Source of the DNA: a virus
Direction: 5' to 3' (one strand)
IMG/VR virus record: IMGVR_UViG_3300010883_000001
Coordinates: 1-64,000 of that record
Length of the DNA stretch: 64,000 nucleotides
The notes beneath the pieces were generated by a model. It did no database searches, was not told the DNA's origin, and was given only the letters and a program-made list of their open reading frames with translations. A program made the translations under genes and the position numbers. The stretch's first letter is position 1; each line of letters starts with the position of its first letter. Shown here in pieces: positions 1 through 64,000 of this stretch.

Positions 1-3000
1 AAGATAATTGTCGAAATTATGATAGCGTGTGCCTCAACATTATATTCACACTATCCATCATTGGCAGGTTCTACATCTGATATAATGTCCGGCCGGGCAA
101 GGCTCGGGTTACCTGGTCAGCTCCACGGCGCGACTCGTGGTGGCAAAAATGATACACTCGGCGTCGGCGTGCACTTTCGACGTATCGTTCATAATTTTAC
201 CGGTGAAGGAAGTAATGGAGATATAGGGTATGTGATGCCGGTATGTTCGGGATTTGTTGGCGATTCACTCCGTGCGCGCCCATTACGAGATTTCGTGAAT
301 AGCTATAGGTATCGCAAGTATCAACCTCGACATCCTCTAGCAAGGTGTGAAATATTATTATCGGCATTTGCACAAACGCTTAATTTATCATCGGCAACAG
401 CAAGGTTGTCACAGACGTCGGTGGGTATGAAGCATGGTGTCATGACCAACCAACCTCTTAAGCAAGTATTTGGTAAGGGATTGATGAATCAATTTGAGTA
501 CCACAAAAATAAGTGGATACGAAAAGAGATGAGGAAAAAATATAATGCCCATCGTGCACATACCCCGGGTAGTTCCCGCCGCGGCGATACTAATTTACAG
601 GTTGGAAGACAGACCATTCTTGATCAGTTGTTCGCCGTTATGGGTGGCGGCAGCAGTGACCATGGCCGTCAAGGGCAAGGTAATCCACCAATTGTACACA
701 TGTTTGAGACGCCAGGAACAATAAACAGGTCGACCTTTGATTCCGCCGATGCCAGGTCTGATTATACTGCAACAACCGCCTTTATAGAGGCACCAATGCG
801 ATTGTTTGACATGATAGATGATCGTGGTCATGATACATCTTCAACTAAAAAAATTCACGAGATTTTCTTTAATGAGCTTGAAGACATGAAAGAAACAAAT
901 GCTCAGGCCTTCGAGTATATTGAACAATTATTTAATTTCGCAGAAAAGACCGGTCTTCCTAATATTGACACAGTTGAATTGCTAGATGATGTGTTAGAGA
1001 TTGTCGAGTTTTGTGCGGGATCAATGGCGAGAGAGGGTGGTATAGGCATTGGCAAAAACTCCAGTACACTCGCCACATTACGAGACAGTAGTACTAGAGT
1101 TAAGAAACTTAGGGATGTGAATCGGGCAACAGCATCTAATAACAGCAATACTGCTATAATGTTTGAGATAGCGTTATTATGTCTGGCAAATACATGTGTC
1201 TTACCGCCGGGCGCCTTGTCCGGAGATACACATTCAAGTTCAAGATATGGTACCATTTTCACCGGATTGATAGTTACCGGGGGTAATATTCCTCAGTTTT
1301 CATTAGACTATATGTTGCTAGCAGCGCTTTTATTAGGGGGCTTTTCAGTAGAATTTGAAGGATATGGCGCCACGGCATTAGAATCAGTGGATGAGACCTT
1401 GGCTGCTGGTAACCGTGGTCACCTATACGGAAATGCCAATGTTGGTGCCGTCCAGGGTGAGGGTTCACTCACATATGTTAATGCTGAGGGTGACGAGAAT
1501 ACAAGAGATCAAGCTAGGTCTTTATCCAGGCAGTCCGGAAGAAGTAGGAGAAGATATATTGGTGGCACCGGAGGGGTGGCACAAGGTGATTCAGTATTCC
1601 GCAGAGACTATTCAGGGTATTCATCCCCATCACCGGGAAGCGAAGATGTTACCGATTATGTCCCCTCACCGATCGGTCATGAGTTAATCGTAGCACAGGG
1701 CACGAGTCTTGCTGCCGTTCGCCAGGATCTTAGAAACAAGTCTAATTCTTTTATGGAAAAAGTTAGTTTAGTGGGCCAGGTTCAACAAGGTGCTGATAGA
1801 TTCTCACTAGAGGGTGGCGCGACAGTTGACAATGCCAGAACCGCCGCGGCCCGGGCCAATCCGGACCTAGGTATGGGTGGTAATAGTAGTATTGTTGAAC
1901 AGGAAGTGAGTAATCGACTTACCAATGCTGTTGAGGGCGGCCCTACATCACCATACACTACGCAAGCTCAAGCCGCAGCATATTTTCTATCACGACAACC
2001 TGGTGATATTGGTTCTGATTTTAGTGTTGAGGCATCCGGTAACGTTGCGTGGTCATCATTTTTAGTATTGGCCGGCCTAATGCCTATGCCACTCTATCAA
2101 GAAGGTATGTATACTGATGATGAAGGTGATCATGTTAACCCTATTAAAAAAGAATTTGATAAGGTAACAGTAATAAAGAAATTAATTTCTATGTATAGTA
2201 CGTCAGCACTACAGGAAAACAATACAGTATTTGAAAAAATATTTAGTCTAGTTAGAAAATTTCAACGAAAGGCATTTGATCTTGCTGGTGGCACACAATA
2301 TTTTTCTATGGACGGAAAGACATTTGCTGGTGATATGCGTGATATGGAAATGCATTTATGCATATTGACGGTGATTGCCGGTCTGATTGACACATGTGTA
2401 CATGTTAGGATGTCATCACAGCCAATATTGGATCAGAGAAATTTAACAGCCGCCAGCTCAGTTAGCGACTGGACAGGTGGGGCCGATACAGTTTTTCGTA
2501 ATTTTCTTGATGGAAATGATGGCGTCTCACAGAATATGGTGGATAATGCGCACTTTGATCCGGACGCATGCCGTAAGTCGATGGATTTAATTCGCGCAAT
2601 AAGATCTAGTCTTCGTAGTGAAAATATAGGCGTTGATCTTTTCGGTCCGGATGGTATGAATGATATTGCCGTACAAGGTGTGAATAAGGATACGCCTATA
2701 GGCATTTTTGGTGTAAAGGCGGGTGAGTTTACAGATACAGCACTTAAGTTACAGATGCAATCTCAGATGACCATTTTCATCCCCGCATTGCTCAAAGCAG
2801 TGATAGAAATATATATAGAGTCGGCCGAGGCGGCAATATCATTACAAAGAGATATTCATATCGTTGCACACGGTGGTGATCCAACTGGTGAACACTCTGA
2901 AATATTTACGTTGGCAATGAGAAGATTATTACAGAAACCACTTGGGCGTATTGCACTTAAGAATTTATCATACTCACAGGCTCGTGTTGCGAGGATGAAA

Positions 3001-4494
3001 TTGCTCAGGGATTCTCCTTTAAATTCCTCATCCGGGCTTGAAACACATTCAGTAATTGGACAAAGTGAAAAATTATTTTTATTATCTGTAGTCGATGAAT
3101 TATTCCCACGCGGTGGTGATAGTACAATTATTACGATAGGGATCGAGAAGGGTACACTACGTGCCATGGAAGAAAATCAGTTAGGTGATAGATCTGGATC
3201 TGGTACTAGCGATATACAGTTTTATTTAGAGCTTGGATCAGAGTTTATGAAAGACAATCTTCCATCGCGACTAATTGCTGATAGCGCCTCTACTGGCCAA
3301 AATGCGCGCTACCATGACAGCCGGTACCGTTGGCAGACAATTCATGCTTATAACTCTGATCTGTCACAAATTCTTGAGATTAGAAAAATACAAAAACATT
3401 TACATTATGGTAGTGATCATGAAGAGATCAGTCTTGAGTCTGCATCAATTGATAATAGGTTTGTCTATAAGTTTAATACCAATATTTTCGTGACGCCATT
3501 AAGCTTTTATGATGTTAGGCCTAGCGAGGGAGATCCGGAAAGTATAATTCCAGGCTTTTGGCAGAATGAAGATGATCAGGTTTTGACTGATGAAAATATT
3601 GGTAATAATGGTCATGGCGGCCGTAGCTTACGTGATTGGGCACACAGAATAAAGTTTTGTGAAATAAATAGAAATGGGCAACCGGAGTATGCATTCGGTG
3701 ATGATTTGAAGTGGGTGAATCATATTGCTGGAGGTGCAGGCCAGGCTGACCAAGATAACCCAGCCCCCGGACTCCCTTCTAGTGAAGGTATACAATTGCT
3801 ACCTGGGCACTCTGAATATATCCTTACAACGATGGTACCTATTTTAAAAAGCTACGCAATCGGCCGGTTAATATCATTAATAGCAGGACTAGATTTTGAT
3901 TCATATGAGTATGAATGTATAGATCATACAGTAAAAGGCGAAGAAACTCGTGATTATATGGGCCCAGTTTTTGATGGGTTTGCGATGGGTATTTTAAGGG
4001 GATTATTATCACGTACAAAACTAACGTCCGGAATTCCTGACGCTGAAAAATTAATATTTTTTATCGATAACTTATTAGAGCCAATTGAAAACAATCCTGG
4101 GGTATTAAAGATAAAGACTCCGGCAAATAATGAAAATGAAATATCTGGTCTAGCCGCTGCTCTCAAATTTAGAGCGGCAAACATTGTAAATGCTGAAACC
4201 GGTGAAGTGGTTGGTCGAACGTTTATACAGGAAATTAAACAAGTTCATGCTCAAATAATGATGGCATTATCTAGGAGTATATTTCTAAACACGCTAGGAA
4301 GAGAAGAGGTATCATTAGCACCTTGTAGGTATGATAGAATATTTCATGTTGTAGTCCCTGGTCCAGCAATGATAAAGGTAACACTTTTAGAGAAAGAAAT
4401 GATGAAACAGAATTATTCAGAAGCAATCAATTTTGGTGACACGTTTAATGGCAATGATCTTAGATATTGCGTAAAATTAATTCGAGATCAGTAA
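1..4494 (+). CDS. Large hypothetical virion-associated protein, 5'-truncated by the window edge (>1491 aa)
   Basis: The frame is open from base 1 (KIIVEI-M...) and the ORF track starts at 19. No recognisable motif. It lies upstream of FN3, LamG and baseplate-type genes. Confidence 0.6.
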   Translation, partial: KIIVEIMIACASTLYSHYPSLAGSTSDIMSGRARLGLPGQLHGATRGGKNDTLGVGVHFRRIVHNFTGEGSNGDIGYVMPVCSGFVGDSLRARPLRDFVNSYRYRKYQPRHPLARCEILLSAFAQTLNLSSATARLSQTSVGMKHGVMTNQPLKQVFGKGLMNQFEYHKNKWIRKEMRKKYNAHRAHTPGSSRRGDTNLQVGRQTILDQLFAVMGGGSSDHGRQGQGNPPIVHMFETPGTINRSTFDSADARSDYTATTAFIEAPMRLFDMIDDRGHDTSSTKKIHEIFFNELEDMKETNAQAFEYIEQLFNFAEKTGLPNIDTVELLDDVLEIVEFCAGSMAREGGIGIGKNSSTLATLRDSSTRVKKLRDVNRATASNNSNTAIMFEIALLCLANTCVLPPGALSGDTHSSSRYGTIFTGLIVTGGNIPQFSLDYMLLAALLLGGFSVEFEGYGATALESVDETLAAGNRGHLYGNANVGAVQGEGSLTYVNAEGDENTRDQARSLSRQSGRSRRRYIGGTGGVAQGDSVFRRDYSGYSSPSPGSEDVTDYVPSPIGHELIVAQGTSLAAVRQDLRNKSNSFMEKVSLVGQVQQGADRFSLEGGATVDNARTAAARANPDLGMGGNSSIVEQEVSNRLTNAVEGGPTSPYTTQAQAAAYFLSRQPGDIGSDFSVEASGNVAWSSFLVLAGLMPMPLYQEGMYTDDEGDHVNPIKKEFDKVTVIKKLISMYSTSALQENNTVFEKIFSLVRKFQRKAFDLAGGTQYFSMDGKTFAGDMRDMEMHLCILTVIAGLIDTCVHVRMSSQPILDQRNLTAASSVSDWTGGADTVFRNFLDGNDGVSQNMVDNAHFDPDACRKSMDLIRAIRSSLRSENIGVDLFGPDGMNDIAVQGVNKDTPIGIFGVKAGEFTDTALKLQMQSQMTIFIPALLKAVIEIYIESAEAAISLQRDIHIVAHGGDPTGEHSEIFTLAMRRLLQKPLGRIALKNLSYSQARVARMKLLRDSPLNSSSGLETHSVIGQSEKLFLLSVVDELFPRGGDSTIITIGIEKGTLRAMEENQLGDRSGSGTSDIQFYLELGSEFMKDNLPSRLIADSASTGQNARYHDSRYRWQTIHAYNSDLSQILEIRKIQKHLHYGSDHEEISLESASIDNRFVYKFNTNIFVTPLSFYDVRPSEGDPESIIPGFWQNEDDQVLTDENIGNNGHGGRSLRDWAHRIKFCEINRNGQPEYAFGDDLKWVNHIAGGAGQADQDNPAPGLPSSEGIQLLPGHSEYILTTMVPILKSYAIGRLISLIAGLDFDSYEYECIDHTVKGEETRDYMGPVFDGFAMGILRGLLSRTKLTSGIPDAEKLIFFIDNLLEPIENNPGVLKIKTPANNENEISGLAAALKFRAANIVNAETGEVVGRTFIQEIKQVHAQIMMALSRSIFLNTLGREEVSLAPCRYDRIFHVVVPGPAMIKVTLLEKEMMKQNYSEAINFGDTFNGNDLRYCVKLIRDQ

Positions 4495-4532
4495 TGATTA
4501 TTAAAACATGAGAATATATTGGAGTATTTTAT

Positions 4533-6743
4533 ATGTCAAATGAGACGATAATATTCGACGTAGAAGACCCTATAATACCACCACAGATAACATTCGTGTA
4601 TAACTACTACGTTACCGATGAGAAAAAATCATTAGAGTCTATGGCTAGCCCTGGTACATTCATTGTAGACAATGGGGGATTAAATAACGAGAACCGATTC
4701 GCAGATGGGGCATTACCACCTAGGTTTGTTCGTATTAGATTTAAGTTCTGCCGCGGCCCACATCAAGCAGTAGTAAGAAATCAAGGAAATAATATATTCA
4801 TGAATTTCGAAACCGGTGCTATGATGACAACAAAGGAGATATTACGAGATTTTGATATACGACTACCAGAGACCGCCCTTAATTCTGGTCGTTCAAATCC
4901 GGTGAGATTTCAAGGTCTTTTAAATAAGAACAAATATGGCGCCGCATCCCAACCCCAGATTAAAACAGAAGGTGAGATATTGTCACCAATAATGTCAGCA
5001 AATTCTGTCTCAAAAGATAATAGGCGATTAATCTTAAGATTACAAGATTTAATTAAGGATTTGCATATGGATATGCTAGACGGTGAGTATGACGAGACTT
5101 CATATTCATCATCGTCTGATATGGCTGATTTTATATCTAATAATACCGGTACGGACATTGATTCATATACAATAAAATCTATATTATCTGATTTTAACTC
5201 TGGAGGAATAGAGCTAGAGAGGGAGTCAAGCTCCCAAAGAATGTCAAGAGAAATCTCTGACAACCCTTCAAATTCAAAGGTTGTAGGCGTAGTTGATAAT
5301 AGAGTTATTCGTGATATGAATAATAGGCCAGTGCGTATGAATATAGATAAAAAACACCAGCTTGATATTATGAACATATCTGTTAAGTGTGTTGGTGCAT
5401 TGAGTCCAATTACATATGATCATAATTATTTTTTAGCTTGTAAAGAAGCACAGAATGATGCAGCGTCGTTATCACCTCTAAGTGCTGCAAGGTTTGGTTC
5501 ACTAGCAGATCAGATGATGACTAGTGCAATAATCTATGAACCACCGTATAATGAAAACAGTGGTGGTGCACTCATAAATATAACGGAAGACTTTAACCTA
5601 AATGATTTATCACAAATTGTCTTGGTAGGTCATGTAGTAGAGAAGTTTAGAATAGAGAGCGGAGGTAAGAAAGTACCTGTAGAATCTTTATTATTTATGA
5701 ATGATTATGATGTTCATGAGGCTGCCAATCGACCTGAGATAATTTTTAATGATACGAAGGTTAGGTACGGTGATAAATACTCATATCAATCTAGGTATTT
5801 ATATTGTGTTAGAATTTTAGATGTTGACATAAATGATGCAGCCAGTGGAAAAACCACATTAAAGAGTTTTCTCGTTATGTCTAGAGAATCAGAAGATGCG
5901 ATTGTAGCATGTGAAGAGTTTACCCCGCCACCTCCCCCAACAGTAATGAGATTTCGTTTTGACTATACAAATGAACGGGGATTGATAATGTTCTGGCAAA
6001 TACCTCGTAATAACCAGGAAGATATTGTAAAGTACCAAATATTCAGAAGAAAGACTATCTTTGAACCATTTGAGTTAATTAGGGAAGTAAACTTTGATAA
6101 ATCAATAATAAAGACGCCCTCCATGGAATATGTTAGGGATGATCTTATCTCATATCATGATCGTCATACGGTTTTATTCAAGGATGAGGATTATACTCGT
6201 AATGATAAATACATATATGCAGTCTGTTCAATAGATGCACATGGGTTTACTAGCAATTATAGTCCACAGACGGAGATTAGTTTTGACAGGGATAATAATA
6301 AGCTTTCTAGAAAGACGATATCAAATATTCCTTGCCCCAAACAGTATCCTAATCTGTATATTAATCCAACGGACGCCGGCGTTGCTTCTTCACCAAGGAT
6401 AACTGAAGATGTTATGAAAATATCGGGATTCGATACAATGAGAATATATTTTGACCCTGAATATGTTTTTCTAGACAGTGGTGACGGTCGACAATTAAGA
6501 GATCGACAATTAATTGCATTTGCACCGGGTACTACATCTGAGCTAGCAGCAACAACAAATATTGGGAATTATAAATTCCAGATAATTAATACTGACAGAC
6601 AGAAAGTAAAAAACATTACTATGAAAATAGGTGTTGATGAGGATAATAACCTTGGAGGCGTTTCAGGGCGTATATTAAGTGCTAGACGCGCGTTTGATAC
6701 TGAACTGAACGACAGTCCGGGAGGTAATAGCACAAGAGCTTAG
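4533..6743 (+). CDS. Virion structural protein with fibronectin type III-like domain(s)
   Basis: PPPPPT...LIMFWQIP...KYQIFRR...FKDEDY...KYIYAVCSIDAHGFTSNYS fits the FN3 pattern. An earlier FNDTKVRYGDKYSY segment may be a second repeat. GGAG RBS upstream. Confidence 0.6.
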   Translation: MSNETIIFDVEDPIIPPQITFVYNYYVTDEKKSLESMASPGTFIVDNGGLNNENRFADGALPPRFVRIRFKFCRGPHQAVVRNQGNNIFMNFETGAMMTTKEILRDFDIRLPETALNSGRSNPVRFQGLLNKNKYGAASQPQIKTEGEILSPIMSANSVSKDNRRLILRLQDLIKDLHMDMLDGEYDETSYSSSSDMADFISNNTGTDIDSYTIKSILSDFNSGGIELERESSSQRMSREISDNPSNSKVVGVVDNRVIRDMNNRPVRMNIDKKHQLDIMNISVKCVGALSPITYDHNYFLACKEAQNDAASLSPLSAARFGSLADQMMTSAIIYEPPYNENSGGALINITEDFNLNDLSQIVLVGHVVEKFRIESGGKKVPVESLLFMNDYDVHEAANRPEIIFNDTKVRYGDKYSYQSRYLYCVRILDVDINDAASGKTTLKSFLVMSRESEDAIVACEEFTPPPPPTVMRFRFDYTNERGLIMFWQIPRNNQEDIVKYQIFRRKTIFEPFELIREVNFDKSIIKTPSMEYVRDDLISYHDRHTVLFKDEDYTRNDKYIYAVCSIDAHGFTSNYSPQTEISFDRDNNKLSRKTISNIPCPKQYPNLYINPTDAGVASSPRITEDVMKISGFDTMRIYFDPEYVFLDSGDGRQLRDRQLIAFAPGTTSELAATTNIGNYKFQIINTDRQKVKNITMKIGVDEDNNLGGVSGRILSARRAFDTELNDSPGGNSTRA

Positions 6744-6892
6744 TTTATTCTTAAATTAATTAATTAATTCTGGTGATTCTTTAGGTACAAATTTGATTAC
6801 CTAAATATTTAGTCCATGATATTTTACTGTTTGTGATGCATTTTTATGTTTAATATGCATTTAGTTTATTTTAATACGTTAAGGAAATTTGT

Positions 6893-7603
6893 ATGGGTTT
6901 TTTAGATCATTCTACAAATAATGTTATAGTCGATGCTGTTTTAACTGACGAGGGCCGAAGACTTTTGGCTACACAGGGTACTTTGACACCCACAAAATTT
7001 GCCCTGGCAGATGATGAAGTTGACTATACATTAATAAAAAAATTCGGAAGACAGGTCGGAAAAGAGAAAATAATCAAAAATACACCTGTTTTTGAAGCTA
7101 CCACCAATGGTTTTCTTGGCTTAAAATATAAGCTTGTGACAACCAGCATAGCAACCGCAACAATTACTCGGCTTCCGATACTAACATTTTCCGGAGGTGA
7201 TGTTGTAGGTTCAACGTTAACATTTACAGCAGGTACTGATGTAACAAAGCAATTAAATTTTATTCAGAAGATGGTCGAAGAAAATCGAACAATCCCTACC
7301 GGTCTTCAAGATGCTTTATATACAGTTGTACTTCCTGGAAAATTTGTGACAATTACAGGTCAAACACCAGACGGTCGTGATCCAGCTACTGGCCAGTCGT
7401 TCTATACAAAGACGTCTAGCACTAATTCATCAAACTTTCAACTGCAATTGATTCGAACACCAACGGCAGCTGAGTTTAATGAGTTTGGATCTGAGACAAA
7501 CAAAAATATAATTCGCGGTACCGGCGCGGTAATAGGTGAAATGTCTGGGTTTGTACTTCAGTTTTCTATTCGGATTAAGAAAGATAACACTGTTTCTGAT
7601 TAA
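6893..7603 (+). CDS. Putative baseplate/tail-collar structural protein
   Basis: N-terminal VDAVLTDEGRRLLA...TKFALADDEVDY resembles the N-terminus of tail-collar/baseplate-wedge proteins. AAGGA RBS. Confidence 0.5.
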   Translation: MGFLDHSTNNVIVDAVLTDEGRRLLATQGTLTPTKFALADDEVDYTLIKKFGRQVGKEKIIKNTPVFEATTNGFLGLKYKLVTTSIATATITRLPILTFSGGDVVGSTLTFTAGTDVTKQLNFIQKMVEENRTIPTGLQDALYTVVLPGKFVTITGQTPDGRDPATGQSFYTKTSSTNSSNFQLQLIRTPTAAEFNEFGSETNKNIIRGTGAVIGEMSGFVLQFSIRIKKDNTVSD

Positions 7604-7632
7604 GGCAGTTAGTTTATTTGGGGTTTTAGATT

Positions 7633-8877
7633 ATGAGTTATAAGGATTTAAGCGGACAGACTGATATAAAGACACGTAGATCGATATTGAATCAATTAGT
7701 TGATGTCGTTCAAGAAGATATATCAGGTTCTGCTACAAGAAGAAAATACCAAGTTTTTGTTACGGGAGGTGTAGGCCCGGGTGTAACATCATCATTATTC
7801 CAGACGGTCTATGATACTGATCATACACTTTCAACAGCAAATTCTATATTTGATTTGACCCTAGGCGTTTCAACAGGATCATCCGCCGTGATTGTATCAC
7901 AGACGGATGTCGATGCTGCTGGGAAAAGATTATTTCCCTCGAATAGTTTAATGATGCGTGAAAAGATTGATAATTATCGACAATACGCCAAAGCCTTATT
8001 AGGCTCATCTGATACCATCTTTACAACTCCGGTTGGGTCCTCCACGACGGCAGATCAAACGCACGAGGCAATATTCATATCATTCAAACGCTTATTTTCC
8101 CGTGATAAGATCAAGAAAGAAACCTTCGCAATGAGGATGTATAGATCAGCATCTATCCAGCCTTTCCCTTACTCTGCAAATAATGGATCAAATATAGGGC
8201 ACTTAGTAACAGGCTCAGGCCAGGGGCCAGTTATAATAACTGATATAGGCGCTGCGACAAATACTGAGGTTGTTTTTGGTGGTGAGGTTGCGTCATTGGT
8301 TAATGCAGCCAATACAACTGAGAATTTGGGACTGATATTTTATGATCATGGAACCATCGTCTTAGATGCTGCCAAGATAATAAGCGGATCACAATTTGTT
8401 TCAGGTGTAATCGATGCCGTCGCCAATGTGACCAAAGGAGTAATAACGACGGGGCAAAGTATAATAGGAAACACATATTATAACAGTGCTGCAGCTAGGA
8501 CAAAATTTATACCTGACTTCTTTGTGTCTGCTTCTATAGATAATATCGTAGATCATTTTGCTCGTGATAGATTTGGCAGTACAACCTCAACGGCATTCAC
8601 ATTTCAAAATGAGACAAGAATACATTCACAATTAATTTTTTGTCGCGCGGACGCTGACAGCTTTAACTTTTCTGCAAACCCAACTTTCGCAGACGCCAAT
8701 GGCAGGATCAACTGTATAGAGACAGGGCAAGAGGGTAACCAGAGATCATTTACGTTTCCGACAACAATTGGTCTTTACAATAATGATTTGACCTTACTAG
8801 CCGTCGCTAAGTTGTCGCGACCGGTAGAAAAAAATGATGAGCGTGATATTACGTTTAGGGTCAGGCTAGACTTTTAA
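7633..8877 (+). CDS. Putative baseplate/tail-fibre attachment protein
   Basis: C-terminal TTIGLYNNDLTLLAVAKLSRPVEK...RVRLDF resembles the tail-collar fibre fold and is paralogous to the C-terminus of the next gene. Confidence 0.55.
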   Translation: MSYKDLSGQTDIKTRRSILNQLVDVVQEDISGSATRRKYQVFVTGGVGPGVTSSLFQTVYDTDHTLSTANSIFDLTLGVSTGSSAVIVSQTDVDAAGKRLFPSNSLMMREKIDNYRQYAKALLGSSDTIFTTPVGSSTTADQTHEAIFISFKRLFSRDKIKKETFAMRMYRSASIQPFPYSANNGSNIGHLVTGSGQGPVIITDIGAATNTEVVFGGEVASLVNAANTTENLGLIFYDHGTIVLDAAKIISGSQFVSGVIDAVANVTKGVITTGQSIIGNTYYNSAAARTKFIPDFFVSASIDNIVDHFARDRFGSTTSTAFTFQNETRIHSQLIFCRADADSFNFSANPTFADANGRINCIETGQEGNQRSFTFPTTIGLYNNDLTLLAVAKLSRPVEKNDERDITFRVRLDF

Positions 8878-8889
8878 AGATGGGAAGAA

Positions 8890-11394
8890 ATGTCCGAAAA
8901 CGCTATTATCAAATTAGGTCCGGCTAACGTCGAATCGTACGAGTTAATTCTAAGACCAAGACAGATATTTATTTCATCCTCGGCGTCAGGCGTAACGCAG
9001 GGATATGTCAAGGTATTTCCTGATGGGTCATCAATAGAAAAAGACGTAGTAACACCTGGATCATTTCCAAAAACTAAGTTTGATGAGAGTGGTGTTGAGG
9101 AGTACCGCAAGCAGCTAGCGGATCGCGTAAACAGAAACGTAGATAAACACAAAAGGGGTATTCGGGGTAAACCTCCAAGTTTTGGATCCTCATTACAGCT
9201 GTATATGGATGCTGTAAACGCACATACGGCCTCAGCACCCAGAAATAAGCAGGTTGAGATTATGCGTTTTACTCCTACGTTTAAGTTTACGAGTAATACG
9301 CTCAGAAAAAACATAGTCCGCGAAACTTTATCCCATTATTATCGGACAACCTATCCTGATCTGGGATGGAATGTTACGAATTACAACTGCCTTAATTTCT
9401 TTACGTCAAGCCAAACACCTACCAGGCACTGCCTAATGTACCCAGCTTCTGCTAGTGTTGGTACAAGTATTTACCCTTACAGGCCTAAAGATGCATTCAC
9501 GTTTGAGTTCTGGGTTAATCCGAAATATACTGTCGAGTCTTCGGGAAAATATAAGCCGGGAACAATTATGCACATGTCCTCTTGTTATGCGATAACATTA
9601 CATACGGGTACAAATGCAAATGAAAAAGGGCAGATTTCTAGATTTAGAATAGCTCTCCAACTATCCCATTCAGCAGATATACCCCCAAGTCATCTGAAGT
9701 TTGGAAAGACGGGTATACAGAACGTAACGGCTAGCAGACATTCTGTTGGTAAAGATGATATTGTTTTCGTATCTACTCCATCTTTGAAATTAAATCATTG
9801 GCATCATGTCGTGATGAGGTGGGGAAACAAATCATTTAATGCAGGTTCTGGTTCAATTATAATTGATGGAAAAATTGATGGATCTTTTGTAATACCATTA
9901 TCATCCTCTATAATGCCAACAAAATTTAAGGCCGGTGTAACATCAGATCCGGATTCTCTAATTATAGGGAATTATTTTGAGGGTAAAAATATTGGGAATA
10001 CTATGCTAGCAAAGTGGTTTAATGATAAATCCCATGCTGCCCATGGTGTTGGTAGTGAGTTTCCAGGATCTGTTCTACCTTTTAAACCCGAAGGATCTTT
10101 TTTCCATCATCCTTTAAATGCAGAAATTCATGAGTTAAGAATCTGGAACCAGTATAGAACATTAAATCAGGTTAGGTCTGGATCAACTAGTGGCTTAACA
10201 AACCTAGCAAGCAAGAATAACTCAAAATTGATGTTTTATGTCCCTCCATTCTTTCAGAAACAAAGTCCAAAAAGAAATGTGCTACAAACCCCATTTCAGG
10301 TTCATAAAACAACAACTGATGATCCATTTAATACTGCTATGTCATTTGGTGTAGGTGGGAAAATAATAAATATTCAAAATTATACCCGAGATTTTGTTAA
10401 GGGTGTATATCCATTACCAGTTTCTTTGACTGCCAGTCAGATCTTGGGCTCTACTAAGGCCTATCCTGCAAATGAGTTTTTTGCTAGAAATCATGAGTGG
10501 AATGCGGGCAGTCTTTTATTACAACCTTGTGATAATGGACTATTTAAGCCGGCGTTTTCATTATTAGCTAGCGGTACGGTCACTGATCACCCTACGTCTG
10601 GTAGCAATCATGATCGTTTTATAGATGAATTTGGAAATTTAGATTTTAGTTTAATAGGGTTACATCAACTACTGACGAGTGCATCATTACCATCAATTGA
10701 TGGGAGATCTGGCCCATTTACAAGTGATGGTACTTCTGACGCCGGCGCAAGAATGTCCGGATCTATGACCGAAGAATTACAAGGAGCAAACCCTGAAGAT
10801 CCTGGACGTGCCCAAGGATCTACACTAACAATTCTAAATAGAACTAGAGATTTTTCTTCAAATGAAATTGTTTTTTATGATATATCAAATCTATATTATG
10901 GATCTAAGATTGAACCTGATTCATTTTTGATAATAGACGAGAGTATTACGGGGTCGGGTGGAAAGGTATCAATGAAGCTTCGTGACAATGGTATTGGTTC
11001 ATTGTACCGTGCAGATGCTGAGACAAAACATGCAACATGGAATAAAGTTGGAAACATATTCTATGATGAAGGGATCGTGACGATACTATCCCCAAACATT
11101 CAGTTTTTTGGAAAGCATCAAACCAAGGTATATTTTAACGGAATAAAAAGAATATTCGTTAAAGAAGTGAACATTCCCGTTCCCGCAGGAATGATTAATT
11201 CATCATCAAACCCTGAATGGAAAAAGATGCCACCGAGTTCAGCAGCCTCAGAAAATGCAGATAAGTTTGTGTATGTTTCCACGGTAAATTTGCATGATCA
11301 AAATATGAATGTAGTTGCGAGAGCAAATTTAGCGCAACCTTTTATAAAGAGGGATGAAGAAGAATTTTTAGTTAGGTTGAAGTTAGATTTTTAG
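8890..11394 (+). CDS. LamG/ConA-like lectin-domain virion protein with paralogous C-terminal domain
   Basis: LamG motifs FTFEFWVNP, LNHWHHVVMRW and IHELRIWNQYRT. C-terminal VARANLAQPFIK...RLKLDF is shared with 7633..8877. Confidence 0.65.
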   Translation: MSENAIIKLGPANVESYELILRPRQIFISSSASGVTQGYVKVFPDGSSIEKDVVTPGSFPKTKFDESGVEEYRKQLADRVNRNVDKHKRGIRGKPPSFGSSLQLYMDAVNAHTASAPRNKQVEIMRFTPTFKFTSNTLRKNIVRETLSHYYRTTYPDLGWNVTNYNCLNFFTSSQTPTRHCLMYPASASVGTSIYPYRPKDAFTFEFWVNPKYTVESSGKYKPGTIMHMSSCYAITLHTGTNANEKGQISRFRIALQLSHSADIPPSHLKFGKTGIQNVTASRHSVGKDDIVFVSTPSLKLNHWHHVVMRWGNKSFNAGSGSIIIDGKIDGSFVIPLSSSIMPTKFKAGVTSDPDSLIIGNYFEGKNIGNTMLAKWFNDKSHAAHGVGSEFPGSVLPFKPEGSFFHHPLNAEIHELRIWNQYRTLNQVRSGSTSGLTNLASKNNSKLMFYVPPFFQKQSPKRNVLQTPFQVHKTTTDDPFNTAMSFGVGGKIINIQNYTRDFVKGVYPLPVSLTASQILGSTKAYPANEFFARNHEWNAGSLLLQPCDNGLFKPAFSLLASGTVTDHPTSGSNHDRFIDEFGNLDFSLIGLHQLLTSASLPSIDGRSGPFTSDGTSDAGARMSGSMTEELQGANPEDPGRAQGSTLTILNRTRDFSSNEIVFYDISNLYYGSKIEPDSFLIIDESITGSGGKVSMKLRDNGIGSLYRADAETKHATWNKVGNIFYDEGIVTILSPNIQFFGKHQTKVYFNGIKRIFVKEVNIPVPAGMINSSSNPEWKKMPPSSAASENADKFVYVSTVNLHDQNMNVVARANLAQPFIKRDEEEFLVRLKLDF

Positions 11395-11397
11395 TAA

Positions 11398-11961
11398 ATG
11401 AAAATACTCGGTTTAGATATATCAACTAGTTGTACCGGCTTTTCCGTAATTGATAACACACCTTCAGGTATGAGATTGATTTCTTTATCTAGCGTAAAGT
11501 TATCAAATGAGAAAAGTCGATACAATAAAGCCATACTAGTTCGTACACATATAGAGGATCTTCATAAAAGATATAAGATAGATAAGGTTTTCATTGAAGA
11601 GAATCTACAGGCATTCCGTCCTGGGTTTTCATCAGCAAAGACTTTATTAACATTAGCTAGATTTAATGGTGTTGTTTCATTCTTATGTGAGTCGATTGTG
11701 GGAGTATCTCCAGTATTCCTAAACGTAACAAAAGCAAGAAAATCAGTAGGCTGCCAGATTAAGCGTGCAAAAGTAGTCGGTGTAAGTACTAAGGAACAGG
11801 TCTTTGAGTTTGTAAAGAACCATTCAGAGGCTAGTAAGTATCAGTGGCCAATGAGAACCATTACCCGAGGTCCCCGGGCCGGACAAGTCATCTATGCAGA
11901 TGAGTGTTTTGACATGGCTGATGCATTTGTAATCTCGTTAGCTGGTTGCCTGTACAATTAG
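11398..11961 (+). CDS. ruvC: RuvC-like Holliday junction resolvase
   Basis: MKILGLDISTSCTG, VFIEE and DMADAFVI supply the RNase H-fold acidic catalytic residues typical of RuvC. Confidence 0.8.
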   Translation: MKILGLDISTSCTGFSVIDNTPSGMRLISLSSVKLSNEKSRYNKAILVRTHIEDLHKRYKIDKVFIEENLQAFRPGFSSAKTLLTLARFNGVVSFLCESIVGVSPVFLNVTKARKSVGCQIKRAKVVGVSTKEQVFEFVKNHSEASKYQWPMRTITRGPRAGQVIYADECFDMADAFVISLAGCLYN

Positions 11962-11978
11962 ACGTATAACGTTAATTT
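11951..11978 (+). promoter_or_regulatory. Candidate sigma70-like promoter upstream of primase
   Basis: TGTACA-N16-TAATTT; the same architecture recurs at five other intergenic sites. Confidence 0.5.
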
Positions 11979-11984
11979 TTATTA

Positions 11985-12953
11985 ATGCATTCTTTATCCG
12001 ATAGACGCCGGCTGTTAGAGCGGGCGTTCGGGGGCACATCACTGTCCAGTGACGGCATCAATATAGCTGTATCATGCCCGAAGTGTGCAAAAGATAACCG
12101 GAAGAAAAAATTAGTTATTCGAATTGATGATGGCCGATATCATTGTTGGGTTTGTGGTCTTAAGGGAAAAAATATTGTTAATCTTTTTGAGAGATATAAA
12201 CAAGGGTTAGTGAATGATGCTAAGAGATGGGCAGACTCCGCCGGCATTAGACGATCAAAAAGTACTTACGACAATGAAAAAAAAGAAAATATAGTAAATG
12301 CACCTAATGGGTTTATGTTATTGGCACTATGTCAAAATAGTAGAGATCCGGATGTTAGAGAAACATTTCAATATGTTCGAACACGTGGCGTTAGCATTTC
12401 TAATATGTGGCATTATAGACTGGGGACATGTAAGACTGGAAAATATAGACGAAGGGTTATAATACCTTCTTTTGATGTTGATGGAGAGTTAAATTATATT
12501 ACAGCGAGATCAATTGACGATAGTAGGATACCAAAGTATCTAAATTCAAAGGTTCCAAAAACCGATATTATAATAAACGAAATTAATATTGATTGGAAAG
12601 AAGAACTAACTTTGGTTGAGGGACCATTTGATTTATTAAAGTGTAATCTAAATGCGACCTGTTTGTTAGGTTCTTATCTTTCTCAGAAAAGTGCATTATT
12701 TACTGAAATCGTAAAAAATATGACGCCAGTTTTATTGGCACTTGATCCGGACGCCGACGAAAAATCTCATAAGATTGCCAGAGATTTATATAGTTTTGGA
12801 ATTGATATTAGAATGGCAAAAATAATTAAGGGAGATGTAGGTGACATGTCATTATCGGAGTTTGATGAGATAAGGAGTAAGGCCGGTGACTGGTCAGATA
12901 TAACCTATCTACAATCAAAGATACGTTCGATAAAGACGGGTTCACTGATTTAA
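11985..12953 (+). CDS. DNA primase (Zn-finger + TOPRIM, DnaG/T4 gp61-like)
   Basis: CPKC...YHCWVC zinc finger; RVIIP, YITARS and KYLN; TOPRIM motifs LVEGPFD and LALDPDAD. Confidence 0.9.
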   Translation: MHSLSDRRRLLERAFGGTSLSSDGINIAVSCPKCAKDNRKKKLVIRIDDGRYHCWVCGLKGKNIVNLFERYKQGLVNDAKRWADSAGIRRSKSTYDNEKKENIVNAPNGFMLLALCQNSRDPDVRETFQYVRTRGVSISNMWHYRLGTCKTGKYRRRVIIPSFDVDGELNYITARSIDDSRIPKYLNSKVPKTDIIINEINIDWKEELTLVEGPFDLLKCNLNATCLLGSYLSQKSALFTEIVKNMTPVLLALDPDADEKSHKIARDLYSFGIDIRMAKIIKGDVGDMSLSEFDEIRSKAGDWSDITYLQSKIRSIKTGSLI

Positions 12954-12956
12954 TAT

Positions 12957-15900
12957 ATGGGTTTTAAATGCGCACATATTAGTGATATTCACTGGAGAGG
13001 TTTAAAAAGACATGATGAATATCGATATTCATTTGGTAAAATGTTTGAGGAGCTTGAGGAGTTGGCTCCTGACGCTATATTCATTGGAGGTGATATTGTT
13101 CACAACAAGACACAGGGGATATCACCTGAGTTAATTGACAATCTTACATGGTGGTTTAGATCACTAGCGGCAATTGCACCTACACATATAATCTTAGGGA
13201 ATCATGATGGTTTAATCATGAATTCTCATAGACAGGATGCTATAACACCAATAATAAATGCAATAAATTCAGACAACCTAATTTTATATAAAGACTCAGG
13301 AACATATCCTATACGAGATATTCCTGGATTTAATTGGTGTGTTTTTTCATGTTTTGATACTGAGAACTGGGATAACGTTTTACCTATTAAGGATGAAATA
13401 AATATTGCCGTATATCATGGTTCTGTTGTTGGATCAAAGACTGATACCAATTGGGAGCTTGATGGTGAGGTAGATGCTGAGTTTTTTAGTGATTTTGAGT
13501 TTGGTTTTTTAGGTGACATTCACCAATACCAGTTTGTCAATGAAGAAAATACAATAGCTTATCCAGGTTCAACAATTCAACAGAATTATGGTGAATCACC
13601 AGAGAAAGGTTTCTTATTTTGGGATATAGAAAATTCTAATGAATTTACTGTAGATTTTCATCCGGTAAAAAATCTTAGACCACATATTACCATCAGGTGG
13701 AATGGCACTGTCAAAAATACAATTGCACGGATTGATAATGCTGTTAATGGTGCCAGATACAGGGTTAAAATAAAGGGGCCGATATCACAAGCAGAGATAA
13801 GACAGTTGTATGCTGCTTTACGTGATTATCACGATGCATATGAAGTAGTTCTAAAACATGAAGAGATGGAGGGATCAAGTCTCTTATGCGCTGGCTTAAC
13901 TGAATTTGAGAAAGAGAATTTAAGGGATATATCTACACAGAAAAAAATATTACGACAATTTTACTCTGCCGAAGATTTAAGTGACGAAGTACTTGAAGCT
14001 TTAGATTTGATGTTATCAAAATACCTATCACAGGCGTCAAAATCAGATGTAGTTAGGAATGTAAAGTGGTCAATAAGAAATATCGAGTTTGAAAATACTT
14101 TTGCCTATGGTAAGGGAAATTTTATAAATTTTGATAATCTACGTGGTATTACTGGGATATTTGGTCAAAATAGAGCTGGAAAATCTTCAATTCCTGGAAC
14201 ATTAATGTTTAATCTCTTTAACACATCTGATAGAGGATCACTATCCAATTTACATATTATAAACGCTAGAAAAGGTCATTGTTTAAGTAAGGCAAACATT
14301 AGTGTAAATGGAAAATCTTTTCTTATAGAGAGAAATGCTAATAGATATGTCTCTAGATCAGGCGTACAGAGGGCAATAACATCATTAAATTTATTTGAGA
14401 TAGATAAAGAAGGAAATATCCTAAGCGATTTGAATGGTGAACAAAGAAGAGACACTGAAAAAACCTTAAGAAAGATGGTGGGAACACCCGATGATTTTCT
14501 ATTAACATCTTTAGCTAGCCAGGGTGATATGGGCAACTTTATAAAGTTTAGAGGTACCCAAAGAAAAGCAATACTTACGAAGTTTTTAGATCTATGTGTA
14601 TTTGATGACATGTTTGATCTGGCAAAAGCTGATTCTTTAGAGCTTAAGGTACTATTAAAAGATGTACCTGACCAGGATTGGGATTTGATGATATCAACAA
14701 TATCTGAAAAACTCACAGACGTACATCTTAAGCGAGAAGAAACTGATAATATGTTGCTAAAGAAGAGATCTGATCTAAGTGAATTAAGAATATTACTAGC
14801 CTCAGACTCAAGTTCTAACTTAGTAACGGAATCCGACATAAGTAGAAAGAATAAAGAAATTGAAGAAGCAAAAGATTGCAACCTGAGATTAAATGATGAA
14901 TTAAATCAAAATGAAGCTCAGTTAACAGACATGCAAGAAAAAGTTAATTCGTTAGTATCATTAAAGAGTGATTTTCCTATTGAAGAGTTAAGAAAAAAAT
15001 ATTCCTCACAGCTTGACTTAGAAAAAAATCTTAATAACCTAAAAAATACTTTAGTGAATGAAAGAGATGATCTTCGGCGAAAGAAGAAGTCGTTAACTAT
15101 ATTAAGTGATGTACCATGTGGCGATAAATTTCCAACATGTAAATTTATTAAAAATTCATATGAAAATAAGCAGAAAATTCCAGATCAGGAGTTATTAATA
15201 AATGATCTGATTAAAAAAGTTTCGTTAGCAAAACGCACGTTATCTTCCTTAGGGAGGAAGAATTTAGCTGAAAAAATTGAAAAATACAACTTAATTCTAA
15301 AGAAAGAATCTAGTTTATTAGAAGCACTATCAGATCTAAAGCTTCAGAATGCTTCACTAAAAAATAAGCTGCAGCCAAGTAACGAAAACATTGATATACT
15401 AATCTTGGATTTAGAAAAACTTCAGATAAATGTATGCACAGGAGATGAGGCCGATCGGATATCTAGGGCAAAAGACATGATCTTTGTAACAGAACGTGGA
15501 GTTATGGATTTAGATGCATCCCGAATAAGCCTGGCTGAGAGTGCAGCTAGATTAGAGGTTGAGATTTCAAAAGCAAGAAATGATCAAAAAAAATATCATG
15601 AAATAAGCTCACAGTGGAAAGTTTTTGATTTATTTTTGAGAGCTGTTTCGAAAAAAGGTATACCTCTACAAATAATCTCTTCATTGTTGCCAAGTATTAA
15701 TACGGAGATTTCAAAAATACTACAGACTTCCGCCGGTTTTACTGTTGAGCTAGAATCATCACAAAGTTCAAATGATATAGAGATTTATATAAACTATGGT
15801 GATTCTAGGCGTGTAATAGAGGTGGCTAGTGGGATGGAGAAAATGATGGCTTCTCTTGCTATTCGTGTTGCATTAATTAATATTACAACACTTCCAAAAT

Positions 15901-16100
15901 CTGATATGCTAATTATAGATGAAGGTTTTGGTGCTTTAGACGATGTAAATGTAGAGGTATGTAGTCGATTACTTGAATCACTTAAACAATGGTTTAAGAA
16001 TATAATAATAATTTCTCATGTAGATTCAGTAAAAGACGTAGTTGATGATGTCATAGATATAACGAAAAAAGGTAAGGATTCTCTTGTTTATGTCAAATAA
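12957..16100 (+). CDS. Fused Mre11/SbcD nuclease - Rad50/SbcC ATPase (T4 gp47-gp46-like recombination nuclease)
   Basis: Metallophosphoesterase motifs SDIH, GGDIVH, GNHD and LGDIH, followed in the same frame by Walker A GQNRAGKS, a coiled coil, signature ASGMEK, Walker B IIDEGFGALD and H-loop ISH. Confidence 0.9.
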   Translation: MGFKCAHISDIHWRGLKRHDEYRYSFGKMFEELEELAPDAIFIGGDIVHNKTQGISPELIDNLTWWFRSLAAIAPTHIILGNHDGLIMNSHRQDAITPIINAINSDNLILYKDSGTYPIRDIPGFNWCVFSCFDTENWDNVLPIKDEINIAVYHGSVVGSKTDTNWELDGEVDAEFFSDFEFGFLGDIHQYQFVNEENTIAYPGSTIQQNYGESPEKGFLFWDIENSNEFTVDFHPVKNLRPHITIRWNGTVKNTIARIDNAVNGARYRVKIKGPISQAEIRQLYAALRDYHDAYEVVLKHEEMEGSSLLCAGLTEFEKENLRDISTQKKILRQFYSAEDLSDEVLEALDLMLSKYLSQASKSDVVRNVKWSIRNIEFENTFAYGKGNFINFDNLRGITGIFGQNRAGKSSIPGTLMFNLFNTSDRGSLSNLHIINARKGHCLSKANISVNGKSFLIERNANRYVSRSGVQRAITSLNLFEIDKEGNILSDLNGEQRRDTEKTLRKMVGTPDDFLLTSLASQGDMGNFIKFRGTQRKAILTKFLDLCVFDDMFDLAKADSLELKVLLKDVPDQDWDLMISTISEKLTDVHLKREETDNMLLKKRSDLSELRILLASDSSSNLVTESDISRKNKEIEEAKDCNLRLNDELNQNEAQLTDMQEKVNSLVSLKSDFPIEELRKKYSSQLDLEKNLNNLKNTLVNERDDLRRKKKSLTILSDVPCGDKFPTCKFIKNSYENKQKIPDQELLINDLIKKVSLAKRTLSSLGRKNLAEKIEKYNLILKKESSLLEALSDLKLQNASLKNKLQPSNENIDILILDLEKLQINVCTGDEADRISRAKDMIFVTERGVMDLDASRISLAESAARLEVEISKARNDQKKYHEISSQWKVFDLFLRAVSKKGIPLQIISSLLPSINTEISKILQTSAGFTVELESSQSSNDIEIYINYGDSRRVIEVASGMEKMMASLAIRVALINITTLPKSDMLIIDEGFGALDDVNVEVCSRLLESLKQWFKNIIIISHVDSVKDVVDDVIDITKKGKDSLVYVK

Positions 16101-16302
16101 ATTATTTGAATTTACTAGTGGTGAATGTTTTTTAGTGACTGAAATTGAAAGTAAGCCTGAGATTCCACTTGAATGCCCAATATGTAATTATGTTATGCGT
16201 GATGATCATGATGCATATCACTATACGGTCTATAAGGCATGTACTGACTGTTGTATGTACGGGGATCGTTTAAAAATAAAAAAGAAAATGGAGAGTTTAT
16301 AA
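16084..16302 (+). CDS. Small Zn-finger protein
   Basis: CPIC...CTDC. Overlaps the upstream stop and is coupled to the next gene by TAATG. Confidence 0.55.
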   Translation: MFMSNKLFEFTSGECFLVTEIESKPEIPLECPICNYVMRDDHDAYHYTVYKACTDCCMYGDRLKIKKKMESL

Positions 16303-16679
16303 TGAAGAGTGAACATATTAATACAATAGGTGATATTCTTGATTCAACATTTGGAAAATCATCATCGCCTCGGGGCGATAACTCCGTGACACATTCAATG
16401 TTGGATAATAGATTAACAATGAAATTCCAATCCATTGTTCATTTTGCTGAAGGTCAAAGCCTTCAACTACAGACCGTAAAACTTAGGGAAGAGGCTGTTG
16501 AAAAAATAAGACTTAAAATTGATTTATTAAAAAAGCAGTTTAAAGAGAGATCTGGCGAGTCATTAAAACTTAAAGAAGAGAGTGATTCCGACAATCTGGA
16601 AGTAATTGCTGGGTCAATTCATTCTCCTAGAAAGATGGCTTATTATAGAAGAAATCATGTTTTCACAATACAGAATTAA
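16302..16679 (+). CDS. Hypothetical protein
   Basis: ATG at 16302 follows GGAG and overlaps the previous TAA (the ORF track starts at TTG 16251). Lies directly upstream of the terminase. Confidence 0.6.
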   Translation: MKSEHINTIGDILDSTFGKSSSPRGDNSVTHSMLDNRLTMKFQSIVHFAEGQSLQLQTVKLREEAVEKIRLKIDLLKKQFKERSGESLKLKEESDSDNLEVIAGSIHSPRKMAYYRRNHVFTIQN

Positions 16680-16689
16680 GAATTGATGA

Positions 16690-18300
16690 ATGAGTGTAAC
16701 TGGCAAACAGAGACAGATAAAGGAAATTGTCAGATGTGGCAAGGATCCTGTTTATTTTTGTAATAAATACCTAAAGATACAGCATCCAACCCGCGGATTA
16801 ATTCCTTTTGCAACATACCCATTTCAGGATGAATGTTTAAATGATTTTAGCACACATCGTTTTAATATAATACTGAAATCTAGGCAGTTAGGTATATCAA
16901 CACTTACAGCGGCATATGCAATATGGTTGACTATTTTTCATAAAGATAAAAATGTTCTTATTATTGCAACAAAGTTAGCCGTCGCCCAAAACTTTATAAA
17001 AAAAGTAAAAGTTGCTATAAGGAGTATGCCAAAGTGGTTGTTGATGCCTGAGATAACCGGAAACAATAAACAGACTATAGAGTTTGGCAATGGATCACAA
17101 ATAAAGGCTATACCAACGTCTGATGACGCTGGTCGATCTGAGGCATTATCATTATTGATTGTTGATGAGGCTGCATTTGTTAGAAATTTTGATACCTTAT
17201 GGACATCATTATATCCAACGCTTACAACCGGTGGTCGTGCAATTGTATTATCAACACCAAATGGTGTTGGTGGCCAGTATTATGATTTATGGTTACAAGC
17301 AGAAAACAACATAAATGAATTCAATCCAATAAGGCTTCCTTGGGATGTGCATCCTGAACATGATAATGAATGGTTCGAAAAAGAGTGTAGGAATTTTACG
17401 AAGAGACAAATTGCACAAGAGCTATTATGTGATTTTTCTAGTAGTGCGGAGACATTTTTAACCTCTGAAGATATAGAACACCTTTCTTTTTGTGTGACGT
17501 CACCTATAGAAAAATGGGGCCCGGGCCAGAATGTTTGGGTTTGGAAATATTCATTAACTGGAAATGACTATGTAATTGCGGCTGACGTATCAAGAGGTGA
17601 TGCCGCAGATTATAGCGCTTTTCACGTTATAGATACAACAAAATCAGAGGTTGTGTGTGAGTTTAAAGGAAAGATCCCGCCTGATCAGTTTGCAATACTT
17701 TTGTGTGAGGTAGGGGGTAGGTATGATAATGCATTATTATGCCCGGAGAACAATACATACGGTTATGCTGTAATAATGAAACTACGCGAGCTTGGCTATA
17801 AAAACCTATACTTTAAAAATGAGAAAGATAGATTCAATGCACTTTATGGTACCACTCCATTAGATCTTCATAAGATAGGATTTACGACCAGTGGGCAGTC
17901 TCGAAGTAAAATACTGACAAAGCTTGAGCAGGTTATAAGGAATAAGAATATAAGAGTATACTCTGCTAGATTATACGAAGAATTTAAAACATTCGTATGG
18001 AACCATTCAAAAGCCCAGGCAATGAAGGGTAAGAATGATGATTTAGTAATATCATTAGCAATAGGAATATGGTTATATGATGCAGAAAATATTACTCACG
18101 TTACTAACATTGATCTAAACAAGGCAATGTTGCAAGGGTTTGGCGTAAACTCTGATGATTATAAGTTGGTGCCTGACAATATGCATTATATGTCAAAAAA
18201 TATTTATAAAAATAATATACCAATAACGGGTACACCTCAGCAAGATCAGGGTGTTTCTGGTAGTATGACAAGTGATTTTGATTTCTCTTGGCTTCTGTAG
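16690..18300 (+). CDS. terL: Terminase large subunit (T4 gp17-like)
   Basis: Q-motif YPFQ, Walker A KSRQLGIST, Walker B LLIVDEAAF, motif III LSTPNG, and nuclease motifs AADVSRG and NDDLVISL. Confidence 0.95.
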   Translation: MSVTGKQRQIKEIVRCGKDPVYFCNKYLKIQHPTRGLIPFATYPFQDECLNDFSTHRFNIILKSRQLGISTLTAAYAIWLTIFHKDKNVLIIATKLAVAQNFIKKVKVAIRSMPKWLLMPEITGNNKQTIEFGNGSQIKAIPTSDDAGRSEALSLLIVDEAAFVRNFDTLWTSLYPTLTTGGRAIVLSTPNGVGGQYYDLWLQAENNINEFNPIRLPWDVHPEHDNEWFEKECRNFTKRQIAQELLCDFSSSAETFLTSEDIEHLSFCVTSPIEKWGPGQNVWVWKYSLTGNDYVIAADVSRGDAADYSAFHVIDTTKSEVVCEFKGKIPPDQFAILLCEVGGRYDNALLCPENNTYGYAVIMKLRELGYKNLYFKNEKDRFNALYGTTPLDLHKIGFTTSGQSRSKILTKLEQVIRNKNIRVYSARLYEEFKTFVWNHSKAQAMKGKNDDLVISLAIGIWLYDAENITHVTNIDLNKAMLQGFGVNSDDYKLVPDNMHYMSKNIYKNNIPITGTPQQDQGVSGSMTSDFDFSWLL

Positions 18301-18317
18301 TTTAAATTTCTCAAAGG

Positions 18318-18324
18318 ATAGTTA
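18318..18324 (+). promoter_or_regulatory. Candidate late-promoter motif ATAnTTA upstream of portal
   Basis: ATAGTTA; the motif recurs before many structural genes. Confidence 0.45.
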
Positions 18325-18334
18325 GTTTTCAATC

Positions 18335-20335
18335 ATGGCAAACAAAGAAAAAAGTTTATTCAGGCGCCTGACAGGTCTATTTAGATCCGGCCCAATTATA
18401 AGAAGAAAAGTTAAAAACTTTAAGCCGGCTGGTGCGTCTAGTGCTGTTGAGATATTTAAGCACTCTTCGAGTGACGTATACAGCAGCGCTATATCTGCAT
18501 ATGGTGCGTTTGATAGGATGTCAAGATATGCTGATTTTTCTGAAATGGAAGCAACACCTGAAATAGCGTCTGCATTAGATATATACTCTGAAGAGTGTGT
18601 ATCACCTGACGCATCTGGGGAAATACTACATATTTACAGTGAAAATAGAAAAATAAAAGAGTTATTAGGTGAACTTTTTTATGATGTAATAAATGTAGAA
18701 TTTAATCTTAGTATGTGGGTTAGAAACCTTTGTAAGTACGGTGATTTTTTCTTATTTAACGATGTATCTCCTGAGTTTGGCATCATTAATGTTTTCCCAA
18801 TAAACATAGCTGAGATTGAGAGAGAAGAAGGATTTGATACAGATGATCCTATGGCTGTACGATTTCGTTGGATAACACAGGGTAACCAGTCTTTAGAAAA
18901 TTGGCAGATATCTCATTTTAGATTACTGGGAAATGATGCATTCTTACCATATGGTTCATCTGTTCTAGAGTCAGCTAGAAGAATTTGGCGCCAGCTAATC
19001 TTAATAGAAGATGCAATGTTAGTATATCGTGTCATAAGGGCTCCGGAGAGAAGGGTATTCTATATAGACGTTGGTAATGTTCCTCCGGAGGATGTCGCAA
19101 ACTATTTAGAGCAAGCAAAGACTAGCCTTAAGAGAAATCAAGTGATTGATAGATCCTCGGGCAAAGTTGATTTGCGATATAACCCATTATCAGTGGATGA
19201 AGATTATTTTTTGCCAGTTCGAGGTGGCGATTCAGGCACTAGAATTGACACTTTGGCCGGAGGGCAAAATACAGCGGCAATAGAGGACGTTGAATATATC
19301 CAGAAAAAATTATTTGCCGCGCTAAAGATCCCTAGAGCATACTTGGGATATGATGAAGATATTGGATCTAAGGCAACATTGGCCCAAGAAGATATTAGGT
19401 TCTCCAGGACAATACAACGAATTCAGAAGACGATAATCTCAGAATTAAATAAAGTAGCAATGATTCATCTTTATTCACATGGATATGAAGATGAGGATTT
19501 ACTGGATTTTGAATTAAGCCTGTCAAACCCTTCGTCTGTCGCACAACAACAAAAGCTTGAACTTTTACGATCAAAGTTTGAAATTGCCGGATCTGCTCCG
19601 GAAGGTATGATAAGTAGAAAGTGGATAATGAAAAATGTGCTTGAATTAACACTTACAGATATAGAACAAATAAATAGAGAGAAAGTGGAAGAAAAATCTG
19701 AAGATTTAGAGCTTGAAAACATGCCATCGCCAGAAGATGAGGGTGGTGAAGGTGGTGAAGACGCCGGAGGCGAAGAAGATGCCGGTGGCGAAGATCTATT
19801 TTCAGCTGACAAACCTAAGGATTTACCTTTGTTAGCTGAACCAGATATTCGAGGCCTAAGTGATGACGACGATGACGACGATGACGATGATGATCTAGAC
19901 AAGCTGTCATTGTCTATGGCTGATATAGATTCACCAATTGCCGCAGAGAAGCAAATACTATCTATCACCGGTAAACCCATAAAGAATAGAAGGAAAAATA
20001 ATCGTAATATGTTGGCTAATCCGGATTTTGTTGCGATGACGGGGATGAGAAGAAAACAAGATAACCCTATTTCTCAAGAGCCCCTAATTAATTTAGTAAA
20101 GCCAGACCGAGGTTCTTTTATGGAGGCAATGTTTCCACAAAATGATGAGATGGACGATTTTATTAGCGAAAAACTTTCCCAGAGGGCAAGAATGACAAAT
20201 GATATAGAGAGAACGTTAAAATCTCTTAGAAGTTTTATACCTATAAAAGGAACAAAACACCTGCTGAGTGAAGATTCAGCTGATATTGATGATTTAGAAG
20301 AAAAAAGTCAGGATTATCATGTCGAAAAGAAATGA
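18335..20335 (+). CDS. Portal protein (T4 gp20-like) with acidic C-terminal extension
   Basis: IEDAMLVYRVIRAPERRVFYIDVGN, EDYFLPVRG, IDTLAGG and YIQKKLFAALKIP are T4 gp20 family motifs. Confidence 0.95.
   Translation: MANKEKSLFRRLTGLFRSGPIIRRKVKNFKPAGASSAVEIFKHSSSDVYSSAISAYGAFDRMSRYADFSEMEATPEIASALDIYSEECVSPDASGEILHIYSENRKIKELLGELFYDVINVEFNLSMWVRNLCKYGDFFLFNDVSPEFGIINVFPINIAEIEREEGFDTDDPMAVRFRWITQGNQSLENWQISHFRLLGNDAFLPYGSSVLESARRIWRQLILIEDAMLVYRVIRAPERRVFYIDVGNVPPEDVANYLEQAKTSLKRNQVIDRSSGKVDLRYNPLSVDEDYFLPVRGGDSGTRIDTLAGGQNTAAIEDVEYIQKKLFAALKIPRAYLGYDEDIGSKATLAQEDIRFSRTIQRIQKTIISELNKVAMIHLYSHGYEDEDLLDFELSLSNPSSVAQQQKLELLRSKFEIAGSAPEGMISRKWIMKNVLELTLTDIEQINREKVEEKSEDLELENMPSPEDEGGEGGEDAGGEEDAGGEDLFSADKPKDLPLLAEPDIRGLSDDDDDDDDDDDLDKLSLSMADIDSPIAAEKQILSITGKPIKNRRKNNRNMLANPDFVAMTGMRRKQDNPISQEPLINLVKPDRGSFMEAMFPQNDEMDDFISEKLSQRARMTNDIERTLKSLRSFIPIKGTKHLLSEDSADIDDLEEKSQDYHVEKK
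19862..19894 (+). repeat. GAT/GAC trinucleotide run encoding an Asp11 tract in the portal tail
   Basis: GATGACGACGATGACGACGATGACGATGATGAT read directly from the sequence. Confidence 0.85.
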
Positions 20336-21200
20336 CAATAAAAATTTGAAGCATAATAAGAAAAGAAATGTAGGAATAATCTACGAGCAGCTTGTCAGGA
20401 CTATATCTGAAAATATTATAGATGATAGAGGCAAAGAGGCTGAAAAGATTATTGATATAGTCAAGAGAAGATTTGCACCGGGAAGTGAGTTGTATAAAGA
20501 GTTTCGATTATTTAATGCGTTAGCCAGGACCAGGGTCAATGAGCCTTCTATGGCAACGAGGATTATAAGCGAAGCAAAAAATGCTGCTAAGGATCACGAT
20601 GAAAAAGTCTTGGATAGAGAAAAGTCTCTTTTGATAAAGGAGATAAATACAATGTTTGATTCAAAATTGTTTTATACTAAGCAGGTACCTGAGTATAGAA
20701 CGTATGCAACAATCCAAACTCTATTAAATGACTGGCGTTGTGATAGGGTAACAAATTTTCAAAGAGTTGCAAATTTTGAAAAGTCAATACATGAACATCT
20801 CCTAAGGGATGGCGATGATTATAATACGTTAGACTCTGAAAAGACGCCTGACGTAAATTCTTTGACTGTTAAGATAATGTCACGGAAATTTTCTGATTCC
20901 TTTTCGCCAGTTCTTACCGGTGAGCAAAAGAGCGCAATACAAAAATATGTTTTATCTTTTGGGGATGATGTAGCTACTAATAATCTTTTATATGAGGTAA
21001 AAGAGGAAAAAAAGTTACTTCTTCGCACGTTGAACAATTATACGGCGGCATGTAGGAACAAGATTATTAAGGGCAGAATCCCTACTATTTTGGAAAATAT
21101 TGATGAATTTTCTCCTTCTAAATTAGATGATAGTACAATGGCAAAATATTTAACAATGATAAACTTGAGAAAAGAATTGTCGGAGCCTGATGATGAGTGA
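20319..21200 (+). CDS. Hypothetical head-morphogenesis protein
   Basis: 293-aa helical ORF overlapping both the portal and protease genes, with a basic N-terminal KHNKKRNVG motif. Confidence 0.6.
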   Translation: MSKRNDNKNLKHNKKRNVGIIYEQLVRTISENIIDDRGKEAEKIIDIVKRRFAPGSELYKEFRLFNALARTRVNEPSMATRIISEAKNAAKDHDEKVLDREKSLLIKEINTMFDSKLFYTKQVPEYRTYATIQTLLNDWRCDRVTNFQRVANFEKSIHEHLLRDGDDYNTLDSEKTPDVNSLTVKIMSRKFSDSFSPVLTGEQKSAIQKYVLSFGDDVATNNLLYEVKEEKKLLLRTLNNYTAACRNKIIKGRIPTILENIDEFSPSKLDDSTMAKYLTMINLRKELSEPDDE

Positions 21201-21810
21201 TAAAAATGTTCTTAGATTATTAACTGAGTGGACACAATTTGAATATACACCAAATATGGTTACTGAGTCAAAAGAGTTAAACAACGGAAAGATAATATTA
21301 AATGGGATCCTGCAAAAATCCGATGCGCTAAATCAAAATGGCAGGATATATCCAAAAGCAATATTAGAGAGAGAGATTAGGAACTATCAAAAATTCATAA
21401 AAGAAAATAGGGCTTTAGGTGAATGTGATCATCCAGACTCATCAGTTGTAAACCTCAGGAACGCATCACACATTGTCCGCGAAGCGCACATGGATGGAGA
21501 TGTCTGTTATGGGTCTGTTGAGTTGTTAGATACCCCAAGTGGAAAAATCTTACAGAGTCTTGTAGAATCCGGTGTTACATTGGGGATATCATCCCGAGGT
21601 GTTGGATCAACAAAGAGAGAAGGAGACTTTCAGATAGTGCAAGACGATTTTCAATTAATTTGTTGGGATTTTGTCTCCGAACCGTCGACACCAGGAGCTT
21701 TTATGATGAGTGAAGGTCACGTTATTGATGAGAATGAATTAAAAAAGCACTTTACCAAGTCAGATAAGTTATATAGAATATTCAACGATATAAATTCCTG
21801 GAGTGAGTGA
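21190..21810 (+). CDS. Prohead core protease (T4 gp21-like)
   Basis: NQNGRIYP, ALGECDHP, ASH, LGISSRGVGS and WDFVSEPS are T4 gp21 family motifs. Confidence 0.92.
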   Translation: MMSDKNVLRLLTEWTQFEYTPNMVTESKELNNGKIILNGILQKSDALNQNGRIYPKAILEREIRNYQKFIKENRALGECDHPDSSVVNLRNASHIVREAHMDGDVCYGSVELLDTPSGKILQSLVESGVTLGISSRGVGSTKREGDFQIVQDDFQLICWDFVSEPSTPGAFMMSEGHVIDENELKKHFTKSDKLYRIFNDINSWSE

Positions 21811-22217
21811 TAATGTCTTTACATCATCCAAAACCGAATCATAATCATGCTGCAGAGTATCAATGTTCTGGTGTTCCGTTTTTATCAAGCTCGGCCCGAA
21901 ATGGGGTTACGACTGCAGGGGTAAAAGTTTCATTTCCTTATGTGACTAGGTGGGTGCAAGTATTTTGCCATGCCGACGCCGCTAAAGAATTAAGGGTTGG
22001 ATTTACGGTGATAGGCATCTCCGATGAGCTTGAAAGAAACTTTGTTCTTGTACCTACAGGGACATGCACTCCAAGGCTAGAGGTAAAGTGCACTGAAATT
22101 CACTTAAGATCAGACACTTCAACCTCAGGATATAGTCTAATTGCAGGATTAACAAATGTAGGTCCATCACAATTTTTTACTATGTCTGGTTCTAACGGCG
22201 TTGCAGGGGTAGGTTAA
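21807..22217 (+). CDS. Small beta-rich putative virion protein
   Basis: Intact ORF tightly packed in the head operon, with a beta-strand composition. Confidence 0.55.
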   Translation: MIMSLHHPKPNHNHAAEYQCSGVPFLSSSARNGVTTAGVKVSFPYVTRWVQVFCHADAAKELRVGFTVIGISDELERNFVLVPTGTCTPRLEVKCTEIHLRSDTSTSGYSLIAGLTNVGPSQFFTMSGSNGVAGVG

Positions 22218-22685
22218 GTGGCTAAGTTGAGTAGATCTATGCTAAAAGGTATCGTAAAAGAGTGTCTTTTAGAAATATTATCCGAAGGTATTACAACGTC
22301 TAAGGTGCAGTTATCTGAATCTATAGTTAGAAAGAAGATTGCCACACCTCAACCCGGCTTATTTTCATCAAAGCCTAAACAAAAACGTAAGACTAATCCT
22401 GCATTAGATAATACCTCATATACAAATGACAGAGAAAAAATTGTAGAGCAACGTCGTACCACTACGGTTAACGCCCTGACTGATGATCCTATACTATCGG
22501 AAATATTTAGGGACACTATGGATACTACATTGCAGGAGCAACTGGGGAACGCCACCCCTGCATCATCACAACCTGGTCCGGAAATTAGAACAAAAAATAA
22601 TGATATTTCAGAGGTTGGAATGTTTAATGATGCAGCAAATAATTGGGCAGCCCTAGCTTTTACAGAAAAAAAGCAGTCAAACTAG
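22218..22685 (+). CDS. Hypothetical head-associated protein
   Basis: N-terminal amphipathic helix LSRSMLKGIVKECLLEILSE. Abuts the previous stop. Confidence 0.55.
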   Translation: MAKLSRSMLKGIVKECLLEILSEGITTSKVQLSESIVRKKIATPQPGLFSSKPKQKRKTNPALDNTSYTNDREKIVEQRRTTTVNALTDDPILSEIFRDTMDTTLQEQLGNATPASSQPGPEIRTKNNDISEVGMFNDAANNWAALAFTEKKQSN

Positions 22686-22750
22686 TAAAGACTTACTGCG
22701 CTGATGAATACATATTAATATAAAGATTTATTTTATTGGAGTTAATAGAG

Positions 22751-23038
22751 ATGAGAAATAGAAGAAGAAGAGTAAGAAAGCTTACGCCTAATCTTTTACG
22801 AAGAATCGTGATGGAAGAAAGAACCCGCGTTTTGCGTGAGAACGATCCTATTGTCCAAGGAATAGAAGATCCTGAGAAGGTTGATGCTGAAGAGGTCGAT
22901 GCTGATGAGTATGCTAATACTTTGGAGAAAGATCTGGATCACCTTAAAGCTTTAAAGATTCAAGAGAGTCGGTTACGTAAGCAGTTGGGTAGAATATCAA
23001 CTGCAAAGAAAATTTTAGTTAGAAGATTAGCAAAATAA
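22751..23038 (+). CDS. Hypothetical head-associated protein
   Basis: ATG 22751 follows GGAG (the ORF track starts at TTG 22736). Contains KLTPNLLRRIVMEE...LRE, an acidic middle and a basic coiled-coil end. Confidence 0.6.
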   Translation: MRNRRRRVRKLTPNLLRRIVMEERTRVLRENDPIVQGIEDPEKVDAEEVDADEYANTLEKDLDHLKALKIQESRLRKQLGRISTAKKILVRRLAK

Positions 23039-23065
23039 TTACAAAACTGACAATTAGGAGAAAAA

Positions 23066-23548
23066 ATGCCAACACATATACAAAAAATGGTTGAAAATTT
23101 ACCGAGCCCGTGGGGCACGGCAAGAGATAAAGGTGTAGCCGATTACCAGGCTCTGCAAGGAATGTTTCCGGGATCACCCATACATTCTGGTGAAATTTCC
23201 AATGAAAGCCTTACGAAAAAGTATATCGAAAAACAACATGGCGAAGTAAATGATGAAGGCCACACATTTGGTGTATTTAAATTAGATTATAATGAAGCAC
23301 CTGATGTAGCTGCTGGACCTCATGGTGAAGGAACTGATCCTCCAAACCCGTATGTTCCTAATCCAACATCTCCTGGACCATCCTGCAATGCGGCTGATAA
23401 GCCAGACGCTCCTGAAGGTTTTGGCAAGAAGACATCAAATACACCAGGTGAGGGCGATGGCGCATTATCGAACCCCAGTAATACGTCGGTGGTAATTGCC
23501 CAACAAACGTTGGGTACGTATTCATTTGGATCGTCCACAAACGGTTAA
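23066..23548 (+). CDS. Pro/Gly-rich hypothetical protein
   Basis: TAGGAG RBS and a low-complexity PNPYVPNPTSPGP segment. Confidence 0.6.
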   Translation: MPTHIQKMVENLPSPWGTARDKGVADYQALQGMFPGSPIHSGEISNESLTKKYIEKQHGEVNDEGHTFGVFKLDYNEAPDVAAGPHGEGTDPPNPYVPNPTSPGPSCNAADKPDAPEGFGKKTSNTPGEGDGALSNPSNTSVVIAQQTLGTYSFGSSTNG

Positions 23549-23562
23549 CTGGTTTATAGTTA

Positions 23563-24135
23563 ATGATTGGACAATCTTTCCTGGAGGCCCGCCTAGATGA
23601 TAAGAGAGGAACCGGTTACGGCACTGACGCCGGCCGGTTCTCTCATAGATTGTCTAATTCAAATTTTCCTTATAATGATTTCGATGATGATGAATTTTTT
23701 GAGGAAGAAGATTTAGAAACTCAAATACATCAAAAAAAAATAATAAATAAGACATCCCCCTATGCGGCTTCCGGCTGGGGTGATAAAGCAAAAGTTGATA
23801 AAAGATATTTTGTTGCTGGTAATACAAAACTTAGTGATTGTTTTTTTAGGACAGACAAAATTTTACTTGAGATTGAAATATTTAATAATTCATTAGTCCC
23901 GATACCTGGCCTATATAAAAAATCATCTATGGTTAAAGGGTCTGGACCATTTTTACCGGCTGGTATAGGAAGCTATAAGAGGACAGGAACAAAAAAAGGT
24001 TACGCATCCAGTCCACCGGAATATAAAATCGATTTTGATCTTCATGGTGATAATGAGGAAGATATCGAAGATGATGAGGTTTTAACACTTAGGGATATAG
24101 CTCTAAGATTAAATAAGATAGATGGTTATACTTAA
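23563..24135 (+). CDS. Hypothetical protein
   Basis: Intact ORF in the head operon with acidic patches. Confidence 0.55.
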   Translation: MIGQSFLEARLDDKRGTGYGTDAGRFSHRLSNSNFPYNDFDDDEFFEEEDLETQIHQKKIINKTSPYAASGWGDKAKVDKRYFVAGNTKLSDCFFRTDKILLEIEIFNNSLVPIPGLYKKSSMVKGSGPFLPAGIGSYKRTGTKKGYASSPPEYKIDFDLHGDNEEDIEDDEVLTLRDIALRLNKIDGYT

Positions 24136-24164
24136 TTTTATGGGTAAATTTGCCATCTACCTTG

Positions 24165-24171
24165 ATAGTTA
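24165..24171 (+). promoter_or_regulatory. Candidate late-promoter motif upstream of scaffold
   Basis: ATAGTTAgt. Confidence 0.45.
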
Positions 24172-24212
24172 GTAATTGCGCACTACAGATGAGAGCAACA
24201 ATAAGAGGGTAT

Positions 24213-25958
24213 ATGGCACACGATCTTTATTCCGATGCAATTTTAGAAGCTAAAAAACTTCGCACGATGGCTGAAGAGGCTGCTAAAAATAGAATTATCG
24301 ATGCAGTCACACCTCGTATACGAAGGTTAATAGAAAATCAACTCCTTATAGAGGGCGATGATCTTATAGATGATGAACCGCCTGAGGATGTAGTTGATGA
24401 TATTGAATTACCTGAAGAGCCGGATGCTATGTCGGCCGATACAGCACCCCTGGCCGATGATTTAGGTACATCAGATTTAGCTGCAGCCTTAGGCTCAGTT
24501 ATTGATACACCCGTAGAACAGCCTGGTACCCCGTATACAGAACCGGCGGCTGATGCAGGCGTCGGTCCCAAGATTTCTATAGGTGCAGATGGTGAGATAG
24601 AGATTGAAGTTGATGGTCTTAGCATAGAAGTTGAAAAATCAGAAGGTTCCACAGACGATGGCCTAATGCTTGATCAGCCGGTTGCTGAGGCTTTAAGTTC
24701 TGCTTTAGGCAAACTACACACAAGAAGAAAATTATCAGCACAAATAAATGCTATACACGAAAAAATAGATTTTTTAAAGAGGGCGCTAACGCTTGCAAAG
24801 CAAGATGCTACTGTCCAACAGAGAAAACGCGTATCTAATATTTTTGAGGCGCTAGCGAGGAAAGTAATTTCCTTGAAGCGCCAAGCTATACTTAGTGAAC
24901 AGAACGGAGTTTCCGTTAATGAAGAAAAAAACAAGCTTGATACTATCATAGAGGAGATGGACCAAATGTCAAGACATAATCGAAGCGGGCGAGGAAATCG
25001 CAGCATATTCGACTTCTTGTTCGAGGACTCCGTTGAAGAAGCTGGGGGTCTCGAAGAGGGGGACGAAGAATTAGAAGCAGAAGAAACCGAAGAAGGCGCC
25101 GAAGAGGTTGACGTTGATGCTGCTAGTACAGCATTGGAGGACTTGGGCGCAGCCCTGGGCCTTGACGTCGCTATTGGTGAAGAAGGAGAAGAGGATTTCG
25201 AAGATTTGGAAGCCGATGAGGACGTAGAAGAAGAGGTCGAGCTTCCTGAGGCTGACGTTGATGAGGTCTACGAAATTGACGAGGTTGCTCTTCGGAGAGA
25301 ACTTCGACGCCTTCGAAGATTAGATGAAAATGATCCAGTTGATGGATCAGGTGATTCATCATTCGGTGGCGGTGAAGCTGGAGATGAGCCTTTCATTGAG
25401 GTTGATGAAGAGGATCTCTTAAATGCCTTAGCCGATGAGCTTGGTGATGCACCAACCCCATCAGTCGGGGCCGATTCAGCTAGTGGCACGGATGCAATGA
25501 CTACTGAGTCACGTCGACGCCTAGCAAGACTTCGCACCAGACGCTCAACCACCAGGAGTTCCTCCCAGAGGACTCCAGCAAGAGCAGCTAACAGGCAGAT
25601 TAAAGAGTACAAACGAGTTGTTGGTGCACTTAAAGGCCAGTTAACAGAAATGAATTTATTTAACGCAAAACTGCTTTATGCTAATAAGCTAATGCAGAAT
25701 AGAGATTTGACACCAAGGCAACAAAGAGCAATTGTTGAGGCTTTAGATAATGCCAAGACGCTCCGTGAAGCTAAGCTACTATATAAGAGTCTAACGACTT
25801 CACTTAATAAACGAGGTAGATCATCTGGTCGCTTGAGTGAAGGAGTTGTTAGAGCTAGGGGTTCTTCCTCGGTTCCAACCCGGACGGCACAGCCGGCCAA
25901 TAATGGAGTTGGAGAGAAAGATCGTTGGGCTGTACTTGCAGGGCTCGAGAATAACTAA
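24213..25958 (+). CDS. Prohead scaffolding/core protein
   Basis: Highly acidic, coiled-coil protein directly upstream of the MCP. C-terminal EMNLFNAKLLYANKL...LREAKLLY...RWAVLAGL. Likely start is ATG 24213 after GAGG (track start 24150 is TTG). Confidence 0.75.
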   Translation: MAHDLYSDAILEAKKLRTMAEEAAKNRIIDAVTPRIRRLIENQLLIEGDDLIDDEPPEDVVDDIELPEEPDAMSADTAPLADDLGTSDLAAALGSVIDTPVEQPGTPYTEPAADAGVGPKISIGADGEIEIEVDGLSIEVEKSEGSTDDGLMLDQPVAEALSSALGKLHTRRKLSAQINAIHEKIDFLKRALTLAKQDATVQQRKRVSNIFEALARKVISLKRQAILSEQNGVSVNEEKNKLDTIIEEMDQMSRHNRSGRGNRSIFDFLFEDSVEEAGGLEEGDEELEAEETEEGAEEVDVDAASTALEDLGAALGLDVAIGEEGEEDFEDLEADEDVEEEVELPEADVDEVYEIDEVALRRELRRLRRLDENDPVDGSGDSSFGGGEAGDEPFIEVDEEDLLNALADELGDAPTPSVGADSASGTDAMTTESRRRLARLRTRRSTTRSSSQRTPARAANRQIKEYKRVVGALKGQLTEMNLFNAKLLYANKLMQNRDLTPRQQRAIVEALDNAKTLREAKLLYKSLTTSLNKRGRSSGRLSEGVVRARGSSSVPTRTAQPANNGVGEKDRWAVLAGLENN

Positions 25959-25986
25959 ACCATTAACTTAAGGAGTAATAAAAAAA

Positions 25987-27882
25987 ATGGCAAATACATT
26001 CTCACTTCAGCAGTTGACGGAGGGCATCAGGCAGCGCCATCTCGGCACCCAGAACCGTCACCTAGTTGAAAAATGGACACGCACCGGCCTTCTTCGAGGA
26101 CTCGAGGGAACCGGTCGCGAAAATATGGCGCGTATGCTTGAGAACCAGGCAGCGCAAATGTTAAAAGAGGCTAGTGACCTGGGATCAGGTACGGCCGGTA
26201 ATGCTGACATTCGTGGTTTCACGAATATCGCCTTTCCAATTGTTCGTAGGGTCTTCGGTGGCCTCGTTGCTAATGAGCTTGTCTCAATTCAGCCAATGAG
26301 TCTTCCTTCAGGCCTCTTATTCTATCTTGATTATACGTACGGAACCACACAGGCTGGTGGTACAAATGTTGATGGTTCCGGTGCATATAAGGCCGGCGAA
26401 TCAATTTATAATAACCCCACCGGTAGAGGCGTACAGTCAGGATCTTTGGGTACAGGTGGACAGGCTGACTTGGCTGGTGCTGGTTATTCCCGTCGACATT
26501 CATCAAAAGATGTATCAATTGTTCAGACTACAAAGATTTTTGCATTCGGTGGTTCTTCATCGGCTACATTATCTGGTAATAACGCAGCTGTAACCGTTCA
26601 ATGTCATGCTACCGGTACTGATGGAAAGCTTTTACAGTTTGATCCTCAAATCACAAACTTGATTGAGAGTGAAGAGGGTAAGTTCGTTTTTGCGGCTGTG
26701 CCGTTTACGGCAGCAAACTTTCCTAGCGTTGATGCAACGATGATAAAAGATGTTGGTTTACAGGTATCAGGTACCGGTGGTCCTCTTGGTCAAAATAACG
26801 ACTTGGCTAAGATTCCTGCCGCAATTCAAGGTGGAAGCGTCTACAACATACGTAGATTAAATCAACTTGTTACATGGGATGGTACAAATGCCCCTGTTGC
26901 TGCACCGTTAGCAACGACTTCAACTGGTAATGCTCACGTCTTGTTAGTGTGTTCAGGCACACGTTGGTCTGATGCAGATGATAGTTTTGGCGTTTCATTC
27001 GTCAAGTCACCAGTTCTTGATTCAGCCTCCGGGGCCGCCGATACACTCGTCGTTCCTAGTTTCGAATCAGATTTTGGTACAAACCCTTCACCAGCTATTC
27101 CTGAGATTGATATCAAGATTGAGTCAATTGCAGTTACGGCTGTTACACGTAAGTTAAGAGCACGATGGTCACCAGAGCTTGCACAGGATTTAAATGCCTA
27201 TCACAGTCTAGACGCTGAGGTTGAGCTTACACAGATCCTTTCCGAGCAGATTGCCTTAGAGCTTGATAGAGAGATACTTGGTGATCTTCTTACGAATGCC
27301 AATGGTGCTAACCTTTACTGGTCACGCGCTCCTGGTAAGTTCGTTAATAAGGAAACTGGCGCAACTGTACAGCGTGCTTCTAGTCTCGATCCTGGACCTG
27401 CCTTTACTGGTACAGTTCGAGATTGGTATGAGACCCTTATTGAGACCATCATCGACGTTGCTAACACGATCCATCGCAAGACCCTCCGCGGTTCTGCTAA
27501 CTTTATCGTTGTTAGTCCTGACATTGCTACGATCCTTGAGGCCTCAGTTTATTACAGACCGTCTTACGGGCTGGATAGTGATGGCCAGGTTCAAGCGCCT
27601 ATGACGCTTGGTGCCGACAAGGTTGGTACATTGAGTAATCGTTTCACGGTCTACAAGGATCCTTACTTTCCACGCAACAGAATTCTTGTTGGGTATAAGG
27701 GTGGTAGCTATCTTGAGACTGGTTATGTATATGCTCCGTATGTACCTCTTATCGTTACGCCAACGATTTTCGCGCCTGAGGATTTCACCCCACGTAAGGG
27801 TGTCATGACTCGTTATGGTAAGAAGATGGTTCGTTCCGATTTTTACGGTACTGTTACATGTCTTGATTTGAACATCATCTAA
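25987..27882 (+). CDS. Major capsid protein (T4 gp23-like)
   Basis: FPIVRRVF, VSIQPMSLPSGLLFYL, RKLRARWSPELAQDLNAYH, LEAEVELT-like LDAEVELTQILSEQI, YAPYVPL and GVMTRYG. Strong AAGGAG RBS. Confidence 0.97.
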   Translation: MANTFSLQQLTEGIRQRHLGTQNRHLVEKWTRTGLLRGLEGTGRENMARMLENQAAQMLKEASDLGSGTAGNADIRGFTNIAFPIVRRVFGGLVANELVSIQPMSLPSGLLFYLDYTYGTTQAGGTNVDGSGAYKAGESIYNNPTGRGVQSGSLGTGGQADLAGAGYSRRHSSKDVSIVQTTKIFAFGGSSSATLSGNNAAVTVQCHATGTDGKLLQFDPQITNLIESEEGKFVFAAVPFTAANFPSVDATMIKDVGLQVSGTGGPLGQNNDLAKIPAAIQGGSVYNIRRLNQLVTWDGTNAPVAAPLATTSTGNAHVLLVCSGTRWSDADDSFGVSFVKSPVLDSASGAADTLVVPSFESDFGTNPSPAIPEIDIKIESIAVTAVTRKLRARWSPELAQDLNAYHSLDAEVELTQILSEQIALELDREILGDLLTNANGANLYWSRAPGKFVNKETGATVQRASSLDPGPAFTGTVRDWYETLIETIIDVANTIHRKTLRGSANFIVVSPDIATILEASVYYRPSYGLDSDGQVQAPMTLGADKVGTLSNRFTVYKDPYFPRNRILVGYKGGSYLETGYVYAPYVPLIVTPTIFAPEDFTPRKGVMTRYGKKMVRSDFYGTVTCLDLNII

Positions 27883-27912
27883 TTAATTAGATAAGTTTAA
27901 GATGACTTAACT

Positions 27913-27946
27913 AGGGAGGGCGAATTCGCCCTCCCTTTTTATTTTT
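27913..27946 (+). terminator. Rho-independent terminator after the major capsid gene
   Basis: Perfect inverted repeat AGGGAGGGCG-AATT-CGCCCTCCCT followed by TTTTATTTTT. Confidence 0.9.
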
Positions 27947-28022
27947 ACGCTTATTTTTACGCTAGAGACACTTGTTGTTACAAATAAGGGGAATATATTA
28001 ACTTATTCCTAAGGAGCATCAG

Positions 28023-28289
28023 ATGGCATCTAGAACCCCCAAACCGGCATTAAAAGCTATAGCTAAGCCGGCAAAAAAGACATCTCCAACAAAAACAACC
28101 AAAACAACCAAAGCAAGCGTATCAACCGATAAACAAGTCAAAGAATTGACTGATCGCTTGACCATCATGGAAAATAAAGTAGAAAGTTTCATAAATTTAG
28201 TCGAGCGTGAATTTTCTTCAGAATTACTTTTAGGACCCCGAGGTCTAGGAAAGAGGATTCGCAAATTTCTCAACGGGGATCCCGAGTAA
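28023..28289 (+). CDS. Small basic protein (Lys/Thr/Pro-rich N-terminus plus coiled coil)
   Basis: AAGGAG RBS; ASRTPKPALKAIAKPAKKTSPTKTTKTTK followed by a heptad segment. Confidence 0.65.
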   Translation: MASRTPKPALKAIAKPAKKTSPTKTTKTTKASVSTDKQVKELTDRLTIMENKVESFINLVEREFSSELLLGPRGLGKRIRKFLNGDPE

Positions 28290-28315
28290 ATTTTTCTAAA
28301 TTTTCCTCCTAATTA

Positions 28316-28370
28316 GCATTTAGGTCCGTACCTTTGATCAGCTGAAACTGCCGGCGGTACGAGAGCATGC
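28316..28370 (+). ncRNA. Candidate structured 5' leader RNA
   Basis: GC-rich intergenic island with nested pairings GCAT/ATGC, CGTACC/GGTACG and CAG/CTG, ending just before the AAAGGAG RBS of 28392. Confidence 0.4.
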
Positions 28371-28391
28371 AGATAATAAAGGAGAAAGATC

Positions 28392-28907
28392 ATGCCACAG
28401 GTAAAATTTACAGATAAAAAAGGCTTACATCAGGTTGCCGGCGGCGGTATACAAATAACCGGCGGACAGATGAATTCTAAGCGTAACGTTATTGCACTAA
28501 CCGATGCCGCTGCTGATTCGGCAATACGTGTCCCGTTAACAATTGCAGAATCAGGTGCTATTATAACGGTCCCGGCAATGACCGTGGATAACCAGACACT
28601 AGTTCTGCCGGTCCTTACGGCTAGTACGGTTGGGTGTACATACACATTCGTCATGGTCGGTACCGCTGCCCAGACTCTAACGATTTCAACTCCCGGAGCT
28701 GAGAAGATACTGGGTGTTCTTCCAAAGGGTGACGGTGACAACATGGCTGCTGGTGCAGCATTTGACACCTTGACAGTCGCTGCCACTGCTCTAATGAGCA
28801 CGTCTTGGACACTTACATGTATCTCTGCTACGGCAGGTGTCGCATGGCTTTGCCATGGCGTACAGGACGGCGTTGCGGCCAACACACTTAGTCTAGCCTT
28901 AGCTTAA
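28392..28907 (+). CDS. Putative capsid decoration/minor virion protein (beta-rich)
   Basis: Strong RBS; Ala/Thr/Gly-rich; TLVLPVLTASTVGCTYTFV beta motif; located shortly after the MCP. Confidence 0.5.
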   Translation: MPQVKFTDKKGLHQVAGGGIQITGGQMNSKRNVIALTDAAADSAIRVPLTIAESGAIITVPAMTVDNQTLVLPVLTASTVGCTYTFVMVGTAAQTLTISTPGAEKILGVLPKGDGDNMAAGAAFDTLTVAATALMSTSWTLTCISATAGVAWLCHGVQDGVAANTLSLALA

Positions 28908-28928
28908 TAGCTAGTTGAACATTATAAT

Positions 28929-28950
28929 ATCCCCCCCTTCGGGGGGGGAT
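28929..28950 (+). terminator. Stable C(UUCG)G hairpin (terminator or mRNA-stabilising stem)
   Basis: ATCCCCCCC-TTCG-GGGGGGGAT; the downstream U-tract is weak. Confidence 0.65.
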
Positions 28951-28978
28951 TCATCTATTCTATTATGAGGACTAAAAA

Positions 28979-29512
28979 ATGAGACATGGACTAGAAAAAT
29001 TGAGAAACCTTGTAGACGGTTTAACTGATCGTGATGTCCAGCTTAAAGAAGAGACAAAGCTTTTAGATCATATATTCACAAGTTTTCCAATACCGTTATT
29101 GGTTTGGTCTGTTGACGTTAATGGAAAGGTTAGGGCACTTAAGGGAAATAGCATAATGAACCCTAGCGCAAAGTTAGAGGACGAGTTATTTTCTGAAAAG
29201 AATGTGAAAAAAGCTCTACGTGAATGTAAGTCTGATGCTGAGAAATCAGATGATAAAAAGGCACATAAGTTTTTGGACACAAATGGAAAAGTGTTCTACA
29301 TGACGATTACCAGGAGATTCACCCAAGAAGGCGATGAGCTAGGATATTTAGGGATGGCTTGGGATATTACTTCAAATGCCATAATACTTAGAAATATTAA
29401 TATGATATACTCCGAAGCATTAGAAGATTGTAATAAGCAAAAAATACTTAGCTTATGCCATGAAGCGTTAAGTGCTAACCAGCTAGCAAAACTAATGGCT
29501 GAAGAGAGATAA
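28979..29512 (+). CDS. Stand-alone PAS-domain protein
   Basis: Coiled coil, then the PAS entry LLDHIFTSFPIPLLVWSVDVNGKV and the PAC terminus FYMTITRRFTQEGDELGYLGMAWDIT. No output domain. Confidence 0.75.
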   Translation: MRHGLEKLRNLVDGLTDRDVQLKEETKLLDHIFTSFPIPLLVWSVDVNGKVRALKGNSIMNPSAKLEDELFSEKNVKKALRECKSDAEKSDDKKAHKFLDTNGKVFYMTITRRFTQEGDELGYLGMAWDITSNAIILRNINMIYSEALEDCNKQKILSLCHEALSANQLAKLMAEER

Positions 29513-29514
29513 AA

Positions 29515-29844
29515 ATGTCTGCAGATAATCAAAATGGGTGGAATGAGTATTCTAGACTTGTTCTTAAGGAGCTAGAGACACTTGCTGGTGGCATAGATGG
29601 CCTAAAGACTGATATTCAAGAGTTAAGATCTGAAGTTGCTATAATTCATTTAAAAGAAGACAAGGTTAAAGAATTAGGGTTATGGAAATCAAAGATTGAT
29701 GAAATAGCTTCTCCTACACACTTACAGAAGATGACAACTGAGATAGAAGATTTGAAATCTTTTAAGACGAAGGCTATCACTATATTTGCAGTAGTTCAGT
29801 TTACCATGGCTGCAATTTTGTTTGCAAAGAATTTTGTATCTTAA
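29515..29844 (+). CDS. Coiled-coil protein with C-terminal transmembrane anchor (XhlA/holin-accessory-like topology)
   Basis: Heptad repeats followed by the hydrophobic stretch AITIFAVVQFTMAAILFA. Starts 2 nt after the PAS gene stop. Confidence 0.55.
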   Translation: MSADNQNGWNEYSRLVLKELETLAGGIDGLKTDIQELRSEVAIIHLKEDKVKELGLWKSKIDEIASPTHLQKMTTEIEDLKSFKTKAITIFAVVQFTMAAILFAKNFVS

Positions 29845-29888
29845 TTCTTTGTTTTCATTTTTATAATTAGTCTTATACGATCGGAGAT

Positions 29889-31061
29889 GTGATGGCGACA
29901 TTTGCACAGACATTAAAACCAACACCTTTTGGGTTTTTTGATGGTGATAAAACATTCCAGACCGATGCTGATTCAATGGTCACTTATACTAAGAGAAAAT
30001 TGGGAGATGATATTCTTAGCGTTGAGCTGACAAAAAGGCAGGTTTGGGCATGCTTTGAAGAATCTTTTTTAGAGTTTGGATCTATAATAAATCAAGCCCA
30101 GGCAAAATCTCAACTAGGTAATTTATTGGGAAATGCAACCGGAAGTTTAAGTGGCTCTGAACAAAAGTTTCCCCGCGAAAATTTAGAGTTTATGCTTAGG
30201 CGAGGTGAACCATATGCAATGGAAGCCGGTCTAGGCGGCTCTTATGACACACTTTCAGGTAGTATAGCACTAGAAACGAATAGGCAAGATTACGATATAT
30301 ATACTGAGTTATCTGACTCTGCTGGAAATGCTCTTTTTACCAGTGCAAATAATAATCCTCGTACTAAAATGAGGATATTTGAGGTATTTCATTTTTCTAA
30401 CCAGGCAGCATATAGATTTTTCGATACTACGTCTGCAATAAATTATCTTAATAATGAATTTTCTTTTGAGTCTTTTACACCCGAAACGGTTTTTTATGTA
30501 CTTCCTGTCTTTGAAGATATTTTACGTGGTGGCATGCTTGATATGTCATCTAGGGTTAGGAGATCGAATTATTCGTATAAGATTACCGGGACAAAACTAA
30601 GAGTATACCCTGTTCCTACCAAGGGTACACCTGGGAAATTATGGGTAAGAGTTGGATTTTCTCCTGACGTACTAAATCCAGCATATAGCGATTCATCAAT
30701 ATCAGGTGTCAGTAATTTATCAAATGTCCCATACGGAAATTTAGAGTACGGAAAGATAAATAGCATAGGTCGGCAATGGACCCGCCAATATGCATTTTCA
30801 TTAGCGAAAGAGTTATTAGGGCAAGTTAGATCAAAATTTGCATCAGTGCCAATTCCGGGGGGTGATCTATCATTAAATGGGGGAGATCTAATATCACAGG
30901 CAAGAGAAGAACAGGATAAATTAAGGACTAATATGATTGAATTACTTGACTCTCTAACCTATAGCAAGTTATTAGAGGATGAAGCCGGCGCTGCCGAGAA
31001 CCTACAAACAATACTAAAGTCTATACCCATTCCAAATGGGCAAGCTATCATAGTAGGATAA
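29889..31061 (+). CDS. Neck/head-tail adaptor protein (T4 gp13-like)
   Basis: KRKLGDDILSVEL and WTRQYAFSLAKELLGQVRSKFASVPIPGGDLSLNG match the gp13-type pattern. Confidence 0.75.
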   Translation: MMATFAQTLKPTPFGFFDGDKTFQTDADSMVTYTKRKLGDDILSVELTKRQVWACFEESFLEFGSIINQAQAKSQLGNLLGNATGSLSGSEQKFPRENLEFMLRRGEPYAMEAGLGGSYDTLSGSIALETNRQDYDIYTELSDSAGNALFTSANNNPRTKMRIFEVFHFSNQAAYRFFDTTSAINYLNNEFSFESFTPETVFYVLPVFEDILRGGMLDMSSRVRRSNYSYKITGTKLRVYPVPTKGTPGKLWVRVGFSPDVLNPAYSDSSISGVSNLSNVPYGNLEYGKINSIGRQWTRQYAFSLAKELLGQVRSKFASVPIPGGDLSLNGGDLISQAREEQDKLRTNMIELLDSLTYSKLLEDEAGAAENLQTILKSIPIPNGQAIIVG

Positions 31062-31065
31062 GTGA

Positions 31066-31737
31066 ATGTCTAAGCTTTTTATTACTCACCGTGAAGTTGA
31101 TTTTATATCAGATCTAACAAAAGAAATAACGAAAGACGTTAGAGGTCAAAGTATTTTTTACTTTAAAGTAAGGAGAGATCTCAGCGACGTACATGACGTA
31201 TATGAAGAGGCAACTAATAAGGTTTTTGATCCTCCCGTGGAAATTGAAGCGTATGTTTCATGGCAACCAACAGAGTATAAAACAAACCGATATGGATCCG
31301 AAGGTGTATCATCGATTGAAGTATTTATACAATCACGAGATTTATTAGATAGAGAAATAAAAATGGCTGAAGGTGACTATTTCAGTTATGGGACGGTATT
31401 TTTTGAAATAACGACTATCACAACTGAGAAACAAGTTTTTGGCCAGGTTGATCATAGCGTAGGTATGAAGATTATAGGTAAATACGCTCGTGTAGGACAG
31501 ATAGATGTTCGACCTGCCGGCCCGTTGGGCGAAGATATCATGGATGAAAACGGCGATCGGGCAGTACAGAAATCGTTTGTGCAACAACGAGGTAAGGGAT
31601 CTAATCGTCTAGGCGAGACTGGAGATAAACGTGCCCTTCAAGATCAAGGAAAATTAGATAAACCTGAAAAGATTGCTGAAATCTCTAAAAAAGGTGACAG
31701 TGCTGGTATAGGTTCTTCTTTCTATGGGGATGATTAA
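31066..31737 (+). CDS. Head closure/neck protein (T4 gp14-like)
   Basis: Position after the gp13-like gene; motifs VYEEA, PVEIEAYV and EGDYF. Confidence 0.6.
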   Translation: MSKLFITHREVDFISDLTKEITKDVRGQSIFYFKVRRDLSDVHDVYEEATNKVFDPPVEIEAYVSWQPTEYKTNRYGSEGVSSIEVFIQSRDLLDREIKMAEGDYFSYGTVFFEITTITTEKQVFGQVDHSVGMKIIGKYARVGQIDVRPAGPLGEDIMDENGDRAVQKSFVQQRGKGSNRLGETGDKRALQDQGKLDKPEKIAEISKKGDSAGIGSSFYGDD

Positions 31738-32999
31738 TGGCAACTAGGGAAAATAAGGGAGATGTTGGAAAAGATAATATTCCGTTGGGGTATGAAGGTA
31801 ATGATATTCCTGACGAGACTCTTCCTCCCTGTACAATAGAGGATGTAGACAGATCGGTTTTTAATTTATTTGATGAGGATTTACCATTTCAGTATGATAC
31901 AAGGGTAGGCTCTAAAAGGGTACCAGTTATTTTTGCAACCGGCGAGCGATTTGCAGTTTTAACAAGGCGAAAGCCTCTAAGGGATAAAAATGATGCGTTA
32001 ATCTTACCCTTAATATCGATCATGCGAACAGATATAAATCAAGAAGTTTCTAATGGGATGGGCCCAGGTCAGACAGCACCATTCATTTTAAAAAGAAGAA
32101 TTCATAAAGATACTGCTGATTATAAGAAGCTTATAGGAGAAATGGGATTTAAGAACTCAGATGATATCGCCGGTTCAAAAAGTTTAGATGGATCCCAACC
32201 AACACAAAAGTCAGGAAGATTAGCATCAAGAAGATCGCTGGGGGGACTCGATAATCTTCGTAGATCTGGTGCAGTATTGACAAAGAATGTGGGTCCAACA
32301 ATTTATGAAATAATACAAATGCCACCGGTTAAATTTTATCAAGCAACATATGAAATTCATTTTTGGGCACAATACACTCAACAAATGAACAACATGTTGT
32401 CTGCACTTATGAGTATGTATTTGAGTAATCATAAAAGAACATTCAAACTTGAGACTAAAAAAGGATATTGGTTCGTAGGCTTTGTTGATGAAGCTTTTTC
32501 ATCTGGAAATAATTCTGATGATTTTACTGATGATGAGAGAATTGTTAGGTATACGTTCACTATGAGGGTTAATGGATACCTGATTAATCCAGAATATCCC
32601 GGTGCACCTCCTCCTTTGAGAAGGTTTTATTCTGCACCAAATATTAGTTTTGATGCATCAAGTGGATCAGAAATTGTCAATCTGCCGACAGGCAACGTAC
32701 TTAAAAATGATCCGGATGCTTTTATTCTTGCGGATTTGGATCTTGAAACAGATGAAGGGCAGAAACAAGCTGTTGCATCTTGGGGTCCAAATGATCCAAG
32801 AGTACCCGGTAAGGATAGTACGGTTGCAAATGTTGGTGGTTTTTCCAATGTCAGTACGACACCATATATGATCTTAAAAATTGATCCATTTACGGGTGAG
32901 AAAAAGACTAGCATATTGCGAGTAAAACATAGAAATCAGAGAACGGGTGAGACGGTATTATCTGCCGGTATCACGGACGATCTGATTAAATTGATATAG
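31737..32999 (+). CDS. Tail terminator/sheath stabiliser (T4 gp15-like)
   Basis: VPVIFATGERF, LILPLISIMR, YEIHFWAQYTQQMN and RYTFTMRVNGYL; located between neck and sheath genes. Confidence 0.65.
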   Translation: MATRENKGDVGKDNIPLGYEGNDIPDETLPPCTIEDVDRSVFNLFDEDLPFQYDTRVGSKRVPVIFATGERFAVLTRRKPLRDKNDALILPLISIMRTDINQEVSNGMGPGQTAPFILKRRIHKDTADYKKLIGEMGFKNSDDIAGSKSLDGSQPTQKSGRLASRRSLGGLDNLRRSGAVLTKNVGPTIYEIIQMPPVKFYQATYEIHFWAQYTQQMNNMLSALMSMYLSNHKRTFKLETKKGYWFVGFVDEAFSSGNNSDDFTDDERIVRYTFTMRVNGYLINPEYPGAPPPLRRFYSAPNISFDASSGSEIVNLPTGNVLKNDPDAFILADLDLETDEGQKQAVASWGPNDPRVPGKDSTVANVGGFSNVSTTPYMILKIDPFTGEKKTSILRVKHRNQRTGETVLSAGITDDLIKLI

Positions 33000-33081
33000 A
33001 GAATCTGTAGTTTTGGTTTCTTGATCAATAATTACAGAATGACTTACAAAAGAATGATTCGTGTCTAAGGAGATTCATTAA

Positions 33082-36000
33082 ATGGCTGAGCAAACTTTTC
33101 GTTCACCTGGGTTTTTCGAGCAAGAAATTGATCTTTCATCGAAAAGAGCTGCTGCTTTGGGAACACCCGCTGGTGTAATAGGTACTTCGCAAAAGGGACC
33201 GGCATTTGTCCCTGTTGAGGTTGGGACTTTTGTCGATTTTACACAAAGATTTGGGAGCCTTGATCCTAACATGTTTGGACCTTATGCTGTTAGAGAATTC
33301 TTAAAGCATAGGCAATCCCTTACATTTCTTAGGGTCTTGGGCGCGGGTGATAATGAGACAATTACAGATATATCTACGACTGAGACTGCTGGGACTGTTA
33401 AGAGTGCTGGATTTAAGGTCGCATCGACCGTCGTTGATGCCGCTGCAATAGAAAAACATCAGGGTGCAGTCCAGTTTCTTGTGGGTAGGCATAAGCTTAG
33501 GGGCCATGAGTCAGTGGGCTTTCCAATGTTTTCAGATAACGTTAGTACACCGCTTGGGACAAACCGACTAGCAGGGTCTGCATCATTCGGAGGATTATCA
33601 TCTGAGACAGTAAACCTGGTTAGGGCCGTAATATTAATGGCATCTGGCACTAGAGCAGGGATTGTTTCAGGTTCTGTTACAGATAGTATAAGTAAGACAG
33701 CAGGTGATACTGGGTTTATCCAGAGTTCTGGTGACATGAAGGGTCGCTTTGGTTTATTCTTAAGCTCGACCGCAGGTCACAGTTATGGGTCGGCAGAGGG
33801 TATAAGTGGTGTTAGGGTATATACGGCCAGCTTAGATCCTAGAGACCAATATTACATATCAAAGATTTTAAATACAGACACTAGGGCCTTCGCGGAAGAA
33901 GAGCATTTACTCTATCTAGATCTCGCGGTTGAGGATGAATTAGCCGCAGTACCAGAGGGTGAGCATGTAGGTCACATAGCGATGTTGTCGGGCTCTGCTT
34001 CAACTTCATCAACCTCTGGGGCTAATACAACAGTATTTAGGGATTTATTTGGGAGATTTGATACTAGATATACGACACCTAGGACCCCATCAATTCTATC
34101 ACAACCATATGGCAGAACTGAGCATGCATTATTCTATTTCGAGACTATATCGGACGGCGAGGCTGATAATTCAAATTTTAAGATATCAATTGCTAATTTG
34201 AGAAAGAGTACAGATCCAAAAGATGAATATGGGACATTTGAGGTTCAGGTTAGAAAATATAGTGATAATGATTTAGCACCAGATATTTTAGAGAGATATT
34301 CTGAATGTAGCCTTAATCCTTTTAGCGAAAATTATATTGCTAGAAAGATTGGTGATAAGAAGGTTAAATATAATTTCGACGCGACCGATGAGGATGAACA
34401 GAGATTAGTAATTTCCGGAAAATACCCGAATCGCTCCGGTCGAATTCGTGTTATTATGAACCCGAACGTCGACAGGGCTCTTGTTCCTGGGGACGTATTA
34501 CCTTTTGGATTTACCGGTATTCCTACATTAAAAACGTCTGAAACGCTCACCGATGTTACGACTACGGCACTAGCGGATGATAATGGAATTGCACTGGGTG
34601 CCGCCACAACAGACCGGTTAGCATTCGTAAACCTGCTGGCCAATCATGGCACCTCGGCCAACGCCGAGGCAGTACTAAATAGATTATCAGCATTGACAGG
34701 TTCTATAGTACCTCCTCTTCCATTTAGATTCAAACAGACGCGTGGCGCTGTTGCTGAGACACCAACTAGAGTTGGAGAGGTTGGAACAAACGAAAGGGTT
34801 GATAGTCGACTATATTGGGGTGTTAAGTTTGAATGTGCTCCAATGTCATCATCACATGCCCAGGGTTCAACTCCGTCAGCAGCACTAAATACTAACATTG
34901 GATCGTTAAAAAATCCTCTTGTCGCTGCTTATGGGAAATTTCAAGGCATCTTAAAGCTCGATACTCTCGTTACCGGCGCCGGCGCAGATAAGTTTAATAA
35001 CAATAAATTTACGTTGGCGCGTGTGGCATTAGATGATCAAACATTATCAAGTTTAACGTCCAGTGCTAAAGAGCATATGATCAAGGCTTCATATATCCGG
35101 AATGGCCTGTGGGATTCTGTTGACTATAGGGTAAAAGACCCTGTCTGGAATAATGCTGGAGGTTCCTTAAACAGAATAACCATGGCGTCGCTTGTGCACA
35201 CATCGGCAGTAACATTTAATAGGTTCACTGATTTTGCAAAGTTTTCGACTATGTTTTTTGGTGGATTTGATGGAGTAAATAAACTTGATGGTGATGTTGT
35301 AAACATGAACCATAAGGCCGCGGCCGTTGGAGCCGGTGGGAAGGCTGGATCAAGCTATACTGGTGGCATGGGGCTATTAGGAACAGACGATGGTACACTG
35401 ATGGGTACCGGTCGTCATAATAATTCAATTGTATCATATAGGCACGCAATTACAATAATGACAGATCCTATGGCATCTAGAATTAACATCCTCGCAATTC
35501 CAGGAATAAAGGATGAATTTGTTACTGACTTTGCTGCCCAACGAGTTAAAGATTATGGTATGGCATTATATTTGATGGATATAGAATCGTATGATGCTAG
35601 TAAAAATATATTATTTGATGATAGTACAGCAAGGATAGATGTTCAGGAAACAGTCGATCAATTTGAAGGAAGAGTTGTGGATAATAACTACACCGCGACA
35701 TATTTTCCAGATATTTTTATCGAAGATCCTGTTAATAATAGATCCGTTGAGGTACCGGCATCCGTTGCTGCTATAGGCGCACTGGGATTTAATGACAAGG
35801 TTGCATTCCCATGGTTTGCTCCTGCTGGATTTAATCGCGGCGCATTATCGGCGGTACAGAACGTGAAGACAAGACTAAATTCTGCTGATAGGGATACATT
35901 ATACGATGCTAGGATTAATCCAATAGCATCTTTTCCAAATAGTGGATACGTTATATTTGGGCAAAAATCATTGCAGATGGCTAAATCAGCATTAGACAGA

Positions 36001-36309
36001 GTTAATGTTAGAAGAATGCTTCTGGAAGTTAAGCGATTAATTGTCGGTATTTCTAACAGGCTATTATTTGAACAAAATAATGCAGAAACAAGGTCACAAT
36101 TTGTAAATCAGGTTACGCCACTGTTGGCGCTGGTTCAAGCCCAAGCGGGTATAGAACAATTCAGGGTTATTTGTGATGATTCTAATAATACGGAATCTGA
36201 TCGCGAGGCTAGTAGGATGAACGGAAAGATCGTTGTCGTTCCCACTAGGGCGGTCGAATTTATTGCTATAGATTTTATTATCACAAATAGCGGAGTTAGT
36301 TTTGAGTAA
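33082..36309 (+). CDS. Tail sheath protein 1 (T4 gp18-like, enlarged)
   Basis: FRSPGFFEQEIDLS, PWFAPAGFNRG, LYDARINPI, SALDRVNVRRMLL and PTRAVEFI. Confidence 0.93.
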   Translation: MAEQTFRSPGFFEQEIDLSSKRAAALGTPAGVIGTSQKGPAFVPVEVGTFVDFTQRFGSLDPNMFGPYAVREFLKHRQSLTFLRVLGAGDNETITDISTTETAGTVKSAGFKVASTVVDAAAIEKHQGAVQFLVGRHKLRGHESVGFPMFSDNVSTPLGTNRLAGSASFGGLSSETVNLVRAVILMASGTRAGIVSGSVTDSISKTAGDTGFIQSSGDMKGRFGLFLSSTAGHSYGSAEGISGVRVYTASLDPRDQYYISKILNTDTRAFAEEEHLLYLDLAVEDELAAVPEGEHVGHIAMLSGSASTSSTSGANTTVFRDLFGRFDTRYTTPRTPSILSQPYGRTEHALFYFETISDGEADNSNFKISIANLRKSTDPKDEYGTFEVQVRKYSDNDLAPDILERYSECSLNPFSENYIARKIGDKKVKYNFDATDEDEQRLVISGKYPNRSGRIRVIMNPNVDRALVPGDVLPFGFTGIPTLKTSETLTDVTTTALADDNGIALGAATTDRLAFVNLLANHGTSANAEAVLNRLSALTGSIVPPLPFRFKQTRGAVAETPTRVGEVGTNERVDSRLYWGVKFECAPMSSSHAQGSTPSAALNTNIGSLKNPLVAAYGKFQGILKLDTLVTGAGADKFNNNKFTLARVALDDQTLSSLTSSAKEHMIKASYIRNGLWDSVDYRVKDPVWNNAGGSLNRITMASLVHTSAVTFNRFTDFAKFSTMFFGGFDGVNKLDGDVVNMNHKAAAVGAGGKAGSSYTGGMGLLGTDDGTLMGTGRHNNSIVSYRHAITIMTDPMASRINILAIPGIKDEFVTDFAAQRVKDYGMALYLMDIESYDASKNILFDDSTARIDVQETVDQFEGRVVDNNYTATYFPDIFIEDPVNNRSVEVPASVAAIGALGFNDKVAFPWFAPAGFNRGALSAVQNVKTRLNSADRDTLYDARINPIASFPNSGYVIFGQKSLQMAKSALDRVNVRRMLLEVKRLIVGISNRLLFEQNNAETRSQFVNQVTPLLALVQAQAGIEQFRVICDDSNNTESDREASRMNGKIVVVPTRAVEFIAIDFIITNSGVSFE

Positions 36310-36351
36310 TTTAATATCTATTAAATAAAGGCATAAGCTAGGAGACTACTA

Positions 36352-39300
36352 ATGGCGCGATTGGATTTTAAAAGTCCGGGAGTTAGCACGCGAGAAATTG
36401 ACCTCAGTGGACCAACCAGGGTTTTACCCCAGGGCACGCCCGCGGGAGTTATTGGGACATCGTTAAAAGGACGAGCGTTTGTACCCATAACGTTTGCAAC
36501 ATATCAAGATTTTGTCGCTGAGTTTGGCACCACGGATGGTGAGAAATTTGGTCCTCTTGCTATCAACGAGTGGATGAAGAACGCAAGGGCAGGTACATAC
36601 ACACGTGTTCTTGGAGTAGGTGATGGTAAGAAGCGCCGAACGGCGGCATCAGCTACAGGTGCCCCTGCCGGACGAGTAAATCGAGCCGGGTTTGTTGTAG
36701 GTGCACAACAGGTACAGTCAAATGGAACTGTTGGCCATAATGCTGCGACGGTTGTTCCAACAAATGCTGTACCTGGAATTACGGGAAAAACCTTCTTTCT
36801 TGCGGCATTAATGCAAGCGCAAGGGACAAGTAAAATATTTTCCGACGCTGGAATTGATGCTGCAACAGAGGCAATGCCAATAATCAGAGGCGTAATCATG
36901 GCTGCTTCGGGCATTATGCCGGCGCTATCATGTTCTTGGGCAAACGGGGCTACACTTCTTAACACGGTTATTTCAAGTCGTCCAGCAGGTAAGTTCTTTT
37001 CCTCTCATGGATCTAAGACTGCAACTACAAATGCTGGTGCATCATTTGGCACTGTTAAAACCTTAAGTGGAGATCCTACATTTACAATTCTATTAAACGG
37101 ATTAAAGAAGAGTGATTCTTACCCTAACGTTATAACATGTTCATTTGATCCAACATCACCTCAGTATATATCAAAGGTTCTTAATAAGGATCCTGAGAAA
37201 CTCGAGAAGGCCGGCTATATGTTATATACACATTATGATATATTTCCAGCTTTGGCAACCGTATCAGGTTCTAGAAAAGGCACAAACCAGACTGATTCCT
37301 ATAAGCTAAATAAACACCAGGGTCTTGCCGGCTCTAATACGCACATTGCCGCATTATTACTTTCATCATCGGTTACATCTGATAATGGTAGTGCTACAAT
37401 ACCAAATTATGAAAATTTTGAAGACAAATATAAAACTGCAAAGACACCATTTATAATATCTCAAAAGTTTGGTGTTTCAAATAAGAACTTATTTAGGATC
37501 CATGCTTTGGACGATGGTGCATCTGCAAATGATCTTTTTAAGATAACGGTAGAGAATATCCAGTCTAGTAACAATTCAAATAACAAGTATGGCCAATTTG
37601 ACTTAGTTGTGAGGGATTTTTATGATTCAGATGAAGACGCAAAAGTATTAGAGGCATTTAGAGGCTTATCACTAGATCCAGGATCCGATAGGTATCTATC
37701 CAGGATCGTAGGTGATCAAAATGTATTTTATGATTTTAATCAGGCTCCAGGTGCACAAAAGCTTAGAGTTGACGGCGTACATGCAAATGTTTCAAAATAT
37801 ATTAGGGTTGAGGTTACCCAGGACGTTGCACAGGCTCGTATTGATGAATCTGCGTTACCCGTTGGGTTTAGAGGTCATGACCACCTGGTAACATCAGGTT
37901 CATCGATAATGCAAGCAACTGGCTCCGTCTCCGCCGGTGTTACACTTGATTATGTTCGAAGAGTCGTACAACCCCCTGTACCTATGCGTGAAACAGTCGC
38001 ACAGGGTCAGGCACCTAAGAAACGTTCAAATGCAGCTCTTTGTTGGGGCGTACAATTCGAGATGAAAGACAGCATTGTAGAACCAAATAGATCACAGAAA
38101 ACAGATCCTAGTCTTGTATCTTTTACAAAGTACTTTCCAAACTTTGCAACAGCCTATCAGAACGTCCTTGCTGGTGACAATGAGGGTGTGGCTGATGTGG
38201 CCGGAACAATATTGGACGCTGACCGGTTTAACAACAACTTCTTTACATTAGAGAGGGTGCAGGTATCAACAGGGTCTGATGATAGACCAATATCAGGTAG
38301 GTGGTCCGCGGCCGAGTATCGCAGAAATGGCGTTGAGTCTGCTACGCTTACTTTAGAGGATGGAACAACCGTAAGTAAAGATAGCACCAGGTTCCTTGAT
38401 CCGGCAAAAGATTTTAATCATGCGCCATCAAAGAAATGGCTTAAGTTTAATATGTTCTTACAAGGTGGGTTTGATGGTCTCAATATTTTTGATCATGAAA
38501 AGGGTCAAATGACAAACCTAGCCGCAAAGAGAGAGATGGACGACTCCATTAATCAAGGCGGCGTTTCAGGTCCAACTGTTGCTGCATTTAGAAAAGCAAT
38601 AGATATTATGGAAGAAAAGGCTGATGTTGATATCCAGCTGTTGGCGATCCCAGGCATTAGGCACGAAGGTGTGGTAGATTACGCAATAGACTCTGTCGAG
38701 GCCAGCTTTGATGCACTATATATTCTGGACATACAGGAACGTGATGCGTCAAATAACGTAGTTACTGGTTCTTCTCAATTAATTGATGTTACAAATACGG
38801 TTTCAGACTTTGAATCAAGAAATCTAAATTCATCATTTGCCGCAGCATATTTTCCGGATGTCGTAATTACAGATCCAAGGACATTAACAAATGTAAGGTG
38901 TGCACCATCCGTCGCGGTCCTGGGTGCTTTTTCTAGAAATGATGTTGTTGCCCACCCATGGTTTGCACCGGCTGGTTTTACTAGAGGGTCATTAACCTCA
39001 GTAGAAGAGGTTCAGGTTAAGCTGAAGAAAGCAAATATGGATTCCCTTTATGAAGCGGATATTAATCCAATAACATCTTTTCCTCATGGTGGTGGTCCGG
39101 TTATCTTTGGTCAAAAGACATTGTTGGCGACCCAGAGTGCTCTGGATAGGGTAAATGTTAGAAGGTTGTTGATAGACATTCGTCGAAAGGTTAAGATAGT
39201 AGCGAATAGCGTACTATTTGAGCCAAATAGAGCTTCAACGCTAGCTAGATTCTCTTCGTTAGTAAGTCCAATACTACAACGGATCCAGGCGCAACAAGGT

Positions 39301-39456
39301 CTAGACCGATTTAAGGTACAAATTGATACATCAACAACGACGCAGGCCGATGTTGAAAATAATACAATAAGAGGAAAGATATTCCTCCAGCCTACACGGG
39401 CACTGGAATTTATTGCTCTTGATTTTGTTGTAACAAATCAAGGTGCAGAAATTTAA
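36352..39456 (+). CDS. Tail sheath protein 2 (paralogue)
   Basis: FKSPGVSTREIDLS, PWFAPAGFTRG, LYEADINPI, SALDRVNVRRLL and QPTRALEFI. Confidence 0.93.
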   Translation: MARLDFKSPGVSTREIDLSGPTRVLPQGTPAGVIGTSLKGRAFVPITFATYQDFVAEFGTTDGEKFGPLAINEWMKNARAGTYTRVLGVGDGKKRRTAASATGAPAGRVNRAGFVVGAQQVQSNGTVGHNAATVVPTNAVPGITGKTFFLAALMQAQGTSKIFSDAGIDAATEAMPIIRGVIMAASGIMPALSCSWANGATLLNTVISSRPAGKFFSSHGSKTATTNAGASFGTVKTLSGDPTFTILLNGLKKSDSYPNVITCSFDPTSPQYISKVLNKDPEKLEKAGYMLYTHYDIFPALATVSGSRKGTNQTDSYKLNKHQGLAGSNTHIAALLLSSSVTSDNGSATIPNYENFEDKYKTAKTPFIISQKFGVSNKNLFRIHALDDGASANDLFKITVENIQSSNNSNNKYGQFDLVVRDFYDSDEDAKVLEAFRGLSLDPGSDRYLSRIVGDQNVFYDFNQAPGAQKLRVDGVHANVSKYIRVEVTQDVAQARIDESALPVGFRGHDHLVTSGSSIMQATGSVSAGVTLDYVRRVVQPPVPMRETVAQGQAPKKRSNAALCWGVQFEMKDSIVEPNRSQKTDPSLVSFTKYFPNFATAYQNVLAGDNEGVADVAGTILDADRFNNNFFTLERVQVSTGSDDRPISGRWSAAEYRRNGVESATLTLEDGTTVSKDSTRFLDPAKDFNHAPSKKWLKFNMFLQGGFDGLNIFDHEKGQMTNLAAKREMDDSINQGGVSGPTVAAFRKAIDIMEEKADVDIQLLAIPGIRHEGVVDYAIDSVEASFDALYILDIQERDASNNVVTGSSQLIDVTNTVSDFESRNLNSSFAAAYFPDVVITDPRTLTNVRCAPSVAVLGAFSRNDVVAHPWFAPAGFTRGSLTSVEEVQVKLKKANMDSLYEADINPITSFPHGGGPVIFGQKTLLATQSALDRVNVRRLLIDIRRKVKIVANSVLFEPNRASTLARFSSLVSPILQRIQAQQGLDRFKVQIDTSTTTQADVENNTIRGKIFLQPTRALEFIALDFVVTNQGAEI

Positions 39457-39465
39457 TTAAGCTGA

Positions 39466-39472
39466 ATATTTA
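39466..39472 (+). promoter_or_regulatory. Candidate late-promoter motif upstream of tail tube
   Basis: ATATTTAat. Confidence 0.45.
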
Positions 39473-39504
39473 ATGTGGAAAGCCACTTATTAGGAGAATA
39501 AAAA

Positions 39505-39993
39505 ATGGCAGATACTCTATCAGTCGCGAGAATGTTACCAAACAAATTTGAACCGAAACGAAAGTTTCGTTGGGTCTTTGCAATAGAGGGTATTGATGCT
39601 TTCTTGATGAAGACAGCTGCACGGCCGTCATTTACTACTACGGGCGTTGAGCTAAATTATATCAATTCAACTAGATTTATTGCAGGTAAGACAAAGTTTG
39701 ACACACTTGCCGTTACACTGCATGATCCAATAGCACCATCTGGTGCACAGCAGGTTATGGAGTGGGTACGTACTCATTTTGAATCAGTATCTGGTCGTGC
39801 AGGCTATGCTGATTTTTATAAGAGAGACTGCCAACTTAAACTTCTAGACCCAGTAGGTACAGTTGTTGAGTTGTGGGATATCAAGGGATGTTTTCTAGAG
39901 CAAGCCGGTTTTGGCGATCTAGATTATGGCTCCGAAGATCCGGCGGATATTTCTTTAACCATTAGGTTTGATAACTGCGTACTGCAGTACTAA
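39505..39993 (+). CDS. Tail tube protein (T4 gp19-like)
   Basis: FEPKRKFRW and YKRDCQLKLLDPVGTVVELWDIKGCF...ISLTIRFD; 162 aa; follows the sheath genes. Confidence 0.9.
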   Translation: MADTLSVARMLPNKFEPKRKFRWVFAIEGIDAFLMKTAARPSFTTTGVELNYINSTRFIAGKTKFDTLAVTLHDPIAPSGAQQVMEWVRTHFESVSGRAGYADFYKRDCQLKLLDPVGTVVELWDIKGCFLEQAGFGDLDYGSEDPADISLTIRFDNCVLQY

Positions 39994-40027
39994 TAACGAT
40001 AAGTGGCAAAAGTACATTCTCCTTTTT

Positions 40028-40062
40028 ACGGCCGGTTTTTTAGACCGGCCGTTTACTTTCTT
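40028..40062 (+). terminator. Intrinsic terminator after the tube gene
   Basis: ACGGCCGGT...ACCGGCCGT stem followed by TTACTTTCTT. Confidence 0.75.
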
Positions 40063-40153
40063 GTGTAGCGTTTTAGTTTTAAAAATGCCTAAATTTTATA
40101 TTTAATTCAGGCAATAGAAATAACGGTCGTTAGTTTAAGTCCGGAGGTTAATT

Positions 40154-41008
40154 TTGAGTAACGATAATACTAGATCATCAAATGAAATATTCACGGCTGA
40201 TCAAGCACGTGCCATGGGGCATCAAACAAGAAACGTTTTAAAAGACGATTTCAATTTTGAGATTCCTGTTGAAACAGTTCCATTACCAAGTGCTGGTATA
40301 TGCTATAATGCTGATTCTCCCTTATTCCAGAAACAGACTGTTGAAATAAGGGCAATGACTGCAAAAGAGGAAGACATCCTAACATCTCGAGCACTTATAA
40401 AGAACGGGACGGTTATAACACAGCTTCTAAAGTCATGTCTGGTTGATAGGGACATAGATCCTGCAAAAATGTTGTCAGGTGATAGAAACGCAGTTATGAC
40501 AGCATTACGAATTACCGGTTATGGTAATGAGTATAAGACGGAGGTTGACTGTCCAGAGTGTGGCGAACGCTCAAAGCAAGAATTTAACCTATCTGAGTTG
40601 CCCATTAAACGTCTGCAGATTGATCCTGTTGTTCCAGGTGCTAACCAGTTTAACTTTGTTTTACCTGTTACAAAAAAAGACGTTGTATTTAAATTTTTAG
40701 ATGGTACAGATGAAAATGAGATTCAAAAAGTTATGGAAAGAAGAAAGAAGCAAGGCGCTGCTTCCGAGTCTTTGATAACAACAAGATTACAATATTCAAT
40801 TATTTCCGTAGCTGGTATTACTGAGAAACATAAGGTTAATCTCTTTATTAGGAGTATGCCGGCAAGAGATTCATTGGCTTTGAGAAATTATATTGATACT
40901 CATGAACCGGGTATAGAAATGGAAGCATGGATGGAATGTCCAAGCTGCTTTGAAACGACGGAGGTAAAGATGCCCTTAGGGGCATCGTTTTTTTGGCCTG
41001 ACTCCTGA
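40154..41008 (+). CDS. Tail/baseplate-hub assembly chaperone (T4 gp26/gp51-like, Zn-binding)
   Basis: VPLPSAG, EIRAMTAKEEDIL, GDRNAVM, CPECG, CPSC and the FFWP terminus. TTG start with GGAGG RBS. Confidence 0.7.
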   Translation: MSNDNTRSSNEIFTADQARAMGHQTRNVLKDDFNFEIPVETVPLPSAGICYNADSPLFQKQTVEIRAMTAKEEDILTSRALIKNGTVITQLLKSCLVDRDIDPAKMLSGDRNAVMTALRITGYGNEYKTEVDCPECGERSKQEFNLSELPIKRLQIDPVVPGANQFNFVLPVTKKDVVFKFLDGTDENEIQKVMERRKKQGAASESLITTRLQYSIISVAGITEKHKVNLFIRSMPARDSLALRNYIDTHEPGIEMEAWMECPSCFETTEVKMPLGASFFWPDS

Positions 41009-41261
41009 GGATAAGGAGATATTTCTAGAGCATATATTTTTATTGATGTACTATACTGGGTTTACCTATTGGGGTGCCTATAAGTTACCAATATGGCAAA
41101 GAATATGGTTCATAGAGAGAATTAATACAGAGTTCGAAAGAGCTAATAAAGCAAATGGCCAATCCCAGTCTAGGGCGGCTCATCATAATACACCGGATCA
41201 TAGATCAATGATGGGAAATGCTAGACCTCAGGTTCCCGCTCGGCTCAGACGATTTACTTAG
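40989..41261 (+). CDS. Downstream tail-chaperone ORF, probably expressed as a frameshift extension of 40154..41008
   Basis: The frame is open through the T7 run: FFGLTPEDKEIFLEHIFLLMYYTGF...LPIWQRIWFIERI. No start codon sits at a usable distance from an RBS. Confidence 0.6.
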   Translation, partial: FFGLTPEDKEIFLEHIFLLMYYTGFTYWGAYKLPIWQRIWFIERINTEFERANKANGQSQSRAAHHNTPDHRSMMGNARPQVPARLRRFT

Positions 41262-41314
41262 TCAAAAAAATGTTAAACGTATCTTAATGCTCAGCGCCGA
41301 ACTTAGTTAAGTGA

Positions 41315-41321
41315 ATACTTA
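41315..41321 (+). promoter_or_regulatory. Candidate late-promoter motif upstream of tape measure
   Basis: ATACTTAgg. Confidence 0.45.
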
Positions 41322-41345
41322 GGCCTGTGAACGGAGTCTTTTGAT

Positions 41346-44300
41346 ATGGCTGAAGGTAATGATGGTGGACAGCTAGGTGCGGCAATGTCCATTAATAAGG
41401 TTCTTCAAGAAAGAACAGCCCTTTTAGATAAACAATCAAATGTCTTATCTTCTCAAGTTAAGATTGCCATGGAGTTGTGTAAGGCTCTAGAGTGTAAAGA
41501 TCTAGATGGCATGATTGATCGTGTCAATGATATTAATGATTCCCTTAAAAAGAGTTCAAAAGAAGCTAAGAAGATGGGTAAAGATACCCAAGGCGCGCTC
41601 AAGAAGACGGGCAAACAGGCCGATAAGACAAAATTAAGTACAAGCTCAATATTTAGTAAACTCACGCCCTCCGCCGGCGCAGCCATGGGTGCAATATTTG
41701 GTTTCGGCAGCGCACTTAAAGGTATCGGTGGATTAATATCTGCCGGTGTTAAAGGTGTCTTTAGTCTTGTTTCATCATTCTTCAAGCTAGGCGCCACCAT
41801 TGTTATGGTCCCATTTAAAATGTTGTCTGGCCTTATAGGGATGGCTCAAGAAGAAATGAGTGGCAGCAACGGTCTACGTGACGCAATAGAAGAAGTGCGT
41901 GATGCATTTGGTAGCCTGACAGAAGCTACTGGTGGAAAATTCATGGCTTCCATGAACCATATGAGACAGACCGCTAGTAATCTTGCCGGTTCAGGTCGGT
42001 CACTAGCCAGCATATATGGCCATGGCCCAGAAGGCATTGCTAATGCGTTCAAGGACAATCTTGAGTTTACCAAGGCTCTCGGAGGTGCCTATGATGAGCT
42101 AGCGCAGACACTCGACAAAAAAGCACTAGCGAAGTTCGTCATATATAGAAAAGCACTCGGTTTGACAGGCGAATCACAGGCTGCAATTCTTAAACAGGCA
42201 ATGAATTTAGGCGAAGATCCTGTTAAGGCCATGGCCAAATTCGGTGCAGCAGCAACAAGGATGTCCAAGGCGACAGGGGTTGCAGTAAAAAATATTACGA
42301 AGGCCATGTCTGAGATGATTGAGGAGGTCGACAGTTTTGGTGTTATGGGACCGAATGCAATGTCTGCCGTTGCCGCCTGGTCAAACAAAACAGGCGTCGA
42401 AATTAAGACACTAGCGTCAATTACAAATAAATTCTTAAACTTTGAGGATGCTGCTGAGTCCGCGGCAAAGTTGAACCAGGCGTTGGGAATGAACGTCGAT
42501 ACAATGAAGTTGATGAAAGGTGGTACAACCGCTATTGAGGAGCTGAATAGATCTTTTAAGGCACAAGGAAAGACACTTAAAGATCTATCGGTTGCAGAGA
42601 GACAAATGATTTCTAATGCAACCGGCCTACAGGGTGCCCAACTTAGCGCCGCACTTGGTGAGAAAACCAAGAAGAATGAGATGAAGAAATTCAATAAGCA
42701 AGCCAGGATGCAACAAAAGATATTGGTTAATCAGGAAAAGCTTATTAAGAAACTGGGCAAGATGATAAAGAAGACGTTTGGCCAGGGTAGCAAACAGTTT
42801 AAAGGATTTTTTGATGCGTTTGTGAAGGGCGTTGAGCGTGGTGTTAAAAGATCACAACCAATGCGAAAATTGTTTCGGAATATAACAAGATCTTTATGGA
42901 TGACCCATAGGGCCGGCCGAAAAGTTGGTAAGGATTTCGTAAACTTCTTCCCCGGGTTTAAGCAGTTTATAAAGGGCCTTCAAGAATTCTTTAGTCCAAA
43001 GTCATTTAAGCCAATGCTGGGCGAGGTTGTGTCTGCCTTTAAGGATTTCTTTAAGATGCTGGATAAAGATCCGGATGCCAGTTTTGAGATGTTTTTTGAT
43101 AGAATAAAGAAGGCATTTCTGAAATTTTTTGGTGGAAAGGGTGGTGCCGTAGACAACGTAAAGTCGGGTGGATCAAAAATACTCAAAGCATTTGGGCAAA
43201 TATTTAAACATCTGTTAATCAAGGCCGCCGAAGGTGTGGCATTCCTTCTGAATAAGTTGGCAGATCTGATAGAGAATCCGGCCCCGCTAGTGACGGCTGC
43301 CAGTAAGGCGTGGAACACTCTAGCAGATGCTTTTGGTAGAATATGGGAGATACTCATTACCAAGATTGCCCCCCCACTTGGCCGGGCCTTTGAGAGATTA
43401 TTCACAGTAATAGGAAAAAAACTAGGTAGCTCTGGTGTTCTTAAAAAAGTCTTTAGCGTATTGGCCAAAGTTTTCATCGCTAAATTGATGCTATCAATGT
43501 TAGCCAACGCGATAAAGGGTGGCCTTGTAATTACAATAGGTAGGAAGATTGCCTCTTTTCTTGCCATGGCAATGACCCCTAAAGTCCCGGGTCCAGTTAC
43601 GGGATTTTGGACAACTTTATTTACTCAAAGTGCTACCACATCGACAGCTGCAGCCGCAAACGCAAAAGCTCCTGTCGCTCTAGGTATTGCCGGCATCCAA
43701 AAGATAATACCTTTTATATTGGCCTTAGCACTTTTGATTCCTGCGGTATATGTTCTTTATCAGGTTGCAAAGTCAATGAAGTCTTCTGCGATTGCAAAGA
43801 CTGCATTACTCATGGCCGCCGTTGCCGGTATGGCTGTTGCCGTCGCCGCCACTGCATACGCATTAACTACAGTAGCTGCATCACCCGCAGAGACGGCCCT
43901 GGCTGGCGTGCCTAAGATGGCAATGGTGATGGCAGGCGTCGGCGTCGTGGCCCTAGCAATAGTTGCCCTAATGTCTACGTTGCCGAAGATAGAAACGTCT
44001 GTTATTGTTGCATTTGTGGCAGCGATGTTGGGAATGGTCCTGGGGGCTATACCAATATACATGGCCGCCGTCGCGATGGGGACGGTAACAATGGCATCCG
44101 GAGGCCTGGATCAGGCAGCATTGGTTGCTGGCCTATGGACATTAACAGCAGTGATGGCCGTTGTTGGTCTTTTAGGTGTAGCCATGGTCGCATCAATGAG
44201 TATGTTCTCCAAGGATTCTGCTGAAAAGACAAAGAACATTATGGGTCCATTAGCCTCATTACTAGCGGTGGTTGGTCTGACCCTAATTCCTGCAATATTA

Positions 44301-46862
44301 ATTGCGGGTATAGCATCCGCGGGAATACTTGGAGCTATTGCTTTGGTGGCCGGTCTCGGTGCACTAGCGATCGTCTTTGATGCAATTGTAGGTGAGGGTG
44401 GTGTGGCCGAGAGGATGGTCAAGTTAGCAGATTTAAAGGTTGGAAATCCTGGTAATTTTAAGCAGGTTGTTGAGGGTATATCTGCTGGAATTAAGGCCGG
44501 TGCATGTCTGATGATGGCATTGGCTGAGATAATTGACCAGGCAGATGACTTTGCCGATAATCATGAAGAGATGGATATGATCCTAGGTCATATGAAAAAT
44601 CTCATTGATGCAGTCTTGAAAAATGGGATTGTTTCGATTGTTGACAAGTTGGCAGAGTTAGCAAAGATAAAAGATATTAGCTCTGAGGCCGGCCCAGCAA
44701 TTCGAGCCATATCAGGCGCAATTAATGCTTCAGCTGCGATGATGAAGGCAGTGCAGTTTCCAAAAGAGATGTTCTCGATGATCGAAGAGTTAGATGACCC
44801 GGACATGATAAATCAGGTCTTTACCAAAATGCTAGCCCACCAAAAAGCTGTTTTTGACACGATGACAAAGAAAGATGGCTTGCTTGATGTTGTTATCGAT
44901 AAATTTATGTCTCCAGAATTTACCTCTCGCCTCAGCAAGATTCCGGAACCAGAGAAGGTTGCAAAGCTCATAGGTGGTCTTTCTAAGATGATTGGTACCG
45001 TCATGAAGATTGGTTCCGCATTTTCGATGAACCCCCAAGAGGCTAGCGTATTGAATAAGTTGACGGAGGAGGATGATGATGAGACCCTGGACGCAATAAA
45101 GGCACTGAACGATCGTCAAGATAAAATGATGCAGAATATGCCGGCGATGCTAACAGTAATGATGGATGGTGTCAAAGGCATGGTCACAGAACTGGGTCCA
45201 ATTTTCAAAAAAATAGAGACCTTCTCAGGTTCAACTGAAAAAATGCAGGCCGGTGGTTCTATTATTTCGGCTGTCATGTCTGGAGCGGCAGCGGTTTTAG
45301 GTGCGGTAGTTCAGGCCGTGGTACCAATTATTGATATGCAAAAGAGTATTGTTTCAAAGCAGAAAGGCCCGCTAGCTGCAGCGCAGCAGGGCAGTAGTTT
45401 CAAGTTATCCAAACTCATGGGTCCCATAAGCAATCTAATGACCGATGTTTTGGGTGCCATTAATAATCTAGATCTAACAAAGATGTTCAAGGGAATTATG
45501 GAGGCCGTATCGATCCCAACTGCCTATACTACACGAATTGAGGCTGCTGCAAAGCTATTGGGTCCGATCGTGGGTATGATAGGAACAATAATCCAGGCAA
45601 CAAGCCAGTTGGCTACTACATTTTTAAAGAATAATACTGAAAAATTCGCGAAAGATGTTAGCAAAAAGAAAGATGCTGCCGGCAATGCAATAGATGCAAC
45701 CAAGTCTACCGGTGATAGTGTAAAGCACATAATGGGATCTATAGGTGAAATATTTAAGCAAATTGATGTGGGTCCAGCCATTAAATCAGCACTCGCTGCA
45801 GCAAGGGGCTTGGGTAAGAGTAAGGGCGCTCTTAAAAGTGTCCAGACGATAACCGGTCTAATGGCCGCTGTAATGAGTATGATATCAGGTATAGCAGGGG
45901 TCTTATCAGCAAGTGAAGATGCTGTCAAGGATTCTCCGGCATATACAAATGCCAAACGTTTGCTTGATTATAATGAGGATTCATGGGAGAAAACGTACAA
46001 AACCGCAAGTCACTCCCAAGGGGCAGCATATGTGGCAACCAAGGCCAAACACTCAGAGAAGATGGCAGACCTTCGTAAAGCGGCAATTGAGGATTCCGTT
46101 CCCAGAATAACGAGGTCGATGGAAAAAATGGGCGGCTTGATGAAGGCCGGCGGCCCGATCGATAAGATGATTAAGGGGATTTCGGATAAAGATGGTATCG
46201 GTGCGATTCCAAAAAATATTGTTCAACGGACTGCAAACCTGGTTGCGATAATGACGGATATGGGCAAGTTGATGCAGGTAATGGGTGATGAGAAAATGGC
46301 CGCGGCACTTACCAAAGGGGCAGGTGGCACTACGAAGCTGGAAGCCAATGCCAAAATGCTGAAAGATGGAATAACGAGAAGCGTGGTCAACGATATCTTG
46401 CGGGTAGGAAAGAATATCAAGAAACTGGGCAGCCTAGGGGTGACGGAGAAGAACGTAAAGGCAATGAGCCAGATGTCTATAGCGTATCTTGAGGCTGCAA
46501 AACTGGGTAGTGATATCAACACCTTTAATAATCCTGGTGATAAGATAAAAGAGGTAGGCATAGCTATTTCTGAGGGTGTGACCACATTTAACAAGATGTA
46601 TGGAATTAAGAAGGGTGGCCTTAAGGCTGTGTTAGACATTGCAAAAGCATTAAACACAAATGGTTCACTCACTATTAAGCATGATGTAACTGACAAGATC
46701 CAGATTGAGGTTAACGTTAAGCTGGATGCAGAGTCTGTTGCCGCCGCCGTCAGTAATACTAAGGCTGGAAAGGCTAGCACCCCACAATCCAGTGCGGCCG
46801 GACCGAAGAAGAAGGTAGCCAGTAAATCTAAGAGATCGGCCGTTGCCTCAAAGACGCAATAG
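41346..46862 (+). CDS. Tape measure protein
   Basis: 1838 aa, Ala/Gly/Met/Lys-rich and helical, with a central multi-TM hydrophobic block. Canonical position after tube and chaperone. Confidence 0.85.
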   Translation: MAEGNDGGQLGAAMSINKVLQERTALLDKQSNVLSSQVKIAMELCKALECKDLDGMIDRVNDINDSLKKSSKEAKKMGKDTQGALKKTGKQADKTKLSTSSIFSKLTPSAGAAMGAIFGFGSALKGIGGLISAGVKGVFSLVSSFFKLGATIVMVPFKMLSGLIGMAQEEMSGSNGLRDAIEEVRDAFGSLTEATGGKFMASMNHMRQTASNLAGSGRSLASIYGHGPEGIANAFKDNLEFTKALGGAYDELAQTLDKKALAKFVIYRKALGLTGESQAAILKQAMNLGEDPVKAMAKFGAAATRMSKATGVAVKNITKAMSEMIEEVDSFGVMGPNAMSAVAAWSNKTGVEIKTLASITNKFLNFEDAAESAAKLNQALGMNVDTMKLMKGGTTAIEELNRSFKAQGKTLKDLSVAERQMISNATGLQGAQLSAALGEKTKKNEMKKFNKQARMQQKILVNQEKLIKKLGKMIKKTFGQGSKQFKGFFDAFVKGVERGVKRSQPMRKLFRNITRSLWMTHRAGRKVGKDFVNFFPGFKQFIKGLQEFFSPKSFKPMLGEVVSAFKDFFKMLDKDPDASFEMFFDRIKKAFLKFFGGKGGAVDNVKSGGSKILKAFGQIFKHLLIKAAEGVAFLLNKLADLIENPAPLVTAASKAWNTLADAFGRIWEILITKIAPPLGRAFERLFTVIGKKLGSSGVLKKVFSVLAKVFIAKLMLSMLANAIKGGLVITIGRKIASFLAMAMTPKVPGPVTGFWTTLFTQSATTSTAAAANAKAPVALGIAGIQKIIPFILALALLIPAVYVLYQVAKSMKSSAIAKTALLMAAVAGMAVAVAATAYALTTVAASPAETALAGVPKMAMVMAGVGVVALAIVALMSTLPKIETSVIVAFVAAMLGMVLGAIPIYMAAVAMGTVTMASGGLDQAALVAGLWTLTAVMAVVGLLGVAMVASMSMFSKDSAEKTKNIMGPLASLLAVVGLTLIPAILIAGIASAGILGAIALVAGLGALAIVFDAIVGEGGVAERMVKLADLKVGNPGNFKQVVEGISAGIKAGACLMMALAEIIDQADDFADNHEEMDMILGHMKNLIDAVLKNGIVSIVDKLAELAKIKDISSEAGPAIRAISGAINASAAMMKAVQFPKEMFSMIEELDDPDMINQVFTKMLAHQKAVFDTMTKKDGLLDVVIDKFMSPEFTSRLSKIPEPEKVAKLIGGLSKMIGTVMKIGSAFSMNPQEASVLNKLTEEDDDETLDAIKALNDRQDKMMQNMPAMLTVMMDGVKGMVTELGPIFKKIETFSGSTEKMQAGGSIISAVMSGAAAVLGAVVQAVVPIIDMQKSIVSKQKGPLAAAQQGSSFKLSKLMGPISNLMTDVLGAINNLDLTKMFKGIMEAVSIPTAYTTRIEAAAKLLGPIVGMIGTIIQATSQLATTFLKNNTEKFAKDVSKKKDAAGNAIDATKSTGDSVKHIMGSIGEIFKQIDVGPAIKSALAAARGLGKSKGALKSVQTITGLMAAVMSMISGIAGVLSASEDAVKDSPAYTNAKRLLDYNEDSWEKTYKTASHSQGAAYVATKAKHSEKMADLRKAAIEDSVPRITRSMEKMGGLMKAGGPIDKMIKGISDKDGIGAIPKNIVQRTANLVAIMTDMGKLMQVMGDEKMAAALTKGAGGTTKLEANAKMLKDGITRSVVNDILRVGKNIKKLGSLGVTEKNVKAMSQMSIAYLEAAKLGSDINTFNNPGDKIKEVGIAISEGVTTFNKMYGIKKGGLKAVLDIAKALNTNGSLTIKHDVTDKIQIEVNVKLDAESVAAAVSNTKAGKASTPQSSAAGPKKKVASKSKRSAVASKTQ

Positions 46863-46884
46863 AACTAATAAGGTATTATATCAA

Positions 46885-47217
46885 ATGGACGAATTATTAA
46901 AAGATGAGTTAGTAAAAAAGGGGCTGGAAATATTTAGAAAGAGAGCCGAAGGCGGTGACAATTTTGCCGGTGCATTTATTTCAACTTATGATAAGCAGCC
47001 TGACGGTATGAAGGAAGGACTGTTAAAAGAATATTCAGGATATCTAATTGCTGCTGCGAAGATAATTGAAGCGCATAAAGAAGTAAAGAATCCGATTCAG
47101 ATGAAGAAGTTGCAGGAGAAGGTAAGTAGATATAAAAGTGATCTAGATGGAATTGGTCATAATGATTATGCAAAGATGCAGGCTCTAGCTAAAAAAATAA
47201 TATCGGATACTGATTAA
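46885..47217 (+). CDS. Hypothetical protein
   Basis: Likely start ATG 46885 after AAGGT (track start 46843). TAATG-coupled to the next gene. Confidence 0.55.
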   Translation: MDELLKDELVKKGLEIFRKRAEGGDNFAGAFISTYDKQPDGMKEGLLKEYSGYLIAAAKIIEAHKEVKNPIQMKKLQEKVSRYKSDLDGIGHNDYAKMQALAKKIISDTD

Positions 47218-50200
47218 TGCCAACAACGAATCAGACAAAATCATCAATTGCAAGACCTCCTGAGGAATTGTATAACCCACACCCGGATCGGTCAATGCCA
47301 CTATTGGATGCACCGAATCAGGATTTGTCTGAAGAGGCCCGGGAGACGCTAGCGTCATGGGCACAGCTTGTTACTATGGGCGCTGCTGGCTCAGCAGGAA
47401 GACCGAACGCATTTATCCTTAAGCCAAATTTGGGTGAAGCGTTAGATGAAGTAAATATAAATGAATCAGTTAATGCATCGTTAGAACCATCCGAGGCCGC
47501 GCGCACGGCCGGTGATACTGGTATTACATTTGGAACATTCGCGGATGTGTCTGAAGGAAATACTGAAGGTTCATTTACGAATGCATCATATGGATTTTAT
47601 AATGTAAAAAAATCAGATTTTTCGAGATCAAAAGAACCCATTCATCTCAACGAGATGGCTAAAGGTACCGGTCATACATTATTGCCCATGATAAAAGGCA
47701 AAGGGGAAGCAGCCAAAGATGGTGAGGACGGCCCGGCCGATCTGTACGCCACACCGGGTGCACCTGCTGTGCACGAGCCAAAATCATATGCCGATCTGCA
47801 CCCCATACAACAAAAGTTATCTGCTGTATTAAAGATTAATCGGTTTAATCCAGAGGCAGGCACCCCATACATGCAGGATCATGCCCACTCTACAAAAATA
47901 AGCGGGATGGGATCCGTACAAGAGAAATTTGGTAAATATGATGCTGATGCACCGCAGGTTGAATTCGGCGCACTCACCCATGTCGGTGACCAGTTGCTTC
48001 AATCACAAGTAGGTCATGCGGATGACACCGGTCAAGGAATGGCATTGTTACCTTCGGGTCAACAACTATTACCACAAATACTAACAATAGGCGTAAGTAA
48101 TCTCCGTGCAAAGAACACCGATGTTGGTGCCGGATTAACAAAGGACAGGACAACCCTGCACTCGTCCGAAGACAGTTTAGAAAGTGTTGGGGTCTTAAAT
48201 TCAGATCTGGAACCATTTTCTGGCGGTACCATGGCCAAGATTGGGATGGCTACCGTTGCAATACCCGCGGCAATTGCTATATTTTTAATTGTTGCCATCC
48301 TCGGTCTTGTAATCGATTTCTTTGCGAAATTTGAAGGAATGAGACAACCAGCTGAAGATCCTTTCAGCATAAAGAGTCTTGCTAAAGGTAATCACTCTCC
48401 GAATATGTCAAGCTTCCAGAGGGATACATTACAGATTCCTGCTATTGACTATCCAATTGATAAATGTTTTAATTTGGGTTTTGGCCAATGGCTTGGCATG
48501 AAAATCAGTAAAGGTGAGTTTAGTGTAGCTGATCTATTAATAGGCATGCTAACGGGTGATGTTGGTTATCTACTCTCTACTCCAGGATATTATGCAATAG
48601 TGATGAGAAGGGTTATTGCCGATACAACTCAGGTAGCTGAGGCGTTTGGTAATATTGGATTTTCAATATCAGGAATTTTAGCGATATTTGATATATTCTC
48701 GACGATTACTAAAAGTATGACATATAAGTTTATCATGACTATGATCGCTGCTGGGAACTTGGCGGCATACAGATACCGCGGCCACCCGCGGCTTGATGAT
48801 ACTGACCTGGATAGCTTACCCAGTACCGGTCCTCACCGCGGTGGCAAGAGTAGGATTTCCTCTACCCCATTTCATTCATATGATCTATATCATAATATGG
48901 CATGGAAACATTCTGCACCCCCGTCTAGATATTTGATTCCGGCATCCGTTATGAATGCCTGGGCAGCCACCAGACCAAAGGCCGGCGCGGTAGAGCATCA
49001 ATTAGGGACAACAATTTCTGCAAGAAAGGCCGGCGGAGGTGAGAAAGGCTCAGCGGCATCTGAGGATGAAGCAAAGCTTGGGTATAAAGACGCAGGTCAA
49101 TCATCCTGGTCACCTACGGAGCTAGCTCAACTATCGGCGAATGATGGCAGGCTTTCTAATGAATATGTTGAGTTTATAGAGAGAAATTTAGATGCAGAAT
49201 ATATGCCGTTCTATTTTCATGATCTTAGAAACAATCAGATAATTGCATTTAATGCATTTTTAGATTCATATAGCGATTCATTCTCACCTTCGTGGACAGA
49301 GGTTGAAGGATATGGTCGCGCAGATCCAGTTGCAATATACAAGAATACAAGGAGATCAGTCAGCATTTCATTTACGGCCGTCGCGACCAGCAAAGAAGAT
49401 TTTAATGTTATGTGGTTTAATATGAACAATCTTGTTTCAATGATATATCCACAATATTCTAGAGGCAAGATGATGGTTACGGCCGATAACAAAGATAATT
49501 TTATTATGCCATTTTCTCAATTACAGACTGCCTCACCAATTATTAGGATGCGAGTTGGTGATTTATTTAGTTCAAATTATTCCGAGATTATGGGTTTAGG
49601 CAGAAGTTTTGGTGTTGGTTTACCTGCGGAGAAATCTGAGTTTGATTTTAAGGCTAGGCAGGAAGCAATTACTGCTGCAGAAGACAAGATTGCTGCAAAG
49701 TTACAAAATCCAGGTGATAAAAATACAGTCTTCGGCGGCGGCCCGGATGGCTTGGGATACGCAGAAGGAGATAAGGTTCATCTTACTGGACGTGGTTCAT
49801 TAATTGCCAGAAAAGATGATGGTACATTTCTAATGTTCCAGGACGAAGCATATAAAGGGCGAGGCGCTGAACCGGTGATGAAACAGAAGAAATTTCCTGT
49901 TGATTCTAAGATGAAATTTGAAATTACAAAAACCGGTAGGGCAGATAAGGCTTTTCTTGAGTTGATGAAGGGCGCTGGTGATTCAATGTCACTTTTTTAC
50001 GTTGTTAAGCCTGATGCTGAAACGGCAACCGATCTTTTTCCAAAAGCCAAAGATGTGCATTTTGTTATAACGCACGAGCAGATTAACGGGTTGACAAAAG
50101 AGGATTTTGACAAGATGTATTCTGGTATAGCTGATGCAGGCCTAGACAAGAAAATGTTAATTAAAGATCCAAAAGACTTTTTAGATCCAAAAAAGAATGC

Positions 50201-50570
50201 GATAGTTAGGGCATTCAATACCACAAAAGGTAAAGGTATGGCCGGATATATAACTTCACTTTCGATGGATTGGACTGACGCTACATGGGAGATTGATTAT
50301 GGGCATAGGGCACCAAAACTTATTAAGTTATCTGTATCATTTAGCCCGATACATGATACACCTCTAGGCCTAACACACGATGGTGGCTTACGTGGCGTAG
50401 CCTACAACGTTGGATCTGCATCTAGATTATATGCCGGTAATCCTTATGCATCCGCTGCGGTGGACGAGAATGAGGCTGAACGAGATGATCTAAAGGTGAT
50501 AGGTGTACTAAAGGGAGGTAAATTCACCGCCCGCGGCGCAGGTGAGGATCCCGACGGCGGGTTGTTTTAA
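47217..50570 (+). CDS. Baseplate/tail-tube initiator protein with long N-terminal extension
   Basis: C-terminal half FNAFLDSYSDSFSPSWTEVEGYGRADPVAIYKNTRRSVSISF...PIIRMRVGDL...GYITSLSMDW...WEI...PKLIKLSVSFSPIH fits the tube-initiator pattern. Confidence 0.65.
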   Translation: MPTTNQTKSSIARPPEELYNPHPDRSMPLLDAPNQDLSEEARETLASWAQLVTMGAAGSAGRPNAFILKPNLGEALDEVNINESVNASLEPSEAARTAGDTGITFGTFADVSEGNTEGSFTNASYGFYNVKKSDFSRSKEPIHLNEMAKGTGHTLLPMIKGKGEAAKDGEDGPADLYATPGAPAVHEPKSYADLHPIQQKLSAVLKINRFNPEAGTPYMQDHAHSTKISGMGSVQEKFGKYDADAPQVEFGALTHVGDQLLQSQVGHADDTGQGMALLPSGQQLLPQILTIGVSNLRAKNTDVGAGLTKDRTTLHSSEDSLESVGVLNSDLEPFSGGTMAKIGMATVAIPAAIAIFLIVAILGLVIDFFAKFEGMRQPAEDPFSIKSLAKGNHSPNMSSFQRDTLQIPAIDYPIDKCFNLGFGQWLGMKISKGEFSVADLLIGMLTGDVGYLLSTPGYYAIVMRRVIADTTQVAEAFGNIGFSISGILAIFDIFSTITKSMTYKFIMTMIAAGNLAAYRYRGHPRLDDTDLDSLPSTGPHRGGKSRISSTPFHSYDLYHNMAWKHSAPPSRYLIPASVMNAWAATRPKAGAVEHQLGTTISARKAGGGEKGSAASEDEAKLGYKDAGQSSWSPTELAQLSANDGRLSNEYVEFIERNLDAEYMPFYFHDLRNNQIIAFNAFLDSYSDSFSPSWTEVEGYGRADPVAIYKNTRRSVSISFTAVATSKEDFNVMWFNMNNLVSMIYPQYSRGKMMVTADNKDNFIMPFSQLQTASPIIRMRVGDLFSSNYSEIMGLGRSFGVGLPAEKSEFDFKARQEAITAAEDKIAAKLQNPGDKNTVFGGGPDGLGYAEGDKVHLTGRGSLIARKDDGTFLMFQDEAYKGRGAEPVMKQKKFPVDSKMKFEITKTGRADKAFLELMKGAGDSMSLFYVVKPDAETATDLFPKAKDVHFVITHEQINGLTKEDFDKMYSGIADAGLDKKMLIKDPKDFLDPKKNAIVRAFNTTKGKGMAGYITSLSMDWTDATWEIDYGHRAPKLIKLSVSFSPIHDTPLGLTHDGGLRGVAYNVGSASRLYAGNPYASAAVDENEAERDDLKVIGVLKGGKFTARGAGEDPDGGLF

Positions 50571-50584
50571 TTAAGGAGTGAGTT

Positions 50585-50878
50585 ATGCCATCTAGATATT
50601 TGCGCGCACCAAGAATGGGTTCTGGTAGGTTTACCGGTACAAGTCATGCATGCAACCTAATCACGCGTGCGGTTGATAACGGGATGATTGGTGTAAAGAT
50701 GACGGTATTGAGAGAAGGCCAACGGCTTGACGTAATGGCACAACATGAATATGGTGATGCTAGTCTGTGGTGGGTAATTGCTGCTGCTAGTGGCATAGGC
50801 TGGTGGTTACAGGTACCTCCGGGTACTGAGATTTTAATCCCTACTTCATTGAGGCAAGTTATGGGTCTAGTCGCATGA
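50585..50878 (+). CDS. LysM-like baseplate protein (gp53/P2 gpX-like)
   Basis: GQRLDVMAQHEYGDASLWWVIAAAS...PGTEILIP. Confidence 0.8.
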   Translation: MPSRYLRAPRMGSGRFTGTSHACNLITRAVDNGMIGVKMTVLREGQRLDVMAQHEYGDASLWWVIAAASGIGWWLQVPPGTEILIPTSLRQVMGLVA

Positions 50879-53800
50879 GTGATTTACCAAAGCCACCACT
50901 CTCGCAGGCGATTGAAGCATTGGGTAGGTTTTTTGAAGTTTTTGAGAAGGGCGGAATTTTACAAGCGATTCGTCAAAAAGAGCTATTTCCAGAGTCGAGG
51001 CCGAAGCCCCCAAGCACTCCCAAAATAACTACTGAGTCGATTATGACAGATTTTTTATACGACTCGTCTCTAGGAGGTATTCGTTTCTCCCGTCTGCTTG
51101 AAGGTATCGAGACTGCCGTAAAAGATCGTAAGGATTTTGCTGAGGCAACCGCTGCTGCTGATATGGCAAAGACATTTTGCGTGACATTTGATCCAGCCGC
51201 GGCAGGTGCACTTAAACCAATGTTCAATGGGAATGGATCCCCATCTAAGATAATAGCAAAACAAGGTTTTGAGGTGGATGCACCAGATGGTCTTCCCGAA
51301 TGGAAGTTAACCGATTCAATAAATGATCAGATTTCTAGATCAACAGGCATGCCGATAGCAACAGAGATTAATACTGAGTATAAAAAACCTACGACGGCAC
51401 AACCAAACCTAATATATAATCAAATATTACAACGTGGGATAAGCCCCGCAATTCGTGATGTTGGTGCGCTTACGGTTTTCATGAACTGTATGCCTACGTT
51501 AGAGGTCAGCAGAGCAGTACCATTTATAGACGTGACCTTATTTGAGGATTTTAGTACAATAGGTGATACCGCAGATGGCAGGAGATTACAGGGTTTAAGT
51601 TTGGGCAAGTTTTTGATGGGTCAAGTTAAGGATTCTGAGTTTGATCCTAAAATATGGGAGGCTAACCCAGTTGATAATGACGGCATGATAGCGTTATTAA
51701 ATGCCAAGGCAGATCCCACAAAAACAACTGCAGAGAAACGTGGCGAGAAAGGTGTGGTTCAACCCAACACTGCTGGTATGGAAATATTTACAGCCCCCCA
51801 GACGCTAGTACCAGCTAATGAGATGTTTTCAGAGGATAATGAGATTCAGCTAACTGACAAGGTACCATATCGTGAACGTGCTGCGCCTGTATTAGATAGA
51901 TTCAGACCATTTTTATCATTGCTTTCTCTAGAGATAACCTCCGCACCATCAGTTCAAACCTTTGTGTATACACAAGCAACATTGGAGCTGGTATGTCATG
52001 ACCGGTCAAGGCTAGCTGAGGTATCGGGTTTTGTGAGTCCTAGCTTTTTAGGAAATGAGCATTTATTGATTGAGTATGGTTGGGGACATCCAGATTTTCA
52101 GGTTCATGGGAATGCTATATTCGATTCTTCAGCCGAAGGTAAGGGAAATGCATTTGGTGCATTCATAGGTTCATTAAGATCAAGGGAAAAATACCAGATT
52201 GTAAATACGTCATTTAATTTCGATGACGTAGGACAGGTTACGTTAAGTGTTAAGGTTTCCATGATGGGAAATCATGACGTCGCCAACAAGGGAATAACGC
52301 AGTTTGGATCTAAAGAAGATCATCAGCTAATCCGAAGATTAACAAAGAAAATAGGGAAAGCATATTCAAAGCTTAATGAGGTAGCTACAAGAGCTTCTGA
52401 TAATAATCCGTATGATTTTTTAGAGTCTTCATCAACAGTTGACGGTGCATTATCTTTAGACAAAGATTCCAAAAAAGCGATTAGAGCATTTTTGAAACAG
52501 AATAGAAATGCACCACCAACCTCCGGATTAAAGGAGGTTGCCGACGCACTTAGCGAGTTATACGGCGCAGATGGATCAGGTGAGGATAGTAAGTTAAGGA
52601 GAGGTCACCGCAAGACAAAAGGCGGAAATGCGGTTGCAAAATATAGACAATCTGCATCGTCATTTATTAGTAGAGAACTTGACGGCCTCTCGGATAATTC
52701 ATTTAGTGATCCATGGTTTAGGGATAACCCTCACGGCCCAGGGGCATGCAATAGAAAGACTCAGGCTGCTAAGTTTACACGCGGTTACGTTAGTCTTGGG
52801 AAGCTTTTTGCTAATCTAGTTTTTGTACCCCTATTGGATACAGGAAAATTCCATGAAATACAGGTGTCGTGGGGAATGTTCAATAAGGATGCCGGTGCAA
52901 TGTATGATTGGAATATTGCACAATTTCCTATAGATTTACATGATTTGAAGGTTGTTATGCGTGAACACTTAAAAACAAACCATCAGATGACGGTTGCAAA
53001 TTTCGTAAGCTTTATTAATAAATACTTTATGGAAGATCATGGAAACCAGGCCTTTGGTATGAGAGAGATATATAGCACACGTTCTAGAGAAGATAGGACT
53101 CAACGAAAGGCTAAAACAAATGCTATGAGAAAGAAACCTTCATTATTGAGTGATAAGACAAACTCAATATTGAAAAAAATCTATGCATCAGCCACAACAA
53201 AAAAAGAGGCCCACTTTGCACCGCCCAAACTGGGCATAATATTAGAGGCTGTTCCGGAGATAGTTGATCCAACAGATGACCCTAATTCCGGACCAACTGG
53301 CGTGGAGAGAACAATATTGAGGGTTCATATATACGATAATGTATGCCAGACATATCCCTATTATTCTTCAATATTAAATGAGTCGTCGAACGAGTCTCTT
53401 AAGTTGTTAAGAGACGCCGCAGATAACGGGGAGAACGGTTCCGACAAGGCATGGTCTGATGTACATGATCGCGCCATGGAGCTAGGGATAGTTGTAGATG
53501 TTGATTTAGCAAAAGAGACCGTAGGAAAAACTAACGTGAAAGGTATTCCCTTAAGTTGTTACAGGGTTAAAGGGGGATTCCAGGCAATAAAGGAATTTGT
53601 TATGGTCGGTGTGCCATCAATTAGATATGGCCAGGAAGCATCCGGAATACTCTCAGCAGATGTATCAAGCGAGTCAGATGGTCTAATGTCACGTATTATG
53701 ATGGATAGAATGGGTAAAGTTGGAGGAAGTAGTCCTGGACATGAGACAGACTTAGGGCTACCTTTACAAACTTCACCGGTAAAGGTTTCAATTGAAACTT

Positions 53801-54024
53801 TAGGCTGTCCATTATGGAAAATGATGCAAGAGATCTTTATAGATTTTGGTACCGGGACTACGGTTGACAACATCTATAGGGTAACAAGCGTGACACATAA
53901 AATAGAGGCAGGTCAGTATACTACTAGTGTTGAGTTAGTTACTGGTGCGGTATGGGGAAAGTATCGTTCATCTATGGATCAGGTTGCCTCGGCAATTTAT
54001 GGAATTGCGGGAATTGAACATTAG
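50875..54024 (+). CDS. Baseplate hub protein (gp27/P2 gpD-like)
   Basis: LLIEYGWGHP and C-terminal SIETLGCP...NIYRVTSVTHKIEAGQYTTSVEL. ATGA overlap with the LysM gene. Confidence 0.6.
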   Translation: MSDLPKPPLSQAIEALGRFFEVFEKGGILQAIRQKELFPESRPKPPSTPKITTESIMTDFLYDSSLGGIRFSRLLEGIETAVKDRKDFAEATAAADMAKTFCVTFDPAAAGALKPMFNGNGSPSKIIAKQGFEVDAPDGLPEWKLTDSINDQISRSTGMPIATEINTEYKKPTTAQPNLIYNQILQRGISPAIRDVGALTVFMNCMPTLEVSRAVPFIDVTLFEDFSTIGDTADGRRLQGLSLGKFLMGQVKDSEFDPKIWEANPVDNDGMIALLNAKADPTKTTAEKRGEKGVVQPNTAGMEIFTAPQTLVPANEMFSEDNEIQLTDKVPYRERAAPVLDRFRPFLSLLSLEITSAPSVQTFVYTQATLELVCHDRSRLAEVSGFVSPSFLGNEHLLIEYGWGHPDFQVHGNAIFDSSAEGKGNAFGAFIGSLRSREKYQIVNTSFNFDDVGQVTLSVKVSMMGNHDVANKGITQFGSKEDHQLIRRLTKKIGKAYSKLNEVATRASDNNPYDFLESSSTVDGALSLDKDSKKAIRAFLKQNRNAPPTSGLKEVADALSELYGADGSGEDSKLRRGHRKTKGGNAVAKYRQSASSFISRELDGLSDNSFSDPWFRDNPHGPGACNRKTQAAKFTRGYVSLGKLFANLVFVPLLDTGKFHEIQVSWGMFNKDAGAMYDWNIAQFPIDLHDLKVVMREHLKTNHQMTVANFVSFINKYFMEDHGNQAFGMREIYSTRSREDRTQRKAKTNAMRKKPSLLSDKTNSILKKIYASATTKKEAHFAPPKLGIILEAVPEIVDPTDDPNSGPTGVERTILRVHIYDNVCQTYPYYSSILNESSNESLKLLRDAADNGENGSDKAWSDVHDRAMELGIVVDVDLAKETVGKTNVKGIPLSCYRVKGGFQAIKEFVMVGVPSIRYGQEASGILSADVSSESDGLMSRIMMDRMGKVGGSSPGHETDLGLPLQTSPVKVSIETLGCPLWKMMQEIFIDFGTGTTVDNIYRVTSVTHKIEAGQYTTSVELVTGAVWGKYRSSMDQVASAIYGIAGIEH

Positions 54025-54044
54025 ATTAAGTTGCAAAAAATAGC

Positions 54045-54072
54045 TGAACAATCTAGGTTATTTTTGTATCAT
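54045..54072 (+). promoter_or_regulatory. Candidate sigma70-like promoter upstream of PolA
   Basis: TGAACA-N16-TATCAT. Confidence 0.55.
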
Positions 54073-54077
54073 TTTAT

Positions 54078-55286
54078 GTGATTGCTATATCAAAAAAAAT
54101 TCTAGGCACAAAAGATAACCTGATTATTAAATGTGATGATGAAATTTCGTGGTCCCCCCACGTATCAAATGACGTGTGGTGTTATGGTGATGACTATCAT
54201 ATAAGGTCTTTGAATATTCTTTTTGATATTTTAAAAATAAAGGGCCCAGTATTAAATTATGCCAATCATGTCATGGCATTCCGAAATTTAGGAATTGACG
54301 TTGATAGCATTGATATACCCATGAGGCACGTCGTTGGTCAACAAAAGTACGTCCGTGAACTTCGTGATATCATTAGAGACATATCATCACTATCTGATGA
54401 CATTCTAAAGAACGTCTATGTGCAAACATATATAAAATCTAGGGAGCTTCTATCAGCCCTTGATGATGCTTCTATAAATTTGGAAAAATTTGACCTATAT
54501 GTCTCAAAAGAGAAGAACCCTACCAATTTGTCTGCTATTAATAGTTTTAAACCTGTTTCCGGAAATAAGTCTGGCAAGGTAGTTTATTCTCAATCGTCTA
54601 CGCAAACTGGTAGGATGGTTGTTAAGAGTGGGCCGCGGATTTTAACGCTTCCATCGAAATATAGGGATATAGTCTGTTCGGCTGACGATTCAAAAAAGAT
54701 TGTTGGAATAGACTTTATCTCGCTGGAACCTAGGGTTGCGGCATACCTTACTGGGCAGACACCTAATGATGATATATACGAGGACGTTAGGGAAAATATC
54801 GGGCTTGATATATCTAGGACGGCATGTAAACTAGCGGTACTGACAACATTATATGGTGGGACAAAATCAAAGATATCTGAAATATTGAATATTCCAATTT
54901 TTGACGCAACAAAGATAATGAGTAGTATAATTTCTTATTTTGGTATCACCGGTTTGAGAATGATGCTCAAGAAACAAGCAGATGAATTTGGATCATTCAT
55001 GAATTTTTTTGGGCGCCCTATTTTTTGTGATGAAGAGAAGAGTAGAAATATAGTGAATCATCAAATTCAGTCGACGGCAGTAGATGTTTCATACGTGGGA
55101 TTTCATTCATTGGTTGAGAAGGCAAAATCTTCGAATACACATTTCAGGCCCTTATTTTTATTGCATGATGCGCTTATAGTTGAAGTAGACAAGGATGATC
55201 CTAATATCGGAGAACTAGTTTCTTCCGGAATTAATTGTGAGTTAGGATATTTCCCATTATCCTTGACCGAGTGGGGTAGTATTTAA
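54078..55286 (+). CDS. Family A DNA polymerase, polymerase domain only
   Basis: TQTGRM, motif A DFISLEPR, motif B RTACKLAVLTTLYG, NHQIQSTAVD and motif C LLHDAL. Only 402 aa. Confidence 0.8.
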   Translation: MIAISKKILGTKDNLIIKCDDEISWSPHVSNDVWCYGDDYHIRSLNILFDILKIKGPVLNYANHVMAFRNLGIDVDSIDIPMRHVVGQQKYVRELRDIIRDISSLSDDILKNVYVQTYIKSRELLSALDDASINLEKFDLYVSKEKNPTNLSAINSFKPVSGNKSGKVVYSQSSTQTGRMVVKSGPRILTLPSKYRDIVCSADDSKKIVGIDFISLEPRVAAYLTGQTPNDDIYEDVRENIGLDISRTACKLAVLTTLYGGTKSKISEILNIPIFDATKIMSSIISYFGITGLRMMLKKQADEFGSFMNFFGRPIFCDEEKSRNIVNHQIQSTAVDVSYVGFHSLVEKAKSSNTHFRPLFLLHDALIVEVDKDDPNIGELVSSGINCELGYFPLSLTEWGSI

Positions 55287-55306
55287 TTTGTGGATCGGAG
55301 AATTAT

Positions 55307-55792
55307 ATGAAGTACATATTTGAAAAAGAAGAAAATGGAAAAGATCAGCAAACCAAACCAGCACCTTCACCGGAGAAACCGGCAGCGAAAGGTAGTTTGC
55401 AGGTAATGCCAGGCCAGGTATCCGCTAGGGATGGTGCATATTATGTCTTGCATACACTTGTTGGTGCAAGAAATGCAAACCTATTGACACTGTCAACAGA
55501 TGTGCAGGTTGGTGCAGAAGGGGGTGCCGTGATAGTCAAGGCCTTAGATACCGGCACCGGTGCTGTCAAGAAGGGTACGGTAGGCAGGGGGGGAGTAAAG
55601 AAAGAATTAAAGAAAGCTGAGATGCTTTCCGTCTCTGATCCAACGACACTCATGTCAAATCTTAGGATTTCAAATCCGGCACCGGCATCAGAGGCAAATG
55701 ATATTAAAAAAGTATTACTAATACTTCGCCAGGCTATATACAATACCGAAGCTATGACGCAGGCTTTTGTTGGCGTTAAGGAATTAAAATAA
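55307..55792 (+). CDS. Hypothetical protein
   Basis: GGAG RBS and intact ORF. Confidence 0.55.
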   Translation: MKYIFEKEENGKDQQTKPAPSPEKPAAKGSLQVMPGQVSARDGAYYVLHTLVGARNANLLTLSTDVQVGAEGGAVIVKALDTGTGAVKKGTVGRGGVKKELKKAEMLSVSDPTTLMSNLRISNPAPASEANDIKKVLLILRQAIYNTEAMTQAFVGVKELK

Positions 55793-55801
55793 AATTAAAT
55801 T

Positions 55802-56371
55802 ATGGATAATTTAGAGAAAAACTGGAATAAGTATTATGATTTATGTGGTCGATTCTGTGATCATAATTTAACAAAAATGCTAGATGACTTGGGCGAAAGA
55901 ATAGTTTCTGCGCCGGCATCTAATAGGGAACCATATGGTTTTTGTCGCCCGGGAGGTCTTTTAGAACACTCTTTAGATATAGCATCTAGATCACGGAGCA
56001 TGATAGATAAAATAGGGGGAGACGTTAGTATAAGCGCTGTTATGAAAGTTTCACTTCTTCATGATCTTGGAAAAATTGGGGATTTAGAAAATGATCTGTT
56101 TATAGAAGAAACAAGCTCTTGGCATATTGAGAAACTAGGGCAACTATACAAGTATAACGAAAACATTCGAAAGATGACAATACCTCATAGAACTCTTTTC
56201 CTTCTTCAACATTATGGTGTAAAACTGACACCTGATGAATGGCTAGCAATTGCAACAGCACAAGGTTCACATTTGGATGAAAATAAGTTTTATGAACAAG
56301 GCATGAACAGGGACGTATTATCAATAATACTACAGACGTCAAAGAAACTATCATTTACTTTGGATAGTTAA
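55802..56371 (+). CDS. HD-domain protein (YhaM-like)
   Basis: APAS...GGLLEHSL...LLHDLGKIG. Confidence 0.75.
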   Translation: MDNLEKNWNKYYDLCGRFCDHNLTKMLDDLGERIVSAPASNREPYGFCRPGGLLEHSLDIASRSRSMIDKIGGDVSISAVMKVSLLHDLGKIGDLENDLFIEETSSWHIEKLGQLYKYNENIRKMTIPHRTLFLLQHYGVKLTPDEWLAIATAQGSHLDENKFYEQGMNRDVLSIILQTSKKLSFTLDS

Positions 56372-56375
56372 TATT

Positions 56376-56603
56376 ATGAATTTTTTACATTTAAGAAAGC
56401 TAATACGAAGACTAGTAATAATCGCAGAACGAAATTCTGGCAATAAAAAAATCCTGAATGAACCTGATGAGATAAGTGAAGATTCAGAAGAGCAGGAAGA
56501 GATCTCAGCTGGAGGTGTTGCCGGTGCCGCAACACCTTTGGGAACAACACCTACATACCCCGCCTCAAGAAATAAAAAGAAGAAAAATAGCAAAAACAGC
56601 TGA
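56376..56603 (+). CDS. Small hypothetical protein (head-internal-protein-like)
   Basis: LRKLIRRLVIIAE N-terminal helix, acidic middle and basic C-terminus. Confidence 0.5.
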   Translation: MNFLHLRKLIRRLVIIAERNSGNKKILNEPDEISEDSEEQEEISAGGVAGAATPLGTTPTYPASRNKKKKNSKNS

Positions 56604-56628
56604 ACATACTTTCTTTTTTTGCTAGTTT
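56601..56628 (+). promoter_or_regulatory. Candidate sigma70-like promoter upstream of the SSB-RecA operon
   Basis: TGAACA-N16-TAGTTT. Confidence 0.55.
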
Positions 56629-56696
56629 TTACTACGCAATATTCATGTATTGAAAATTTGCAATTTGATATTTGATTAATTAAAGGAGAGAATAAT

Positions 56697-57488
56697 ATGG
56701 CTATTGATTTTGATGCTCTTAGAAAAAAGTTGAACCAGATTTCTGGGACGAGCAGTCGCAAGGATTCAATGTGGCGCCCTCAGGAAGGTGAGGAACACAC
56801 TGTTAGGGTTTTGTCATTCGCGGATAATGACGGGCAACCTTTTAAAGAGAGGTGGTTTTACTATAATATTGGAAACAATCCAGGCTTGTTGGCTCCATAT
56901 CAATTTGGCAAGGATGATCCAATTCAGGAATTAATTAATAAGCTTCGGGATGATGGGTCCAAGGAGTCTTATGAGTTAGCCAAGAAGTTATATCCTAAGA
57001 TGAGATGTTATGCACCGGTAATTGTTCGGGGTGAAGAAGATAGAGGTGTGAGGATTTGGTCATTTGGAAAGATGGTATACCAGTCTTTATTGAATATTAT
57101 GTTGGATGAAGACTACGGTGATATTACTGATCCCCTTGATGGCCGTGATATTAAGGTTACTTGCACAAAGGCTCCAGGTAGACAGTGGGCAACAACGGAA
57201 GTAAGACCTCGGGGGAAGGTATCAAAACTATCAGAGACTCAGGCAAAGGCTAAGGAATGGATGACGTCTGTCCCTGATCTGGATGATATGTACGCATGCA
57301 AGACCTACGCCGAGCTTGAGAAGATTGTAAATGACTGGTTAAACGGAGATGATGAGCCGACTAACTCTATAGGTACATCACGTGGAGTAGAAACTCCACA
57401 GCCTCAAAAACAAGACGATTCTGCGAATGCACCTCCGGGTAAATATAAAACGCTTGATGAAGCATTCGCTGACTTAGAAGATCTATAG
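56697..57488 (+). CDS. Single-stranded DNA-binding protein (T4 gp32-like)
   Basis: MAIDFDALRKKL, DPIQEL, YGDITDPLDGRDI and an acidic C-terminus DEAFADLEDL. AAGGAG RBS. Confidence 0.8.
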   Translation: MAIDFDALRKKLNQISGTSSRKDSMWRPQEGEEHTVRVLSFADNDGQPFKERWFYYNIGNNPGLLAPYQFGKDDPIQELINKLRDDGSKESYELAKKLYPKMRCYAPVIVRGEEDRGVRIWSFGKMVYQSLLNIMLDEDYGDITDPLDGRDIKVTCTKAPGRQWATTEVRPRGKVSKLSETQAKAKEWMTSVPDLDDMYACKTYAELEKIVNDWLNGDDEPTNSIGTSRGVETPQPQKQDDSANAPPGKYKTLDEAFADLEDL

Positions 57489-57498
57489 AGGTTATAAC

Positions 57499-58686
57499 AT
57501 GGCAAAACAAAAAGGAAGTGTTGCTCAAGATTTCACAAATGATTTAATCAAATCTTTGAATAAAGAGCACGGATCCAGAGTTGCGTATAATCTTGCTTAT
57601 GATGAGTCTCCTACACATGTCAAAAGATGGATATCAACTGGATCAAAGCAGTTAGACTACATTATATCTAATAGGTCAGGTGGTGGGTTACCTGAAGGGA
57701 GGATCGTTGAGATTTTCGGTCCTCCTTCTATAGGTAAGTCACATATCGCAATTCAGATCGCGAGATCAACCCAGAAAAAAGGGGGAATTGTTGTATATAT
57801 TGATACTGAAAATGCTACATCAGTTGAAAATCTAGGACTATTAGGTGTTGATATTTCTAAGAGATTTGTGTATGTTGATACCCATTGTACTGAAGAAGTA
57901 CTGTCCATTGCCGAAGCAACAATTATGAAAGCAAAAGCAATGGATAAAGACGTACCAATTACTATAATCTGGGATTCAGTTGCTGCATCTTCTCCAAAGG
58001 CTGAGTTAAATGGTGATTATGATCAAAACTCTATTGGATTACAAGCTCGAGCTATTTCTAAAGGGATGAGAAAGATTACCGGTATCATTGCAAATCAAAA
58101 CGTTTTGCTGGTTTGTTTAAATCAAATAAGGACAAAGATTGGTGTGATGTTTGGTGATCCTACCGTAACCCCGGGGGGAAAGGCCATACCATTTCACTCT
58201 TCCGTTAGAATCAAATTGGGTGCAGGCCAGAAGATTGAAAATAAGGATAAGGAAGTAATAGGAATACATGTATCAGCTAAGACAATAAAGAATAAAGTTG
58301 CTCCTCCATTTCGGGCATGTAATTTTGAGATCCATTTTGGGAAAGGTATATATGAGCATGAACAAGTTTTTGATATTTTGAGAAAGCATGGAAAAGATAT
58401 CATCGGTGAGTATGAAGTAGAGGTTGGTGGCACTAGCGCATGGAAGACATTGATTGTTAATGATCCAAAAACAGGTGAAGTTATTTTAGAGAAGAAGTTC
58501 TATAAATCTGAGTTTGGTGATTTGATGAAAAATCCTGAGTATTCTCATTTTATTGATGGGTTATTGGAAAAGACACTTGTTCGAGAGATTAACAGCGACT
58601 TCACAATGAATATCGACGTTGAGTCTTATGAAGAGGTAAGATCAGTTGCCTTACATCTCAATGAAGAAATAATTGATCCAGAGTGA
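57499..58686 (+). CDS. recA: RecA/UvsX recombinase
   Basis: ISTGSKQLD, GGLPEGRIVEIFGPPSIGKS, YIDTEN, IIWDSVA, NQIRTKIGVMFGDP, PGGKAIPFHSSVRI and KNKVAPPF. Confidence 0.95.
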   Translation: MAKQKGSVAQDFTNDLIKSLNKEHGSRVAYNLAYDESPTHVKRWISTGSKQLDYIISNRSGGGLPEGRIVEIFGPPSIGKSHIAIQIARSTQKKGGIVVYIDTENATSVENLGLLGVDISKRFVYVDTHCTEEVLSIAEATIMKAKAMDKDVPITIIWDSVAASSPKAELNGDYDQNSIGLQARAISKGMRKITGIIANQNVLLVCLNQIRTKIGVMFGDPTVTPGGKAIPFHSSVRIKLGAGQKIENKDKEVIGIHVSAKTIKNKVAPPFRACNFEIHFGKGIYEHEQVFDILRKHGKDIIGEYEVEVGGTSAWKTLIVNDPKTGEVILEKKFYKSEFGDLMKNPEYSHFIDGLLEKTLVREINSDFTMNIDVESYEEVRSVALHLNEEIIDPE

Positions 58687-58689
58687 CTC

Positions 58690-59649
58690 ATGGAACGACC
58701 GGTACTAATTATTGATGGTCTGAATGTTTTTATACGTCATTATATTGCGAACCCTACAATGAGCGATGAGGGCCAGCATGTTGGTGGGATAGTAGGGTTT
58801 CTTAAGAATTTACAGCTTTTATCTGACAAATTGAAACCTTCATCGATATATGTTGTTTGGGAAGGCGGGGGCTCAGCCAGAAGAAGGGCAATATACCCGG
58901 ATTATAAAAAAGGTCGCCGACCAAAGAAGTTGAATAGATTTTATAGTGATATTCCGGATTCATCTAAGAATAAAAATTCTCAATTAAGTTTGCTGATAGA
59001 GATATTAAAGAAAGTTCCGGTATGTCAACTTTATATAGGGGATTGTGAGGCTGATGATATTATTGGATATGTCACAAGGAATATTTTTAAAGATGATGAA
59101 ATCGTGATAATATCATCAGATCAGGATTTATATCAGTTGATAAATGATAAAGTCATACAATGGTCACCTGGTCAGAAGAAATTTATATATGAACAAACAG
59201 TGATAGACAAGTTTGGTTGTCATCCCGTTAATTTTTGTACGGTGAAGTCTTTTGTGGGAGATCACAGCGATTGTATAGATGGGATTAAGGGTGTTGGGTT
59301 TAAAGCTTTATCTAAGAGGTTTCCAGAGGTTTTGGGGCCATCTCATGTATCTGTTAATGATATTATAATGTCATCACAAAAACTGTCTCAGAAATCAAAA
59401 CTAAAGATATTTAAGTCAGTTGCTTTAGGTAAGAGCGTTGCATTAAGAAATTGGGATTTAATGTATTTAGATACGACAAATCTTGCAGCGACACAATCTA
59501 TAAAAATATCAGGTATTTTAGAACAATTTGAGCCGGTTCGTGATAAAATTTCTATAATGAGAATATTAATACGTGAAGGTATAAAATCGTTTGATGTAGA
59601 TCGATTCTTTATGTCAGTTAGCCAAAGTTTTAGAAAGAGCGGAAATTAG
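58690..59649 (+). CDS. 5'-3' exonuclease / flap endonuclease (T4 RNase H, PolA 5'-exo-like)
   Basis: LIIDGLN, YPDYKKGR, EADDIIG, SSDQDLYQL and GDHSDCIDGIKGVG. Confidence 0.92.
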   Translation: MERPVLIIDGLNVFIRHYIANPTMSDEGQHVGGIVGFLKNLQLLSDKLKPSSIYVVWEGGGSARRRAIYPDYKKGRRPKKLNRFYSDIPDSSKNKNSQLSLLIEILKKVPVCQLYIGDCEADDIIGYVTRNIFKDDEIVIISSDQDLYQLINDKVIQWSPGQKKFIYEQTVIDKFGCHPVNFCTVKSFVGDHSDCIDGIKGVGFKALSKRFPEVLGPSHVSVNDIIMSSQKLSQKSKLKIFKSVALGKSVALRNWDLMYLDTTNLAATQSIKISGILEQFEPVRDKISIMRILIREGIKSFDVDRFFMSVSQSFRKSGN

Positions 59650-61080
59650 ATGTCAGAAAATTCAGAAATTAATTATAGTGAGACATTTGTATCAAACGAT
59701 TCTTTGTTTTCAAATTATGGAAAGCAGTTTCAGGAAAAGATATTCCAAGGACTGATGTCAGACCAGCGCTGGGCAACCCAAATGTTTGAGGTAATGGCTA
59801 GTCACTATTTTGATGTTAAGTATCTTTCTTATCTTTGCGAAAAATATTTTAGTTATTATGAAAAATATCGTTGCTTTCCTACCATGGGATTACTTGTATC
59901 AATAGTCAAAGATGATCTATCTGAAGAGTGTGACTTAATTCTTCGAGATCAGATTGTTGAGTATCTTCATAGAATTAAATCAAACCCATCAGCCGGTGAT
60001 ATTGAGTATGTAAAAGACAAATCGCTGGATTTTTGTCGGCGCCAGGCATTTCGTGGTGCATTAGAAAAAGCTGTTGATCTTATTTCTACAGATAATTTTG
60101 ATAGTGTTGTAGGTCTTATGAAAGAGGCAGTTGCCGTAGGGATTCCAAGCTCTGTTGGTCACGATTTTTTTAAAGATGCTGAAGCAAGATTTGTGAAAAT
60201 TAATAGGATGGCATGCCCGACGGGGATAAAGCGATTAGATGCAAAAGACATATTACAGGGTGGTCTAAGTCGCGGTGAGATTGGTGTAATAACTGCCAAC
60301 ACAGGTGTTGGTAAAAGCCATTTTTTAGTTGCCCTAGGCGCTAATGCAATGAAACTAGGAAAAAATGTATTACATTATACATTTGAATTATCAGAACATT
60401 CGGTTGGTTTAAGGTATGACTCGAATTTATGTGGTATACCAAGCAACGAGATCATAGATAATAAAGATAAAGTCTTAAAAAGATATGAAGATGAAGATCT
60501 TGGGAGATTAATAATAAAAGAGTACCCCACAGGTTCAGCATCCATTATCACGTTAAGAAATCATATAGAAAAATTAGCTTTTAAAGGTTTTAAGCCGGCT
60601 GTAGTTTTGGTTGATTATGCTGATGTTATGAGATCAACTAGAAATTATGATTCACTTAGACACGAATTGAAGTTAATATATGAAGAACTTAGGAATATGG
60701 CAATGGAACTGAACATCCCAATCTGGACTGCGTCACAAGCAAATAGGGAATCTGCTAAGTCTGATGTTGTAGGCCTAGAAAATATGAGCGAGGCATATGG
60801 GAAAGCAATGGTTGCTGACGTTGTCTTATCTCTTTCTAGAAAACCTATGGAAAAATCGACAGATTCCGGTAGATTATTTGTTGCAAAGAACCGCGCGGGC
60901 CGTGATGGTTTACTGTTTCCAATACGCATTGATACTGCTAGATCTGTTATCGAGATTCTAGATGAAAATAGTATAACGTTACAGGAAGCCGTATCACAAG
61001 ATGAGTCTAGTATGAAAACAATGTTAAAGAAAAAATGGGCTGAGGTTCAGGAGTTAAGTTCGTCTATACAGGCAGGGTGA
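59650..61080 (+). CDS. Replicative DnaB-like helicase (T4 gp41-like)
   Basis: Walker A ANTGVGKS, YTFEL, VLVDYAD, IWTASQANR and VAKNRAG. Confidence 0.92.
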   Translation: MSENSEINYSETFVSNDSLFSNYGKQFQEKIFQGLMSDQRWATQMFEVMASHYFDVKYLSYLCEKYFSYYEKYRCFPTMGLLVSIVKDDLSEECDLILRDQIVEYLHRIKSNPSAGDIEYVKDKSLDFCRRQAFRGALEKAVDLISTDNFDSVVGLMKEAVAVGIPSSVGHDFFKDAEARFVKINRMACPTGIKRLDAKDILQGGLSRGEIGVITANTGVGKSHFLVALGANAMKLGKNVLHYTFELSEHSVGLRYDSNLCGIPSNEIIDNKDKVLKRYEDEDLGRLIIKEYPTGSASIITLRNHIEKLAFKGFKPAVVLVDYADVMRSTRNYDSLRHELKLIYEELRNMAMELNIPIWTASQANRESAKSDVVGLENMSEAYGKAMVADVVLSLSRKPMEKSTDSGRLFVAKNRAGRDGLLFPIRIDTARSVIEILDENSITLQEAVSQDESSMKTMLKKKWAEVQELSSSIQAG

Positions 61081-63576
61081 TTGACAATGAAAAAAAAGGC
61101 GTTTACCTACAAGCAGGCCTTTGGTGATAGTTTAGAGTATTTTGATGGTGATGATTTAGCTGCTAATGTTTTCATTACAAAGTATGCGTTAACAGATAAG
61201 CACGGAAATATATATGAAAATACTCCGCAACAGATGCATAAAAGGTTAGCTAAAGAATATGCAAGGATAGAAAAAAAATACCCAAACCCGTTAATGGAAG
61301 ATGAAATATTCGAGCTATTTGATAGGTTTAAGTACGTAGTGCCTCAAGGATCACCCATGTCAGGAATAGGGAATGACCATCAGGTCCAGTCAATTTCTAA
61401 CTGTTTTGTAATTGAGTCACCCCATGATTCATACGGAGGTATATGTAAGACAGACCAAGAGTTAGTCCAGATAGCAAAACGTCGAGGGGGGGTGGGTTTT
61501 GATATATCTACAATTCGCCCAAAAGGGCAGACCACACAAAATTGTGCCAGATCGACAGACGGAATAGAAGTTTTTATGGATAGGTTCTCTAATTCGTGTA
61601 GGGAGGTTGCACAAAACGGTCGACGTGGTGCCTTGATGTTATCTATATCTGTTCATCATCCACAAATTCATGATTTTGTAAAGATAAAGCGTAATTTGAC
61701 TCGGGTAACTGGTGCTAATATTTCGATCCGTCTAACGGATGAGTTTATGAATGCTGTAAAGAATGAAACCCTTGTACAGCTAAGATGGCCTGTGGATTCT
61801 AAGGATCCTATTGTCAAAGAGAAGGTTAGCGCTAGCGATTTATGGCATGAGATAATAGAATCAGCCCACGCGTGTGCAGAACCAGGATTATTATTTTGGG
61901 ATAATGCAACCAGCCTTTCACCGGCAGATATCTATTCAGATCAAGGGTTTGGTTCAACGTCAACTAATCCCTGCGGCGAAATCATATTATCACCATATGA
62001 TAGTTGTAGGTTAATGCTGATTAATTTAAAGTCATTTGTTACCGATCCCTTTACTGACAATGCAACATTTGATTTTGATAAATTTTCAACTATTGTAATG
62101 AAGGCACAACGTCTTATGGACGATATGGTTGATATTGAGATTGAACAGATTGATAAGATAATATCAAAAATAAATAAAGATCCAGAGCCAAAAGCTGTAA
62201 AAAATATTGAGTTAAATTTATGGAAAAACATAAGAGATCGCGCAAAACAAGGTCGTAGAACCGGCTTAGGTATAACTGCGGTAGGTGATACATTGGCTGC
62301 GTTGGGAATTAAATACGGATCAGATCAAAGTATTGAAAGTATTGAGTCTATATATCGTTCTTTGGCAATTGCATCATATCGTTCATCATGCCAGTTAGCA
62401 AAAGAGCGTGGTGCTTTTCCTATTCACGATCATGAGCGCGAAGCGAACCACGAGTTTTTAAGTAGGATATTCGCTGCAGACCATGAGATAGAAGTTTTGA
62501 ATAAGACATACGGTAGACGAAACATTGCATTAACAACGACGGCCCCTGCTGGATCTGTATCAGTCTTAACACAGACGTCTTCCGGTATTGAGCCGGCATT
62601 TTTATTAAAATATACGAGAAGAAAAAAGTTAACTGAGAATGATGTTGATCCTCGAGTGGACTTTATAGATGATTCCGGAGATAAATGGCAGGAGTTTGAT
62701 GTTTATCACCATGGATTTAAGCAATGGATGGACGTAACTGGACTAAAGAAGATTACAGATTCTCCTTATTTTGAGGCATGTTCTAATGATATCAACTGGG
62801 TTCAAAAAGTGAAAGTCCAAGCCGCGGCCCAACGGTGGGTTTGTCATGCAATTTCAAATACAACGAACCTCCCTTCTGACACAACCATTGAAACAGTTAA
62901 AGATGTATATATGGCTGGGTGGATATTAGGTTGTAAGGGCGTGACGGTTTATAGGGACGGCTGTAGATCTGGTGTCTTGATAGGTACTAGTGATAAAAAT
63001 GATAACTCAAAAAACCCTGATTTAGTTGAGAATGCTAATAAAAGACCTGATGTATTAGACTGTGAAATCCATAGAGCGACTATTAAAGGTGAAGACTGGA
63101 CAATACTCGTTGGAATAATGAATGATAGACCTTATGAAATATTTGGTGGTCTATCTGAATATGTTGAAATCCCTAAAAAATATGGTCAAGGAAGAATTCG
63201 TAAACGACCAAGAAAAACAATGTTGTCTAAGTATGATTTAACGATAGGAAGAAATGGCGATGAGATAATTATAAAGGATATAGTAAAAGTTTTCGATAAT
63301 CCTAATCATAGTGCTTTTTCGCGAACGTTATCACTTACTTTAAGGCATGGTGTACCTATCCATTATTTAGTAGAACAATTGCAGAAAGATAAGGACGCTG
63401 ACTTGTTTTCACTTTCTAGGGTCATAGCTAGGTGCCTAAAGAAATATATAAAGGATGGAACAAGGGCTGGAAACGGTACTATCACCTGTAACTGTACAAG
63501 TATAGAGCAAAGTAACGTAATATACCAAGAAGGATGCGCGATATGTTTAACTTGCGGCGCATCTAAGTGTGGGTAA
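61081..63576 (+). CDS. nrdJ: Class II (adenosylcobalamin-dependent) ribonucleotide reductase
   Basis: SISNCF, RRGGVG, RRGALM, EPG, TNPCGEI, TAPAGSVS, KGVTVYRDG and a C-terminal domain ending QEGCAICLTCGASKCG. No beta-subunit gene follows. Confidence 0.88.
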   Translation: MTMKKKAFTYKQAFGDSLEYFDGDDLAANVFITKYALTDKHGNIYENTPQQMHKRLAKEYARIEKKYPNPLMEDEIFELFDRFKYVVPQGSPMSGIGNDHQVQSISNCFVIESPHDSYGGICKTDQELVQIAKRRGGVGFDISTIRPKGQTTQNCARSTDGIEVFMDRFSNSCREVAQNGRRGALMLSISVHHPQIHDFVKIKRNLTRVTGANISIRLTDEFMNAVKNETLVQLRWPVDSKDPIVKEKVSASDLWHEIIESAHACAEPGLLFWDNATSLSPADIYSDQGFGSTSTNPCGEIILSPYDSCRLMLINLKSFVTDPFTDNATFDFDKFSTIVMKAQRLMDDMVDIEIEQIDKIISKINKDPEPKAVKNIELNLWKNIRDRAKQGRRTGLGITAVGDTLAALGIKYGSDQSIESIESIYRSLAIASYRSSCQLAKERGAFPIHDHEREANHEFLSRIFAADHEIEVLNKTYGRRNIALTTTAPAGSVSVLTQTSSGIEPAFLLKYTRRKKLTENDVDPRVDFIDDSGDKWQEFDVYHHGFKQWMDVTGLKKITDSPYFEACSNDINWVQKVKVQAAAQRWVCHAISNTTNLPSDTTIETVKDVYMAGWILGCKGVTVYRDGCRSGVLIGTSDKNDNSKNPDLVENANKRPDVLDCEIHRATIKGEDWTILVGIMNDRPYEIFGGLSEYVEIPKKYGQGRIRKRPRKTMLSKYDLTIGRNGDEIIIKDIVKVFDNPNHSAFSRTLSLTLRHGVPIHYLVEQLQKDKDADLFSLSRVIARCLKKYIKDGTRAGNGTITCNCTSIEQSNVIYQEGCAICLTCGASKCG

Positions 63577-63586
63577 AGGATAAAAT

Positions 63587-63979
63587 ATGGCATATTCTAA
63601 AAAAGTTATAGATCACTATGAAAACCCTAGAAATGTTGGTGCATTAGACAAGGATGATTTGAGGGTTGGAACAGGATTAGTCGGTGCTCCCGCATGCGGA
63701 GATGTGATGCGCTTACAGATTAAAGTTGATGAAAATGAAAAAATAATAGATGCTAAATTCAAAACATATGGCTGCGGATCCGCAATTGCTGCATCTTCTT
63801 TGTTAACTGAGTGGATAAAAGGACGCACAATAAATGAAGCGCTTGAAATTAAAAATACTGAAATAGTAGAATATCTAAGCTTACCACCAGTAAAAATACA
63901 CTGTTCTGTTTTAGCTGAAGATTCAATACGGGCAGCTATAAAAGATTATAGGAGTAAAGTTAGTGAAGTGGACTACTGA
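63587..63979 (+). CDS. iscU: Fe-S cluster assembly scaffold IscU
   Basis: YSKKVIDHYENPRNVG, GAPACGDVM, FKTYGCGSAIA and LPPVKIHC (three Cys ligands plus the HscA-binding LPPVK motif). Confidence 0.96.
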   Translation: MAYSKKVIDHYENPRNVGALDKDDLRVGTGLVGAPACGDVMRLQIKVDENEKIIDAKFKTYGCGSAIAASSLLTEWIKGRTINEALEIKNTEIVEYLSLPPVKIHCSVLAEDSIRAAIKDYRSKVSEVDY

Positions 63980-64000
63980 GATATCACCCCTCTTAAAAGA

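Follow-up and report, generated by a model that had tools for sequence, protein, structure and literature searches.

A stand-alone PAS protein and a predicted tail-anchored membrane protein are encoded by a conserved gene pair of large marine phages and may together time a membrane event

We identified in the genome of an uncultured ocean phage two adjacent small genes, one for a stand-alone PAS protein (partner A) and one for a predicted tail-anchored coiled-coil membrane protein (partner B). Our leading interpretation, which we hold tentatively, is that A and B could act as one inner-membrane regulator-effector module that times a membrane event, for which lysis is the foremost guess. Such a module would couple a PAS sensor noncovalently to a membrane effector. 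The window analyzed here is a stretch of 64,000 nucleotides, positions 1-64,000 of the 145-kb record IMGVR_UViG_3300010883_000001, for which CheckV estimates a completeness of ~52%, and all of its large open reading frames lie on the + strand. The initial annotation had placed both genes correctly, including the 2-nt spacer between them: the TAA stop codon of A occupies 29510-29512 and is followed by AA and then by the ATG of B at 29515. The features of the pair are as follows.

28967..28971, + strand: ribosome-binding site GAGGA of the PAS gene, 7 nt upstream of its ATG (sequence read)
28979..29512, + strand: gene for the 177-aa stand-alone PAS protein, partner A (ORF, family search, AF2, PDB matches)
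28982..29080, + strand: long N-terminal helix of A, residues 2-34 (AF2, column conservation, hhalign)
29096..29365, + strand: PAS core of A, residues 40-129, ending in G-x-x-G-M-A-W-D-I-T (AF2, Foldseek, conservation)
29369..29506, + strand: C-terminal helices of A past the DIT motif, residues 131-176 (AF2 model)
29515..29844, + strand: gene for the 109-aa tail-anchored coiled-coil membrane protein, partner B (ORF, conservation)
29530..29583, + strand: near-invariant N-terminal motif of B, QNGWNEYSRLVLKELETL (alignments A2, A4, and A6)
29770..29832, + strand: C-terminal transmembrane (TM) helix of B, about residues 86-106 (hydropathy, conservation)

The assignment of A as a PAS protein is exemplified by its predicted structure. 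The AF2 model built from a 31-sequence alignment, which replaced a run with only 5 close homologues (pLDDT 57), has a pLDDT of 91 and a pTM of 0.74. It consists of a helix at residues 2-34, strands at 40-46 and 50-56, a helix at 74-89, strands at 94-101, 104-114, and 120-129, and three helices within 131-176, and it displays the five-stranded antiparallel sheet flanked by helices that defines the PAS fold. The top-ranked Foldseek matches listed from the PDB are PAS or LOV domains or PAS-containing sensors, with a probability of 1.00, and those listed include VqmA of a phage as well as 3cax, 2qkp, Rv1364c, DosP, FixL, NifL, and short LOV proteins. When viral models are searched, a protein of 169 aa from an uncultured Caudovirales phage, labeled "PAS domain," ranks first. 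A carries no kinase, GGDEF, or HTH domain, and the initial description of a PAS fold lacking a fused output domain is thereby confirmed.

At the level of sequence, the window protein taken alone stays below the cutoffs of both Pfam PAS_4 (E 0.012; 16.3 bits against a cutoff of 23.1) and TIGR00229 (E 0.0018; 18.4 bits against 22.9), with no PAS match in NCBIfam above threshold. Within the family, PAS_4 is matched by 12 of the 31 aligned members (best E 6e-8), member P0157 carries a precomputed PAS_4 match, and the profile of alignment A5 matches the PAS part of PDB 3cax with an E of 1.6e-4. Both PAS and XhlA- or holin-like database matches had been anticipated for the pair; the former were obtained at the family level, although subthreshold for the window protein itself, whereas no XhlA or holin match was obtained for B in Pfam or PHROG. 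A word-indexed search retrieved four close homologues of A, and an exhaustive profile search retrieved 45 representatives at E<=1e-3, nearly all of them 130-200 aa in length. A search for related loci from the single A sequence found none, and tblastn of A against 50,697 cultured-phage records gave no match.

The variation of amino acids across the family bears on what the PAS domain of A may do. The best-conserved residues lie in the N-terminal helix (L8, L11, L15, R18, D19, and K23), followed by P37, W43, G122, and D129. In the PAS core, no conserved cofactor-binding residue was found and no LOV Cys motif; a His in the F-alpha helix is present in 18 of 30 relatives and is a Lys in the window protein. 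As no cofactor residue is conserved, it is conceivable from the alignment that the PAS domain of A may be structural rather than sensory. A resembles the short PAS/LOV proteins of Pseudomonas, PpSB2-LOV and SBW25-LOV, in combining an N-cap helix, a PAS core, and a J-alpha-type helix without a fused output, and such proteins are among its Foldseek matches (7a6p, 7yx0, and 9vf7). It differs from them in having no flavin-binding motif or cofactor signature, in an identity of 9-14%, and in being phage encoded and genetically locked to a membrane partner.

It could also be speculated that A imitates host sensor kinases as a decoy, in which a PAS domain followed by a DHp-like tail but no catalytic domain jams two-component signaling, while B serves only to localize A to the membrane where host kinases reside. 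Indeed, in a shape search of the ESM Atlas, the whole A model (residues 1-177) superposes on the helix-PAS-DHp (HisKA) part of sensor kinases, with a TM of 0.70-0.76 by query in the better rows and 150-168 aligned residues, and the A profile also has two weak matches, in several stretches each, to proteins of 1,198 and 1,467 aa. That superposition is the sole link, since no HisKA sequence match was found among the 31 family members and the family alignment shows no conserved His in the C-terminal helices (131-176) that could serve as a phospho-acceptor. Moreover, as half of the related phages replace A with an 80-aa protein that has no PAS domain (see below), the conserved function cannot depend on the PAS domain or on kinase mimicry, and we regard the decoy as unlikely.

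The second gene encodes a coiled-coil protein with an anchor at its extreme C terminus, as initially described. A single hydrophobic segment is present in B (residues 86-104; Kyte-Doolittle 1.91), with only about 3-5 residues beyond the TM helix. Within this helix, T89, F91, Q95, and M98 are invariant, a conserved FKTKA directly precedes it, and the coiled coil is interrupted by a nearly invariant S-P-T break. As B has no N-terminal signal peptide and carries three conserved lysines ahead of the TM helix, its coiled coil of ~85 residues should stay cytoplasmic, and the topology of B should therefore be tail anchored.

B is single copy in the 145-kb record and belongs to a large family, with at least 2,684 database clusters at E<=0.01, the best 120 of which are 44-90% identical. 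Its Atlas neighbors are all viral, and the records that carry it are large genomes, with IMG/VR contigs of up to 284 kb; tblastn of B against the 50,697 cultured-phage records gave no match. Judged by its sequence relatives, B belongs to the core genes that a large group of uncultured ocean phages has in common. No fitting family was found for it in Pfam, PHROG, NCBIfam, or PADLOC, in which it obtains generic coiled-coil matches only.

When the pair is placed into the context of related genomes, additional insight is gained. In a survey of 80 IMG/VR loci encoding B, the PAS form of A lies directly upstream of B in 34. In a further 39, the partner is instead a short, all-helical protein of 64-93 aa without a PAS domain, which lies directly upstream of B in all but one, a locus where a 416-aa ORF is inserted between the two. 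The contig ends just before B in 3 loci, and in the remaining 4, B has no partner within 8 kb and is abutted by ThyX. Conservation of the pair across related phages, on which the initial proposal depended, is thus observed, and metagenome loci, TARA contigs among them, agree: every PAS-family gene that could be placed, in the 34 IMG/VR loci as well as in metagenome loci L002-L012 and L095-L097, has B directly downstream. This holds even for divergent members of the PAS family with 17-20% identity to the window protein in alignment A5, downstream of which B still follows directly. Gaps between A and B are mostly -8 to +4 nt, and in 72 of the 77 loci that could be assessed, the stop codon of A abuts or overlaps the start codon of B.

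The short partners and the PAS form of A have only the N-terminal helix motif in common (SI-x-KLR-x-LRE-x-L against LEKLRNLVDGL...RD), and hhalign of the short partners against the PAS family aligns 30 columns with a probability of 79.5% and an E of 1.5e-5. One database protein of 293 aa (P0171) is a head-to-tail fusion of A and B, which, being a single record, is weak evidence. Six longer proteins with the B motif (P0172-P0177), in which the B N terminus is joined to GrpE, TPR, cyclase, or other sequences, were each found on a single short contig and were set aside as assembly chimeras or truncations, which leaves P0171 as the only clean A-B fusion.

Linkage alone could mean that A and B are mere neighbors on one transcript with unrelated functions. 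The four loci with B alone fit such a view, and binding of A to B is itself something that we infer. The adjacency of the two genes has nevertheless outlasted relocation and 25-35% sequence divergence of A, their codons are juxtaposed as described, a partner with the same N-terminal helix motif remains where the PAS domain is absent, and a fusion protein exists; unrelated functions are thus very improbable. The distribution of partners instead suggests that the PAS domain would be an optional sensor add-on, with about half of the related phages using the PAS-less helical partner of ~80 aa. As far as these sequences allow, PAS is not a constant feature of the module, whereas B, as a core gene, is. 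In a tree of B, the partner types cluster and imply at least 2-3 switches, with too few columns to resolve the deep branches.

The two partners also differ in their rates of change. Identity of relatives to the window proteins is 64% for the major capsid protein (MCP), 71% for gp13, and 56% for gp14, and B, with a median of 60%, resembles these virion proteins, whereas A, at 31%, evolves twice as fast as B. The contrast between 60% and 31% is the pattern of a constrained effector paired with an adaptable regulator.

The pair lies within a distant T4-type morphogenesis block, which in the window comprises the following genes.

25987-27882, + strand: gp23-family MCP (Pfam Gp23, E 2e-76)
29889-31061, + strand: gp13-like neck protein (PHROG 211; relatives carry Phage_T4_gp13)
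past the gp13-like gene: gp14-like protein, with two sheath genes further on

By capsid protein, the nearest cultured phages are Microcystis phage Mel-JY01 and the Flavobacterium "immuto" phages, with identities of 35-47%, and an uncultured 484-kb phage record reaches 50% identity to the window MCP. The 145-kb record further encodes RNR, ClpP, NifU, ThyX, and a DnaE-type polymerase, which are 60-80% identical to proteins of other large marine viral contigs. The recently described "moraphages" carry T4-like gp13, sheath, and capsid genes together with DNA Pol I, a Clp protease subunit, and glutamine synthetases (PMC12619734). As several kinds of genes are shared, the window phage may be related to them; the moraphage paper makes no mention of PAS, holin, or lysis.

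Across relatives, the genomic position of the pair is less uniform than the initial placement in a virion cluster implied. A gp13 match lies within 8 kb of the pair in 45 of the 80 loci, and wherever both flanks are present among these, the pair sits between capsid and neck genes, as it does in the window. In the remaining loci, the pair is found in an RNR-ClpP-...-DnaE block among metabolic genes, so that the original description applies here but not to many relatives, in which the pair lies among replication and metabolic genes. The genome of the window phage has its own RNR-ClpP-DnaE block, at 61-85 kb, and as the pair is absent from it, the pair must have moved as a unit.

These positions are relevant to a nonlytic explanation, in which B would be a membrane anchor and A an adaptor that together tether an assembly intermediate of head or neck, a replication complex, or a host protein to the inner membrane, with the PAS domain acting as a dimerization or scaffold element or as a state sensor for that process. 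B is conserved like a core virion protein, and its invariant cytoplasmic N-terminal motif points to binding by some conserved partner rather than by A, which evolves fast. The capsid-neck position and the gp13 matches described above would be in keeping with a tether, as would the topology of B, which equals that of the bacterial tail-anchored proteins ElaB and YqjD. ElaB, YqjD, and YgaM of E. coli are proteins of ~100 aa with a cytoplasmic coiled coil and one TM helix at the extreme C terminus, and ElaB and YqjD tether ribosomes to the membrane. B is similar to them in size, coiled coil, and C-terminal TM helix, but they are ribosome-binding host stress proteins with no PAS partner, and no DUF883 match was found for B. 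T4 gp40 offers a phage comparison: it is small (114 aa), acts at the membrane in head assembly as a vertex chaperone, and has its gene in a replication region (uvsX-40-41), a setting similar to that of B in many relatives. It differs from B in that its sequence has no hydrophobic TM segment, and homology was rejected, as hhalign of alignment A6 against gp40 gave a probability of 0.1% and no such PHROG match was found. No Pfam or PHROG family backs a tethering role, and because the pair moves between structural and replication/metabolic regions, its position ties it to neither process. We rank a tether second to lysis timing and consider it somewhat doubtful, though worth keeping in view.

In many relatives, the genes around the pair are replication genes of early or middle type, which raises a further alternative: the pair could work at the membrane from an early stage or during the whole of infection, in superinfection exclusion or in blocking a membrane-based host defense rather than in lysis. 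Small phage membrane proteins are often used in this way, as exemplified by Imm and Sp of T4. Genes of this kind are, however, usually variable and accessory, whereas B is near universal and highly conserved, and the signal for the pair in PADLOC or other families amounts to generic coiled-coil matches. An exclusion or anti-defense role hence seems to us improbable.

The reading of A and B as a module that times lysis draws on other features of these loci. In the RNR-ClpP-DnaE context, a gene of endolysin type with Amidase_2 and PG_binding domains lies 1.8-6.4 kb upstream of the pair on the same strand in 24 loci. In one locus with an amidase (L093), B is the only called protein with a TM segment within 20 kb, and the amidase there has no signal sequence. 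In a third context (L010-L012), the pair is located 2 kb from a Peptidase_M15 gene and adjoining PG_binding genes; the PAS protein there has 139 aa and lacks its C-terminal helices, B has 142 aa and contains an internal duplication of 36 residues, and the contig probably belongs to a related phage, since four of its genes are common to the window genome. We take these three observations as leads toward lysis. Where an endolysin-type gene is near, metabolic genes lie in between, and the association is consequently loose.

In the window itself, head and neck genes surround the pair and no endolysin is close by, and its neighbors are on the capsid and neck sides rather than the holin and endolysin of an XhlA-type lysis cassette. 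Within the 145-kb record, which is ~52% complete, a family search found no Amidase_2, tblastn with the amidase, M15, and PG-binding proteins of relatives gave no match, and no endolysin was found when three regions beyond the window were scanned with Pfam.

The comparison of B with known lysis proteins is similarly mixed. The XhlA proteins of Bacillus PBSX/SPbeta-type cassettes (PF10779) are small and combine an N-terminal coiled coil with a single C-terminal TM helix, an architecture that B has as well, and B also has the size and single TM helix (109 aa, one TM) of a generic holin. The nearest named Atlas cluster is a "putative holin" cluster (score 0.91) with XhlA in 22% of its members, which serves as a lead only. 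The homology to XhlA proposed initially did not hold: no Pfam match to PF10779 was found at E<=1 for the window B or seven relatives, and no match of B to any holin family was found in Pfam or PHROG. B further differs from XhlA in not adjoining a holin/endolysin pair here and in its likely hosts, as XhlA occurs with Bacillota hosts, whereas B is found in marine phages, for which the closest cultured relatives by MCP are phages of Flavobacterium. The charged hydrophilic tail that follows the TM helix of a generic holin is absent from B. Holins are usually far less conserved than B. The conservation of B, its missing tail, the absence of a holin or XhlA signal in the families searched, and the head-neck position in the window thus speak against lysis, as do the four loci that carry B without any partner.

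Lysis timing is nonetheless ranked first on four grounds: the topology of B, the universal presence of B, the arrangement of regulator and effector as two genes, and the loose association with endolysin-type genes. In the mechanism that we propose, B would be the conserved, tail-anchored effector with its coiled coil in the cytoplasm, and the invariant Gln of its TM helix probably drives self-association of B in the membrane. A would be the cytoplasmic regulator of B, made in step with it through the abutting or overlapping genes, and probably docks on the coiled coil of B through its conserved N-terminal helix. In the window phage and about half of its relatives, a predicted PAS domain is placed between the docking helix and the C-terminal helices, and a cytoplasmic cue, such as a small ligand, redox, or energy state, could thereby alter how A holds B. 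The output would most likely be control over when a membrane event takes place as infection ends, with B acting in the manner of a holin or XhlA and A as a cytoplasmic antiholin by analogy with RIII of T4.

In T4, the cytoplasmic antiholin RIII acts with the holin T, which has a large periplasmic domain. There, as may be the case for A and B, a small helical cytoplasmic protein acts on the cytoplasmic part of a single-TM protein, and the short partners of ~80 aa match RIII in size and predicted location. The T4 proteins differ in showing no sequence similarity to the pair and in the periplasmic domain, which B does not have, and the likeness would be functional only.

PAS domains, short effector-less PAS proteins, and transcriptional control of lysis of the VqmA type are already known. 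VqmA of vibriophage VP882 is a quorum-sensing receptor with PAS and HTH domains that triggers lysis (PMC8284805). It is, like A, a phage-encoded PAS protein, and its structure (7dwm) is among the fold matches of A, but it has a DNA-binding output and acts through transcription in a temperate phage, whereas A has no DNA-binding domain and its presumed output is a membrane protein. Our literature searches turned up no account of the B family or of any stand-alone PAS protein tied to a tail-anchored partner in the membrane.

It is a rather unlikely, though attractive, extension of these ideas that an abundant group of lytic marine phages times lysis with a sensor-gated holin, in which the cytoplasmic partner would restrain a tail-anchored lesion former and, in about half of the lineages, would have acquired a PAS domain to read a metabolite, redox, or energy signal of the host. 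If so, burst timing would track host physiology without a transcriptional step, and the pair would found a new class among holin-antiholin pairs and provide phage lysis with its first posttranslational PAS sensor. More generally, should lysis be under the control of the pair, these phages would have their missing holin identified, strictly lytic marine phages could use a protein switch instead of transcription to sense the state of the host, and there would be a bearing on burst timing and marine carbon release. If the pair does something else, two small proteins would still provide a core function of an abundant phage lineage. B is in any case a core gene of ocean phages with no cultured representative and no annotation, and A, in which a sensor domain is gained or lost on a fixed, probable docking helix, offers a clear natural example of modular signal input.

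The sequences that flank the pair offer some further detail.

28931..28948, + strand: GC hairpin C7-TTCG-G7, past the preceding 171-aa gene and upstream of the pair (fold -24.6 kcal/mol, z -2.97)

The initial annotation had described the pair as a discrete cassette bounded by this hairpin and by an ATAATTA motif. The downstream bound did not survive: the motif is present at 29863, but TATAATTA occurs 5 times in the window against 7.4 expected and, not being enriched, gives no evidence of a boundary, and ATAATTA was rejected as a promoter or boundary motif because its frequency is not above chance. The hairpin, by contrast, is real and stable, although a simple terminator scan did not call it at 28931-28948. 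It recurs at the same position in relatives L004, L005, and L002, the last with a compensatory C-to-T/G-to-A change, and relative L006 has a canonical T-tailed terminator there. Among metatranscriptome contigs, none falls on the pair, which carries no weight as evidence, and one RNA contig covers 28341-28726 alone, which corresponds to the preceding 171-aa gene.

The pair formed by the PAS protein and its tail-anchored, coiled-coil membrane partner is encountered in variant, split, and apparently fused forms, the first two at the loci below.

L010:5581-6429, variant pair in a metagenome locus, with the same arrangement in loci L011 and L012
L067:6728-7978, 416-aa open reading frame that separates the short helical partner from the membrane gene

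In L010 to L012, the PAS protein is shortened to 139 aa through absence of its C-terminal helices, and the membrane partner, at 142 aa, carries an internal doubling (36 residues) of a WK-x-K-I-D-E-I-x-SPTQL unit. Peptidase_M15 and PG_binding genes adjoin this variant pair. A near homologue, the database protein P0048, is labeled by NCBI as a bacterial MAG protein, and its source is probably a phage contig mis-binned as such. L067 is the sole locus among the 80 related loci in which the pair is split. In the database protein P0171 (293 aa, from a single 6.3-kb ENA contig), the PAS protein and the membrane partner are apparently joined in frame, with a short linker of basic residues between them; P0171 could be either a natural fusion or the product of a frameshift error.

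Two small genes lie between the capsid gene and the pair within the window.

28023-28289, 88-aa protein with a coiled coil and a Lys/Thr-rich N-terminus
28392-28907, 171-aa Ala/Thr/Gly-rich protein, immediately upstream of the pair

The first is flanked by the capsid gene terminator (27913-27936) and the 171-aa gene; among the 80 related loci, 12 encode its product, at positions that vary and are at times downstream of the membrane gene. The 171-aa protein matches no family in Pfam or PHROG, and its gene is followed by the conserved hairpin. Its counterpart in metagenome locus L002 consists of two 168-aa copies in tandem. A contig from a metatranscriptomic library spans 28341-28726 and, within this region, overlaps the 171-aa gene only. 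The product may be an abundant protein that associates with the capsid or decorates it.

Further features lie elsewhere in the same 145-kb record or at the window's end.

G000:C1:97652-98113 (L100:5653-6114), 153-aa protein, outside the window
63587-63979 (window) and 63963-64562 (genome), phage-encoded NifU_N and ClpP, beside RNR

The 153-aa protein begins with a signal peptide, has a coiled coil in its middle, and ends in a TM helix, a spanin-like layout; a Pfam scan of it and its neighboring genes returned no match. NifU_N shares 79.5% identity with its L010 copy, and ClpP shares 76% identity with that of L093, a related locus encoding the membrane protein. Both belong to a conserved auxiliary block common to these large marine phages.
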